A DNA stretch of 64,000 bases from Sphaerodactylus townsendi. Taxonomy: Eukaryota. Of this stretch, positions 1 through 64,000 are shown piece by piece. The notes under the pieces were generated by a model. The model made no database searches and had not been told where the DNA came from. It saw only the letters and a program-made list of their open reading frames with translations. The DNA lies in NCBI RefSeq assembly GCF_021028975.2, contig NC_059428.1, positions 66,898,001-66,962,000 of the forward strand. Reading direction: 5' to 3'. Every line of letters begins with the position of its first letter. Position 1 is the stretch's first letter. The position numbers and the translations under genes were made by a program.

Positions 1-859
1 ACATGTTTCGAGCTGTTCTACAGGGGCTGCATTTTAATTTGGGGCAGTATGGAGATAACTTTAGACACTTGAGAATATTTTGTTCTTGTTTTAACTATTA
101 CTATTGCTGTTATTAAATAAAGTTTGCTCTATATTCTTCACTAAAACACAGCTTTTTTCTAAGAAAGAGTAATTCCATTTAAGTATTGCAAAAGAATTTA
201 GTCAAATAGAAACCTTTTAAAATTTAATCTGGAATTCTGAAAGACTAAATGAATTCAAATGGATGTTTGCCATCTGCATGGCCCAGTTTGGAATATAAAT
301 GAGTCAAAGAAGTAATTTACAGTCACTCAGTTTTTATAATGTACCTCAAGTCACTAAAATGAGGACAGTTTTATGGTATTTCACCTCTGACAGATCTGAA
401 TATTAACCGGATAGACTTTGTTCCTCACCTAAGGGTAAAAACACATCATCAAAGCGGGTAGATTTGTGGCAACAGGTCCGACAAAGTGCTTTTAAGTGAT
501 TCTTGTCTGGTTCCACTTTGGCTGGAGGGTCAGTGAAGACAGAAACTTGGCTAGGAGTAAAGTCAGCCTGACTTCTGTAGAAAAAGACAGATCTAAATTT
601 AGCTGCGGTCTAAGGTTAGGTCCGGTGAATACCAGAGGTAACTGTGACATAAAGCATATTGATCATATTCTCCTACAACCATTTCAAGGGATCCCTTTTC
701 AAGGGATCATGTTTGCTTCAGTGAGGTCACATAGGTAATATATATTTCAGGGATATGCTGTTATTAAAAATGTGTCCAAAGCTATTATTTAAAAAGTATC
801 CAAACAGTGCTGTTATTTTAAAAATGTGTTAGAAAGTCGGAACGTTGGGTTTTTTTTAA

Positions 860-1035
860 TGAGGGTTTTATTGCTGATGCTGTTTTATTATATCGACCAC
901 TGTGTTTTACTTTAATGGGTTTTTAACTGTATATGTTGTAAATTTATGTTGTCCACCACCCAGAGCCCTTTGGGGGTAGGGCGGTATACAAAACCCAGTA
1001 ATTGATTAATTAATTAATTAATTAATAAATAAACT
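860..1035 (+). mobile_element. L2-type LINE 3' end remnant with (TTAA)n/(TAAA)n tail
   Basis: T-rich 3'UTR-like tract, then 'ccacccagagccc...gggcggtata' stem-loop, then a TTAA/TAAA simple-repeat tail, as is typical of L2-family 3' ends. Confidence 0.55.
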
Positions 1036-1147
1036 AACTAACTGTCTAATATCTTGATTCTCTGCTTCTCATAGGCATTTTTAATGGCGAAATTGTACCT
1101 GGGTGGACCCGGTATCTCACGTACTGGGTCAATTTTGCTAATCTTAA

Positions 1148-1252
1148 TGATATTTCCTGAATTCCCGCCTACTGCACCTATGCTGCTCCATCTGTTTCTG
1201 TGATATTTCACAGATTCCCGCTTCTGCACCTATGCTGCTCCATCTGTTTCTG
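1148..1252. repeat. Tandem duplication of a ~53-bp unit
   Basis: 'tgatatttc..attcccgc.t.ctgcacctatgctgctccatctgtttctg' occurs at 1148-1200 and 1201-1252. Confidence 0.9.
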
Positions 1253-1959
1253 TATGGGCACAGGATTTTTTTCATTTGCCCCATGATCTGTTTCATGCAT
1301 GCGTGGAGAACCTCCATTTCCCACATTCTCATTGGCAGCTGGTTGTGTCACTCAAATCAGAGGCGTAGCTAGGGAAAATGGAGCCTGGTGTAAAATCTGA
1401 GTTTTGCAGGGCCCCCTGTATGGACGGTCTCCCCACAACCAAAAGCCACCCTCCCCCACTACGACCAAAGAACAATTTTTGCACCATGGCATCTCAAAGT
1501 CACTATCACATTATAGAACATGTCCCAACTCACAAATCTGGGCTCCCTAGTTTAAACAACATTGAAACTGATGCTGTTCAGGGGAGGGAAAATCCACCCT
1601 GAAACAGCATCACTTTTAATGTTGTTTAGAACTAGAGAAGAGCAGATTCTTCTTGGTAATCCATCCACTTATGAGGGAGGGTCTGGGCTCTCTAGTTTAA
1701 ACAACATTGAAAGTGATGCTGTTTCAATGAGGATCCCCCCCTCCACCCCCAGACAGCATCACTTTCAATATTTTTTAGATAAGGGAGCCCAGATTATCCT
1801 TTTAAATCCACCTTAAAGGGAGAATCTGGACTCCCTAAACAACATTGAAAATGATGATGTTTCAGGGTGGATACCCCACCCCCCCGCAACAGCATCACTT
1901 TCAATGTTGGTTGTTGTTTGTTTTCCAGGCTGTGTGGCCATGGTCTGGTAGATCTTGTT

Positions 1960-2001
1960 CCTAATGTTTCGCCTGCATCTGTGGCTGGCATCTTCAGAGG
2001 T
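1960..2001 (-). ncRNA. Minimal hammerhead ribozyme-like motif, opposite-strand copy
   Basis: Reverse complement of 2077-2118 (cctaatgtttcgcctgcatctgtggctggcatcttcagaggt). Confidence 0.55.
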
Positions 2002-2076
2002 GTATCCACAAGAGAGAAGTCTCAGTTATACACTGTGTCCAGACTTCTCTTATTACAAGACTTCTCTCTGTGATAC

Positions 2077-2118
2077 ACCTCTGAAGATGCCAGCCACAGA
2101 TGCAGGCGAAACATTAGG
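2077..2118 (+). ncRNA. Minimal type-I hammerhead ribozyme-like motif (Penelope-associated)
   Basis: cct-CTGAAGA(2081-2087)-tgcc...ggc-GAAAC-ATT-agg. CUGANGA and GAAA core boxes are present, with GCC/GGC stem II and CCT/AGG stem I. The stem III G appears mutated to A. Confidence 0.55.
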
Positions 2119-2859
2119 AACAAGATCTACCAGACCATGGCCACACAGCCTGGAAAACCCACAACAACCAGTTGAATCCATCTGTGAAAGTCTTCAACAA
2201 TACTTTCAAAGATTTTTTTAATCTAGGGAGCCCAGATTCTCCCTTTAAATCCACTCAGAAGGGATCAGAAGGGACCAGAATTTCTATGCAGTGCAATCCA
2301 CAATCAGGTTAAGCCTATGGACTTATTCAAGGCAATAAGACTTAGGTTTAACCTTAGCTGAACTGAAATTGAAGATACCCACATTACCGCTCCACAGGTA
2401 CATTTATCCCTAGGTCATGCAGTGTGTATTCAAATTGTCAAGATTTTTGTTAGTGGAAATCAAATAAATTGGCATTTGTTAATATTTCTTAGATTTTCTA
2501 ATGTTTCCAAAAATGTAATGGCTAATGGATATTCAGTATTTGGATCGTTTTCCCCATCTTAACCTACACTGTGTACAAAGCAATTACAGCAATTATGGAC
2601 TGTGATTTTTTTATTTACATTGTTAATTGCATTATGTTGCAGAATCCTTAGAAGAGCTAAGGATTGTTTGACAGAAAAGGTGCAATTGGTGAACATTGCC
2701 TATCTATCCACCAGCCATGTCATGTTCTAAAAACTGTAGACCCAGACTAGACTTTACTTGTTTTCTTTTGTGCATTGGAAAAAGTGGACAGTTGCCCAGG
2801 GCGCCCCCCTTGTGAGAAGTGGAAACGTCAAAAAATCTGGAGTTATTGGATTTTGTGGG

Positions 2860-3260
2860 ATTTTTTTGTATTTTTGGTGTGTTTTCCGTTTTCGGCCTGC
2901 AGGGGACGCAGTTTTTAGGCTAGCAGTACCAAAATTTCAGAGATTTTTCAGGAGACTCTCCTGATGATATCACCCAGGTTTGATTTAGGGAGTCCAAAGT
3001 TATGGACTCCCAAAGGGAGTGCTCCCATCCCCCATTATTTCCAATGGGAGCTAATAGGAGATGGGGAGTGATGCACTTTTGAGGGGTCCATAACTTTTGA
3101 CCCCCCTGAACCAAACTTCACTGAAACCTGGGTGGTATTATCATCAGTAGGGGGGCTTCACAAAGATACTCTTGAAATTTTTGGTGCTGCTATCTTAATA
3201 ATCGCACTCCTGACAGCAGGCACCCCCTAAATTTTCCCAGATTATCCTGTTAAATCCACC
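2860..3260. repeat. Interspersed DNA-transposon internal repeat (also at 38020-38110 and 43830-44720)
   Basis: Shared motifs 'ccaaaatttcag', 'ggagactctcctgatgat', 'ccaatgggagctaa' and 'ggtccataacttt..ccccc..aaccaaactt'. Confidence 0.75.
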
Positions 3261-3267
3261 CCCCTTC

Positions 3268-3340
3268 CTGCCAATCCTTGTTTTCTTTTATTTGTTTATT
3301 CCCTCAATGCCTAATAAAGGTTGTTGTTGTTGTTGTTGTT
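3268..3340 (+). mobile_element. Severely 5'-truncated LINE tail with (GTT)n end and ~18-bp TSD
   Basis: 'atgcctaataaagg(ttg)n' flanked by GTTAAATCCACCCCC(C)TTC at 3249-3267 and 3341-3358. Confidence 0.75.
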
Positions 3341-4341
3341 GTTAAATCCACCCCCTTCGGCATGGATTTAAAGGGAGAATCTGAGGTCCCTAGTTTAAAC
3401 ATTGAAAGTGATGCTGTTTCAGGGTGAGGAAAATCCACCCCAAAATAAGAGTCATCACTTTCCAATGTTATTTAAACTAGGGACCCCAGATTCTCCCAAC
3501 TTTAAGGTGGACTGAAAAGTAGAATCTGGGCTCCCTAGTTTAAACACCATTGAAAATGATGATGCGTTTTGGTGATTCCTAGCATCACTTTGTTTAAACT
3601 ATGGAGTCTAAATTCTCCTTTTAAATCCACCTTAAAGGAGAATCTGAGGTCCCCAGTTTAAATAACATTGAAAGTGATGCTGTTTCCCCCAATTAGAGGG
3701 ACTGGATACAACAACATAAAAGTGTGTTTCATAGCAGTAATAAAACATTTGAAAGCATTTTGAAAATGTTTTTTAAAATATTTCTGCTGTGTGGCATGGC
3801 CCCATTCTTTGCTAACGTGTTCAGATTTTGCTGAGTTGGGGCATGTTCTATAATGTGATGAGTGACTTTGAAAATGACTCTGGTGGAAAAAAATCATTGT
3901 TTGGTCACGGTAGGGGAGGGTGGCCACCCATGGCATCAAACTCAGGTTTTGCCCAGGGCTCCAGTTTGCCTAGGTACACCATTGGTTTTGTGAAATTAAA
4001 AACACCTCGCTATGCAGCTTTCCAGTAAGGAGACAGATAATGGAGCAGCAATATATATATTCTGCCACTGATCTTCCCTACAGCCACATGATATAAAAAC
4101 ACAGAGCTGGAAGAGAGCCCAAGGGTCACCTATTTTAATCTTCTGCTCAATGCTGGAAATTCACAGCTACCTCCCCCTGTTTCTAATGATACCTGCTGTA
4201 TAAACTGAGAGGCTAAGGTACAGGCCCTAGAATCCTCTGTCGGATGCATCATTCTACTGATTCTACTGTACAGGGATTTGGTGGCAGGTGGATCAATGTG
4301 GCAATATTTTCTGAAGACAGGAACTTTGAACTCCAATGCTC

Positions 4342-4546
4342 NNNNNNNNNNNNNNNNNNNNNNNNNNNNNNNNNNNNNNNNNNNNNNNNNNNNNNNNNNN
4401 NNNNNNNNNNNNNNNNNNNNNNNNNNNNNNNNNNNNNNNNNNNNNNNNNNNNNNNNNNNNNNNNNNNNNNNNNNNNNNNNNNNNNNNNNNNNNNNNNNNN
4501 NNNNNNNNNNNNNNNNNNNNNNNNNNNNNNNNNNNNNNNNNNNNNN
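4342..4546. other. Assembly gap (205 N)
   Basis: Run of N characters. Confidence 1.
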
Positions 4547-4656
4547 AGAGTTTGCTTTTGTTCATAAGGAATGGCTCTGTAAGCCAAGGTTAATTAAGTG
4601 GAAGGAACGATTTATTCAGAAAGACTACTTGACCAGGTAGATAGAAAGGTTTAAGA

Positions 4657-4931
4657 CAGCATGGTGTAGGATTAAGAATAGTGGACTAATCTGGATAACT
4701 GGGTATGATTCCTCCATATGAGCAGTGGAGTCTGATCTGGTGAACCAGGTCTGTTCCCCCATTCCTACATATGAAGCCTGCTAGGTGACCCTTGTCTTGT
4801 CACAGTTCTTGCAGAACTCTCTCAGTCCCATCTACTTCATAAGGTATCTATTGTGGGGAGAGGAAGGGAAAGAGTTTGTAAACTTTGAGACTCCTTACAG
4901 GAAAGGCAGGATATGCATCCAAACTCTTCTT
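4657..4931 (+). mobile_element. tRNA/CORE-type SINE, diverged copy
   Basis: Colinear with 59153-59456: head 'ggtgtaggattaag', core 'gctaggtgaccc..gtcacag', tail 'ccaaactcttctt'. Confidence 0.7.
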
Positions 4932-6543
4932 AATATCTGAACACAGCTGATACATAAGATGCTTTCACTAGAAATGCCATGTTGAACCTGCATACCAGGC
5001 ATATGGGCTGCCATTGAGCCATAGGTCTTGCCCACATCACAGACAGTATCCTGATTATGAAACTGTAATTTTCAGTAGCAGTCATGCAGAAAATTCATTC
5101 CATTGACATTTTGCTTCTGAAATGTATAAAATTCTGTAGAGGTAGATGGGTGTATATTGTAAACAGGCTCTTCTCCACAAATTTATTTGCATTCCAGTGA
5201 AATAATGTTACAACTGAAGAATCCAGAAATAACCTGGGTTACTCAAAGTCCTTCATGTCAATGGGTGTAACCCATATGGGAGTGCCATGTTTATTTAGCA
5301 CCCTGGTAAACCTGTCATTTCACAACATTAGCCAGCTGGATATGCATCACAGCAGATGTTTTGTTTTGTTCACTGAACTGCTTTGATTTTCTTAGCAAAA
5401 CTAATCCCCTTATACTATTCAAAGCAGTGGAGATTTGGGTGGAATGGAATATAGATTTGTACATAATATAGAACAGTGATACTTAAAACAAATTACATCT
5501 TGAGACTAGCCTAGCCATACTTGACAGAAGAAGCTCCTCCTATCTTGATGTATACTGGTAGTTTTAGAAGCTCCTTTTGGACTCCAGTTGTTTGCCAGCT
5601 GCAAATATATTTTGTGGTTTAAATACTTTATAGACTACATCAGGTTTCCCTACAGCAAAGCCCTGGAGATTTTGGCAATTTGAAAACTACACATGACCCA
5701 AACATTAGCTAATTTCAAAGAGTACAGCATGAAATATTGTCTACGAATTCCAATAAGCATTGTCTCTGAAGAGGACTTCTCAGAACTGCGGGACTCTTTA
5801 TGGGTATTATAACAGAGATGATGCTTGTAAGTAATCTCATTCTAAAGTAGTTCATTTTCAAGAATACACTTACATCACTAATTGTTTCCACAGAAAGTGG
5901 TGTTTAATGCTGCAAGATTCTCTTATTCTTCCCCTCCCTTCTCCTTCTCTTATTCTTCCCCTCCCCATAGGGCTTCTGTTTCCTTTACAAGTGCCTCCTT
6001 CACTGACATTAGGTTTCAGAAATTCACTTCAGTAATCACATCTGCTGTTTCTTAAGATGTGATTCAACAAAGAATGTAAGCTTATGAATCAATCTGTGAT
6101 AAGTAATACTGGACGTTTATCATATGTGTGGGATGTTCAATCCTCTGTTTAGAGCGTTGTTTTGTCACAGTGCCCAACCATCATCTCAAACACTTGAACA
6201 AAATTGTTTTTCCAAATGTTTGAAATCAAATGACAATGGCTTAGTACACATTCTTATACCACTTTCCCCTGTCTTCATCTCTCATCTGACATCTATGCTT
6301 TTTTAAAAAAAATCAGTAAAATAAATAAAAGGTGTCTCAAACTTGCTGGGGGGTGGTAGGATAATATGGCTTGTCCCTCTATTTTCAAATTTTCTCTTTA
6401 AAGGGGAAACCAGTACAGCCTATCCCTCTATTTTGCCTCCCTGCTTGATTCCCAGAGCCAAGCATGCTCATGTTCATTCATATGTATTAATTAGATTTAT
6501 ATTTTTTTTGCACTTCTGTCTGCAATTGTACTTCTGTCTAGTA

Positions 6544-6691
6544 CAGGGGTAGGGAACCTGCGGCTCTCCAGATGTTCAGGAACTACAATTCCCATCAGCC
6601 CCTACCAGCATGGCCAATTGGCCATGCTGGTAGGGGCTGATGGGAATTGTAGTTCCTGAACATCTGGAGAGCCGCAGGTTCCCTACCCCTG
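6544..6691. mobile_element. hAT (Charlie-like) MITE, perfect 148-bp palindrome
   Basis: CAGGGGTAGGGAACC...GGTTCCCTACCCCTG is self-complementary about ccaa|ttgg. 8-bp TSD GTCTAGTA at 6536-6543 and 6692-6699. Confidence 0.93.
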
Positions 6692-7637
6692 GTCTAGTAC
6701 ATTCTGATCATGGACCAACCTACTGAAGGCTACTAATTAAGGAATATTGCCGATCAAAACAGCTCATGCTCTCTTATATATCTGATTTTACATTACATTC
6801 TTCACACACTGGTGCCAAAACTCAATCCAACAAGGTCTACACATCAATGTTACTAACTCTGTTGATTGCACAAACACAAATGTAGTACATGCATGTTAGC
6901 ATTCATAGCTTTAAATGATGCATAACCTGCCCATTATGATCCTAGGGAGTGTGGAATCAAGCAAGCCAGTGCATGTGAACATGTGCCAACAGCAACTCCC
7001 AGCTGCTGAGTGCACAAAGATAAAGCTATTCAAAATGGTGTTCATTTTGAATTAAGAACAAATCATCAAAGTGATGCTATGACTCAACTGGACAGAAATC
7101 ATACATTGCAAATAGGACAAGTATGAATTTTAAAAACGTTCTTTGTGAGCAAGAAATCATCCCTAGCAGTGAATGGCTCATGAACAGATGTTTGTCTGAT
7201 GTGAACGTCATTTTTTAAAAAAAATGTTTCAAAATTCTAGTCTCTCAAGTCAAAATCTTGGTGATGACATGATGACATGTCTTTTTAACACTTGCCTACT
7301 TCTGACACAGCAGTCACATTATTTATTTGGAAAGATAAACCAGCAGCCAGTATACTCGTATTCTGTTTCGTATCAGCTGCATAAAGTACTGCTGGTTCTG
7401 TATTGCAGAGAGATCCCCTCTTACTAGCTTTAAGCAAAAATATATATATTAAATAATCCTTTACCTCATGTCTCTTGATCCATAGGACTATGCAGTACAC
7501 TTGAAATAGTGGTGCCATGAACCCTGCCCAGGCCATTTATAGCCCTCACCCATCTAAGCATGTTCCATATGCTACTTCATCTAAGGGCAAACTGGCTGTG
7601 ACAGTGGCCAAGGGGCCAGTCAATGGACAGAAATGTC

Positions 7638-8457
7638 ATCGATTCCCCACGGTCAATTAACCGTGTGATACTCACGCAAAATATCCAGGTTTCAGAAAGA
7701 ACTCCCCACTGCTTAAGCGACGAACAGGGATTCATCCTGTTTCTGGTGCTCGTTCTCCCCCTTATCCCACATCCTGGCAGAACCTGCTTGCAAGTGCAAC
7801 TTTCCCCCTTAGCACGCTTTCGATCCAGTTTCATGGGGAAAAACAGGGGTCCAATCTGTGTTTGAAATTCCCGCAGTGGAGCGTGACGCAAGTCTAGCAA
7901 CCAATCAGCTCTCGGCGGGCGCTGAGCGATGCGCGTGCAGCCTCTTCCAGGTTTCAATTTCGCTGTTGGTCTTGGTGAAATACATTAGCATAATGAAAAA
8001 CCGCTTAAACGATTAACCATTCACCCTTCCAAACGAGCAAAAATCCGCTTAGTGCCTAAATGCTTAAATGTTCATCCTTGCAAATGAATAATAGAATCAT
8101 GTCTACTTGAAATGGACTGGAAAAGCGTTCTTCTGATAGAATGTTGGCAGTCCACGATCTCTTTAACCTCTGCCTTTAACCTCTGCCTCATCCTTGCAAA
8201 TGAGTGAACCTCAGGTCAGCAAGTGGCAGGGAAAAATTTCCTGCCCCCAAAAGGTCCCACCCCAACACGGCACGCCAGCCAATCAGGAAAGACCCACAAA
8301 GGAGATTGCGTGGTAGTGGGGATTGCTACATTTCTGGGATCCAAGATAGGCCTACATGTCTTTGCTGCGGTGGGGAGGTTGAAACCTTGATGAAAAGGTG
8401 TGGTTTCTTTACAAACTTGGTTTGATCTAGATAGAATTTCCCCATGGGGAATCAACC
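7638..8457. mobile_element. PIF/Harbinger-like non-autonomous element
   Basis: Imperfect TIRs 'catcgattccccacgg' and 'ccatggggaatcaacc'. CpG-retaining interior contrasts with the flanks. TSD not resolved. Confidence 0.5.
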
Positions 8458-9117
8458 TTAGAGGGAAATCTAACTATTTTAAGATTACCAAAAGGGTCCA
8501 GCAGTAATCAGTGATCTTGTTCCTGCCTTACACATGCCTTTTAAAGTGGCATGAGGGTGGGCTGTTTTTGCACTTCAGAAGGCCACAAGGGGAAAACAAG
8601 TCCCCTTCTTCTGCCATGGCCTGGGAGTTTAAAAATAGCTAGATTTCCCTTCAACATGGTATGGGTGACCACAGGTTGGTCCCAGCCACTGTAGTGCCTA
8701 CTTTACCATGCCAAGTTTGATCTAAGAACCAAATTACATGTTAATGTTTTGTTTTTGATAATTGGGTCCAGGTTCCCCAGGTTCATATAGCTATTGTGGA
8801 AAAAGGCATTATTAAAGTCCCCAGTAACCCAACTGAATCTGGGACAATGGCACAGGGGGAGGAGGTGCTCTTATGTTCTTCCCTTGCATTTTCCTGAGCC
8901 AAAATAGCTGGCAATGAGTGATTTGTTTATCTACGTAACTCTGTATGGGCAGACCCAACTCAGCAAACAAACAAAAAAAGATGGAGAAGTTAGCAGGAAA
9001 ACAGTTTCACCATAATTGTAACAGGAATACTGTGGTATGTGGTCCCTGTATACAGCAGAAATCTTCTTTCTGGAAAAGCTCATTTTAGAGAGTGGGCTTG
9101 TTGGTTTTCAGTAGAAA

Positions 9118-9270
9118 AGCTAGATTAGAGCCCAGTAGCATCTTAGAGACCAACAAGATTTTAGGAGTATGAGCTTTCAAGAGCCAAGGGTCCTTTTGTC
9201 TGACAAAGGGAGTTTTGTCTCTTGAAAACTCATATTCCCTCGATCTTGTGGTACTTGGCTTGAATCTAGC
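9118..9270. mobile_element. Degenerate Penelope-like fold-back fragment (second family)
   Basis: Inverted arms 'gctagatt...caacaagat...gagtatgagctttcaagag' and 'ctcttgaaaactcata...gatcttg..aatctagc'. Decayed core ctgacaa(9200)...gaaa(9224). Confidence 0.55.
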
Positions 9271-10215
9271 CTATCTGGCAAAGGAGTAATGTCCAAAGGG
9301 TTTGAATCACCTCCTGCAGGCAAGTTCCCTAGTATCAGATGTACACATAGGTTAGAAAACACAATGTATCACATACATCTATAGTTCACTCCACAGAGTC
9401 AACCCTAACAGTCTTGACCAAATCAAGAACTGGAAACACTATTCTTTTGTCAGGCAAGAGAAATACAGACAACTGGGGCATCAGCTCAGGAATAACCTGT
9501 ACCTTCACAAGAAGCACAGCAGTAAACTCTTTGATAGCTCACTGGGGAAAAGTGCCCATGTGGTAACCAGGAAGCAGAGGTTTGTTTCCAACTAAGAGAG
9601 ATGATGGCAAAAAGGCAAAAATTAACTTTTAGTCAGCAACTGACTGAACAAGAAGGAGAAGCCAGTCTGTGTGTTCTGCATATGGGCAGCAGCAGCCTGA
9701 CATCAGGGGGCATGGTTGAATCAGCAGAATTTTGTTGACTGTTTCTTTGTGGACGTCTCACAGAGATGGTGATTAGTGCCATGTGGTGGCTGGTGGATAG
9801 TGGAGTGGTAATATGTCCTCCTGTGCAATCGCTATGGTCTCTGTGGCTCAGTGAGACATTTTTCTTTTGCATTTGTCCCTTCTTCAGTTCAGACGTAAGA
9901 TACCAACTAGCAGTGATAGTGGCATGCTGGCAATGTGAGATCTTAAATATGAGCTGCCCCACCATGATGTAAATTCGTTATTATTTTTCCATCTTTTTGT
10001 AACCTGCATCTCAACAACTAAAGAAAATCATTCAGAAGTTACTAAGAAAAGGTCTGTGTACAAACTTTCAGACTAAAAATCAATTATTGAAACAGTAGGA
10101 ACACATTAATATTCAGACTAATTCTACCTAAAAAGGGGGATAATAACTTGCAGTGTAGATAGTTTGCCAAAAGTGCAGAAATACAGAACAATGCTGAACA
10201 CAAACCGTGACAAGA

Positions 10216-10258
10216 CGTGTGTGTGTGTCCGTCCGTCCGTCCGTCTGTCGGTGTGTGT
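10216..10258. repeat. Compound (GT)n/(CCGT)n microsatellite
   Basis: gtgtgtgtgtgtccgtccgtccgtccgtctgtcggtgtgtgt. Confidence 0.9.
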
Positions 10259-11981
10259 AAATGAACACATACAGAACTTCTGTCTTTCAGAAACAGCCTG
10301 CTTATAGACAAGAACAAACACAGATTTAGAAAAGGGAATGGAGGGAAAGGTGATGCAGAAATCCTCAACAGTGTTCTCAAGCTGTAACAAAGGGCAGGGA
10401 AATAAATACTGCTATTGTTTTTCTAGCCAGGAAACTCTGACTTTGTGACCTCTCAATTGCCCTGTCTGCTGACCTTTGAGGATATTTAGCCTGGCAGTTA
10501 ACATCTGTGGTCCCATCAGCAGCAGTGAAATAAAAGGTACTTAATGCAAGGCAGTCTTTTGCAAGGTTAGAGAGGATCAATAGGAGATGTGTTTAATGTG
10601 GTATCACTATCAGGTCTCATCTCACTTTTAAAACTGAAATATCCACAGTGGGACATCGTTGTAGTCACATAGTAGAGAGATCTATAACATAGCAATATTC
10701 TCCCGCCTAGGGTTAGGAAATCTAAAGACTGAGGAAGGGTGAAATAGTAAACGTTAGAATAAAGTAGAATTAATAAATAGCAATTGTACAGCTGGTGTGA
10801 TGAAAAATTGACAGTTTTGAAGCAATCACAGTGGATTTTTTTACAGATTCAATTAACTGTGTTGTGAGATGGGTCAGCACTGCCTTTAGGTGCAAAAAGA
10901 AATTTCTGCTTTTCTTTTGTGTTCAACATACCAGCTGTTTGAAGATAATCCTTTGGGACAAGAGGACAAAACAGCACAGTACGTTCAGGCTCCCATTTAA
11001 AATGCAGTATGTAACAGTTCCTAAAAGAAAGCATCGCCATGCTTACCATGAAGAGAAAAAAGTATTTCACCTCCCAGAAAAAAAGAGCTTGGTGTTGACT
11101 TTGTGTAGCAGAAAAGAAATTCTTTGAAAGAATTAAATCCTGGCAGAAACCAGGACACTGGAAGAACTGCTTCGCCACATGATGTGTTTCCTATAGAATA
11201 TGTAATCTAAATTTTGAAATCATTATTAATAATTTCAGCAGAAGTTGCTCCAACTATGAAAAGTGCCTTACAGCTAATATCATGCTTAGCCCTTCACTTC
11301 ATAGCAAACCTCAGTGGGAAGTCACTACCATTTCCATTTTACAGATATGAACTGAAACCAAAAGATTCTGACTTGCCCATGGCCATTCCTTGAATCCCTG
11401 TAATAGATTACCTAAATCCAGGTCCCCAGAGCTATTTATTGGCCCATCTTGTTCCTTATATTACATATTTTAACCCCATAATAGATGACCCTGAAGACTG
11501 AAGGCAAGCTAAGACCACCCTTAGTAGTCTATTTCCTGCATAACATTGGTCCCTGTCTTGATTAAGGAGGACTGTTTCCCATGTTACATGACCACAAATA
11601 CCAGGCTGCTTGCTTGAGGAGGAGAATTGAATGCATTTGTCCTTCGTCTTTCCAGCACCAGTAGAAAAGCTGTTGCTATTCAGCTTTAATTGTTATGCTG
11701 CCCTGAATTAATTTTTTTGTAATTCAAGGTCATAGCTTTGGTTATTCCTTGAACCACCATTCAGTCACATCACTTATCTTCACTTTCTGCTGCTAGTTGT
11801 GTATATTAGAATGTATTTTGGGGTGGCCCATGAAAAGGAAGCAAATGGACTGCATCACACTCTTGCTATTCATTCAAATGCTGCTCCTTCCAGACAGCAG
11901 AATTAACCATTGTCATGTAGACTGTTCTGTAGACTGTCATGTAGACTCTCTTGTATAGAAGGACTGAAAAACTTAAATCTC

Positions 11982-12054
11982 TGGCCATGCTGACAGAGGC
12001 TGATGGGAATTGTAGTTCCTGAACATCTGGAGAGCCGTAGGTTCCCTACCCCTG
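11982..12054. mobile_element. Half copy (right arm) of the 148-bp hAT MITE
   Basis: Matches 6619-6691 with a few substitutions and is followed by 'ctctagaa' (NTCTAGAN-type target). Confidence 0.88.
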
Positions 12055-12924
12055 CTCTAGAACAAGGGGCAACAAGGAGAGTTAACATGGCAGCTTTTAA
12101 TTGATTGTATGAAGATTTTACCATATCAAATAATAGAACATGGAACAACCCTCCATTGTCTAATTAGTTGTCTGGTTGGAATTTGCATTGCTTCTAACCT
12201 AATTTGCTGGTCTGGAAATTTAAATATATAGTTTCCGTGGTTTTGTACTAGATCCCTTATACAATCTATTACGGAGTTCCAGATTTTCCTTGTTAAATTT
12301 TGAAAACAGACTCTTGGTTTATTCCACAATTTCCCTTTTTGTGCTTGCCTAGACACCTGAGTTAATAAACAGTTATGCACAAAGTTTCCATTCCAAGCTA
12401 CTCATGATACATTCACAGCGGAGAAATTGATAGTCCCCTTTTAGGTCAGAATCTGGGCCAGCAGCAGCACTTCCCTGAAACTGTAATATGATCTTTGAGG
12501 AACTAGAGAAGAGACAGAGATGTCAAGGGAGAAGCTGAGAGAACTGGATTTTTGACAATTTAGGAAGCCAAAAGAAATTAAAAAATGTTTCCTGGTTTCT
12601 CCTTTTAAACTCTTCTCCTCCAGCTTTTTAAACCAGAGGTAAACTTACTTATCCATCATTATGACTAAACCTTATGCCATAAAGCTGGTTCTGTAGCTAA
12701 CTGTATTATCTAGTGCTGATGGTTCAATTTTTATTGCAAAAATGGACATTGTACAGGGCACAAGTATGTTGGCAACACGCTCCCTACCTTTCAATTTTTC
12801 ACAGGTTTTTTCCACGCTTGTTCATAACTATTATTTCATTCTGCTGCTGATTTGGAATAAGATTTTTTTTCTTGCAAGGACTTCTTGACTGCATGATTCC
12901 AGCCTATCAGGGATCATGCAGAGA

Positions 12925-13285
12925 AGGAGGCGGCCCGCGACTTACCGCGGCCGCCATTTGCCGCCAGGGAAAGGGGGCAGCATCATGCTCCTCTGCCTCT
13001 TCCGGCTGGGCGGGGGCGGGCCCGTCGCCCAGTGATGAGGCCACCGTGGCCTCGCTTGTTGATTGGCTGGGGGTGACGTCAGGTCGCAGAGCCCTGGAGT
13101 CAGCTGCCCAGACCGCACCTTCCCCATTTAAACTGGGGGCCCGGGACCCGCGTCGCGGCCCCTCTTTAAAGCAAAGCCTGGGGGGGGGTCTGGCAGCCCT
13201 GCTTTGGAAGGTTGGGGAGCAGCTTACGCCCCCCCTCAGCAAATGGGATTCTTCCAGGAGAATCGCGACCCCACTCCGCCCGTCT
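12925..13285. promoter_or_regulatory. Compact CpG island with promoter motifs (gene promoter or retroelement terminal repeat)
   Basis: Many CpGs. YY1-like GCCGCCATTT 12950-12959, ETS CTTCCGG 12999-13005, GC boxes 13008-13020, ATTGG 13062, CRE TGACGTCA 13074-13081, TATA-like ATTTAAA 13126. Confidence 0.5.
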
Positions 13286-13653
13286 GGAAATCCTCCTTTC
13301 ATTGCTGCCCTCCTGTTAACTCAAGGGTGAGTTCATTTTCCTCAAACAGCGGGTTTTGAGGAAAGCTGCTTTGGGTCAGCCTGCCTGGCTGCCCAGCTAT
13401 CAGATCAGACCCCCATGCTGTGCCACGCTCTTCTGTCTTCCTGCCAATAAATGCTATGGCTATGGCCAATTTTATTACCACAAATAAAGTGTCTGTGTTT
13501 ATTTTAATAAGTTGTGTGTTTGTTGACATGCCATTCATCCCTCCCTCTGGGGGCTAATGACTACCACATTGTTACCAATTAGACTTGGTGCCACAGAAGA
13601 TAAATGAAGCCCTCCCAATGCTCTCATGCTGAATGGAGGGAAAAAGCAAATTG

Positions 13654-14735
13654 CAGGGGCATATCTAGAGAAAATTGTGCTGGGGCAAGGACTGAAGCTC
13701 CCCCTCCGCCTTGAAACAGACTGAGACAGAGGACAGTTTTTTCTGGGAAACTGGAGAGGGGAGGACCCCAAATTTACAAATCTGTATTTGCCAAAAGAGA
13801 TTAAATGTGCAAAGATCCAAAGAAGTAAACTAGGAGTTAAAGTAAAAGTACCAGCAGAGACCTGAACAAAAACTGCTGAAGGCAGGACCCCAGTGCCAAG
13901 TCCCTGCTCAAAGGCCTCATCCAGACTTGCGCCATGAATTTCCAGTGCCCCTTGGAATGGGCCCCTGCATCCCAGGCATAGTCCTTGTGCCTGCTGCTTA
14001 CTGGAGGAAGCCATGGTGTTCCAACCCCTGCATTTCCTCCCTTCCTCCATGCTTGCTGGTGTCTCCAGCTGGACTTGAAAGGATGCAGTGGCCAGGATCA
14101 AAAGCTACCAGGGCCAAGCACATATGGCCAACTGGCCTGAGCTGTGGTGCAGGGAGCATAACAACCATGTCCCTGAGGGCTCTGTGTCCCTGGTCCCCAC
14201 TGCTCACCCAGCCATGTGCATTTGGCCTCAGCCAGTGGCACTTTGGCCAGTGGCGCACACGCATTGCAGCCCCATTCCCAAGCTGCTGGCTCACAACAGA
14301 ACGTAGAATTCAGCCACCCAGCTTGGGGATGGGGGGCAGAGGAGGAGGGATGCTTCTGAGCAAGTGGGACAGAGATTTGTCAGTGGAGACAGTCTTAGGT
14401 GCCTCAGGAGGTGGGAGCACATGAGCCTGCCTTGGGTCTGTTCTGCCCTTGCCTTGCCTTCTCCACACACATCCACATTGGGAGCCTCTGAGCTTGGGTA
14501 AGAGGTGGGCCAATGGCAGCAGGTGGCTAGCAGATATATATAGCAGCAGCCTGAGGCAGCAGGTGATGCAGGCTGGGGGGTGGGGTTGCAGAAGGAGGAA
14601 GCACCATGGCAGGCCGCCCACAGTTCCTTGCTGCTGGAGGGAAGGGGTTTAGCAGCTGAATGTGCCCTCCTTGTGACACATGCAAATAGTGCCTGGGGCA
14701 TTGGCCCCCTCTGTCCCACTCTAAATATGCCTCTG
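13654..14735. mobile_element. Non-autonomous hAT element, 1082 bp
   Basis: TIRs CAGGGGCATATCTAGAG and CTCTAAATATGCCTCTG. Perfect 8-bp TSD GCAAATTG at 13646-13653 and 14736-14743. GC-rich interior with no transposase. Confidence 0.9.
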
Positions 14736-15782
14736 GCAAATTGGCCAGTGCTGCTTTGTCATGGTGCACTGCCATGTTACAATGCTTGCAAACATTAGAT
14801 GGCAAGACTTTTGTCTCCAGATGCAGATACTGATGCATGACTAATTGAGGCAGAATGTGGACAAGGATTAATGAGACTATATTTGAATCATGGAATATCA
14901 ACCCAGTTTCTTCCTGAGAAACATATCTGAACACAGACATAAGTCTGGCATAAAGAGAGATAGCAACATGTCAGGAGGCATTTAAGATCCAGTTTTCAGG
15001 AGAAGCAATGGAATGGATCCAATCATCTTCCAATTAGTTCTCTTTAGAATAACAATACTTCTTCTACCTTTAGAGGCTCTTCCTCCAATAGAAGATCCAC
15101 TAGAGTTAGAGAAAGGCTCCTTGGATTGGAGAAAGGTTTCAATGCTGAACCAGATTAAAGTTGATGTATGCATATTTTAATAAACAAAGAAGCAAATTTT
15201 GCTAGTGTGTAGTAGGACAGGGCTGGAATTCATCTCAGTATTTATTTATTTATTTTGCATTGTATAGATAGAGATGCATTGTCTCCTCTGTCTATTGATG
15301 GCCTTGCAGTTTCTGTGTATGGTCTAGGAAAGGAGAAGAGGATATATTCATGGGAAGCCCACTGTGGATGAAAAAGTTCTAATAATTTAGTTGAGCTGCC
15401 TCAGCTGAGTTGAGTTCATTGAGTTTCAACCCCAGTTTCCTAGGATTATGGTTCCTCAATGAAAACAGCAGTTTCCAGGAAATGGCTTGTTTATTACTAC
15501 TCAACTTCTAAAATATGTTGTCACAGGATATTTTTGGATACATTCTAAATCAAACCCTCAGGTTTTGTCGGGCATAAATTAAGCCTAATCCTTCATGATC
15601 TGTGAGTACGGATCTGAGAATATGATCCATTGAAAACACATTTAAAGGAAATTCATAATTAACTTTTTCCTTAGCCCACTAGAGCCATTATTCTAATTAC
15701 ATCTAACACAAACTCTCTTTTGTTGGTACAATACAGAATACTGGGTTGGATCCAGCCAGGTTTTTTTGCTCAAGCTTGCCAA

Positions 15783-15827
15783 ATTCTACTCCTAACTACC
15801 CCCATTCTACTCCTAACTACCCCCATT
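15783..15827. repeat. 21-bp tandem duplication
   Basis: attctactcctaactaccccc x2. Confidence 0.9.
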
Positions 15828-17480
15828 TTTATTCATACAGGTTCTATAATCCTCAGCATGGACTTTTTTGGATGGAGACCCTTCTGCCATTTTCACCTGA
15901 ATACAAGTTTGTTGGATCCACTCCATTACCAATCCTCCTCTTCCTGCTCCAGACAATGAAACTGAGAGGAAACTACAACTAGTATAAAAGACAGTGGGAT
16001 GCAATAAAATTCACTGCATTTAAGTCGGAGCATCTTTTGGGTTGTCTACAATTTCTTTAAGCTAACGGTTCCAGTCATCTCTAAAGCTAACAAATTGAAC
16101 CATGTCTGACCTTAAGTCCAGTTAGGACTAGCCTTCAGACAAATTCATTACAGAAACTCACTGTGGGACAGTAATTTCCTCTCACTTACTGAAAAGCTGA
16201 CTCAAAGCCTGAATATTATTTCACTATATTATGTCTACTGTTGGCTTCAGCAAATTCTAAAACCAAAACCCATTCCATTCCCTCATGTGCTCAGAATAGT
16301 TATGAGCTTGGACTCTCTGGATCTATAATCTCTCTTTCCTTGGGCACTTTATGGAAAACTTGCAAACTCCTCTTTTATATATTGATTCTTTTAATTTTAG
16401 TCACAATAACAAAATTGCTTAGGGAAGACTGTTAAAGAACCCACAAGTTCAGTTAGACTATTCATTTAGAACGACTCTCCTGAACCCCAACCATTGGGTG
16501 ATTAATGCTGTTTGGCTGTGATTTTCCATTTCAGAAGAGTATTATTTGGGCCCTTTAGGAATAAAGTCAGTTTGATTGTCACGTAAGCAAAAACCTTTTC
16601 AAAGGAGAGGAATGATTTGCCTAAAAGAATCTTGATTTTTTTTGGTACGGTAATCATAAAGTTTTTCAAAGTAAGTTAATTTAATTGTATATGGAAATTA
16701 ATGATCACCGTGGTAGATAGGAAACTTGTAGAGTTATTTTAAAGTCCTCCCATATACCCATAATCTGCTTCACTATTCTTTAACGAAAACCTACAAAAAT
16801 CTCATTATGCCACCACCAATATGAATGTTCTGATCTCCAAGTATGTCTTAATTTTATATTATTAGAAAAAGAGTTATCCTAGTATTAACTTAATCCAGAC
16901 CAGTTTATGCCAGCCAAAGCTGGCAGTAGTGGGCAGTGTAAAAACACCAGGAATCAGATTTTAAGGGCTTTTTAAGTAAATGTGAATTTTTTTTCAAAGG
17001 AAATCCTAATGCATATGGTAGAATGTACAAATCAAGTCCACCCCACCCCCTGAAAATGGCAAAAAGTATAAAAATAACTAAATGCAAATTTCCTTGGTCA
17101 AAAGTCATTTTACACTGCACTGAGTTCAGAATTATTCCATTTCAAAAGTCTGTTCAAATCACTTTCAAAATGTTGCCATGCATCAATTTCTGACAAAAAA
17201 ATTCAGTCGTCTGTTATGTCATCTCATCGTACAACTCCATCACAGTATTCCAACAATAATTACTTTCAGCTACAAGCAACACTGTTCAAAATACTTTGGC
17301 CTCATTCCCTGAGTCTGAACATTTCATTCAATGCAACTTATACAAAGAGCTTTTTGCTGAAATGGGCTGAAAAAAAAGTGGCCACTTGAAAAAATAGGCA
17401 AAAAAGATATTTTAAAATACCATGCAAATGTAAAGAGAGGTGACGTCCACTGGTCATCTGTATGACAAGGCTGCCTTGGA

Positions 17481-17545
17481 TAGGGTTGCAGGTGTCCAGG
17501 TGGGACCTGGGGATCGCCTGCAATTACAGCTCATCTTCCTGGGAT
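17481..17545 (+). mobile_element. hAT/Blackjack-like MITE fragment ('tagggttgcc' family)
   Basis: tagggttgca..ccaggtgggacctggggatc..aattacagctcatct is the reverse complement of part of 41135-41196. Confidence 0.6.
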
Positions 17546-18686
17546 GTGTACTCTTTCAGACTCAGAACAAGGTCTGTCTCTTTTTTTCCTTCGTTGTATG
17601 TGGAGTTTGTAAACCCTGCCCCTCACCCAAACCACCCAATCATCCTTTCCTCCCAGCTTCCCTCCCAGTGACCATGTCTGTCAGTGAGGGAGGTGTTGGT
17701 CTTTCCTACCTTCTCCCCCTATAGCTGGTTGTCCACAATGCCATCCCCTGGCCTCTGCAGCTTCAGGAGGTGACTGAACCAAGCCAGCCTCCTCAACCTT
17801 GCCTCTCCTGGTCCTCCTTGTAGCCTTGGGACATCCTAGAGCGATGATGCCAGTGAAACACAGGTTGCTGTTGTTGCCTCCCACCTTCTCCCAGCTGGGC
17901 TCTGGAAACTGCTAGAAGTGTCAGTGCATGCACTTGAATGGTGCTGCCTTGATCGCTGTATCTTCTGCTGGACAGGGCTCTTTGGGCTGCTGGGGCTGCC
18001 ACAATAAGTCTGGGTCTGTCAGTGCTTTGGATGCTGCTCCCCACCCTCTTGGGGGTCATGGGGGTTGCACAATCTGGGCCTGGATGTATGCATAAGAATA
18101 TAACAACTTTAGGCTGACATATCAGTATTTCATTGTCCTATATGTTAGTACAGTTTTAATAATGTTTTTTCCATTAGATTTAATAATATTCTTTCCAATT
18201 AGTTTTAATAATATTTTTCAGCAATACAGCAAAAATTGTTTAGTGAAAACCATAAATAAAGAATAGAATAATAACCAGATTTGCAGTTACACTCTGTAAA
18301 TTGCACAATATAGACCTATCAATTCAGTACTGGTGTTTGTACTTTGGACTTCCTGTTTTCTTGCAAATTTGCATTTTGTTTGATAATAATCTGAGACTCC
18401 TATTTATCTTACAGCTTATTTGCTGTTAGTATTAGCAATGCAAAACTATTTTTGCTATTCATCTACTTTGTGTCTTACACAGAACTATGTAGGGCTACTG
18501 AGAACTGTCATCCTCTTATTTATGACTAGTGCATTGAAAAATAATGGTGATTTCAGGAACCTATATAATATTCCTCTCCCTGGCTTGCTATTGAAATATT
18601 AGACCACATGACAATATGCGTATCCAAACAAATTTTCCGTAAATACTGAGGAGACAAGAAATAAACAAAGGGGTGGCATAGAGGTT

Positions 18687-18769
18687 ATAAGAACATAAGA
18701 ACATAAGAACTAGCCTGCTGGATCAGACCAGAGTCCAACTAGTCCAGCACTCTGCTACTCGCAGTGGCC
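18687..18769 (-). mobile_element. CR1-type LINE/SINE 3' tail
   Basis: (ATAAGAAC)3 octamer tail followed by 'tagcctgctggatcagaccagagtcca.ctagtccagc', typical of squamate CR1 3' ends. Confidence 0.7.
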
Positions 18770-19370
18770 TACAAATAGTATTCATGGGTCCAAAGACTCA
18801 GGAAAACTAAAAGTATACAATGTAAGAAAGAAATCATTTTAAAAAATAGATCCAGGTAGGGCTGAGCACAATAAACTTATTGATTACTATAATATTTTGA
18901 GTGAAACTGAAAAACAATGTCTAAATTTGATTTGGCAATGCCTGCTAAATAATTAATTTAACCCCCCTCACTTTATTTGCTTCAGTAAAATCATTGTGTA
19001 GCCAGATCTGATTGGCTATGTAGTGTAGTTCCATTACACTATTCATTGATTGACCAAAATGGCCCCAGGTGACTAACACAGATAGAAGAAAGAAGCAGCA
19101 AAGGCATCACAAAAGCAGTAAGCAAGGAAACAAAGGCATTGAATATGATTTGTAAAAAGTAATTTTACAATCAGAATGCTTTAGGCAATATTTCACACTT
19201 CCATCCATTTATGTCCAAAATCATCTTTTTTTGACTTTCAGACCAAGAACATTCAGAACAGAGTGGATATATAGCACTTACGTTCTGACTGATCTTTCAA
19301 ATTTCTCATTTTTTTCTCATAAACTAGGCAAAAAATTCTGTTGGAATAATGCACTTCCTGCACAGAGGCA

Positions 19371-19776
19371 CAGAGGCAAAGCTACCAGGGGATGGGGGTC
19401 GCATTGGTCTGGGCACATGCCTGGGGGAGCGGAAAATCGCCCCCTACCCCCCTGCCCCTCGTGGCTACCCTGTCCCCCACACTTACTTCAGATCATCCTG
19501 AAAGAGCAGGCTGGAAAAAGCGGCCTGTTCACTTGAGGCTGAAAATGGCCAGGTGGGAACTATACTTCCCAGGAGACCTTGTGAGCCCCAAGGTCTCCTG
19601 GGAAGTGAAGTTCCCACCAGGCTGTTTTCAGCCTCAAGTGAACAGGCCGCTTTTTCCAGCATGCACTTTCAGGATGAACTAAGGTAAGTGGGACGGTGTC
19701 ATGGGGGGGGATTTCCACCCCCCAGGTGTGCGCCCAGTGAAATGCGCACCCCCCCCCCCGCCATGTGGTACCTCTG
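19371..19776. mobile_element. hAT-like non-autonomous element with ~185-bp internal hairpin
   Basis: Ends cagaggc and cctctg. Inverted arms at 19493-19581 and 19588-19678. The right end matches the reverse complement of 37934-37998. No TSD found. Confidence 0.7.
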
Positions 19777-19871
19777 CCTCTGGATTAATGGGCTTCAGAA
19801 GAGCCAGTCTTTTTCCAGGCAAGAGGAATACAGATGCTAGAGCAGACACTAGATCATGTAACAATACTAGG

Positions 19872-19872
<1 letters not shown>

Positions 19873-19924
<52 letters not shown>
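19873..19924. repeat. (CT)n microsatellite
   Basis: About 25 uninterrupted CT units. Confidence 0.98.
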
Positions 19925-19925
<1 letters not shown>

Positions 19926-21699
19926 AGGCTTCTTGGCAGCATGGGAAGGTTCAAAATGCAAAAAAACTTCCTTCTGCTGGGAAGTCACCATTGGGTTTAA
20001 TTGATTTACACCATCTTTTTGGTGCCCAAGTCTGAAGCCCTGGCTTCCAGTGCACCAGGGTCAATGGCTGGAAGGGAGTCAACATTATGCCAGCAGCAGC
20101 AGTGGCACAGGGACACAGCAGCATCCAGCTCCACCTCCCACTGCTGGCAAGGGCTGCAGTGGCCACCTGGCAACAGATTCACCCCTCCACCAGGGCAAGT
20201 GGCCAGAGGAGGGCAAATCCATCAGTGGGCCCCACCCACTGGCATATTTACCCTCATTTGGATGGGGCTGTCAGAAACTGAAAAAAGTCCCAGACACAGT
20301 GAAATTTTTACTATTAAGCACAACCTCTTTTGTGCATCTCAACGCAACCCAGCAATTCAACAAGAGCTTGGGAATCACATACACAGGGGGGCTTCTACTG
20401 TGACATATCCTGAAGAAGCCCACAGTTTTCTATTATTCTTATGTATTTAAAAATGTATATATGTCTTCTACAAGATTTTTTTAAAGTTATCCTATTGATG
20501 AAAGTAAAGCAGTTGTACACATTTACTTACAAACAATTCAAATAAAGTAAAATTTAATACAGGAAACTTGGGGCTATTTATTACCAAGCAAAAATGCTTC
20601 CAGCAAGTTCTGCACCCTCAAAAAATTTTCTCACTATTTGAAATTGAAAGGTGTGTTGTTATATCACTAAGGAGCCAGATCCCATATACTTCAGAGAATG
20701 GAATAACCCAGAGTGAACTGGAAAATGGTTACCTCCCTTGCTGTATTTCTACAGTAGGATGCATGGGATCTGAAGCTAGGACAGACCAGAGAAGAGTTAC
20801 AGCCTAGAAAGTTGGTAGGAACTATATTATTTATGTCACAGCTGAGTATTTCTGATACATCTATATTTAAGTCTTAGCACTCTCAGCAGCTGTTCTAATA
20901 TCAGTGGTCTGTATCCCCTAAAGCCCAGGCAATGTGCGGAGCCAAACTGTACTCCAGGGGCTCCTTCTCAAAGGCATGTACATCATTCATTCTTACCACT
21001 TGCTAGCTCACCGATAAATTGCAAACTACACCCACTGAAAAGTTATTACATTTCAAGCAATGTGAAATGATACAAATGTTTAGTAGGCGTTGCTGGATCT
21101 GCATAGGCTCATTCAGTGCTTACAAGTTATCTCTTCATGCTTTCATCAACTGATAAGCATGCAATTTGCAGATGGAAGCAAGAAACAATAGTCTTCTGAA
21201 AACACATATAAGAAATAGCCACTGGGCATCATCTTATTCAGGGCTAGCTGGGACCCTGCTTTCTCGTGCACTGAATGGGATCTGTTTAAAAACAAAGAAA
21301 AAACTTTTGATCTATATGTAGATCAGAATTTTCCTGTCAAAAAATGGAAGAGAAGTAATGGATCAAAGAAAGGCATGAGGGTACTATAATTATACTTTAT
21401 GTGTAATAATTGCCCTTTTGCTTGAGCAAAGACTTGCAGGGAGTATGCACCGAGGTCCTGGGAGGGCTTACTTGTAAGTGGTTTTTGTCCCTTGAGTTTC
21501 TAGGAGATTGCATTGGGGGAGGGGAAATTAGATTTAGACTCAAAGGGCCAATACATTAAAATCTATCTTCTCCTGTGTGACTGAAAAAGTGGTAGCATGT
21601 GGGTCTAGCTTTAAAAACCAGACATATCTATTCCATCCCCCACCCCATGAGTTTAAAAATGAACATTTTACAATGTTTTCAGGCTCTGTAATAAAAAGT

Positions 21700-21935
21700 T
21701 TCAATTCAATATGTATTGTATGTTTTATCCTGCTCTTACTGCACTATCTTCTACTTTTTAAATCAATGTTCATTGTTTATGATGTTTTGTGTCTTATATC
21801 TTTTTCTTTTGCATTATTTTTCTACCTTTGTCATCCTAGTACTTTTATTTTGTTTAGTGGGTATCTTGAGCTGTCTGATTATGTCTTGAGTCTCAGCAAG
21901 AAAGTTGGGTTATAAATAAAGACAGAAAGAAAGGA
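21700..21935 (+). mobile_element. Old L2-like LINE 3' end
   Basis: T-rich tract, then 'cttgagtctcagcaagaaagttgggttataaataaa' and an A-rich tail. Confidence 0.45.
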
Positions 21936-22518
21936 AAAATTTGTGCACTGCAGATATCAAACAGTAACATGCTGCATTCAGGCTGTCAAACATCAACAGA
22001 AATTTATATTTTTCAATGAACTCATGTCAAGTGTAAGTATCACAACATAAACCCATAAGGTTGTCATCCATATATACTATTTATAACAATTCAATTGGGC
22101 TATCTCATTTAACATATCCACACCCAATACCGGAGTTTTCTCTTCAAATTGTCAGTTCATTCAAATTTCATTATAGTCAAATCAACAACTCATGCACAAA
22201 TTATTGTTGTAGTAGAAAAGTCACTTCATTATAGTGAAATCAGTGAAGAAACGCATCGCGGGTATCCAGCATTTTTCGGAGTCTTCGTCAGTATCACCAA
22301 TCAGGTAAGTCATTTAACCATACTTAAATTCCAACCTCAGCGTAAAGATTATTCACAGGCTGTCAATGGGTAATCTGTGAATAAACGTCACAACTACACT
22401 GTTACAATTCATTCTATACAATTATACATAGTTATACAATAAATATATATTCATTGATAAATTCATTGATAAATTTCTGATTTAGTTTGATTTGTTCCAT
22501 CTGTAAACATAACCCAGC

Positions 22519-23581
22519 TGTGACAGATTAGGCTTTATATGGTTAATTTGAAAAGGTGCAGTTCAGCCAGAGCAGGAGCACCAAGTGTTAACCAGAAATC
22601 AACCTGATTGGCTGGCTGAAATACAGTAGCCAGGAGCCACAGATAGGGTGTGCTGGCTCATATAAAAACAGGAAAAGCCTGTCAAAAAGACAGTTTTGAA
22701 AGCAGCTTGAGAGCTTGTGTGACACACAGATAGTGTCAGTCCCCAGATCCAATCATGAGATATTGTCTGAAGACAGCAAGAGCCACAGAGGCAAAGGCAG
22801 AACGGCTAGGGTGCCTGAATTTTCAAAGAGATCTCAAAGACTGAGAGGAAACAGCTTTGTTTTCACCAGTGGCTAGGAAGCCTGGTGAGGGTGGAAAACT
22901 AGAGGGAAACTGAATTTATGGGGACACTCCTAAGACCACACAGAGTGCTTGGCTATTGTCTCATGAGGTAACCACAACTAGATACTGATGCCTTTGAACC
23001 CATGAGTGTATGTTTAGCTTAACTGGCAACATTAAAAGTGGGTTTGGTAAAACCCCAGAGCTTAATCTGTCCCAAGCCAGTGTGAGTTCCCTTTGGAGTT
23101 AAGGGTGGGAGTTTTAGAAGAGTGTTCAGAACTGTGTTGAAAAGGTTTACCCTGAATAAAGATACCTGTGTGTGTGTGAAACTATACGTGAAGAAATCTG
23201 TAAATTGAAACAGCCATCTTTAAGTGAAGCTAAACCTTGTAACTGAAACAGCCATTTAAGAGAAACCATTTGCTCTATAACCTCTAAGGCTGATTCCGCA
23301 TGGGCCAAAAACAGCAGTGTGAAAACGGTGTGAAAATGGTATAAAAGGGTTTAAAATGGTGTAAAAGGGTTTATACTGTTTTCACACCGTTTTCACACCG
23401 CTGTTTTTGGCCCATGCAGAATCAGCCTAAGAAAATATCTGCCTAAAGAAAGCAGTAACGCTTAAGCACCCCTCTTAAAAACACCCTGAGAAGAAACCCT
23501 TGTAAAATAAAATCTAGTTTTTGTGTTTTATCTCTCAAAAGCCTCGATAAGTTCAATCGTTACCTCAGAATTGGTGGCAGC
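22519..23581 (+). mobile_element. Probable LTR (Gypsy/ERV-type) with tRNA-Leu-like PBS motif
   Basis: Starts TGTGAC. ATTGG ~22607, TATAAAAA ~22661, AATAAA ~23506, then TGGTGGCAGC at 23572-23581. The 3' boundary and TSD are unresolved. Confidence 0.5.
23288..23427. mobile_element. PIF/Harbinger MITE, 140 bp, inserted in the LTR-like sequence
   Basis: Long TIRs GGCTGATTCCGCATGGGCCAAAAACAGC and GCTGTTTTTGGCCCATGCAGAATCAGCC. TSD TAA on both sides. Confidence 0.9.
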
Positions 23582-23624
23582 AATTATATGTTAAGTTTCC
23601 TGACAGGATTTCTGACAGAAAAGG

Positions 23625-23762
23625 CAGTGATGGGATTCAAATAATTTAACAAAATTATTCCGAAAGACTCAGTGGTGGGATTACAACCAGTTCTCTGAAC
23701 TAGACAAAAAATTAGCTACCGGTTCTACCAAACTGGTGCGAATAGGCTGAATCCCACCATTG
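23625..23762. mobile_element. hAT MITE, 138 bp
   Basis: TIRs CAGTGATGGGATTCA and TGAATCCCACCATTG. 8-bp TSD AGAAAAGG at 23617-23624 and 23763-23770. Confidence 0.9.
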
Positions 23763-26700
23763 AGAAAAGGGCTTGAGTGTGTGTGTGAGTTGGGGAATGC
23801 CTAGGCCAGAGTCAACTATCAAAACAACCACCCTCCAGCAACATGCATCATTCCCTGCTGGGCCTCTGTTTCTTTTCAGGAAGTGGGTGTTGTATGGTTA
23901 TACCAGTCCTCTCAAATGTTCCAGAGATAGTAACTTTTAGAAGTAGTTGGGTTTTTAAGTGTGTTTGTTCATGTGATTGATTGCTTTAGAATTGTAGTCT
24001 GGAAGAATCCTTGATATGTGTAAGGGTTTTTTATGGTTTTTTGTTTTGAACTGTTGTTGTCAGGAAGTAATGGGTGAAAAATATGGAGCTTGACACACAT
24101 AGCCTTGTAGTCATGCATATGGCCAGCACTACTGCTTTTTAGTTGGCATTATAAACCAATATACTGTTTCCTAATTATGATATTGATTTTTTAATGGATT
24201 CCTCTCCCAGTACACCCAAAGACACAGATGAGTACCACAAATGAATCACAAGGGAACTACTTCAAACTGTGTCTGTCAGTACAACATACAGGTATTGCAC
24301 TATGAACTGGATTTTACCTTTCCTGTAACAAAAATTGTGGGATTGAAATATGAGCATTTGTAAGTTTGTGTTATCTTTCAGATCAACTGAGAGCGATCAC
24401 TGTCGGCTAATACTGTAACTTATATTTTTGTGTTCATTGCAAAGAGCCAGTCATGAGATGAGGGAGGGAAAACAAAGCATAGCACATAAGTCTAGACAAC
24501 TGATGGCCACAGATGATGTAAGCCAAGTCCTGCTGCCACCCTCACCCACTAGTCTTCCTGCCAGAGATCCTGGAAAGGAAGGCAAATGTCATATGTGTGC
24601 CTCTCCCACTGCCACTGTAATCCGAGGTGCAACTGATGTAACCTAGCAGAATTTTTGCCCCCACTTCCATTGTGGGAATCTCACTTTTCCTCGACTGTAT
24701 ATGCTGCCTGAATCTAATCTAGTTGTGACAAGGTTGATATAAACAATATAAACTCGGACAATCTGAAACTCAGTTTTCTAACTAGGTAAAATTCTAACCA
24801 GGACCCATTAACTGAATATTATGTTGTAGCCCATAGCAAAGATGTTTAAGAGTGGGCTGTTATGCCTGGCTAAAGACCCCAAGAAAAGCCAAGGCTGAAG
24901 AACATGACCCCTTTATAGGAGGCACTACAATCAACCATACATGCAGTGCCCATCTAGAGCTTAGTTGGAAAGCAAAGGTGGGAGGTTAATCAGCTAAAAC
25001 TGCAGATCCTCACCCCACTGCCCTCTACTCCAATGTTCCTATGGCATGCCCCAGTGAAGACAGGGATCCTTACGTTTGCTTCTTCATCATTTCGTTATTT
25101 CAAGATACTGTTCAAAGTGTTTAGTAAAATACAGAAATATAATCTGGAGGAAAATGAGGCTAAAATTACTGAGCCTGTTTTCCAGGGTATTCTTGACAAG
25201 TCAAATTTATCCTGGCCAAACAGACTACTGCTGCTACTTACATATCCAGATGTAGGGATGGGTCCAGAAATATACTCAAATGGAGAGCTGTATCTTAAGG
25301 AACAGTGTAATTTCATCTGAAACCAGCTTTACTCCTTATCCCACCTAGCTTCTCTTATTACTCAGTTTGTGGGATAAAGTTTCGATCTCTTCACTCTCCC
25401 TTCCAATCACATACTGGATGTTTTTGTCCTCAAGACATTTATTTCTATATTTCATATAACGTTAGACAAAAAGAAGCATCAATATTCTTCCCCTGAAAAT
25501 GTATTTCCACTAAATAGTGATGTCTGTTTAAACTGTCCTTCAAAATATCAGACTATATAATAAGTAAACTTCAGCAATTGTATTTTTGTGACATTTAAGT
25601 CTCCAAATATTCATAACATATGGTCAATAGCCTTCATGATTTAATAGCTATATTACATGGAAGGACCATTAAGCTAATCAGAAATCAATTTAAAAGCTTC
25701 ATAGATGCTCCTTTTTACATATAGAGGGTACATAAGCATTGAATAAATTGATATCTTTAACCTGTTGCACCTGTTGGTCAATGATGGAAGTGCTACGGAC
25801 AACTGAAAATTATTCTTTTGCTCCACTAATCTTAGATGGGGCATTGGTAAATGCTATAAAGTCTTTTCTTCCTCTGTGGCTTGGAGAGGATTATGTTTTA
25901 TCTCTAACCAAAGCCTGGTCATTGTGGTTAAGAGGAAATTAAAATGGTCATTCCTAGATTTCTTTACCTATTAATCCTTTGAGGGTTAGTCTTTCCCTTG
26001 TAGTGCAGCTCTGCATACAAATTGATATAGAATGATATGACGGACTCAAGGAAAATATAAAAACTCCATTTTGTATAATGCTACTTCAATGCTAGGAGCA
26101 TGCAAGAAGAACTGACTGTGGAAGGTTAATTTATCATAGAGCTTGTTTGTGTGAGTGACATGCTGGAGTTGGTGGAGTTCAGAACTCAGAGCTGCTGACA
26201 GGATTATTTTTGTTTGGAAGTCTTGCAATCAGAATATTCAGACATGTTTAGTGTCTGTGTATAGACTGGTGGTGTTGGCAGAAAAAGAGTATTTGGGAAA
26301 AGGACCCTGCTGTAGCCAAAGAGGGGAATAAACTTCTTGGGAAAGAATTCCAAGCCCAGATTCTAAAAATAGTTTGTATCCTGAACTGTGGAAGAAAGGA
26401 AGAAAGAAAATGTCAGAGAGGGCCCAATCTCTAGCCAGGAGGGGAATTTAAACTTGGGTGGGAGAAGCACTCCCACCCCTAATTCTGAGATGGATTTCCT
26501 TCAAAAGCTCTAAAATAATCCTACAGTTTGGGAAAGTCTAAAGGGGAAAAGGGAGCTGGGTGAATATTCCTTCTAGATTTTGGGGTCCAGTGTTTATGCA
26601 CGAACCTATGGGTGCAAATCTGAGTCAAAGCTGAATAACAACCAGACAAGAATTTCAAATAATTTAGAAATCTGTAACAAACTGAAATCTTATCAAGCAG

Positions 26701-27328
26701 TCAAATACCATCTGAGCTGTATTTGTATATGTCTGCTGCTTTCCTTCTCACTGAATTTCTCCCCACTCTTATCCTATTCTCCTGAAGAGTTTAATACAAT
26801 TTTAATGTTTAATTGCTCAACTTTGAAATGTTTCTAGCATGATAATCTCTGAGATCAAACACAGCAGAAAAAAGGATCACATCAGTCCCTCAAGGTTCAG
26901 TTATACCTTTTCTTTAGTGAGGTATAGGATGAGACAGTTGAATCAAACCCTCAAGAAAGTTTTATTTAGTAAAGCTGACCAGTAAGAAGATCAGAAGAAA
27001 TGGCTGTCAGAAGAATGAGGAAACATTCCTGCCTCTGGGTATGGGGGAGATGGGAGATACCCCAGCATGACAGAGGCATGAAAAGTACTAATGAACAGTT
27101 TGATCACAAATCTGCCTAGCACTCTGAATCCTTCATGTTGGAATATGCACCATCACAAATTCAAAACAAGAAGTCCTGCTAAGGACAGAGAAGCACAAAA
27201 GCTAGTCAGATGTTAACCCTCTCTACCCTAGGCCAGACTGCAACTCTCAAGCCTGCTTCCTGCTTCTTCACACTTTCTTCTTCCTGTTCCCATGGTATTT
27301 AAAAGCTTTAATGTTTCGGTCTTTCAAA

Positions 27329-27837
27329 GGCCACTTCCACACAACACAGGAAGAGCAGGTTGCAGTTGGGATAAAGTAACCCCCTCTCCTGTTTTCACGT
27401 TCGCATGCCTCCATGCAGGCAGTGACCGGAGCCTACAGAAACAATGCGGGTTGCTGTTGTGCCTTTGCACAGCGGTGCGTTTTTCTTTTTTACTTACCTT
27501 CCTCCACTGCGTAGCTACATAGGCAGGCATGGACCCCCACAGCCATGCTGACATCTCATGATGGCATGAGACGTCCCTGTGACACTGCGGGCCACACAGC
27601 TGCGAGGCAGGGACTTTAAGAAAAAGAAAAGTGTCACTGAGTAAAGCACTTCCCGGCCAGCCACTCACAACCCAGGTTAAAACAAAAGAATCATGGATAG
27701 CGTGATTCTAAAAAAAAACATTTTGGGGGACATAACACAGGGCAGCCTCGCTTTAGGCATGGGATCCGTGTGAAGTTCCCTCCAAAATGGTTTTTCCCCG
27801 CACCAGCCTATGTTTATTGACCCATGCGGAAGGGGCC
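27329..27837. mobile_element. PIF/Harbinger-like non-autonomous element
   Basis: Ends ggccacttccaca and tgcggaaggggcc. Shares a ~50-bp internal block with 27965-28541. Confidence 0.7.
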
Positions 27838-27964
27838 CAGTTGTAAAATCTAGTTGACTGGAGATGCAATCTGCAAGAATACCACTCCTACCTGAAGGTT
27901 GGCATCCTTAGTTTTCTCTGCTTTTAGCACCCATTCCTGATCTTTGTAGCTCAAACTTATCATT

Positions 27965-28541
27965 GGCTGTTTCCGCACGGCCACACTGGGGGTTGGGTTG
28001 GCGTACATGATGCCGACCCAACCCCCCCAGGACCATTCGCACAAATGGTCCTGGTAATGAAAGGGAAGACAGCACCGCGGAGTGCCGTCGCCCGATCAAC
28101 CTATCTTCTCTGCAATAATCCGGCGCATCACCGAGGCCAGGGGACCCACTTCCTTGCCCTGAGCCGCATCAGCTTCTGGAGTCGCAGGGGGGGGGGCATG
28201 TCCCAGGCCTTCAGCCGCATACCACGCGGATGAGTCGCAGAAGAAGATGCACGGGCCAATCGGGCAAGGGGGGGAGGGATGGCGCCTTCCCGGCCAGCCA
28301 CTCACAACCTAGGTTAAAACAAAAGAATCATGGAAGGCGTCTGCACGGCAGCAGCTGGAAGCTGCGTTTTTCCAAAAACCTCGCTCGGGGAGCAAGGTGG
28401 GAAAATGGCGACTTCGTGCTGCTGGGGAGGAGCGAGGGCAGCGTGGCTGCGAAGCAGCTGCACCCCCCATGCGAACAGCTCTCTGGGGATGGCATTTTTG
28501 CCCTCCCCAGGGCGCTGTATTTGGCCCGTGCGGAAAGGGCC
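27965..28541. mobile_element. PIF/Harbinger-like non-autonomous element, young and CpG-rich
   Basis: TIRs GGCTGTTTCCGCACGG and CCGTGCGGAAAGGGCC. 3-bp TSD ATT. Confidence 0.8.
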
Positions 28542-30127
28542 ATTGTTCCAGTGTACTGTGCTAGTCTAATTTAGAATTTACTCAATATACTACAATGTAC
28601 AAAATATGCTACAAAATGAGTTCCAATGGTCTTAGGACCATGGAAGGTAACAATAAAGTTATATAAAAACAATCCATGTTTTTGTGCCACGTGGCACGTT
28701 ATGGGAGGCAGGCAGACAACTAGATTAAAATGTAGAGGCAATAGCAGTACCCTAGAAATTCCTGACTCACAGAGTCCCCAAAAATGTTCCCCAACCCAGC
28801 CTCACCAGAAACTACATAACTGTGGAGACCTTCCTCAAATTAAATTTCCTAAATTAAACATCATCTACAAAGTGTGATATTTGTTCACATTACGGTTTGT
28901 GAAAAGACAGCAGGCTTGTTTTATCAGTATCCTAGCCTTCCTGCAAGAGATACAAAGAGATACAAAAAAAAGAATGTTATTCTCCTGGTGAAAAGACATC
29001 TTAATGGATTGTATGATTTGAAAAAATCTGTGAATGAAAATTAAAATACTACATTAATTCTATCTTTTAAAATATCATTGTAACCTTTCTGTGATTAAAA
29101 GAAAACTTTCCTGATCCTCATCTCACATACTATAATGCTATATAATAAACAACAGTTTTATAACTGCACAAGGAACTAAAACAGCAATTGTTCAAAGAGA
29201 GAAGATCTGATGAAATAAGCTACAGTAGAGTCTTAACTGGTTTCATTAAAGAGCTTTTATATGTTGTCCTTGTAGTGAAGTTCATAAGTATGTTAAGATG
29301 TTTACATGTATAAACAAACTGTTTGGTGTTCTCAGGTTATCTTTGTAAATAAATTGGTTGGTGTTCTCAGGTTTTGAGCTAAAAGGCTACAAAATTTGTA
29401 TGGACCTCACACTGGTATCCTTTGAAAACAGGATCATGCCATTAACATTCAATTACAGTGCTGTGAAATCAGACAACAAGGCACCACTGGCACAATCCCA
29501 GGAAAACAATGAGATACAAATCAAAGTGGCTGCTCCTAACAGCTAACATGAAATTCATTTTAATACACTGCATGCTTAGCACATCGTCCGATCAATTTCC
29601 CACTTCGATTTTACAAGATCACTGTAAATAAAGCATATGCTAAGGCTGAAATACTTACTAACAATGCCGGTATGTCTTCAAATCGTCAAGAGAGTGCCAT
29701 TTATTTTTCTTTCTGGTGCATGAATAAGGCGTTATTTGAAGAGCCACCTCTTAAACACCTGCATTCCAATACATCATAGTTATTTTGTAGAGCAATGCAA
29801 AGGCAAAAAAAGGTTAAAGGACAAATTAGATAAAGTGAAACAGTAACACATTATTAGGAGTACAATTATACAGATTCTTTTCTGATGTTCCTTGTTTTAG
29901 TGAAGTGGTTGACAGGAAAGAGGAGTGATGGAGACTCTTATCAGGTTAGAAAGACTCAGACTTAAAGTTAGGAAAAATGGAAGGGGTGGTTGAAAAGAGA
30001 GATACAGGAGAATTCTTAGGGAAAGATGGGCACGTCTTAGAAGCTTGCCAACTAGCTCAGACCCTTCCTGTCAAAAAGTGTCACTCCATAAGACTCTTCT
30101 GTGTTTCAAGACAATAAACAGGTTTAT

Positions 30128-30419
30128 TGCAGAGTGCAGTGGCCAAGAACAAGTGGACTCTAATCTGGAGAACTGGGTTTGTTTCCCCACTCCTCTACAT
30201 GAACGGCTGACTCTTATCTGGTGAACTGGATTTGTTTCCCCACTCATGAAGCCTACTTGGGTGATCTTGGGCTAGTCACAGTTCTTTTGGAACTGTCTCA
30301 GCCCCACCTACTTCACATGGTGTCTGTTGCGGGGAGAAGAAGGGAAGGGATTTGTCAGTCACTTTGAGACACCTTACAAGACAGAAAAGTGAGGCATAAA
30401 CCCAAACTCTTCTTTTTCT
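30128..30419 (+). mobile_element. tRNA/CORE-type SINE with duplicated head segment
   Basis: 'gactct.atctgg.gaactgg.tttgtttccccactc' occurs twice. Core 'gggtgatcttgggctagtcacag', tail 'ccaaactcttct'. Confidence 0.8.
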
Positions 30420-30552
30420 ACTTAATTGGCTTGACTTAATAGTGCCTGGTGTGCTTTGTTTTGGGCAAAGATAGACAAAGAAGGGTTAGATGTTCTTTTA
30501 TTGTCATAACAATTCCCAAGCCTAACAGTGCAATCTGAAGTGGGGAGAACTT

Positions 30553-30781
30553 ATAATCAAATCTTTTATTGGCATAAGAAATAATACAGATTAGTAGTGA
30601 TCGTAGAGTAAAACAAATGGTTGCAACTTAATGATGTAACACAGGTACTTAGCCACTGTTTCAGAGATAGCGGAAGAATAATTGTTTAAAATATAATAAT
30701 TTTTTGTTGGTCTGATAGACCTTCTTTATTAATGAGTAGAGGGGTCAGCAAGTTGGACCTGATTGTCTTATAATACGGGCA
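30553..30781 (-). mobile_element. 5'-truncated LINE (RTE-X-like): ORF2 C-terminus and tail
   Basis: Minus strand reads CPYYKTIRSNLLTPLL..., then after a 1-nt frameshift ...YILNNYSSAISETVAKYL, followed by tatgccaataaaag. This resembles the CPxY..R..LL...VAK end of non-LTR ORF2 proteins. Confidence 0.6.
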
Positions 30782-31498
30782 ATATGAATTACAGATTCAG
30801 TCTGCTTCATGCTGCAATCACAGATTCTGTCCTGGTAGGGAATTTTTAGACATCTTCTTGTTGTTACACTGCTCCTTGCCAAAGAGAGAGCTCTTTGCTA
30901 AAGGCCTTAAGGGCAGCAGGAACATATTCGTAGCCCCTGTTTTAGAAAAAGTGGGTTATTGCCACAACACTTCTCTTGCTTGCCAAGATCACTATGTCCT
31001 GATGAGTTGCCCAGTCCATTCCATGATGGAAATGCAGCCCTAAGCATTTGAACTACTTGTCAGGGGAAAGCCTAGTTATCTACAAAGCATGTGAAGCCAT
31101 AAAGTAAAGATCAAGGAAAGAATTCCACAAATGGCATTGGTAACATATAGTAGGCTGGTTACATATATCTTTTAGCAGCCCTGATTTGTAGCATTAAGTA
31201 GTTACAATGAGGTTGGAATGCATCTCAATCACTTAGATACAATCTCCCTGACACCTAGCCAATTGTGCTGAATAGGCCACTTTCATTGGGGAAGGGGCAG
31301 CATGGCTTTTGACTTGCTGGTTGTGGCACAGTAAGCCACTTAGGAACCACCCCTCGGCTACATGTATAAACAAAACCTTATTGCACTGTAATGGTTCCAA
31401 TAGTTTCAGAACGTATCAGAAGTTAGGATTACTTTTCAGACATCTTCTTTAAATATCCAAAAAATCAATTATTTTTCAGGTTATCACCATAGCTGATT

Positions 31499-31560
31499 TT
31501 TAGCTGATTTTACTACTAAAAAATAGCTTTAGCTGATTTTACTACTAAAAAATAGTTTTA
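31499..31560. repeat. ~30-bp tandem duplication
   Basis: ttagctgatttt(t)actactaaaaaatag x2. Confidence 0.85.
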
Positions 31561-33074
31561 GTGGTAGCCCTGAAAGATAAATCCCCAATAAGCTATAGTA
31601 TATGTAAGATGTATTATGAGAAAAATTTTCTCCTATGGATGCATCATAGTTCATTTGACAGCTTCCATATTTATTTAGGCTCAGAATCTAGATGTGCATT
31701 CCATGAGAAGACAAAGGGAAAATATATTTACAGTTTGTTCTCCCCTCAGTGTTCATAGTTCAGTGCTCTTAAATTAATATCAAAAATATATTGAATTCAT
31801 CATTAATGTGGAAAAATTCTGATATCCATATCTGTGTTTCCTACTGTGTTTATTGCCATTCTCTTTTGTTTTGGGACCTTATAAACAGTAAGAATGAGAT
31901 TAATTTCCTCTTAGTTAGATTTGAGTACTACACAGAAAATTAATACTATTTCCCATAAAAAGTCCCTTAGGTCTAGAGCCTGTGCTTTTGAACTAGATAA
32001 GTAGATAGGGACACTCAATCTTGCTTGCAGCTTCAGTTCAGGTTGAATGCCTTCTGTCAAGATGCAAAGTTGGCTATCCCCTTGTGAGGTACAGCTAACT
32101 GTGTTCGGGGCCTCAACCTTGTCATCTTGTCTCCCTTTTGGGCTCATTTACGGAGAGAAACTGCTGGAGTCAGCCATGGGGAAAAGAAAAACTCATAGTG
32201 ACAAAGCTAACATCTAACAAGGTTCCCTGAGCCTTAAGGCCTGTCAAAGACACACTCCTGTAATACTGTATGAACAATCCACTTGAGTCCACAGAACAGA
32301 CATGTCACCATATCACATCATCATAAGCTTCCTTTTATTGCTTCTGGCTTGCTATTTTTACCATCACCCTTGTGCCATGCTGCCTCTTTTGATTTTTGTT
32401 CCAGGCTGTATGTAGGTCTGGGTCAGGGTTAAATAAGTCTCCAGTTGCAATGCTCAAAGGAAAGGCCAGACCACAAAAATCAGTGTGATGGTTATTTACC
32501 ATAACCATATACAAAACCACAAGCAGCAAAGGTTCCTTCAAATACTTCAGAGACCTTATACATCTCTTCATTAAAACCTGTCAGTGTTTGTTATACTGCA
32601 CTTTGCCTTAAACTCACAAGTAAAAAGAATGAATTTTAAAGCACTAGACTCAAGTTCAATACGGAAAAATGATGGTGCAGCAAGGAATTTTGCAAAAATA
32701 TTATTTTAAATACATTCAGAACTTCTCTCTACCAATATTTCTCTATCCTTAATTTGCATTGATTTTGCTACAGTTCTACAAAAACAGATTACACTGAAAT
32801 AGAGCTATGATTTTTTTTAATAATTCATAAATAAATCATCTTTATTGCATGTTAGTTATCCGGCCTCATGAATTGCAAGTGTGCTTGCCACATGCCATAG
32901 TATTCCATTACCATCAATTATATATATTTTAAGTCAAGGGATCTAGACAGTGGTTCCACATAGTACAATATTATCTGTGATATAACAGAGTACCGAACTC
33001 AGCCTCCATTGCTGGCTAAGGTTTTGCTATGTATTAATGCCACTGATAGATGTATGTAATATGCACATAACCTT

Positions 33075-33903
33075 GACTGTTTTTGCACTGCACAATTACA
33101 CCAGGGTTGAACCGGGATCATATATACCTGGGCTTTTTTATTCTGGTTTCTCTCTTTGCATGGCTCCCTGTTTCTGCCCAGGAGCAGAGTAAGATCCAGT
33201 AGGAAATGCTCCAGTTTGCGCCGCATGAGCCGGACTTCTCTATTTACTTAAGAAGCATGCCTGAGCATGCCCAGTGTCCCATGTTCTGATTGGCAGTTAT
33301 TTTGAGTGGCAGCTTGAATGAATGTCAGGCAGGGGGCAGGAAAAATAAACTTGGTCTGCTCCCAATTGGTGTTTTTGTGTATGTGCTGTGGGAATGGAAG
33401 AAATTGATCTGTGTTTTTAATGGTTTAAAGTAAGATTTTGCTGTCAAAGGGAGAAAACTAGTGAATAAGTCTGCTAATTTATTTAAAATAAAGCTTGTAC
33501 TGAGGAAAATATACCAAGTGATTGTTTTGATTGGCTGTTGCTTTTGAATAGCAGCTACAAGCATCTGTGAGTTTGCCCGGCATTCCGTGTTCTGAATGGC
33601 TGTTGTTTTTGAGTGACAGTTTGAATGAATGTCAGGCGGGAAGATCAGGTGGCTGGGTGGGAAAAATAAACCGGTCCTGCTCCTGACTGGTTTTTGCACG
33701 GTACAGGTACAAGCAGGGTCACACCAGGATTCTTAAAAAGAACCTCCAAACTGCCGATTTTTTGAAAATCCTAGGCTAAGATACATATTGCGGGGCAACA
33801 CGGGGCAGACCCTGTGCAGCTTCGGGAACCGTGCGCAATTCCCGGCTGCACAGGGATATTTTCTGTGCTCATCCAGGGATATTTTGACAGTGCAAAAACA
33901 GCC
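33075..33903. mobile_element. PIF/Harbinger-like non-autonomous element, 829 bp
   Basis: TIRs GACTGTTTTTGCACTG and CAGTGCAAAAACAGCC. 3-bp TSD CTT. Internal ~90-bp direct repeat at 33280-33375 and 33587-33697. Confidence 0.8.
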
Positions 33904-33985
33904 CTTGAATCATCTGTAACATAAACATATGGGATTATATGTAGTTACTATGAAAATTTCACTGAACATTCTGAAGGCAAACTAC

Positions 33986-34521
33986 TAGGGGCATATCTAT
34001 AAGAAATGGTGCCTGGAGCAAACAATGAAATTGTGGACCCTAACATCCTGGCTTTGCAAAGGGGAGCAGCAGGGTATCTGCAAAGATGGGGACAGTTTTC
34101 CTCATCTCCATAGGCATTCTCCCCATTTGCAAAGCTGGATCCTGGCTTTGCAAAGGGGGCAAGCCTGTTAAGATGAGGAGGGTTCTCTCCATCACCATAA
34201 ACACCTGCCACCCATTTGCAAAGCTTATGTGGTGACAGTAGGAGAGGAACTGGCCCATGCCCCACCCCCACAAGCAGCTGACCTGGGAGAAGACATGGGG
34301 TGGCGGCAAGGCCAGGGAGGGCACCCTTCCCTTGCCTTATCTCCACTCCCATTCCCTTCCCGGCTATAGCCATTTGTTTGGAATTAAGTTAAACAATTAC
34401 AGACTTTGCAGTAGTTCAGCTGGGGCACATAGGGTGTAGGTGGGGTGGTGGCCAGTGTGCTCCCAGGCAGCTGGCACCCAGGGCAAGAGCCTTGGCTTCT
34501 CCCATCCACATTACTCTCCTG
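33986..34521. mobile_element. Diverged hAT-like element related to 13654-14735
   Basis: 'aggggcatatcta...aaat.gtgc..gg.gcaa' matches the left end of the 13654 element. Internal 'tttgcaaag' repeats. Right end uncertain. Confidence 0.45.
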
Positions 34522-35269
34522 AACAAGACTCTACAATAACTGAGCAACTTAGATAGCAGTGCTAAACAAGTCTATTCAGAAATAAATCCAAAGGGGCATT
34601 CCCAGGAAAATGTTCTTAGGATTGCAACTAAAAGCATTCAAAATGACTAGCCCAGTTGGAGCTATGAATAAGAAGCCCAGTCTGTATATCCCAGACTACC
34701 TTGATTTCATCAGATATCAGAACCTATTCAGGGAGACAACTAAGGAAGACAAAGATCACAACATAGAAATAGGCAAGCACAAACCATTTTGGAACATTGT
34801 TTGCATTGAGAACACTCTACATTCCTAGAAACCAGGTACTATTTGATTGCAAAAAAAGAGAGAACAAGGTATGGCTCTATAGCACTGAATATATATCAAC
34901 TAATACTGGCATTCCCATATCCTGAGGTGAGGCAACTGTCAGGGCCCAGGAAATCTGATGAGGCCCATTGCCCACACATCTCCCTTGCTCTCACCTACCC
35001 AGTATCATTGAGGAAGGACATATGGATGGTATACAGCGGTGGCATTCCTGGGGGCAATGGCAGAAGCCCTCCCAGCTGTATATGCTGGTCAGTGCTGTTG
35101 GGAAAGAGTATGCAGGTGGTGAAGAGAAATTATAATGGGTGACGGGAGGACTCACAAGCGGGAAAAGGACACAAGATCAGGTGGAGAGCATGCAGGTTTT
35201 GGTGAAAGGTGAAAGAAGGGTATGAGAGCTATTTTAATGGGTAGAGGCAGTTGTGGGATTCTAATTATT

Positions 35270-35652
35270 TATCCACCAGTTCAGCTGCAAGGTGCCAGGC
35301 TGATCAGGGCTTTGAAAGCCCCCTTGATCCCACTCCCATGGGAGCCTATTTATCGCAGCCAGGCTGGTCATGGTTGTGAAAGCCCTTTCGTTCTTCCTCT
35401 CCTGGGAGACTATTTCCCCAAAGAGGGGAACCCAGGGGGCTTTCAGAGCCCCGACCAGCCTGGTGCCTTGCAGCCAGGCTGGTTGGGGCACTGAAAGCCT
35501 CAGCAAGGTGCCCGACTGATCAAGGCTCTGAAAGTACCATCACTTCCCCTCCCCTGGGGTGGTAGGATTCATTCAGTCAATTCGTGGAACTACAGAAAAA
35601 AGTAGCTACCAGTTCAGCCAAACTGGTGTGAACCAGATGAATTCCACCACTG
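35270..35652. mobile_element. hAT-like element right end with internal repeats
   Basis: 35560-35652 parallels 23667-23762 and ends gaattccaccactg. Upstream are repeats of 'ctgatcagggctttgaaagccc'. Confidence 0.55.
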
Positions 35653-37933
35653 GGAGGAGGTCCCTAGGGACTGGAAAAAGAAAAGACAGCACAGGGAGAG
35701 AACAGCTAAGAAAAGAAGATACAAGTTTGGCTAGGAAACTCTGTTACATGACATAGTGAGGCTGGTTCAGATTTCTACAAATTTCTAATTCACCATCTTA
35801 TTATTTAATAAAAGCCACAAATTATGTATAGATTTTCATCACTGATCACTAGCATTTCTTTGTTATTCACTGTTTCTTGAATTAGATACAAATATGCAAC
35901 TATTCTTATCATTTCAATGTATGAACATTTAAAATCAATCCACACAAAGGACCTAGTTCAGTGATCTGTGCATGTAATATCCCACCATAGGTATCACAAA
36001 ATCCCTTGTATCCAGCAGTTTGGCTTCTCTGTTTGGAATTTGGTTTAATCCTAGGATCCATTTGTACAACAGCAATACATGATACATGAGCACTGGTGCA
36101 AATCTATTAGAGCATGCAATACTATGGCTTTTATCACAAAAGAAAAGGGGGCAAAGCTCAGCCAAAAGTTAAGCACTTGTAAATCCCACGGGGTTCAGAG
36201 GGAAAGATTTAATCAAGTGCTTAATATGGGATGAAAAGTACTTCACAGTAGCCGATCATGATGATAAGGTACTTTTTTGTTTTACTCTGACACAGTATCT
36301 ACATGGTATTTACCATATAACTTATCGTATCTATGAAAGTTCAGAGTGGTTGCCTTGTAAAAATAAAATGCCATTAAAGAAATCCCAGACAACTCATAAC
36401 TTTTTCCTCCTTTGATGCCAACCAGCAAGTAGAAGTGCACAAAAATGTCAGGAGATAAAAAGAAGTCAACATAGCCCAAACAAGGAATAAATAGTGAGAA
36501 CATAAAGATGAAACTTAAAACACTGAACAAATTAATGTTATATCCTGATGAGCTCTAGTCTTCTTTACCCTCCATTCCCCAGAGGCTTCATTTTCCAGCT
36601 GGCTGAAAAATCACTTCAAGATGAAGAAATGAAGCAGAATGCAAGTGTACAGAGTAATTGGATGATACACTGAGACATCAGTAATTATTGTTGAGTGGGA
36701 TGTATCATTAGACTTTTAAAAGTGAAAGCTGTTTCGAAATTCTTCACAATGCCTGGGATGTACTGAAAGACGAACACATTAATTGAGAAGTAACTTTCCC
36801 CTTATCAGTGTTTTTAGTAGTGTTTTGCAATCAGGATGCACCATTTCAGGATGGCCATTTTAGGTCTGACTTTCAAGGCCTCACTGACTCTAATTTTTGC
36901 AATACTGTCTGGAAAAAGTATATAGGAATTCTGTATTGTGTACTCACTAAAAATTAGTCGTTTGGTTCACAATTTTTACAATGCTGCTTCTTAAGACAAA
37001 TATTGAAATAGTTTATAGAAATCAGTAATGTTTTTTTAATCTTCAACAATTATTTGTACGTTTGTATTTAAAACATTTTAATGACACCTTTCTACCCAGC
37101 TTAAGATCCCCCAAGGCAGATAACATCAAAAATATTAAAACAAACTTTTAAGATACATGATATAAAAACTATTAGAAACAACAATTAAAATAGATACAGT
37201 CTCAATCAATACCAAGAATAGGTGGGAGAGGGAGTATTTAAACCCCGGATTAAGTAGGGACCCTGGTCCAAACAATTGTCATTTCATTGAACCAATACCC
37301 AACAAGCCCAGACTGGGACCCTGATCTCTGTGCTATTCTGAGGCCAGACCCAAATTCTAGCTGCTATATAGCTCCTTGCTCCCAAGGAGTCTGTAGTCAG
37401 CCTTAAGACCCTCTGGAGCCAGAATACCACCAGGTATGATGCCTATACCTTAGCTTATTCAATTTTGTCTGACTGCAGGTTCTCAGTACTCTATATAATT
37501 CCAAGTGCCCCTTGACATTTTAGAGTATTTTTTTCAGATGGGGGGAAAGCAAAAGAAAGAAACAGGAACTCAACTTGTGGTATACACATGGAAGCTTTAT
37601 ACATGACCTAATGGATGTCAACCATCATTTTTATATACTCAGAGTCTGAAGGAACAGTAGCCCAGCAACATCCTGCATTTTTTCACTTATTTTGTTTAAA
37701 AAAATTAAAAACAGAAGATAATACTCTTAATGGTAATCCTTTTGTGTAAGAATCCAATTTACCAATGTAAATAAGACACAAACTCAAAGTTCTAATGGAC
37801 CATCCTATAATGAGCTGCTAGATCCAAAACCATTCCGGAAGCCAAGTTAAGTCCACACAGGAATTAGACCCACTTCAGCTCATCTTCGTTATTGATTCTT
37901 GTGCGGACTTGAGTTGATATCTGAAATGGCCAT

Positions 37934-38112
37934 CAGAGGTGAAGCTACAAGACGGCCAGGGGGTGCGCGTTGCACTGGGCGCACGCCTGGGGGTGGGGAC
38001 ATGAAAAAAATCAGGTTTGTGTTATTTGTATTTTTTAGTATTTTTTCAGTTTTTGGCCTGCAGGGGGTGCAGTTTTTAGGATAGCAGCACCAAAATTTCA
38101 GGGTATCTTTAG
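37934..38112. mobile_element. Truncated hAT-like element end
   Basis: cagaggtgaagctac...gggtgcgcgttgcactgggcgcacgcctggggg (reverse complement of 19720-19776) joined to the 2860-type internal repeat. Confidence 0.65.
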
Positions 38113-39043
38113 GAGCAGGCTGGTTTAATAGCAGGCTGGTTTAAGCTAGATGTAACAACATCTGTTAATCAACAGCTGGCCAAGCCAGGTTTAGGATCTT
38201 ATCAGAGTTGTATTTGAAATTATTTATCTCATACAGCCCAGCTCAAGCCTGATATGACTTATATATATAAACTAATATTTAATCTCTGTTCCTCCTCTTT
38301 TCTAGAGTGTCCTCTGATTCCTGCAGCTGTTGCTTGGTTTTCAAAGCATTATATTCTATTAATAGATCTAATTTTCCCCATGGCAACACTTGTTGATACT
38401 TAAAACCAGAGACTGTAGCCATGAACAGGCAAGACAGATATTTCTACAAACCTGAAAAAAGCCCCAGATTTTCAGAAAAAATCTAAAAGAAAAATGCATT
38501 GGGAGGGGGATTCATTCTCTCAAAATAATAGTAGCAGTACCTGTACCTTTAAGAAATGGATGCTCTCTGCAATCTCAGTAGCTATTGTCGGGATTGATAG
38601 GCAAGGACAACAGTATTGCCAGCCTTAACACCTTAATTTCTATCTGTAAAAGGCAAGGGGAGGGTTCCTTCCAGGGCTATTCTGGCTTCCCAGTCCACTC
38701 CTTCCCTCCCTCCTGTGCTGGAGGGAGGATTCATCATGGAAAACCCTAGCAGCAACCACTAGGCAACTTACTAACATGCAGCTTGCACAACTCACCCAGG
38801 AGGGGCATTGGCTACACCTTGATGCCACACAACTCACCTGGGATCAAAAGCAGGTTTCATACAACATGGCTGAGGATGACAGTGGTCACCACACAACTTA
38901 TCTAAGCAGGTAACTACCATGTGACTTTTACAACTTTACCATACTTGGCCAAGAAAGAGGCTGCAAGGAAAAGGGAGGAAAGAAGGGAAAGCTTAGAATC
39001 AATGTGGGACAGGGGTTAGAACTGAAGGCTGGTGGAAGCACAT

Positions 39044-39748
39044 GGGACCGCTCCACACAGCCTAAATAAGACATCCTGTGGATGCTAAAAAAGACATCCT
39101 GAGAAAGCACTCCACACAGCTTTCTTCGCAAGACATCCTCAGGACACCTTATTTTAGCTCAAGGTGTCATTTTTGGAAAACATTCGAAGTATACCTTTTT
39201 CCCTAAGCCACCTGCAAGACATCTCCTGCTTGGCTGTGCAGAATTCAGAGCTCAGGAGGCATCTTATTCTTCGCGCAAGACCATTTTGCTCTCTGGTCAG
39301 TTTCACCCTCAGCCTGCACCCAACATCTTGTGTGTAGCTGAAGGGATTCTTCCTGCTGCCATTTGCTGAAGGATGTTTGCTCTGCAGAACGTTTGCTCTG
39401 CAGGCTCCAATCCTGGGCTCCTTTCCACCCAAAAAGTACATAGTTGCACTCAGCTGGTTCTGTCAATTCTGTCAATATATAGTTTTTTATTTTGGAGAGC
39501 TATCTTCGAAGATATGCAGATGCACATAAGAGAATTTTAGCCGCTTGGAGGACTTCCTTTGAAAAGCATTGGGACCACAGAGGACAGGTCTGCCACCCAT
39601 TGAGAAGTGGCTAAGATTCTCTTATGCATGTCTTCGAAGATAACTCCTCCAAAAAAAAAGTCAGTCACAAGCTGAGGGTGAAACTGACTGGAGAGCAAAA
39701 CAGTCAGTCAGGAAACAGACTTCTTTTTTGTTCTGTGTGGAACAGACC
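39044..39748. mobile_element. Fold-back Harbinger-like element
   Basis: Ends ggaccgctccacacag and ctgtgtggaacagacc. Nested inverted segments at 39284-39313/39672-39700 and 39496-39536/39615-39648. Confidence 0.55.
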
Positions 39749-39751
39749 ATA

Positions 39752-40261
39752 GGTATTTTCCCCACAGACAAAATATCCTGGGATAGACCCGGGATCATAT
39801 ATCCCAGGGTGCTTTTATCCCTGTATCTCTCTTCGCATGGTTGCCCATCAGCGCGTTCAGACTGGGAGGAAGAACTCCAGTGAATTATGCATGAGTCCCT
39901 GGTTTATTTTAATTTTCTACATGAATGTTTACATTTACGTCATTTACATAGTTTGTGTACATTTACGTAGTTTATGTAGGTTCTGTTTTTCCAACATTCT
40001 GATTGGCTGCAGCTAAGGGGCAGGTAGAGTAGGCAGTGATGCTGGAAAAATAAACCGGCCCGTCTCTCATGGTATTTGAATGGGCATGGGATCAGCGAGC
40101 ACTTTTTTGAAAAGAACCACAATTTTATCATTTTTTGAAAGCCAAGGGATAAGGCAAATCTTGCAGGGCCGATTTAGGCATGGAAACCTTGCGGAAATCA
40201 TGCCCAAACTGGTATGGTTCACTTCCTTATCCCTGGATATATTGGCCATGGGGAAAACACC
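39752..40261. mobile_element. PIF/Harbinger-like non-autonomous element
   Basis: TIRs GGTATTTTCCCCA and TGGGGAAAACACC. TSD ATA at 39749-39751 and 40262-40264. Interior resembles 33075-33903. Confidence 0.75.
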
Positions 40262-40772
40262 ATAGATAGGTTGGTGAGTGGGAAAGAAAAAGGAGCAGGG
40301 AAGCAAGAAAGAATGTGGGGGTTGCCAAGAGGAGAGAAAAAAGATATAGTGTGGGGACAAGGGTACAGGGGGAAATGAAATGATCCTCCCAAGTCCTTAT
40401 GGGTTCCCCACTTATTCTATGCTAAACACACAGGGATAATTCTAAATAATTGTCTCATAACAAATGTAACCATTAAAAGATTGAGCGGTACTATAATCAC
40501 AGAAAATCTGCCCATCAAGATTTTGTCTCACCTAACATTTGATTATTTCCTCACTGGTGCTTCTGAGGGAAATACTGATAGGTCAAATAAAGATAAATTA
40601 GCCATAAAAATCCTAAAATGTGTGAGGGAGGTCCCCTACAGGCAAAAACATCAGGGCAATTTCAAATCAAACCAAAAGAATTTAGGTTAGACTTTCATAA
40701 TGTCTATATATGTTACGTCAACATTAGCCCAAAGAAGCCATAGGTTACCAGTCTTTAGCCTTCAGCATGATT

Positions 40773-40957
40773 CCTGACCTGGATAGCCTTAGGCTCAGAA
40801 GCTAAGCAGGGATGGCCCTGGTTAGTATTTGGATGGGCAGCCTCGAAGGAATACCAGGGCTGTTACACAAAGGTAGGTAATGGCAAACCACCTCTTAATG
40901 TTTCTTGCCTTGAAAACCCTAAAGGTTACCAACAGCCAGCTGTTACTTGAATACACA
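40773..40957 (+). mobile_element. 5S rRNA-derived SINE with RTE/BovB-type tail
   Basis: 'ctcagaagctaagcagggatggccctggttagtatttggatggg...ggaataccagggctgt' aligns to the 3' part of vertebrate 5S rRNA. It is followed by 'aatggcaaaccacctc..cttgccttgaaaaccc'. Confidence 0.8.
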
Positions 40958-41017
40958 AAATAAAATTCCAGTGCTACTTGATTACATCATTAAAATGTGA
41001 AGTACGGTTCCTCTATC

Positions 41018-41196
41018 CAGGTTGGGAGATTCCTGGAGATTTGGGGATGGAGTCTGTGGACGACCATGTGGAGTATAATGCCATACAGTCTACTCTCCAA
41101 AGAATTCATATTCTCCAGGGCAATTGGCCTCTGTAATCTGGAGATGAGTTGTAGTTCCAGGGGATCTCCAGGTCCCAACTAGAGCTGGCATTCCTA
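41018..41196 (-). mobile_element. hAT/Blackjack-like MITE ('tagggttgcc' family)
   Basis: 'cctggagatttgggg.tggag.ctg', 'ctccaaag', 'tctccagg' and 'ctggagat' are shared with 51852-52049 and 63825-64000. Confidence 0.65.
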
Positions 41197-42242
41197 ACAT
41201 AGCGTGAACGCACTAGTTTATACTACTTACTATAGGCATTAAATTAGTAAACTATTTAACAGAAATAAACTCAACTTTTCATTAAAATATTTCACACAAT
41301 GAAGCTGCTCTCAGCACAGCCGACTGAGTCAGCTAGCTCCACATACGTTATCGATTTAAAATTTCAACCTCCTGACAAATATAATTATAGAGATTGTATA
41401 ACACAATGGGTAAGCTATGTTCCCATGTGAATTCTGAAAAGGCAGCTTGTCTTCTTTTAGCTTGCAGTTTGACTAATCAGGCTTGGACCCTGAAACTGAT
41501 TACATGTACGGTGTGACCGTCACAGAGATACTACTCTGCAGTGGGTAAAGCTGATGGTACCTGAGTTCTAACCACAGAGTACTGATACAGTTTAGTTGCA
41601 TTTTAAGGGCTTTTATTCAGTTCCTTAAGCAGTGTGTGGCACAGTGGTTTCAATCTTCTATATGCGTACCATAAGAACACAATAGTGTTGCTCCACTATT
41701 GCCTGTAGGGTTGGCGGTTCGGCCCCTCCCCGAACGGCAATTCTGCCGAGATCAGCCAGTTCGGGGAGGGGCGGAGGGCCAAGAAGCCGAGCCCACCTCC
41801 TCTGCACTCAGTGCAAGATCCTAACGCCACTCGCTCGGATTACGGCCCTTCCCCTGCTGCTAAGCCCGAGTTTCAGCTGGGGGAAAATACCACCTGCAGC
41901 CCCGCTTCTGAGCCTTCGCAAAGGGCAGCTGGCGCCTGGCAGCCTCCACACTTTGCCTCCATGCTTTCTTCCACCATTGGGCGGATTGGCGGCAGCCGGA
42001 GCGCCGCCGCTGGGCGGGCGTGGCGGCGGCGGGGAGGAAACAGAGAAGCCACTCCACCCATCCCCGCAGTGGCGCTCTTAAACTGCTCTGCAGGTAACTC
42101 TCTTACTCCCCACCGCTTCCTTCCATCTGGAAGCGATCCCAGAGCGGGGAAGAATCTCCCTGAAGTTCAATGGATCCTGCAGGAATTCAATCCAAACCAA
42201 TCATGCATCCCATGCTCTTGTGGCACCGCAGTGGTGCGCAAT

Positions 42243-43830
42243 AAAGCAATCACACATCTGATGCTCGGCTCAACAGTGCCCTAAAAACATGGTCAAAAGC
42301 TACGGGATCCTCGCGGATCTTAATGCTTTTTTTCACTTGGTCACCCCAAAATCAATGTACCACATCATGGCACAAATCCTAGACACATGTCTGCACAAAA
42401 GCAATCACACATCTGATGCTTCATGGCTCAACAGTGCCCTCATAAACATGGCTTCAAAAAAAAGCATGGATCCTCATGCGATCTTAATGCTTTTTTCACT
42501 TGGTCACCCCAAAAATCACCACCACATCATGGCACAAATCCTTAGACACATGTCTGCAACAAAGCAATCACACATCCGGATGCTTCATGGCCCAACAACA
42601 GTGCCCCCCCCAAACATGGTCAAAAGCTATGGATCCTCACGGATCCTAATTCTTTTTTCTCACTTGGTCACCCCAAGTAAAATCACCACCACATCATGGC
42701 ACAAATCCTTAGACATTACGTTCGGGTAATAAAGCAATCACACATCCGATGCTTCATGGCCAACAGTGCCCCTCAAACATGGGTTTTCCAAAGCATGGAT
42801 CCCACGGATCCTAATTCTTTCACTTGGTCACCCCAAAATCACCACCACATCAAGCGGCACAAACTTAGGGCCTTTCCCCAACTCCCCGCCTTCCCTCTAT
42901 GCCACGCTGCCCTCAGCGCCCAAGAAAGGCATCCCAGGCGCACCGGCCATCATCCACGACTCCGCTTCTGCGCTGGGCCCTCAAAAGGCGCTATTATTAA
43001 GAAGGGGCCTTTCCCCTCATCTTTCATCGTAGAAGTTTTCCCGCGGCTACTTGAGGAGAGTAGCTGTTCCTCCTCCTCTCCCCACGGCAGGGGCTGCCAC
43101 AGCAAGAAAGCCGCCTTCGACGCCTGCCACGCTGTCAGCATCTCTCAGCGCGACGTGCATCCCAGGCTTCTTCTGAACGGCGCCTTTTGACTCGAACTCT
43201 TCTGCACAGAGCGCGGGGGGTCGTGGGGATGCTCTGGGCGCGCTGCTGGGATGCTGCTTACGCTGAGAGCAGCGCCAAGGCATAAGGGGATGGAAGGGAG
43301 TAGGGAAAGGCCCAAGAGCTTCTAGGGATGCTGGCGCGCTTCGAGGGGCGCAACAGCAGCAGCTTCGCAAGGCGGCTTGCTGTCGCCGCCCCTCTCAGTA
43401 GAGTGCCAACCCCTCGCTTTAAAGCAATCATACATCCGGATGCTTCATGGCCCAACAGTGCCCCTAAAACATGGTCAAAAAGCATGGATCCTCACGGATC
43501 CTAATGCTTTTTTTTCACTTGGTCACCCCCTAAAAAATCACCACCACACATCATGGCATTGCAGGTACTTAGACACATGTCTGCACTAAGCAATCATACA
43601 TCCAATGCTTCATGGCCCAATAGTGCCCCCCCAAAACCTGTTTAAAAAGCATGGATCCTCATGGATCCTAATGCTTTCTTCACTTGGTCACTCCCAAAAT
43701 CACTCACCACATCATGGCACAAGTCCTTTTGACTCAATCAACACACATCCCATGCTTCATGGGCCCAATAGTGCCCCCAAGCAAAACACGATGGTCAAAA
43801 AAAGCATGGATCCTCACAGATCCTAATCCT
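42243..43830. repeat. ~155-170-bp tandem repeat, ~7 units, interrupted at ~42865-43420
   Basis: The unit 'aaagcaatcacacatc..atgcttcatggcccaacagtgcccc...ggatcctcacggatcctaat...cacttggtcacccc' starts at about 42243, 42398, 42561, 42731, 43421, 43588 and 43734. Confidence 0.9.
42868..43313. mobile_element. PIF/Harbinger MITE nested in the tandem array
   Basis: TIRs GGGCCTTTCCC..ACTCCC and GGGAGT.GGGAAAGGCCC. TTA on the left; the right flank is not an exact TSD. Confidence 0.7.
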
Positions 43831-46052
43831 AATCCTTTGGCCCCCCTCAACCAAACTTGGGGATATGATCAGGAAAGTGTCCTGAAGATACCCTGAAATT
43901 TTAGTAAGTCACTTAACTTTTTAAAAAATTTTTGTGGAACCTCCATGTGCAATAGCACAGTTAATTCGAAAAAAACACACAAAATTTTAAAGTTAGTGAC
44001 ACCAAAAATTTCAGGGTAGCCTTCCAGGAGACCTCTCCTGATGATACTCCCTCAAGTTTGGTGAAGCTTTTAGCTGGACGGGGCCCTGTTATGCACTCCC
44101 AAAGGGGTACTCCTTTCCCCATTGTTTCCAATGGGAGCTAAGCAGATGGGGGCTACTCCTTTTGCGGGTCTATAACTTTGGCCCCCCTCAACCAAACTTC
44201 ACCAAACTTGGGCAGTATCATCAAGAGAGTCTCTTCATGATACCCAGAAATTGTGGTGCAGATAGGTCCAAAAATGAGCCTCCTGCAGGCACCCCCAGAA
44301 ATTTCCCATTGAGAAACATGGAGCAAATTCACAGAGAAATGAAGAATCTTCGGCACATTTCTAGGGTTGCCTGCAGGAGGCTCATTTTTGGACCTATCCG
44401 AACCAGAATTTCAGGGTATCATAGAGATACTGTCCTTATGGCACACCCCAAGTTTGGTGAAGTTTGGTTGAGGGGGGGGCAAAGTTATAGACCCTCAAAA
44501 GGGGTAGCCCCATCTGCTTAGCTCCCATTGGAAACAATGGGGGATAGGGGCACCCACTTTGAGGGTCCATAACTTTGGCCCCCCTCAACCAAACTTGAGG
44601 AGTATCATCAGGAGAGTCTCCTGGAGGTACCCTGAAATTTTGGTGCTGATACCTCTAAAAATGCGCCTCCTGCAGGCCAAAACGCAAAAAAAACACCAAA
44701 AAAATAAAAACGCATCCGAGAATCTCGGATGCTGCTGTAATTTCGGGTGGATCCGAGCCTGCGCAGGCTCGGATCTCGGGAGATCCGACCCCACACATCT
44801 GAAATGGGCCCGATCCCGAACCTGGGCCGAATTTTTTTCCAATCTCCTTTGTAGCTCTCTCTCTCTTTTTTTAAAAAAAGATTTGTTGTGGATTTTTTTC
44901 TGGAATTGCCACCTATATCAAAATGCCCCCCTACCTATTTTTAGGTGTACAGAAGCTTTTGGTGTTGTTATAGTTTTTTCTTTCAGTAATGCATGAGTAA
45001 CAACATTCAAGTCATTTTGATATATAGAAATGGGAATGTGAAAAGCAAACTATCAGCCCTTTCTTATTGAAAAGCTTTGATAGCCACTTATCCAGAGATG
45101 AGAACCAATTTATTAAGATGTTGCTTACTACTTTCTCTAAATTTTGCCTCCACTATAAACTTACATGAAGGTTCTTACATAAATAGTTTCCCAGCTAAAG
45201 TTTCATCTTAAAAATGAAAACTAAGTGTTGTACGTATTCCTTGCCAGCTTCATTCTGGGAAACGTTGCTGTTGCTGTGTGTGTGTTCCATACATGTGGGT
45301 GGAAAGGAACAATGCTTTAGAAACTGGCAGGAGAGCCAGGCACTGACAGGAATTTTTTGAGTGGACTCTTATGTTCTAAACCAGTCACCACACCCTAACA
45401 GAACATCTGTAATTCCCTATTCACCCTTACAATTTAACCCCTTTGGTTCAGGAAAGAATTCTCTCAGTCTTGCAGATGTTATATATGTATGATATGTGTA
45501 TGATAAATTCATTTTAAAGGCTTATGGGGGGCGGGATAAGCTGGAGGGTTTGGGGATCAATTCAGTACTTAGAAAGAATTCAAAACAGTTTAAGGCAGTA
45601 ATCCTGATCACACTTACTTGAGAATAACCCCAATAAACACAGTAGAAACGACTTCTGAGTAAACCTGTACTGTTTAAACCTAGAGGAATCTAGAAAATAT
45701 ATAATGTTATAATAAATGAATCTTATTTCAGTGTCTAAATATATTGTTAGAGAATGCAATAAAATTATTTTTGAAGTATTGATCAGTACATACACATTGT
45801 GGTTATTTACAAGCAGGATACCCTCAAGGATTTGCAGGGGGCATCTCATTTTTCTATCTTGAATATTTCTTCTATTCGTTCCATGAAAATGCCCAAAGTT
45901 TCATGCTTCCTTCACTCCTTTTCACCAACCCGCCAACCTACCTTTATTTGACTGTCTGTTTTTAGCTTTCTCTCCTTTCATTCCCTTGGCATTCTGTTTC
46001 TGGGATAGCCAGTTGTGTGGGATGGCCACCAGTTGGGCCCACTTGCTCAGCA

Positions 46053-46200
46053 TAAGAAGAAGAAGAAGAAGAAGAGTTGGATTTATATTCCCCCTTGCTC
46101 TCCTGTAAGGAGACTCAAAGGGGCTTACAAACTCCTTTTCCTTCCCCTCTCACAACAAACACCTTGTGAGGTATGTGTGGCTGAGAAAGCTCAGAAGAAT
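46053..46200 (-). mobile_element. tRNA/CORE SINE, 3' half with (AAG)n tail
   Basis: Reverse complement of about 59318-59456. Confidence 0.88.
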
Positions 46201-49197
46201 ATTCCAGTGGTTAAACCCTTCTGTTCAGTTCCTAATCACTCAATAAACTTTATCAGGCCAAATGACAGTGACAGGCCTATTTGTGCTAATCAACACAGCC
46301 AAATTCATACCATAGACTTTCCCAACATTTGAGGCTTGTTGTTGTTGTTGCATTACCTCACGCCTTGAGTAAAAATTTTCACGTATAATTATTCAAGGAG
46401 AGTAATAACTATGAGCATTGAATCATTCTGACATTTACTCATATTCAGGCATAAAACTGAAATATATTTTATGTGCTCCCAGTTTAGACTAAATCCAGGG
46501 TCAACAGCTTAAAGCAATCAACTCACATAAAAAACTGACTTAGTAGCTGCTACTGAGCAATGAATACTGAGCCAGTTTTAAAAGAACTTTCCTTGTTGGG
46601 GCTCTTTGAAACCATATGAATGCTCTGGCTAACTGCTTGGAAAGAACTGTGATGTGAATAGCCTAGTGATGCTGTAATGAAGATGTTGAGTCACACACAA
46701 CTCAGCAAATGCTGATTCACTGGAATAATCCTGTGGGAGGGGATTGGGGTGGTGTTATTTCATAAATCAATATTTTCCATAGTTCCTTTTTCAATGTATC
46801 ACCCAGATTACACAAGTTCTTTTTAAGTGCCCCACAACCCAAGTTGTGTTTGATGGGGAGGGGAAACTAATATTTGTCTGCTGTGCTGTATCTCTTGCCT
46901 TTTTATCATAAACAGTTATATGTGGTATGTGGCAGCGCTGGAAAACATGCCAAGGAAGGAGCAAAATGAATAATCTCATATAGTATGCCCCAAGACTGAA
47001 GTCAAATACTTGAGGTTTGCCTCACAAACCAAGCTGAAGCTTATTTACACTAACAGAGGGCACCTGTGGAATAGTGGTGGCCTTAATTATGCCTCACTTA
47101 TTTAGCAATGCCTCATATTTATTTTAATTTTTATACTCATAGACTATAACACTCACTGAGCTGTGGCCTGTGTGGTTAGCTCTGTTTTGTACTGCTTCTC
47201 TGTAACATAATATGTAAAATGTTGATATGGATGAGATTTGGAAAGGAAGCTGCCTTTTGCACAAATGAATGATATCAAAATTGTTGTCCCAAGTGTATAA
47301 ACTAACCCAGTGTCCCAGCAGACTGAATGTTTTTTCTTAGTTCTTACCAAATCCTTTGCCTTCCTTTTTGCAATGGATCTGACATCTCCATTCAAAAGGA
47401 GATTTCTTTCAGAAAGGTATAATAAACAATCACTGGTATGGTATCCAACATAGTCTTCATTGTGCAAAGTGAAACTTTCTTTGAATGTTTCAGATAATTA
47501 TTTATAGTAAAGCAATATGTTGATCCATAATTTAAAATTCCATTTGGGAGGCATTTTCATGAAGACACAGACTTCTTTTTCTAGGCCCACTTCTATTTGT
47601 AATTAGTCCCATGTTTCTGAAGACCTTACTGAATAACCTCTGCAGAATTATCTAAACGCTTCTCTGTTGCTAATATTAATACACTCTGAAAGACCCAACT
47701 GTGGCTAGCAATGCATCCAAAGTTCAGGTTATTGATAAATTCAGGGGTTTACCTTCCCCCCCCCCCGCCTATCACATGAGGGCAGATGATGAGGAAGATA
47801 AGGACAGTGACAGTCCATGCCCCAGTTTTTCCAATAACTGCTCCAGAGACCCATGACAGGCTGCCAATGGAATTTTGGTTACTCTTCTTTCTTATCTTCC
47901 ACTTTCTCAGAGAAAGAACCCAATGTTTTTCCAGTAAAATTTGGAAAACTTAACAGGCTCTTACAGCTGCTGCTCAGCTGGATGGTAGGAAAAAAATAAA
48001 AGAGAAATGGGGGGAGGTACAATGGCCAGCATCCAAAAACAGTTTTCTTGAGGGGGGGTTACACAGACTGTGTGGAGGTAATGATAGGCTTTACACTGAC
48101 TTTTGGCCATTTCATTGCATTGTATAATGGATTTGAATGATAATAAGAAAAGTAAGATCCAATAGGTGTAAATAAACCTTTCTGCATCATAGCTGTTATT
48201 GCTGAAGTAATTAAGTTAACAGCTACAGTACATAATTTATACTGTTCCATATCAGTTTTTAATCAAGTTTAGTACTATTTTGTTTCCAATTTAGGGTGTA
48301 ATCTTAAGCAGAGTCACATGTTTCTCAATTATAATTAATGGTGTTAAAAGGGTGTAATTCTGTGAAGGCTAACCTAATCCTTTTGATAGAACATTAATTT
48401 TTTGTGAATTTTTCTGACAGGAAAGTGTATAGCACAGAAACATATCTGAAATATGATGCAGAAACATCACTGCCCATTTCACATGAGAAACCAACCTGCC
48501 ATCTGATGATATTAATTAGATTTGTGCAAAAATGTAAATGAACTGAATGAAAAACAGCTTGAACAAGGTTAATGGTAGAAACTTTGAATGTTTTGACTTT
48601 TATTAAACTGGTTTGTAATCTCCAAGCTATTTAAACTGTTGATCTGAATATGAACCCACATGAACAAATTGTCTAGAAAAATTAAAATATTTCTGACTTT
48701 CAAGTATTTAGCAACTGCAATTCTTTCTGCATCGATTAATGTGTTCCAATAAAGAGTGTTAATCGGCTTTGAACATTTCATTACGGTTTTTTTGAATGCA
48801 GCATTTTACAAGCAAAGCTGTTCATCATATTGCTGGAACAAGTACAATACAGCATCCTTAAAATTATGCACAAATAATAGATGGGTTACAGCACTATTTT
48901 TTTCAGCAGCATTAATAAAATCTCTCAAGCATGCCGAGAGTCCATGGCCAGGAGAATTCTCTGGAGGTCTTTTATAGGATACTCGTCTTTGTTATGAAAT
49001 TCCTCAATGCCTTTTTGCTGTCTCCCTAATGATCAGTTAAATAGGATCTCCTGAGAATGCCTGAGTCAGAGCCAACTCGAAAACTGCTGAGGAAACATCC
49101 TCTCTTACTGGAAATGATTCCCATCAAACTGCTTTGTACCATGTTTAGACTAACAGATCAGTAATACTAAACAGAGGAAGCTAAGTTCACAGTGCTT

Positions 49198-49308
49198 AAG
49201 AAGTTGCTGTGTGTGAAAAGAGATTGTCTTTGTCAAGAAGTTGCTGTGTGTGAAAAGAGATTGTCTTTGTCAAGAAGTTGCTGTGTGTGAAAAGAGATTG
49301 TCTTTGTC
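49198..49308. repeat. Perfect 37-bp x3 tandem repeat
   Basis: aagaagttgctgtgtgtgaaaagagattgtctttgtc at 49198, 49235 and 49272. Confidence 0.97.
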
Positions 49309-49833
49309 TGGCCTGGTTACTTTAAGACCCCCTATCCAAGAGGCTAAAACAAATTACTTTGAGCTGTTGCCAACAAGTCCTGTAAAATAGTGAAGCTAGA
49401 GATTAAAAAATGACCACTTCCTTTGGATACTTACACCCTGCTGACCTTCATTGTGATCCTGAGTACATTTACATTTGTACCTCATTTAGAATCAGCCCAG
49501 AATATTTTCTTAACAGTACAATATTTGTGTCAGATTCAGACAGCAAAGATACACAGAAATAAATGCCCCCACCCCACCCCCATTCTGGCACCTTTTCCAA
49601 CTAGCAACAAATCAAAGTCTGAGCCTAAGCATTTTACATGTCTATGAAGATCTACCTGACTGAGAGTATAGCTAGCTGAAAGCTTGCATTTTCATTGCAT
49701 CTTTGGTTAGATTTACTTTTGTCCTAATGAGAATTTTCAAGGTTCTTTTCCCTTTGAGATAGGACAGGAAATAGATTTAATCAAACACATGTTGCCAAAT
49801 AGTCCCAATGCAACTAGTCCAGCCATTCACTAT

Positions 49834-49974
49834 GGCCCCTTCCGCACATGCAAAATAATGCGTTTTCAAACCACTTTCACAACTGTTTGCAAGTGGATTT
49901 TGCCATTCCGCACAGTTTCAGAGAGCACTGAAAGCAGTTTGAAAGTGCATTATTCTGCATGTGCGGAATGAGCC
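49834..49974. mobile_element. PIF/Harbinger MITE, 141 bp
   Basis: TIRs GGCCCCTTCCGCACATGCAAAATAATGC and GCATTATTCTGCATGTGCGGAATGAGCC. TSD TAT. Confidence 0.9.
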
Positions 49975-51851
49975 TATGAGATATTAAGCTATGCTGCTCT
50001 TTTCAGTATGTTTAGATTCAAACATTGTCAGGGCATTCCTGAGGGGTAATTGCAGCCAGGGACTCAGCAGGCACTGTGTCACTGCACCCCCTCCCCCAAG
50101 AGGCTTGCTGCACTGTGGACAGCAAGCCAAAAGTGGCACTGCCCCTTCCCCTGTGAAAGTGGCCTATGCAGCTGAATGGGCTGTGCAGCTGAATTTGCTG
50201 GTGAAAGTTGGTGCTAGCAAAAGGGGGCATTCCAAAAAAGTCCAGGCAGCTGACCAAAGCCAGACCCACCCACAGGAATGCCCCTTTTGACAAGGGAAAC
50301 TGAGTTCATTTAGAACAATTGCAACTTGTTACAAATATGCTTTGCTGAATGAGCCTCAGTAGCAGCCATCCCTCTCTTAACACATCTGTGGTCTTTCAAT
50401 TTTTAAACCAGCAAGTGAATGTCATTATATTGAATAACAACTGAATACTGATATAATGTCAAAGCAATATGTTATGACTTTTAAAAATTTATGTCAGATC
50501 CAATAATGCTGTGATCCCAGAAACAGCAGGCAAGACTTGATAACCAGTTCTGAGGAAGAGGATTTGATGTTTCCACAAAACGAGCATCGAACCAGGGGGT
50601 TTGTCCTTGGACATTTTGGACTGTCTATCTAATAGATGTGCTAATTGGACTGTATACTCCATAGGAATGTTTCTTGGTATATGAATTTCAAATTTTCATT
50701 GCATGTGACTCACGATTTATATATGTACATGGTACTTTTTGCATTGTACCTAAGGTGACTGCAGGTGTTTTTTTTTAGTCTATGGTATGGCTTATATTAT
50801 TTCCTTGGGACTGATATATGTGTAACAGGTTCTCACACTTGCTCTTGAAGAAATATGCCTTTCCACTTATATCTCCACTAGACTTACAGTGCAATCCTGG
50901 GATGGGGGGAAGATAGCTGCACCGTGGCCGTGAACAGTGTAACCATGGCACAGCCATGCCACCTCCAAAGAGGCTTGCTGTTCCACAGCCAAAAAATCAA
51001 CAGGGACACTCCCCCAACTCCCATGGAACTGCTCTATGCAGCTCCATGGGCTGCACCTATTTTTTTTCCTGGCGTAAGTCTATGCCAGCAAATGGATGCT
51101 TTGCTGGGTTTAAAGGACTTAGGAAACTGACTAAAGCCTGTCCTATCCCCAGGAATGCCCTCTGTGGCACCAGCACAAGCTCTTGCACTAGAGGAGTCCT
51201 GGCATCACTGCAGCACTGGCACCCAAGTGTTGTGCTGCTGTCTGGCTCCCTTGTTCCAGTTAAGCTGGTGTGCGTCACACCACCTCCTGAGAGGTTTCAA
51301 ACCCCCTCCCCCAAGAACTGCACTATTTCCTTTTTTAAAAAAGACAAGATGAGAATTCTGTTAGCCCTTTACATATTTTGTTACAATGTTACATCAATAT
51401 AACAATATTCAACAGCCCATTTGTAAAGGTTCCCAGTGGTGGGGAAGGAAATGGCCACTGTCGGGACAATGTCCATGGAAATAGCTGTCATGTGGGCAGG
51501 AATATGCTTCCTAATTTTACTGAGATCTCTCCCAAAACTTTGTATCAAAGCAGATTTGAGACAGACTAGAGAAAAACTCAGGGAATGCCAGGAGGTGCAG
51601 GAATTCACCACAGTGCTGTGGGGAAGCAGAGGGAAAACATTTCCCAGCAGTACTGAATCCAGGACAGATGATTACCTGCGTGCCACTACAAAAGCACAAA
51701 GAAGGCATGAAAACTAAAATATACAACAGCCAATTGTGAGCTGGACATGGTCTTGTAGGGACCAAATATCAATCTCATGCCTCACACAGCCTGGCCAAAC
51801 GTACACAAGCTGGGCGAGAATCAAGACACTGTGAGTATCACCAGGACAGGA

Positions 51852-52049
51852 TAGGGTTGTCAACTCCAGGCTGAAATATACCTGGAGATTTTGGGGGTGG
51901 AGCCTGAGAGGGCAGGGTTTGGAGAAAGGAGGGATTTTAATGAGGTATAATACCACAGAGTCCACCCTCCAAATAATTAATTTTCTCCAGGTGAACTGAT
52001 CTTTGTTGCCTGGAGATCTCCAGCCACTACTTGAAGGTTAGCATCCTTA
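51852..52049 (+). mobile_element. hAT/Blackjack-like MITE ('tagggttgcc' family)
   Basis: Ends tagggttgtcaac and gttagcatcctta. Internal motifs shared with the 41018 and 63825 copies. Confidence 0.7.
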
Positions 52050-52109
52050 GTATACGACTATCTTGAGGATCTGCCATCGAATAAAGTTTGGCTAAGTCAG
52101 CGGTTGGGA

Positions 52110-52342
52110 GGGATGGCAGCATAGTATAGCTGGATCTCATTAGATCTCAGAAACTAGGTACTTGTTGGTACTTGTACAGGAAAGTATAGTATAGTTGGTA
52201 CTTGTACAGGAAACCTCCAAGGGAGTCTCTGAAGAGAAAGACAATAGTAAATCAGCTCTGCTTCTCACTTGCCGTGAAGGCTCCTTGCTGGGCTTGTCAT
52301 AGGTCAGCTGCAACTTGACTGCACTTTACACAAATGCACACA
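52110..52342 (+). mobile_element. Diverged 5S-derived SINE with RTE-type tail
   Basis: 'gatctcattagatctcagaa.cta' (5S-like), 'tcagctgcaacttgactgcactttacac' tail, and an internal short duplication. Confidence 0.6.
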
Positions 52343-53512
52343 CAAGGCAGCTGTCAGAGGGAGAGGAATAAAAGGAGCAAGCTCCATGGAAGTCTGCATT
52401 TCCATCGGAAAATGTAACCTGTACCAGTAGTTCTGTATTACTGAAAGGAATGGCAGTTCAGCCTTAACATCCAGGTCTGGAAAGTCGCTGATAAGCATCC
52501 CTTCAGTTCCTCCCTGGATGATACTTGTAAGGCAAGAGAATTAAATGCTTACTAGTCTGTGATGAGGCAACCTTGATGCACAGAGAGAAAGCAAGTGAAG
52601 CCCCACTACCCCAAACAGTGACACCAGTATTTTAAAAAAATTTCAAAAGAAAATGAAAGCCAGGGAAAGGAGACCACCATTAAAATCTGTGAGGACAATT
52701 ATACTAAGGCTCTGGAAAATACATTCCGTCCCCCATCCCGCTACAAACTTGGTGTTAGGCCAGTCTCTGTGGCAGGGAACACCAGGCACACCAGAAATGG
52801 AACCAGCACAATGGACCATCTCTGGAATTAGCCATCTCAACAACTGTTTTTGCTCCCATGAAAGCACAAAGTGCAAAGCCATTTAATATTATCTGACCCT
52901 GTAGGCAGATTCATATAGGAGAACAGAACCTCTAGGTGCCAGAGTCCCAGACCAAGTAGGACCATATAGATAATAACCAGCACTTTGAATTGCTCTTAAA
53001 AGCAAACTAGTGGTTGGAGATGATCTTTTAGTGTATTGTCCTTATAGTTTTCTCTGTTGAACAGTCTTGAACCAGCTGTATTTTGAACCTGAACCTTCTC
53101 AACCAGGATATTGCAGTTGCTATTTTTGCATTAAACTGAACACCAGCTATTCAAAGTAACAGGAATGCAAAAATGCTTGTCTAGACAGGCCTGAAACCAT
53201 TTGCTGCTTGAGAGTCTGTACAGCAAGGGTGTTAAATCTGATGAAAGAAAAATCTGTTTTAATTTTTTGGAACTGATGACAGTAGCCTTAACGTTCCCAA
53301 ACTGCTCTTGTCTTAGGACTAATGCAATATTGTTAACTTGTGAATTTGCTTTCTTTATCTGCATGTTTGAATATAAACAGTTATTATAAAAACACTGTAA
53401 TTATTCAGGTATTTCATCTCCAAAGGAAACTGATCCAGTAAGATGATCACAACACTCCCATTATTTAGATACATAGGAAACAACATTGTTAAATCATTTG
53501 ATGGGTATAACA

Positions 53513-53670
53513 GACATCTTCAGAGGTGTATCAAAGAGGGAACAGACTTGTATGCAACAGACTTTTCTCTGTGATACACCTCTGAAGATGCCAGTCACAG
53601 ATGCAGGTGAAACGTTAGGAACAAGATCCACCAGACCACAGCCACACAGCCCGGAAAACCCACAACAACC
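53513..53670. mobile_element. Penelope-like fold-back fragment, same family as 1909-2200, with hammerhead motif
   Basis: cct-CTGAAGA(53582)-tgcc...ggt-GAAAC-GTT-agg on the + strand. A short inverted left arm 'catcttcagaggtgtatca' is present. Confidence 0.75.
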
Positions 53671-55941
53671 ATTTTTAAATAAGATTTTCTTTTATTCTTG
53701 TAAGGCATTAGAACCCAGCTACAATCAGGAGAGCAAACAAAGCATACTAAGAATTTTTGATGGGTAAAGTTTGCTTTCTTTCTTGAGATCTTGCTAATTG
53801 CCATGTTGTGTATGAGAGAGGGTGATAAAAGTATCTTTATTAGAACTGAGCTGGAGGCAGCAGTTTTTGCAAACACTGTTGCCAGCATTGAAAAATGCCC
53901 TCAAACAACATTTAATGAATCTCTGAAAAATGAATTGTTCTCCTGCTCATTGTCTTGTTGTCCTCACCATCCTTTCAAATTAACTGACATTCTCCTTGTA
54001 GTCAATCCAGAAAACTTTTACTTCATTCTAAGTAAGAAGTTGGATTCAGAAAAAAGTGGCAGTTTCCACCTTCTGTAAGCTTCCCTCATTTTGCTCAGCT
54101 GGGTCTATTATCCTAAAGGAACAGCATTTCATGGTGAGCAGAGAATGAATGAGGGAGGGAAAAAAACAGGAAAATTCTGTTCCACTGATAGAAAATTTAA
54201 TTTGGATCCAACTCAAGTTTTATTTGTGCTCATTAGTTAGTTATATAACACCAACATGTCACTTAAACATTCCCTGATTTGAAGATACCATGTAGTAAGG
54301 AGAAAGAAAAAGAGGGGGTGGGGGATGGGGTTGGATCTCACACACCTATTCTACCAACTCTGGCTCCTACCTCTAGGACAAAGAGATTTCCATCAATATC
54401 AACAGGCTTAAACTAGTGAAACAAATCTGCAGATTGTTTGTTGGTGGGAAGAGAAAAAAATCCTGTAACGTATAAAAACAAAACGAGTTACTTGAACCAA
54501 AGATTTACAGACTAATGTTAAAGCAAAGGAAGAAGAACATTGTTTCTTTCAGTTGTTCTGTGATTTCGTACTAGATAGCATGAGACTTTCACATCTTTCT
54601 TAGAACTTGCTGGTCTATAATTGCTTCTAACCTCAGATAGTCTCTTAGGCTTCCAAACATATTTGTTATAGCACCCATTAATATTTCATAAAGGCTTTTG
54701 AGGCTTCTGGTGTTACTGATATCCTTATATTTTCTTTCCTAAATTATTTACATATCCCAGATCCAGCAATCTTAGGGACACTGCATTCAAAAAAGAGTTC
54801 TCAACAACCTTTCCCAACTGTAAGATGTTTCTGGTTCACAGAAAACAAAACAAAACAGAGGTTAGGCCCTGCTGAGGATGGCACTGTAAATGGTATGAGG
54901 TGTTGCAGGTTCAAGAGGGTGAAACTGACCAGACAGCAGAACAGTTGGGCTCTTTCCCCCTCTGATGCCTTTGCTGTGTTGAAAGCACCCAGAAGTTGCA
55001 TCTTTTTTTAAGATGTCCCCCAGATGTCTTATTTTGAGTGTGCTGAATGAAAAGAGGTAATCTTTTCTTTTTAAGACATTTGACAGATATTTTTTATACT
55101 ATGCAGAATGGACCAATGCATCTTTTAAAGATATCATACCATTAAAGGCCTCAAGGCAACCGAAAGGATCTGTAATTGCAGATTTCAAGACAATGTAATC
55201 TTAATCACTATTCAGTGCCTCTTAGTAACACACACAGTTATAGACACATTCATGCCTGACAAGCAAAAATTGGGATAGGATCCCTGGGAGAGGATTCGTG
55301 GGGTTAAGGTACAAATTTGCATCCAATGTACATGAAGCATCTTTCTTCCATACCTGGAAAGGCTCCTCTGCTGCAGCCATCAGCTGCATATACAAGCCTC
55401 TGCCTCTGCAGTAGCTTCAACTCAGGAGTTACCACCAGCTGGCAACATAGACAGAAGAAGCCAAACAAGATGCACAACTACCGTTTAAGGAAATGCTCTG
55501 CCTGCTGGACACAGACAACAAAGGGGTATGAATACAAACATGAGCAAAGACAAGGGACCTTTTCCTGCAGTGCAGGAGTGATACAGCGATTATTTTTTTT
55601 AAAGGTACAGTGGTCAGGGAGGTGCTGGAAGGAGGAAGGAAAGGGTGCGGTTTTGTTGCTGCAATTAATGCTGGGAAAATTTGGGGACATGACTGTACAC
55701 TGCTGGTGAAGCTGAGATACAAGTAGATAAAGAATAACCACTCAGGGAAAAAGAAGGACAAAGGCATCAAACACCCAATATTGAAGCAGATTACCTGATG
55801 TGTACTTAAAAGAAATTTACACTATGTGGGGCAATAACCACCAGAAATATCCTGTGCATAAAAGCCCTGTGGCTTCCCAACGTAGTTCACATTTGAGACT
55901 TTTTTCACATGAAATTGCCGCCCTCTGACCTTCTGCTCAGA

Positions 55942-56232
55942 AGTGTGGTATAGTGGTTAAGAGCAATTGACTCTAATTTGGTGAACTGATTTTCATTCCC
56001 CACTCCCCATTCCCCGTGAGCAACAGACTCTAACCTGGTGAACTGGGTTTGTTTCCCCACTTCTCCTCCTGAAGCATGCTGGGTGACCTTGCGCTAGTCA
56101 CAGTTCTCTCAGAACTCTCTCATTCCCTCCTACCTGACAAGGTGTCTTGTGGGGAGGAAAAGGTGATTAAAAGTCTTGTTGAGACTCCTTTAATTAGAGA
56201 AAAGCAGGGTATAAAAACCAACTCTTCTTCTT
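55942..56232 (+). mobile_element. tRNA/CORE-type SINE with duplicated head segment
   Basis: A-box-like tggtatagtgg, duplicated 'gactctaa..tggtgaactg', core gctgggtgaccttg.gctagtcacag, tail ccaactcttcttc. Confidence 0.8.
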
Positions 56233-56259
56233 TATCCAGGGGTGACATCACGGTCATGT

Positions 56260-56556
56260 CTGTGGCTCAGTAGAAATCCCAGGTTCAATCCTCTGCATCT
56301 CTAGTTAAATACCAGTAGTAGGTGAAACACTTAATATGAGACCCTGATAGAGCTTCTGAGAGCTTGACAGTGCTGATATGGCTACATCCACACCTCTTTG
56401 TATATTGTGCTGTCAATCAATGACAATGGATTGCCTTACCCACACAAGAAAATTCACTTAAGAAATATTTCTCTAGTGAAAAATCTATATGTGGATTCAG
56501 TTCTAGACTAATGGTCTGACTCAGTGTAATGTAGTTTCATGTGTGTGTTTCATGTG
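56260..56556 (+). mobile_element. Second tRNA-derived SINE family (CR1-like tail), interrupted at ~56380-56502
   Basis: A-box tggctcagtag, B-box ggttcaatcc, 'gagaccctg.tagagc', tail 'atggtctgactcagtgtaa..tagtttcatgtg'. Confidence 0.55.
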
Positions 56557-57936
56557 AGTTCTTAACATCTCCCATGCTTAAGAAATAGATTTTTAAATAC
56601 ATATTTCTGCATGCTGTTCTGAATCAAGCAGTTGCAACATCAACTGCTGTGAAACTAAAAGGAAGTGTTGCTGTTACCTGAGTGTAATTACTTGGGTGAC
56701 TTTTTTTCTAGAGATACACCTTACTACTCTTTGCCTTCTCTGAGGAGATGGAAAGCAGGCCTTTCCCTTTTCTTTGCATCAGGAACTATATTAGCATTTT
56801 GTGGGGTTCATGCCTAACGATCAAGCAATCCAAGTATATCTTATATTTAATTAGACTTCAGGAAGTTCTATTTTCCATTTGTAGATATGTTCCTTGAAAT
56901 GATTATGCATGTTATGTATGAAAGTTCTCCAATTAGGAAAAGTTATGCCCCAAGGTCTTAAATCAAGCACTGCCTGGCATTGTGCTTTCTGCTAATAAAC
57001 TGCAAATGCAAATCACGTTGTGTGTGTGGCTCAAATATTTTCCAAAAGTTACTTTTAGTGGAAGGTTGGAGTCATGTTCCCCAGATCATATTCCCAAAAC
57101 TGATGCTTTCTGTGACCTTTCCATATAATTGTTTTTATTGAGCTGCTTCATATTCCTATTTGCAGTGATTTCTAATGGTGGTTAGGCAGCTCTGCTGTAA
57201 GACTTTTGTACAAAAGTGAAGAGGATTTTAAAAGTTCACGCCTTGGTATCTAAATTTCCACTCTGCCATTCCAATAATTTGGCACACAACAATCAGTGGA
57301 GGTACAGGGTGTCACTAATCATAATCAAAGAGATTTATGACAGAACCATTAAGATGAGCAAATCATCACATGCTACTGTACTTAGGCATCCTTGTTACAT
57401 TGGTATTAGAAATAAATGGTGTACTTTAATGGCCAACATATTAAAATTTCATGGACTTTCCATGTCTCTCTGCTTTCTTTGCTGCATTTGCTTCACTGCA
57501 GAGAATGTCTTTTGTTCCATCTTCTTTTCTTCTTGAGTACCTGACATTAATTTAAGTGGGCCTTAGCATCCAGAGCATATTTGTTAGAAGAATTATATAC
57601 ACACACAAACACACACATGTATATATAAAATCAAGCTGTTCTTAGGGTATTTCACTTACAGTGGAGGCTAACGGAGCCATGAGCTCTAATCCCAAGGTCC
57701 AGTTTAACCATTGTGTCACTTCTATGGTCCCTATAATTAAGGCACCCAAATGTTTTCCTTTTCTTTGTTGAATGCCTTTAGCTTCCATGCAACCTCCCAA
57801 TCTTTTTTTTTACTGATGGAAAACTAAAGTAAAGCAAACAGAAGTGCCTTTGTCAACCCAAAGAGGAAGTTTATTGGAAAAGCAGCAAATAGCAATTAGG
57901 TCCTCTGAGTTCAGAGGTAAGTGGTATAATGAGATC

Positions 57937-58351
57937 TAAAGTTGGAGGACTCATGATGGGAGCATGGGATCCCCAACTTTGGGCTCCCTCCCCCCAAACC
58001 AGTAGCATCCCCCTGACTCAGTATCATCAAACTGGCTGATGAGGGTCTTACCATGCTTAAAATGAGGCCTAGACCTCAGTGTTACCTGTGTGTTGGCCCC
58101 TTCAGAAGTGATGTCATCACACAGGCGACATCAGGGGAGACACTCTGGAATTTGGGCAAAAATCTATAGTAAAAAACCCAACCAGCTTCTACCATAGAGT
58201 GTCTACCTCATTGTCATGATATGATGACATCACTTTCAAAAGTGATATCAATATGCAGCAGACATTGAGGCCTAGACCTCATTTTAAGTCTATTAAGATC
58301 CCCACTTACCAACCCTTATGGCTGGGGGGGGGGGGGGACTTGGCAACCCTA
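57937..58351. mobile_element. hAT/Blackjack-like element with internal inverted repeats
   Basis: Ends ggcaacccta. Inverted pairs cttaaaatgagg/cctcattttaag, aagtgatgtcatca/tgatgacatcactt and agacactct/agagtgtct. Confidence 0.55.
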
Positions 58352-59152
58352 GCAGGATTTTTCTTCTTTGCCTCCATTATGGTTTGTCTATTCTACAAGA
58401 CAAGCTGTGAATTGGTTTGAACATAAGTTATGGTAAGGGACTAATGATTCCACATTGTATTTGTCTTGTTTTGTCCCATGTTACTTATAGCAGTTTCTGT
58501 CAGAACATCATTAAACCAGTCAATTGAAACATGTGTTGATGAACAATGGTTTCTTTATTGCAAGTAAGATTAGTCCAGTACAATACAAAGACGTCTCTGG
58601 CTGCCCAAGCCAGGACGTATCTATTTTAAAGCAACCAGCATGCCCATTCCCCCCGCCCACCATACAACCATCCTACAGCTGCACTACAGACCAAAGTATG
58701 TGGCCTTCACTAGCTGAGCAGAGGAGAGATAAGCAGTGAGGAAGCAACAGAAGAATAGTTTCACACAGCAGATTCACACAGACCAGAATTCCCATCCCCC
58801 AGTACGCAGACCACTCCGACAGTTTCTACCATTCATCCTGATTGTGAATGTTACTTGTGTGCAGGCATTTCAACACTGACTTAAGAAAGCCTATTAAATA
58901 GGGATAGGATTAAGCAGGTGAACCTTGTGAACCTTGTGAAAGTTCTGCTACTTCATTTTTGCAATGTTATTTTGAAAGCCCGTGCATATAATTAAATAAA
59001 GTAACTGTAGGTATTTAAAATACAGAAGAATCTGTCAGTTAAGTTCTGGCATATGCATGTCTATTGGAGTAGATCGTGCATCATACTATGAAAATTAGAA
59101 AAACAGGATTCTGATAAACGTAAGCAGGGGGCATGTGTTTGAAAATGTAAAA

Positions 59153-59456
59153 GGAGCAGCAGTGGCGTAGGAGGTTAAGAGCTCGTGTATCTAATCCGGA
59201 GGAACCGGGTTTGATTCCCAGCTTTGCCGCCTGAGCTGTGGAGGCTTATCTGGGGAATTCAGATTAGCCTGTACACTCCCACACATGCCAGCTGGGTGAC
59301 CTTGGGCTAGTCACAGCTTCTTGGAGCTCTCTCAGCCCCACCCACCTCACAGGGTGTTTGTTGTGAGGGGGGAAGGGCAAGGAGATTGTAAGCCCCTTTG
59401 AGTCTCCTGCAGGAGAGAAAGGGGGGGATATAAATCCAAATTCTTCTTCTTCTTCT
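59153..59456 (+). mobile_element. Young full-length tRNA/CORE-type SINE (squamate, Squam3-like)
   Basis: Pol III A box TGGCGTAGGAGG, B box GGTTTGATTCC, CORE-like gctgggtgaccttgggctagtcac, L2-like 3' stem and (TTC)n tail. The family name is an inference. Confidence 0.88.
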
Positions 59457-59599
59457 AAAATATTCTTTCTGGATAGCACAATATCATGGAATCTTTAGCA
59501 AACATTTCCATTGTAAAATGGGAAGAAATTACACCACAGCATCCACTGATACTTAATCATTTTACCACCTATATAGAGTTTCAATTTAATGCTTTACCA

Positions 59600-59779
59600 G
59601 GTGCTGAGACAATTCAGAGAGAACTGTGATTTGCCCAGAGTCACCAAGCAGGCTTCACATGGAGTAGTGGGGGAACAAACCCAGTTCACCAGATTAGAGT
59701 TCACCGCACATGTGGAGGAGATAAAAATCTGTTCTCCAGATCAGAGTCTGCTGCTTCTAACCACTACGCCATGCTGGCT
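59600..59779 (-). mobile_element. tRNA/CORE SINE, 5' part, inverted relative to the 59153 copy
   Basis: 'aaccactacgccatgctgg', 'aaacccagttcaccagattagagt', 'ctgtgatttgcccagagtcacc'. Confidence 0.75.
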
Positions 59780-60419
59780 CTAGTGCAAAAAGAGGTTTGT
59801 GTTTGAAATCTACTGAAGCTGTGAAATTCATTATGTATGCTTGCCATGTATTAATAGTAAACCATAGCCCTAATTTCATTAGCATCTTCATTATCCTGTG
59901 TTAATTATTTTAGTTATCGCATTGAGAACTAATATTAGAACCTGACAACACCAATTCCCTGAATGCATCTTGTGGTTGCTGAATGTGGTTGCTGCTCAGC
60001 TAGTTGTTGCTTCTGACAGCTGTAAAGTGATGCTACCTCATTTGTCCCAGACCAGTTATTTATTTTTAAAATTAAATGAAACACAACCATTCTTGTCTTC
60101 ATTCTGATATCTAAGGGCCAAAGATGTACAGTCTTTCAATCCAAAGATGTGTAGTTTGGCTTTAAAAATAATTCACATTGCAACAGTATGGTTCAAGATC
60201 TTGCTACAGTAGAACCCGGGTTCTACATTTCCCCAATTGAAAATGCCCCTGAATTTGCTTTCAGGTGGCTACTACCAGAAGGCTTTACCTTTAATGGAAT
60301 TTACCCGAAAATCACAGATGTCCAGACTGCAATAAAGTTGTTCAATAAGAACAAAAAATATCTGCAGGCAATATGGACACAATACTCACCTCTCTATGTT
60401 ACTGTTTTAAGATACTGAT

Positions 60420-60580
60420 AACAACACAAGCCTTTATTGGCATATAAAACAGGACAAAATTTTAAAACAAAGCAAGGTTAAGAAATACAGTTAAAATTAC
60501 TAATTTCCAGTATAAAATTTGCAACAGTTTCACAAAAGAGCACATCAAGAGCTGTTCAGGAGATTGGGTATCTTATAACA
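60420..60580 (-). mobile_element. LINE (RTE-X-like) 3' end, related to 30553-30781
   Basis: Minus strand ...DVLFCETVANFIL... then tatgccaataaaggcttg. Confidence 0.5.
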
Positions 60581-61020
60581 CTCATGCCACTGAGAACATT
60601 GCAAGAAAATACTGATAAACAAAACCTCAGTAAGAGTTCCCAACAACATGGGAGCTGAGAGAATGCTTTCAAAGAACTTGACTCTGTGATTTTAGCTCAG
60701 TGATGGTACTTTCTGTGGTACTAAATTCTGCCTGACTACATGGACCGCTTGCATGTTTGCCTTGTCTGCCTGAGAACTCGAACTAGAAAATACTTAATTA
60801 AAAAGAGGAATCTAGGTTGGGCTTAAAGGTTAAATGAACCATGAAGAAATGTGATAGATAAGATCAACAGCAGGGTTTGGGTGGGAATAATTAGGTATAT
60901 ATAGTCTTTGTAATATCAACCTGTGTTTTGCAAATAGAATAGGGTGATTAGAACACCTGTATCTTCCTCAATCATGTTAGTTTTGTTACAGATGTTATAA
61001 AACCAATAAAGATAAACAAA

Positions 61021-61370
61021 GGTTGGTTCTGCACGGTATAAATATACCGGGTTGACAAAAGGAAATATCCCAGTTTGGGGAAGAACTTTGCTTGGCTCCC
61101 ATTCCTAAATCAGGATTATCCCGCAATATTTCCCTCATCCCGAATGTTTCAGAAAGGGTGGGCTGCCACACCAGTCAGTGACTCAGCAGAAATGACATCA
61201 GGCAAGGAGAACAGGCAGCGGGTTGGAAAAATAAAGTGTTTGGGCACCCATGGTGCTTCCACGGAAGCCGATTCAATATGGGATTTTTGAGAAGGATCGA
61301 CATTTTAGCAATTTTTGAAAAACCTGGAATGAAGGAAATATTGCAGGATAATCCCGCTTTCGTGATAGCC
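61021..61370. mobile_element. Harbinger-like non-autonomous element, diverged
   Basis: Left end ggttggttctgcacgg. Interior 'ggaaaaataaa' and 'gatttttga' blocks resemble the 33075 and 39752 elements. Confidence 0.45.
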
Positions 61371-63824
61371 ACTTCTGACCTTCCTTACATCATTTCAGTT
61401 TCGTTCTGCTGAGCTACCCTGTGACTCCCTCACCATTTCCCAAATGTTGCCCAAGCACAGTTTCTCTCCATGTAGTGATTGTGAGTGCCATTTCACTTAT
61501 ATTTTCACAGGAATGCATTCACAGCAAACAGGGCCATTGCTCACAATGGCCCCTTTTCCTTTAAAAAAAATTGGGGGGTGCTCAAAATATGTTGCTACGC
61601 AGATGCACTCCTTTGAATGTGGATGGGACATCTTGCTTTGCTCCCTTTTTTTCTTTAGAAGAAGAAAAAGATCTTTGATAACATACATCACAATTGTTGT
61701 AGGAACCAAGAGCATAGAAAGCTATTATCAGAACATTAGCAGAAATGAATAAAAAGAAACTCATTAGGTTGTATGTCACTCATTTTACCATAACTTTCCT
61801 TTCTAAGGAAAAGGCACAAGCAAATCTGTACATTTGAATCAGAGGCTTCTTAAAGCAGACTTCACAAGTTCTTTGTTGTACATCTTTCACAAAATGTGTT
61901 GAACCTTTTTATCTCTTCCTCTTTTAGCTGACCTATCCTGAAATAGGATTTAAATTCCCATGCGTGCTGCCCTTCACCTTTGCCCAATCATAGCAAGCTA
62001 CATGTTTTCTTTTCCCAACCCTGACAACTCCATATCCTCTCCCCTTTATCTGAATCATTTTCTCCTTCTCAGCCATTTAGCAAACTTCTTTTTACTTGCT
62101 TCTCATCTTCAGCTACGGTATATTTACTATTTATTGACTTAAGGTATACTCCACTGGACTCCATAGTGAGAACCAAACCAACTTATTTCATTCTCTCAGC
62201 CTTGACCATGGGAAGAATATGAATGGGACACCTCCAAGGAATATCAGAGTCCTGACATGGCAGCAATGGCATGTGGCTGCACAGTCTACAGTCACTAGGA
62301 CAGCCTAAACTGACATGTATCCCAGCTAGTAAGGTCTGTTCTGTTTCCTGCTCTGACCTGACAGATGCATCTTGGAAACTTTAAATCAGGATCTGAAGGT
62401 AACTACACACCCACTGTATGACCTGAGTGGCTAGAAAACTGGAGTTTCCAGCGTACTGGCAAGAGTCTTCCAAGAGGTTCTCTAGCACAAGCCCTATTCA
62501 GATCAGAAGGAACTGTAAAAGAGCTCTTGAGCAACTCCGGAGCATTTGCACAGAAGACAAATATTCCCCATGGATTGTGCCCTAGTTCCTCATGAAGAAG
62601 CCAAGGAAGGTTTTATGTCAAATGAAGGAAGTACTCATTTATATATTGACATACATAATGTCTTTCTTTTTTAAAGCTTGAGGTGGGGGTGGAATAGTAT
62701 CACAGTTTTATTCAGGGTTGCCATGCATTTTCTATACGGTGCTTTATGAAATGCTGTGGCAGGGCTATATTTCATTTGTCTAAAATGAATCTGGTTTAAA
62801 CTTTAAAAGGTAAAGAACAGTAACACAGTGTGCCCTGGATGCATGATTAAGAACTGCAGTTGTTAAGCTTAAAGGCATGACCATCAATCAACTATACATC
62901 AAACGAAACCTATAAAACACTGCACACCATTATTTGTGTATTGCTGAATGCCAGAAAAAAATAGCTTAACCTTTGGGCATTTTTAAAGGTAAGGAGCTTT
63001 AAGGTGTGAAAGTAAACTGTCAGAAGTCTCATTAAAGCATTATTTACTACCTGGAAAAAAATTTACATTGATCTTTTCAAACTATCACTAACCACAAATA
63101 CATTAAAACTAAACCGTCCTCATTTACTGAGAAATAAATGTGTCAGCACAATTTTGACTTTTGTCCAATGCTTTTCCGGTATTTAATTCACTGGGGCTCA
63201 AGTGTTAAGCAGTTCATTGCTTGTTGTACTAAAACATGTTAATTTAATAAAGAACATCTTTCAATGATGATCAAAATTGTTGTCTTAGGAACATATACAA
63301 AGTTTATGGTCTACCTGACTATTCCAGCTGTGCATGAGCTTGATCCATATAATTCTTTCCTGCTTGGTATTAAGTCCTTAAAACATTTTTAACAGATCAA
63401 GGTTGAAAGGAATGGAGAGAAATTTGATTATTTATGTTGGTTTAAGTTATTATGAGAAGCATGGGTTTGTTGCAAAGTCAATATGGACTCACTATCATTT
63501 CAATCAATAATGTTTACTTTTGTATAAGTTAGTCAATGCTTTCAGTGCCTAATCTAATGAATAAATAATTGTATTTATTTTGCTATTTTCATGTAGCACA
63601 TTTAAAATACTATATACTTCTAATTTTCATTGATGAGACCAATTATCTTGATCTTACTGACATCATAGATAAACCACACCTCTGCAACTACTCTTTATAG
63701 CTAAAAGCATTAGTCCTTGGCTTGGGCACCTTGCAATACTCATCATGAATAAGAGAAAGAGCTTCATATTGTGTCATTCATGTCTGACATGAATTATTAT
63801 ATGTCTGAACTGGAGATGAACAAC

Positions 63825-64000
63825 TAGAGTTGCCAACTATAAGCTGATAAATTCCTGGAAATTTGGCAGCAGAACATGGAAAATGTGACCACTGGGGAGG
63901 GGAGGAATGTTAGCAGTAACATGATGCATCAGAGGCCACCCTCTGAAGCTGTCATTTTCTCCAGGGGACATTTATGTAGTCTGGAGATACTTTGTAAGCT
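63825..64000 (+). mobile_element. hAT/Blackjack-like MITE running off the window end
   Basis: tagagttgccaac...cctggaaatttgg...ccaccctctgaagc..cattttctccagggga..tagtctggagat. Confidence 0.65.

What the first reader, a model, noticed from the sequence alone, without database searches (positions are those of the whole stretch)
1909..2200. Fold-back Penelope-like fragment with hammerhead ribozyme cores on both strands
Seen: two near-identical ~110-bp inverted arms, each with cct-CTGAAGA-tgcc..ggc-GAAAC-ATT-agg, so a transcript from either strand contains a hammerhead core plus its antisense. Established: Penelope-like elements carry minimal type-I hammerheads that lack a stable stem III and work as dimers, and they often insert with inverted ends. 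Both arms share the same G>A change after GAAAC (53614 keeps G), implying the change predates the inversion or the arms were homogenised. Inference: this may be a short non-autonomous ribozyme-bearing retroelement family, or a self-silencing ribozyme hairpin.
Basis: partly seen in the sequence, partly recalled or inferred. Interest (0 to 1): 0.7.

Follow-up and report, generated by a model that had tools for sequence, protein, structure and literature searches.

The report
Penelope hairpin riding a DNA transposon
This hairpin is the back-to-back end fragment that a common Penelope jumping gene leaves when it inserts; it sits inside a small DNA transposon that copied it to hundreds of places, its two self-cutting RNA motifs are mutated and likely dead here, and about two dozen sister copies that inserted on their own likely record how Penelope builds such hairpins.

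Summary
In detail: 108-bp inverted arms, each with a minimal hammerhead core. It is a head-to-head, 5'-truncated Penelope/Poseidon-type insertion (tail on one side, 10-bp duplication). The core 29-mer occurs 29,540 times; 49 of 89 sampled loci are such fold-backs, with scattered breakpoints. This particular junction (J1) is fixed: 334 exact matches. Of 90 examined, 81 sit at one spot in a ~1.4-kb non-coding element with terminal inverted repeats and 8-bp target duplications (hAT-type), which carried it as cargo, as published for anole hobo-N elements. The shared G>A postdates the inversion (CpG decay) and breaks the palindrome needed for the dimer. Both cores are also buried in the hairpin, so activity here is unlikely. 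This copy's arms were additionally homogenised (98% versus a median of 90%). The less ordinary part: 24 independent insertions with their own flanks keep J1 while arm alleles change and the tail flips sides (18 right, 5 left). That fits priming from both target ends rather than simple self-priming. Mostly known biology, with one testable mechanistic lead.

The parts
1358..2281 (+). Carrier: non-autonomous hAT-type DNA transposon (family length about 1.2-1.45 kb), this copy lacking its right end
   Evidence: Sharp shared 5' end at 1358; homology to sister copies ends near 2270-2281; sisters have a right TIR and 8-bp TSD; the joint at the truncation is covered by exact contigs 2252-2340 in runs X1 and X4
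1358..1371 (+). Left terminal inverted repeat of the carrier
   Evidence: Reverse complement closes complete sister copies
1898..1907 (+). Left copy of the ~10-bp target duplication made by the Penelope insertion into the carrier
   Evidence: Same word follows the tail in sister copies; single copy at the empty site in carrier copies without the fold-back
1908..2042 (-). Left arm: antisense copy of the Penelope pLTR end and ORF start, ending at the AC-rich loop, no tail
   Evidence: matches the ORF-linked parent sequence up to its natural CTGGACACAG
1960..2000 (-). Minimal hammerhead core, left arm, G16.2>A; predicted cut near 1963
2043..2059 (.). Junction J1: short snap-back filler joining the arms; single-origin marker
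   Evidence: 334 exact matches of the 29-mer across it; absent from 30 ORF-start loci; the variant expected from de novo re-formation has 0 matches
2060..2170 (+). Right arm: sense copy of the pLTR end and ORF start
   Evidence: translates from 2087 to the same N-terminus as near-full-length copy L437
2078..2118 (+). Minimal hammerhead core, right arm: stem I 2078-2080/2116-2118, CUGAAGA 2081-2087, stem II 2089-2107, GAAA 2108-2111, G16.2>A at 2113, predicted cut after 2115
   Evidence: layout as in PMC4209133 and PMC11167929
2171..2202 (+). Penelope tail (32 nt, ORF continuation), ending 115 nt after the A of the ATG
   Evidence: Continues into the ORF in L437 and other ORF-start loci; PAc reverse transcription starts 111-118 nt into the ORF
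2203..2212 (+). Right copy of the target duplication (2 mismatches in this copy)

Best explanation
The hairpin is a head-to-head, 5'-truncated Penelope-type insertion that lies as cargo inside a non-autonomous hAT-type DNA transposon, and its two hammerhead cores are likely inactive relics. Steps: (1) shown: an abundant Penelope family with RT and GIY-YIG endonuclease often inserts as two back-to-back end copies with a tail on one side and varied junctions. (2) Shown: one junction, J1, recurs in at least 24 insertions with unrelated flanks; inferred: it arose once and was then copied through RNA by the Penelope protein, likely with both nicked target ends priming and the two cDNAs pairing through the palindrome. 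(3) Shown: the J1 fold-back occupies one site, with a ~10-bp duplication, in an element with TIRs and 8-bp TSDs; inferred: it inserted once and a hAT transposase acting in trans multiplied the composite to several hundred copies. (4) Shown: the cores decayed at CpG sites after the inversion. Predicted: any read-through RNA makes the antisense arm first and folds into a ~130-bp duplex that buries the core, and ACGU>ACAU removes dimer helix III. (5) Shown: this copy's arms became more alike than in its sisters; inferred: local conversion between the arms.
For: Parent: same pLTR end attached to a GIY-YIG ORF (L039, PF01541 29 bits, cut-off 22.6); sister family with RT (L036, PF00078 33.9, cut-off 29.6); ORF start inside stem II. 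Family anatomy: 49 of 89 unselected core loci inverted, varied junctions, tail on exactly one side in 42 of 49; 40 of 42 in a second sample. Cargo: 81 of 90 J1 matches in the carrier, 3 more with a shared alternative left flank; 12 of 20 loci with a right-TIR-like hit have an 8-bp TSD with at most 1 mismatch; carrier copies without the fold-back exist, only 4 of 30 carrier 5' ends carry it. Independent J1 copies: 17 of 26 matches to the parent-allele pattern; target duplications in 15 of 23 by script versus 32 of 506 cross pairs; J1 centre unchanged although 10 of 23 left arms carry the other allele, and the de novo variant has 0 matches; tail 18 right, 5 left, 1 none. Decay; toy duplex -14.1 versus -5.0 kcal/mol; hairpin -225.8 versus core -7.6. 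Conversion: 6 of 7 arm-diagnostic sites equal versus 0-3 in 24 sisters; nested in subfamily B; left-arm states matched exactly by a 60-nt low-depth contig in run X3. Precedent: PMC3014272, PMC3846280, PMC8557442.
Against: No autonomous hAT partner was looked for, so trans-mobilisation is inferred from TIR and TSD only; 12 of 32 loci with a left TIR had no right TIR in range and 8 of the 20 with a hit lacked a good TSD. The window's own carrier copy has no right end, so its TSD cannot be checked. Non-CpG core positions are less mutated than base-matched neighbours in 37 carrier-borne copies (left 0.8% versus 2.5%, right 1.7% versus 3.3%), which pure neutrality does not predict; sequence context or shared ancestry may explain it, untested. 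The source of J1 RNA was not found. Arms of ordinary inverted copies mostly share subfamily alleles (27 of 29, 28 of 30) and 0 of 49 are cross-family hybrids, so two different RNAs are not the rule. The tree bootstrap had not settled. No cleavage or expression data.
Confidence: 0.85

Rival explanations
1. The J1 copies with their own flanks all come from the 5' end of one autonomous master element that happened to carry J1, not from a self-renewing non-coding fold-back. Internal initiation would release just this end each time. This changes step 2 only.
For: Near-full-length L437 has an inverted arm at its 5' end followed by the ORF; PAc starts reverse transcription inside the ORF (PMC11167929).
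Against: 0 of 30 ORF-start loci carry J1 (40 of 326 candidates scored); independent J1 copies carry several arm haplotypes, more than one master would give without exchange.
Confidence: 0.4
2. The unit is a functional, selected ribozyme hairpin (self-silencing or a source of silencing RNA against Penelope).
For: Very stable hairpin; several hundred copies; core non-CpG sites less mutated than base-matched sites; this copy's arms homogenised.
Against: Carrier-borne arms are no more alike within a copy than between copies (0.896 versus 0.897, n=86; 0.918 versus 0.917 without CpG, p=0.04); full cores in 5 of 86 left and 25 of 86 right arms; the geometry is the ordinary insertion product; copy number is explained by the carrier.
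Confidence: 0.07
3. J1 is a hot-spot junction that forms afresh at each insertion by snap-back of the cDNA.
For: Junctions cluster near CTGGACACAG and a few use the same first microhomology with other second breakpoints (L222, L256, L262).
Against: The filler copies the A allele even where the adjacent arm has the G allele (10 of 23); the G-allele version has 0 matches although that allele is the commoner one (3,344 versus 1,659).
Confidence: 0.05
4. The near-identity of the arms in this copy is an assembly or polishing artefact of a hard-to-sequence hairpin.
For: The window has private single-base insertions beside the junction; several sister loci look garbled; four of the switched states equal the family majority.
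Against: A 60-nt contig at depth 15 in run X3 matches 1888-1947 exactly, including a base private to this copy among 25 subfamily-B copies. The right arm was not confirmed this way.
Confidence: 0.2

Closest known systems
Penelope/Poseidon-clade PLE insertions, e.g. PAc of Anolis carolinensis (PMC11167929, parts 1-2 of 4 read; PMC3846280 passages and Discussion; PMC8557442 passages)
   Same: ORF starts at hammerhead stem II, cut 26 nt after the ATG, tail ends 115 nt into the ORF, inverted 5'-truncated copy, 30-40-nt tail at one end, ~10-bp TSD, RT plus C-terminal GIY-YIG parent.
   Different: Here only the two ends remain, one junction has been inherited through many insertions, and most copies moved inside a DNA transposon. 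No sequence comparison with PAc itself was made (its file is in a supplement I did not open).
Non-autonomous hobo-N (hAT) families of Anolis carrying a 520-bp Penelope insertion (PMC3014272, passages read)
   Same: Non-autonomous TIR element with 8-bp TSD amplifying a Penelope fragment as cargo; variable internal structure and exchanged ends.
   Different: Cargo here is a complete fold-back with both hammerheads and its own TSD, inserted into the carrier; TIRs were not compared with hobo-N, and no partner transposase was identified.
Metazoan non-LTR retrozymes (bioRxiv 10.64898/2026.07.22.740005, part 1 of 5 and passages; PMC7229834 search listing only)
   Same: Non-coding, type-I hammerhead, derived from a PLE pLTR.
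   Different: Retrozymes are head-to-tail tandems that allow the dimer fold; this is head-to-head, so one transcript holds one core and its antisense.
Minimal PLE hammerheads (PMC4209133, parts 1-2 of 4 read)
   Same: Conserved boxes, unpaired base before stem II, G10.1-C11.1 pair, long stem II, short stem I, no helix III; pairs of cores on opposite strands 100-700 bp apart were already noted there.
   Different: The palindromic 15.2-16.2 pair is broken in both arms of this copy.

Membership tests
EN+ Penelope-like element (Penelope/Poseidon type), truncated copy | Parent ORF with RT and C-terminal GIY-YIG endonuclease joined to this pLTR | tested here: met
   L039 same subfamily PF01541; L036 sister family PF00078; both run into the pLTR/core
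EN+ Penelope-like element (Penelope/Poseidon type), truncated copy | Hammerhead in pLTR with ORF start at stem II and cut 26 nt downstream | tested here: met
   ATG 2087, cut 2115 versus PMC11167929
EN+ Penelope-like element (Penelope/Poseidon type), truncated copy | Inverted 5'-truncated copy and 30-40-nt tail at one end | tested here: met
   Tail 2171-2202; one-sided in 42 of 49 and 40 of 42 inverted loci
EN+ Penelope-like element (Penelope/Poseidon type), truncated copy | Placement in the Penelope/Poseidon clade by RT phylogeny | not tested
   No reference RT set on hand; clade assignment rests on anatomy
Non-autonomous hAT transposon (carrier) | 8-bp target-site duplication | tested here: met
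   12 of 20 loci with a right-TIR-like hit, at most 1 mismatch; further examples; criterion from PMC3517528
Non-autonomous hAT transposon (carrier) | Short TIRs (5-27 bp), under 4 kb, no coding capacity | tested here: met
   About 14-bp TIR, 1.2-1.45 kb typical; no stop-to-stop frame of 130 aa or more over 1358-2281
Non-autonomous hAT transposon (carrier) | Autonomous partner with matching ends and hAT transposase | not tested
   Not searched
Minimal type-I hammerhead (active) | CUGANGA and GAAA boxes, stems I and II | tested here: met
   (stem II in the MFE; fold no better than shuffles, z about 0)
Minimal type-I hammerhead (active) | Palindromic 15.2-16.2 pair allowing dimer helix III | tested here: not met
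   ACAU in both arms; toy duplex -5.0 versus -14.1 kcal/mol
Minimal type-I hammerhead (active) | Self-cleavage | not testable with these tools
   Needs in vitro assay; PAc needs its protein
Non-LTR retrozyme | Head-to-tail tandem of at least two units with complete cores | tested here: not met
   Two cores, opposite strands; definition
Non-LTR retrozyme | Circular RNA product | not testable with these tools
   No RNA run was available to lay

The most novel reading that the evidence does not exclude
J1 is a self-renewing, protein-free palindromic Penelope parasite: the enzyme primes from both nicked target ends, one cDNA at the tail end and one at the AC-rich loop, and the two anneal through the palindrome, so each jump rebuilds the hairpin, keeps the asymmetric junction, can flip it against the tail and can swap arm alleles. 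One member then boarded a hAT transposon. The junction is thus a natural orientation marker that reads out how Penelope makes its head-to-head ends, in favour of twin priming over the published self-priming-on-antisense model.
Probability: 0.4. Interest if true: 0.58.

Novelty: new variant of a known kind. Interest (0 to 1): 0.32.

Why it matters
As a locus it matters little: a decayed repeat inside another repeat, and a warning that fixed length and high copy number can come from a carrier rather than from the element's own mobility. The sister copies matter more. How Penelope elements make inverted ends and the one-sided tail is described as still undefined (PMC8557442), and the published reading is self-priming on an antisense template (PMC3846280). 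An inherited asymmetric junction that flips relative to the tail is a ready-made substrate for the existing PAc in vitro system and would separate the two models.

Tried and rejected
Rfam: no hammerhead at gathering or E up to 10, also none on control loci; only generic miRNA-hairpin matches below gathering; uninformative. Expression: no RNA holder listed. Laying contigs could not confirm or deny the window's private bases at the junction or the right arm, since the piece tables are cut. Window 1358-3984 as one transposon: rejected, the 8-mers differ at 7 of 8 and sisters end about 900 bp after J1. G>A older than the inversion: rejected. General two-RNA templating of the arms: not supported as the rule (0 of 49 cross-family hybrids, mostly concordant alleles); a minority differ at linked sites (L191, L277, L294, L417, L426), and position 11 differs in 13 of 27 and 2 of 8 allele-selected copies. 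Tail side linked to the position-11 allele: no clear link. J1-bearing autonomous master: 0 of 30. Family-wide concerted evolution of arms in carrier-borne copies: not seen. Earlier findings by sequence and by seven words: none. Seven paper searches listed no report of an inherited fixed-junction Penelope fold-back; subscription journals, Repbase and Dfam were not searchable, and no supplements were read, so the carrier or J1 may already be catalogued.

Full report
Observation. The window is G000:C4:66898001-66962000 in a 1.81-Gb genome; a squamate reptile is my guess from the anatomy shared with the anole element and was not tested. The arms 1908-2015 and 2063-2170 are 108 nt and 94% complementary. 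The region folds at -225.8 kcal/mol, z -28. Both arms hold CCU-CUGAAGA-U-stem II-GAAAC-AUU-AGG, and the third copy at 53,582 keeps G at 53614. Rfam finds no hammerhead here or on control loci, so its models do not cover this minimal form.

The arms are Penelope ends. The core 29-mer has 29,540 exact matches, control 0. L039, of the same subfamily, runs upstream into a GIY-YIG frame; L036, of a sister family, into RT. From 2087 the window translates to the same N-terminus as near-full-length copy L437, where the tail runs on into the ORF. For the anole element PAc the ORF starts at stem II, the cut lies 26 nt after the start codon and reverse transcription begins 111-118 nt into the ORF (PMC11167929, parts 1-2 of 4 read). 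Here these are 2087, 2115 and 2202 (115 nt). Inverted 5'-truncated copies and a one-sided 30-40-nt tail are described as typical (PMC3846280, PMC8557442, passages). In this genome 49 of 89 unselected core loci (the first 90 regions on contig C1, one duplicate dropped) have an inverted partner, with scattered junctions and a tail on exactly one side in 42 of 49. In 90 loci of the subfamily, 68 have an inverted partner. The window's second copy at 53,515 has its own junction and flanks.

Why this junction is fixed. All 40 scored hits to the 268-bp unit are full length at 92-94%, but 28 of the 29 other loci fetched share carrier flank on at least one side. The junction 29-mer (J1) has 334 exact matches. 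Of 90 examined in listed order, 81 lie in the carrier, 3 share another left flank and 6 are independent. The carrier starts sharply at 1358. In 40 long loci, 32 show the left TIR, 20 of these a right-TIR-like hit, and 12 of the 20 an 8-bp duplication with at most 1 mismatch; typical length is 1.2-1.45 kb. Short TIRs and 8-bp TSDs define hAT elements (PMC3517528, passages). The carrier's 5' 20-mer has 2,768 matches; 4 of the first 30 carry the J1 fold-back and several show the empty site. Since 7 of 19 carrier-found fold-backs hold the exact 29-mer, about 900 copies is a rough extrapolation. Non-autonomous hobo-N elements of the anole carry a 520-bp Penelope piece in the same way (PMC3014272, passages). 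The window's carrier copy stops near 2281; exact contigs in runs X1 and X4 cover that joint.

The ribozymes. Minimal PLE hammerheads need a palindromic 15.2-16.2 pair to dimerise and cleave weakly (PMC4209133, parts 1-2 of 4); PAc's cleaves only with its protein and is not needed for insertion in vitro. Here ACGU is ACAU in both arms, which weakens a toy duplex from -14.1 to -5.0 kcal/mol. The change is CpG decay after the inversion: independent J1 copies mostly keep G, while 86 carrier-borne copies have A in 73 left and 38 right arms; subfamily A keeps G on the right, subfamily B (this copy's) has A on both. Full cores remain in 5 of 86 left and 25 of 86 right arms. In a head-to-head layout a read-through transcript from either side makes the antisense arm first, so the core is predicted to be trapped (hairpin -225.8, core -7.6). 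Against a purely neutral reading, non-CpG core positions are less mutated than base-matched ones in 37 copies (left 0.8% versus 2.5%, share of draws 0.001; right 1.7% versus 3.3%, 0.046). The effect is strongest in the arm whose helix III was already lost, so I suspect sequence context; this is unexplained.

Arm homogenisation. Across carrier-borne copies arms are no closer within than between copies (0.896 versus 0.897). This copy is the top outlier (0.982, next 0.964, median 0.896). Against 24 subfamily-B sisters it has 6 of 7 arm-diagnostic sites equal (sisters 0-3), with changes in both directions. It shares B's derived flank duplication and sits among B in a tree of non-arm sequence (73 rows, bootstrap not settled). 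A 60-nt contig in run X3 matches 1888-1947 exactly. Local conversion is likely; an assembly artefact is not excluded for the right arm.

The independent J1 copies. A pattern with the parent allele gave 26 matches: 17 independent, 8 in the carrier, 1 fragment. With 7 from other searches this makes 24; L261, L296 and L307 were left out as mismatched, fragmentary or ambiguous. A script found target duplications in 15 of 23 versus 32 of 506 cross pairs; several misses are end-calling errors where a duplication is visible. Ends fall at the loop and tail sites. J1's filler always copies the A allele, even in the 10 of 23 copies whose own left arm has G, and the G version has 0 matches though G is the commoner allele (3,344 versus 1,659). 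So J1 is inherited. The tail lies right of J1 in 18, left in 5 and is absent in 1. End-to-end copying of one fold-back RNA keeps the tail on one side of J1 whichever strand is read; priming from both target ends with pairing through the palindrome gives both orientations (inference). Arms in these copies are slightly closer within than between copies (0.908 versus 0.897, p=0.0003). Limits: no J1 among 30 ORF-start loci leaves the source unknown; ordinary inverted copies mostly have matching arms and no cross-family hybrids, so both cDNAs usually come from the same or a like RNA; a few differ at linked sites. The published model is self-priming on an antisense template (PMC3846280 Discussion). 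Earlier AI notes on other genomes also propose twin priming; I did not check them and they are not support.

Verdict. A real feature, mostly explained by three known things: Penelope head-to-head insertion, minimal hammerheads in pLTRs, and hAT cargo. It works like a Penelope end copy and is a truncated member of that group; it is not a retrozyme and likely not an active ribozyme. The variant worth noting is the inherited junction that moved first through RNA and then inside a DNA transposon. Not finding this in print rests only; no supplements were read, and repeat databases were not available. Interest 0.32.

Noticed in passing
window 2773-3984: A second hAT-like non-autonomous element with the same internal palindromic subunits, right TIR at 3969-3984, damaged left end and a probable 8-bp TSD (2765-2772 and 3985-3992, 1 mismatch).
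   Followed up: partly
window 53515-53671: Independent Penelope fold-back of the same subfamily with a very short left arm, its own junction, no tail and an intact ACGU.
   Followed up: partly
window 37959-38113 and 43983-44701: Further pieces related to the carrier's right half.
   Followed up: no
window 1535-1912: The carrier's left half is built of ~140-bp palindromic subunits in tandem, whose number varies between copies.
   Followed up: partly
L172 (G000:C1:17366856-17369875): A Penelope copy of the sister family inserted independently at the same carrier motif as the J1 fold-back, hinting at a preferred AT-rich target.
   Followed up: no
L067, L069, L080: J1 copies sharing a different left flank, one with carrier sequence on the right: probably a recombined carrier subfamily.
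   Followed up: partly
L091-L130 right ends: Carrier copies with the same cargo end in at least two different right-end types, suggesting end exchange between carrier subfamilies.
   Followed up: no
L460-L474: Fifteen loci match the ORF start only from about position 114 of the query and share another upstream sequence: a rearranged or sister Penelope 5' end.
   Followed up: no
L191, L277, L294, L417, L426: Single insertions whose two arms differ at two or more linked subfamily sites, as if made from two templates.
   Followed up: partly
G000:C1:4702501-4702947 (L389): Four same-strand hammerhead cores spaced 109, 200 and 109 nt: a short head-to-tail array that could form the dimer.
   Followed up: no
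L182 634-762: 5S rRNA-like sequence (94.9 bits) with a 12-nt insertion beside a Penelope copy.
   Followed up: no
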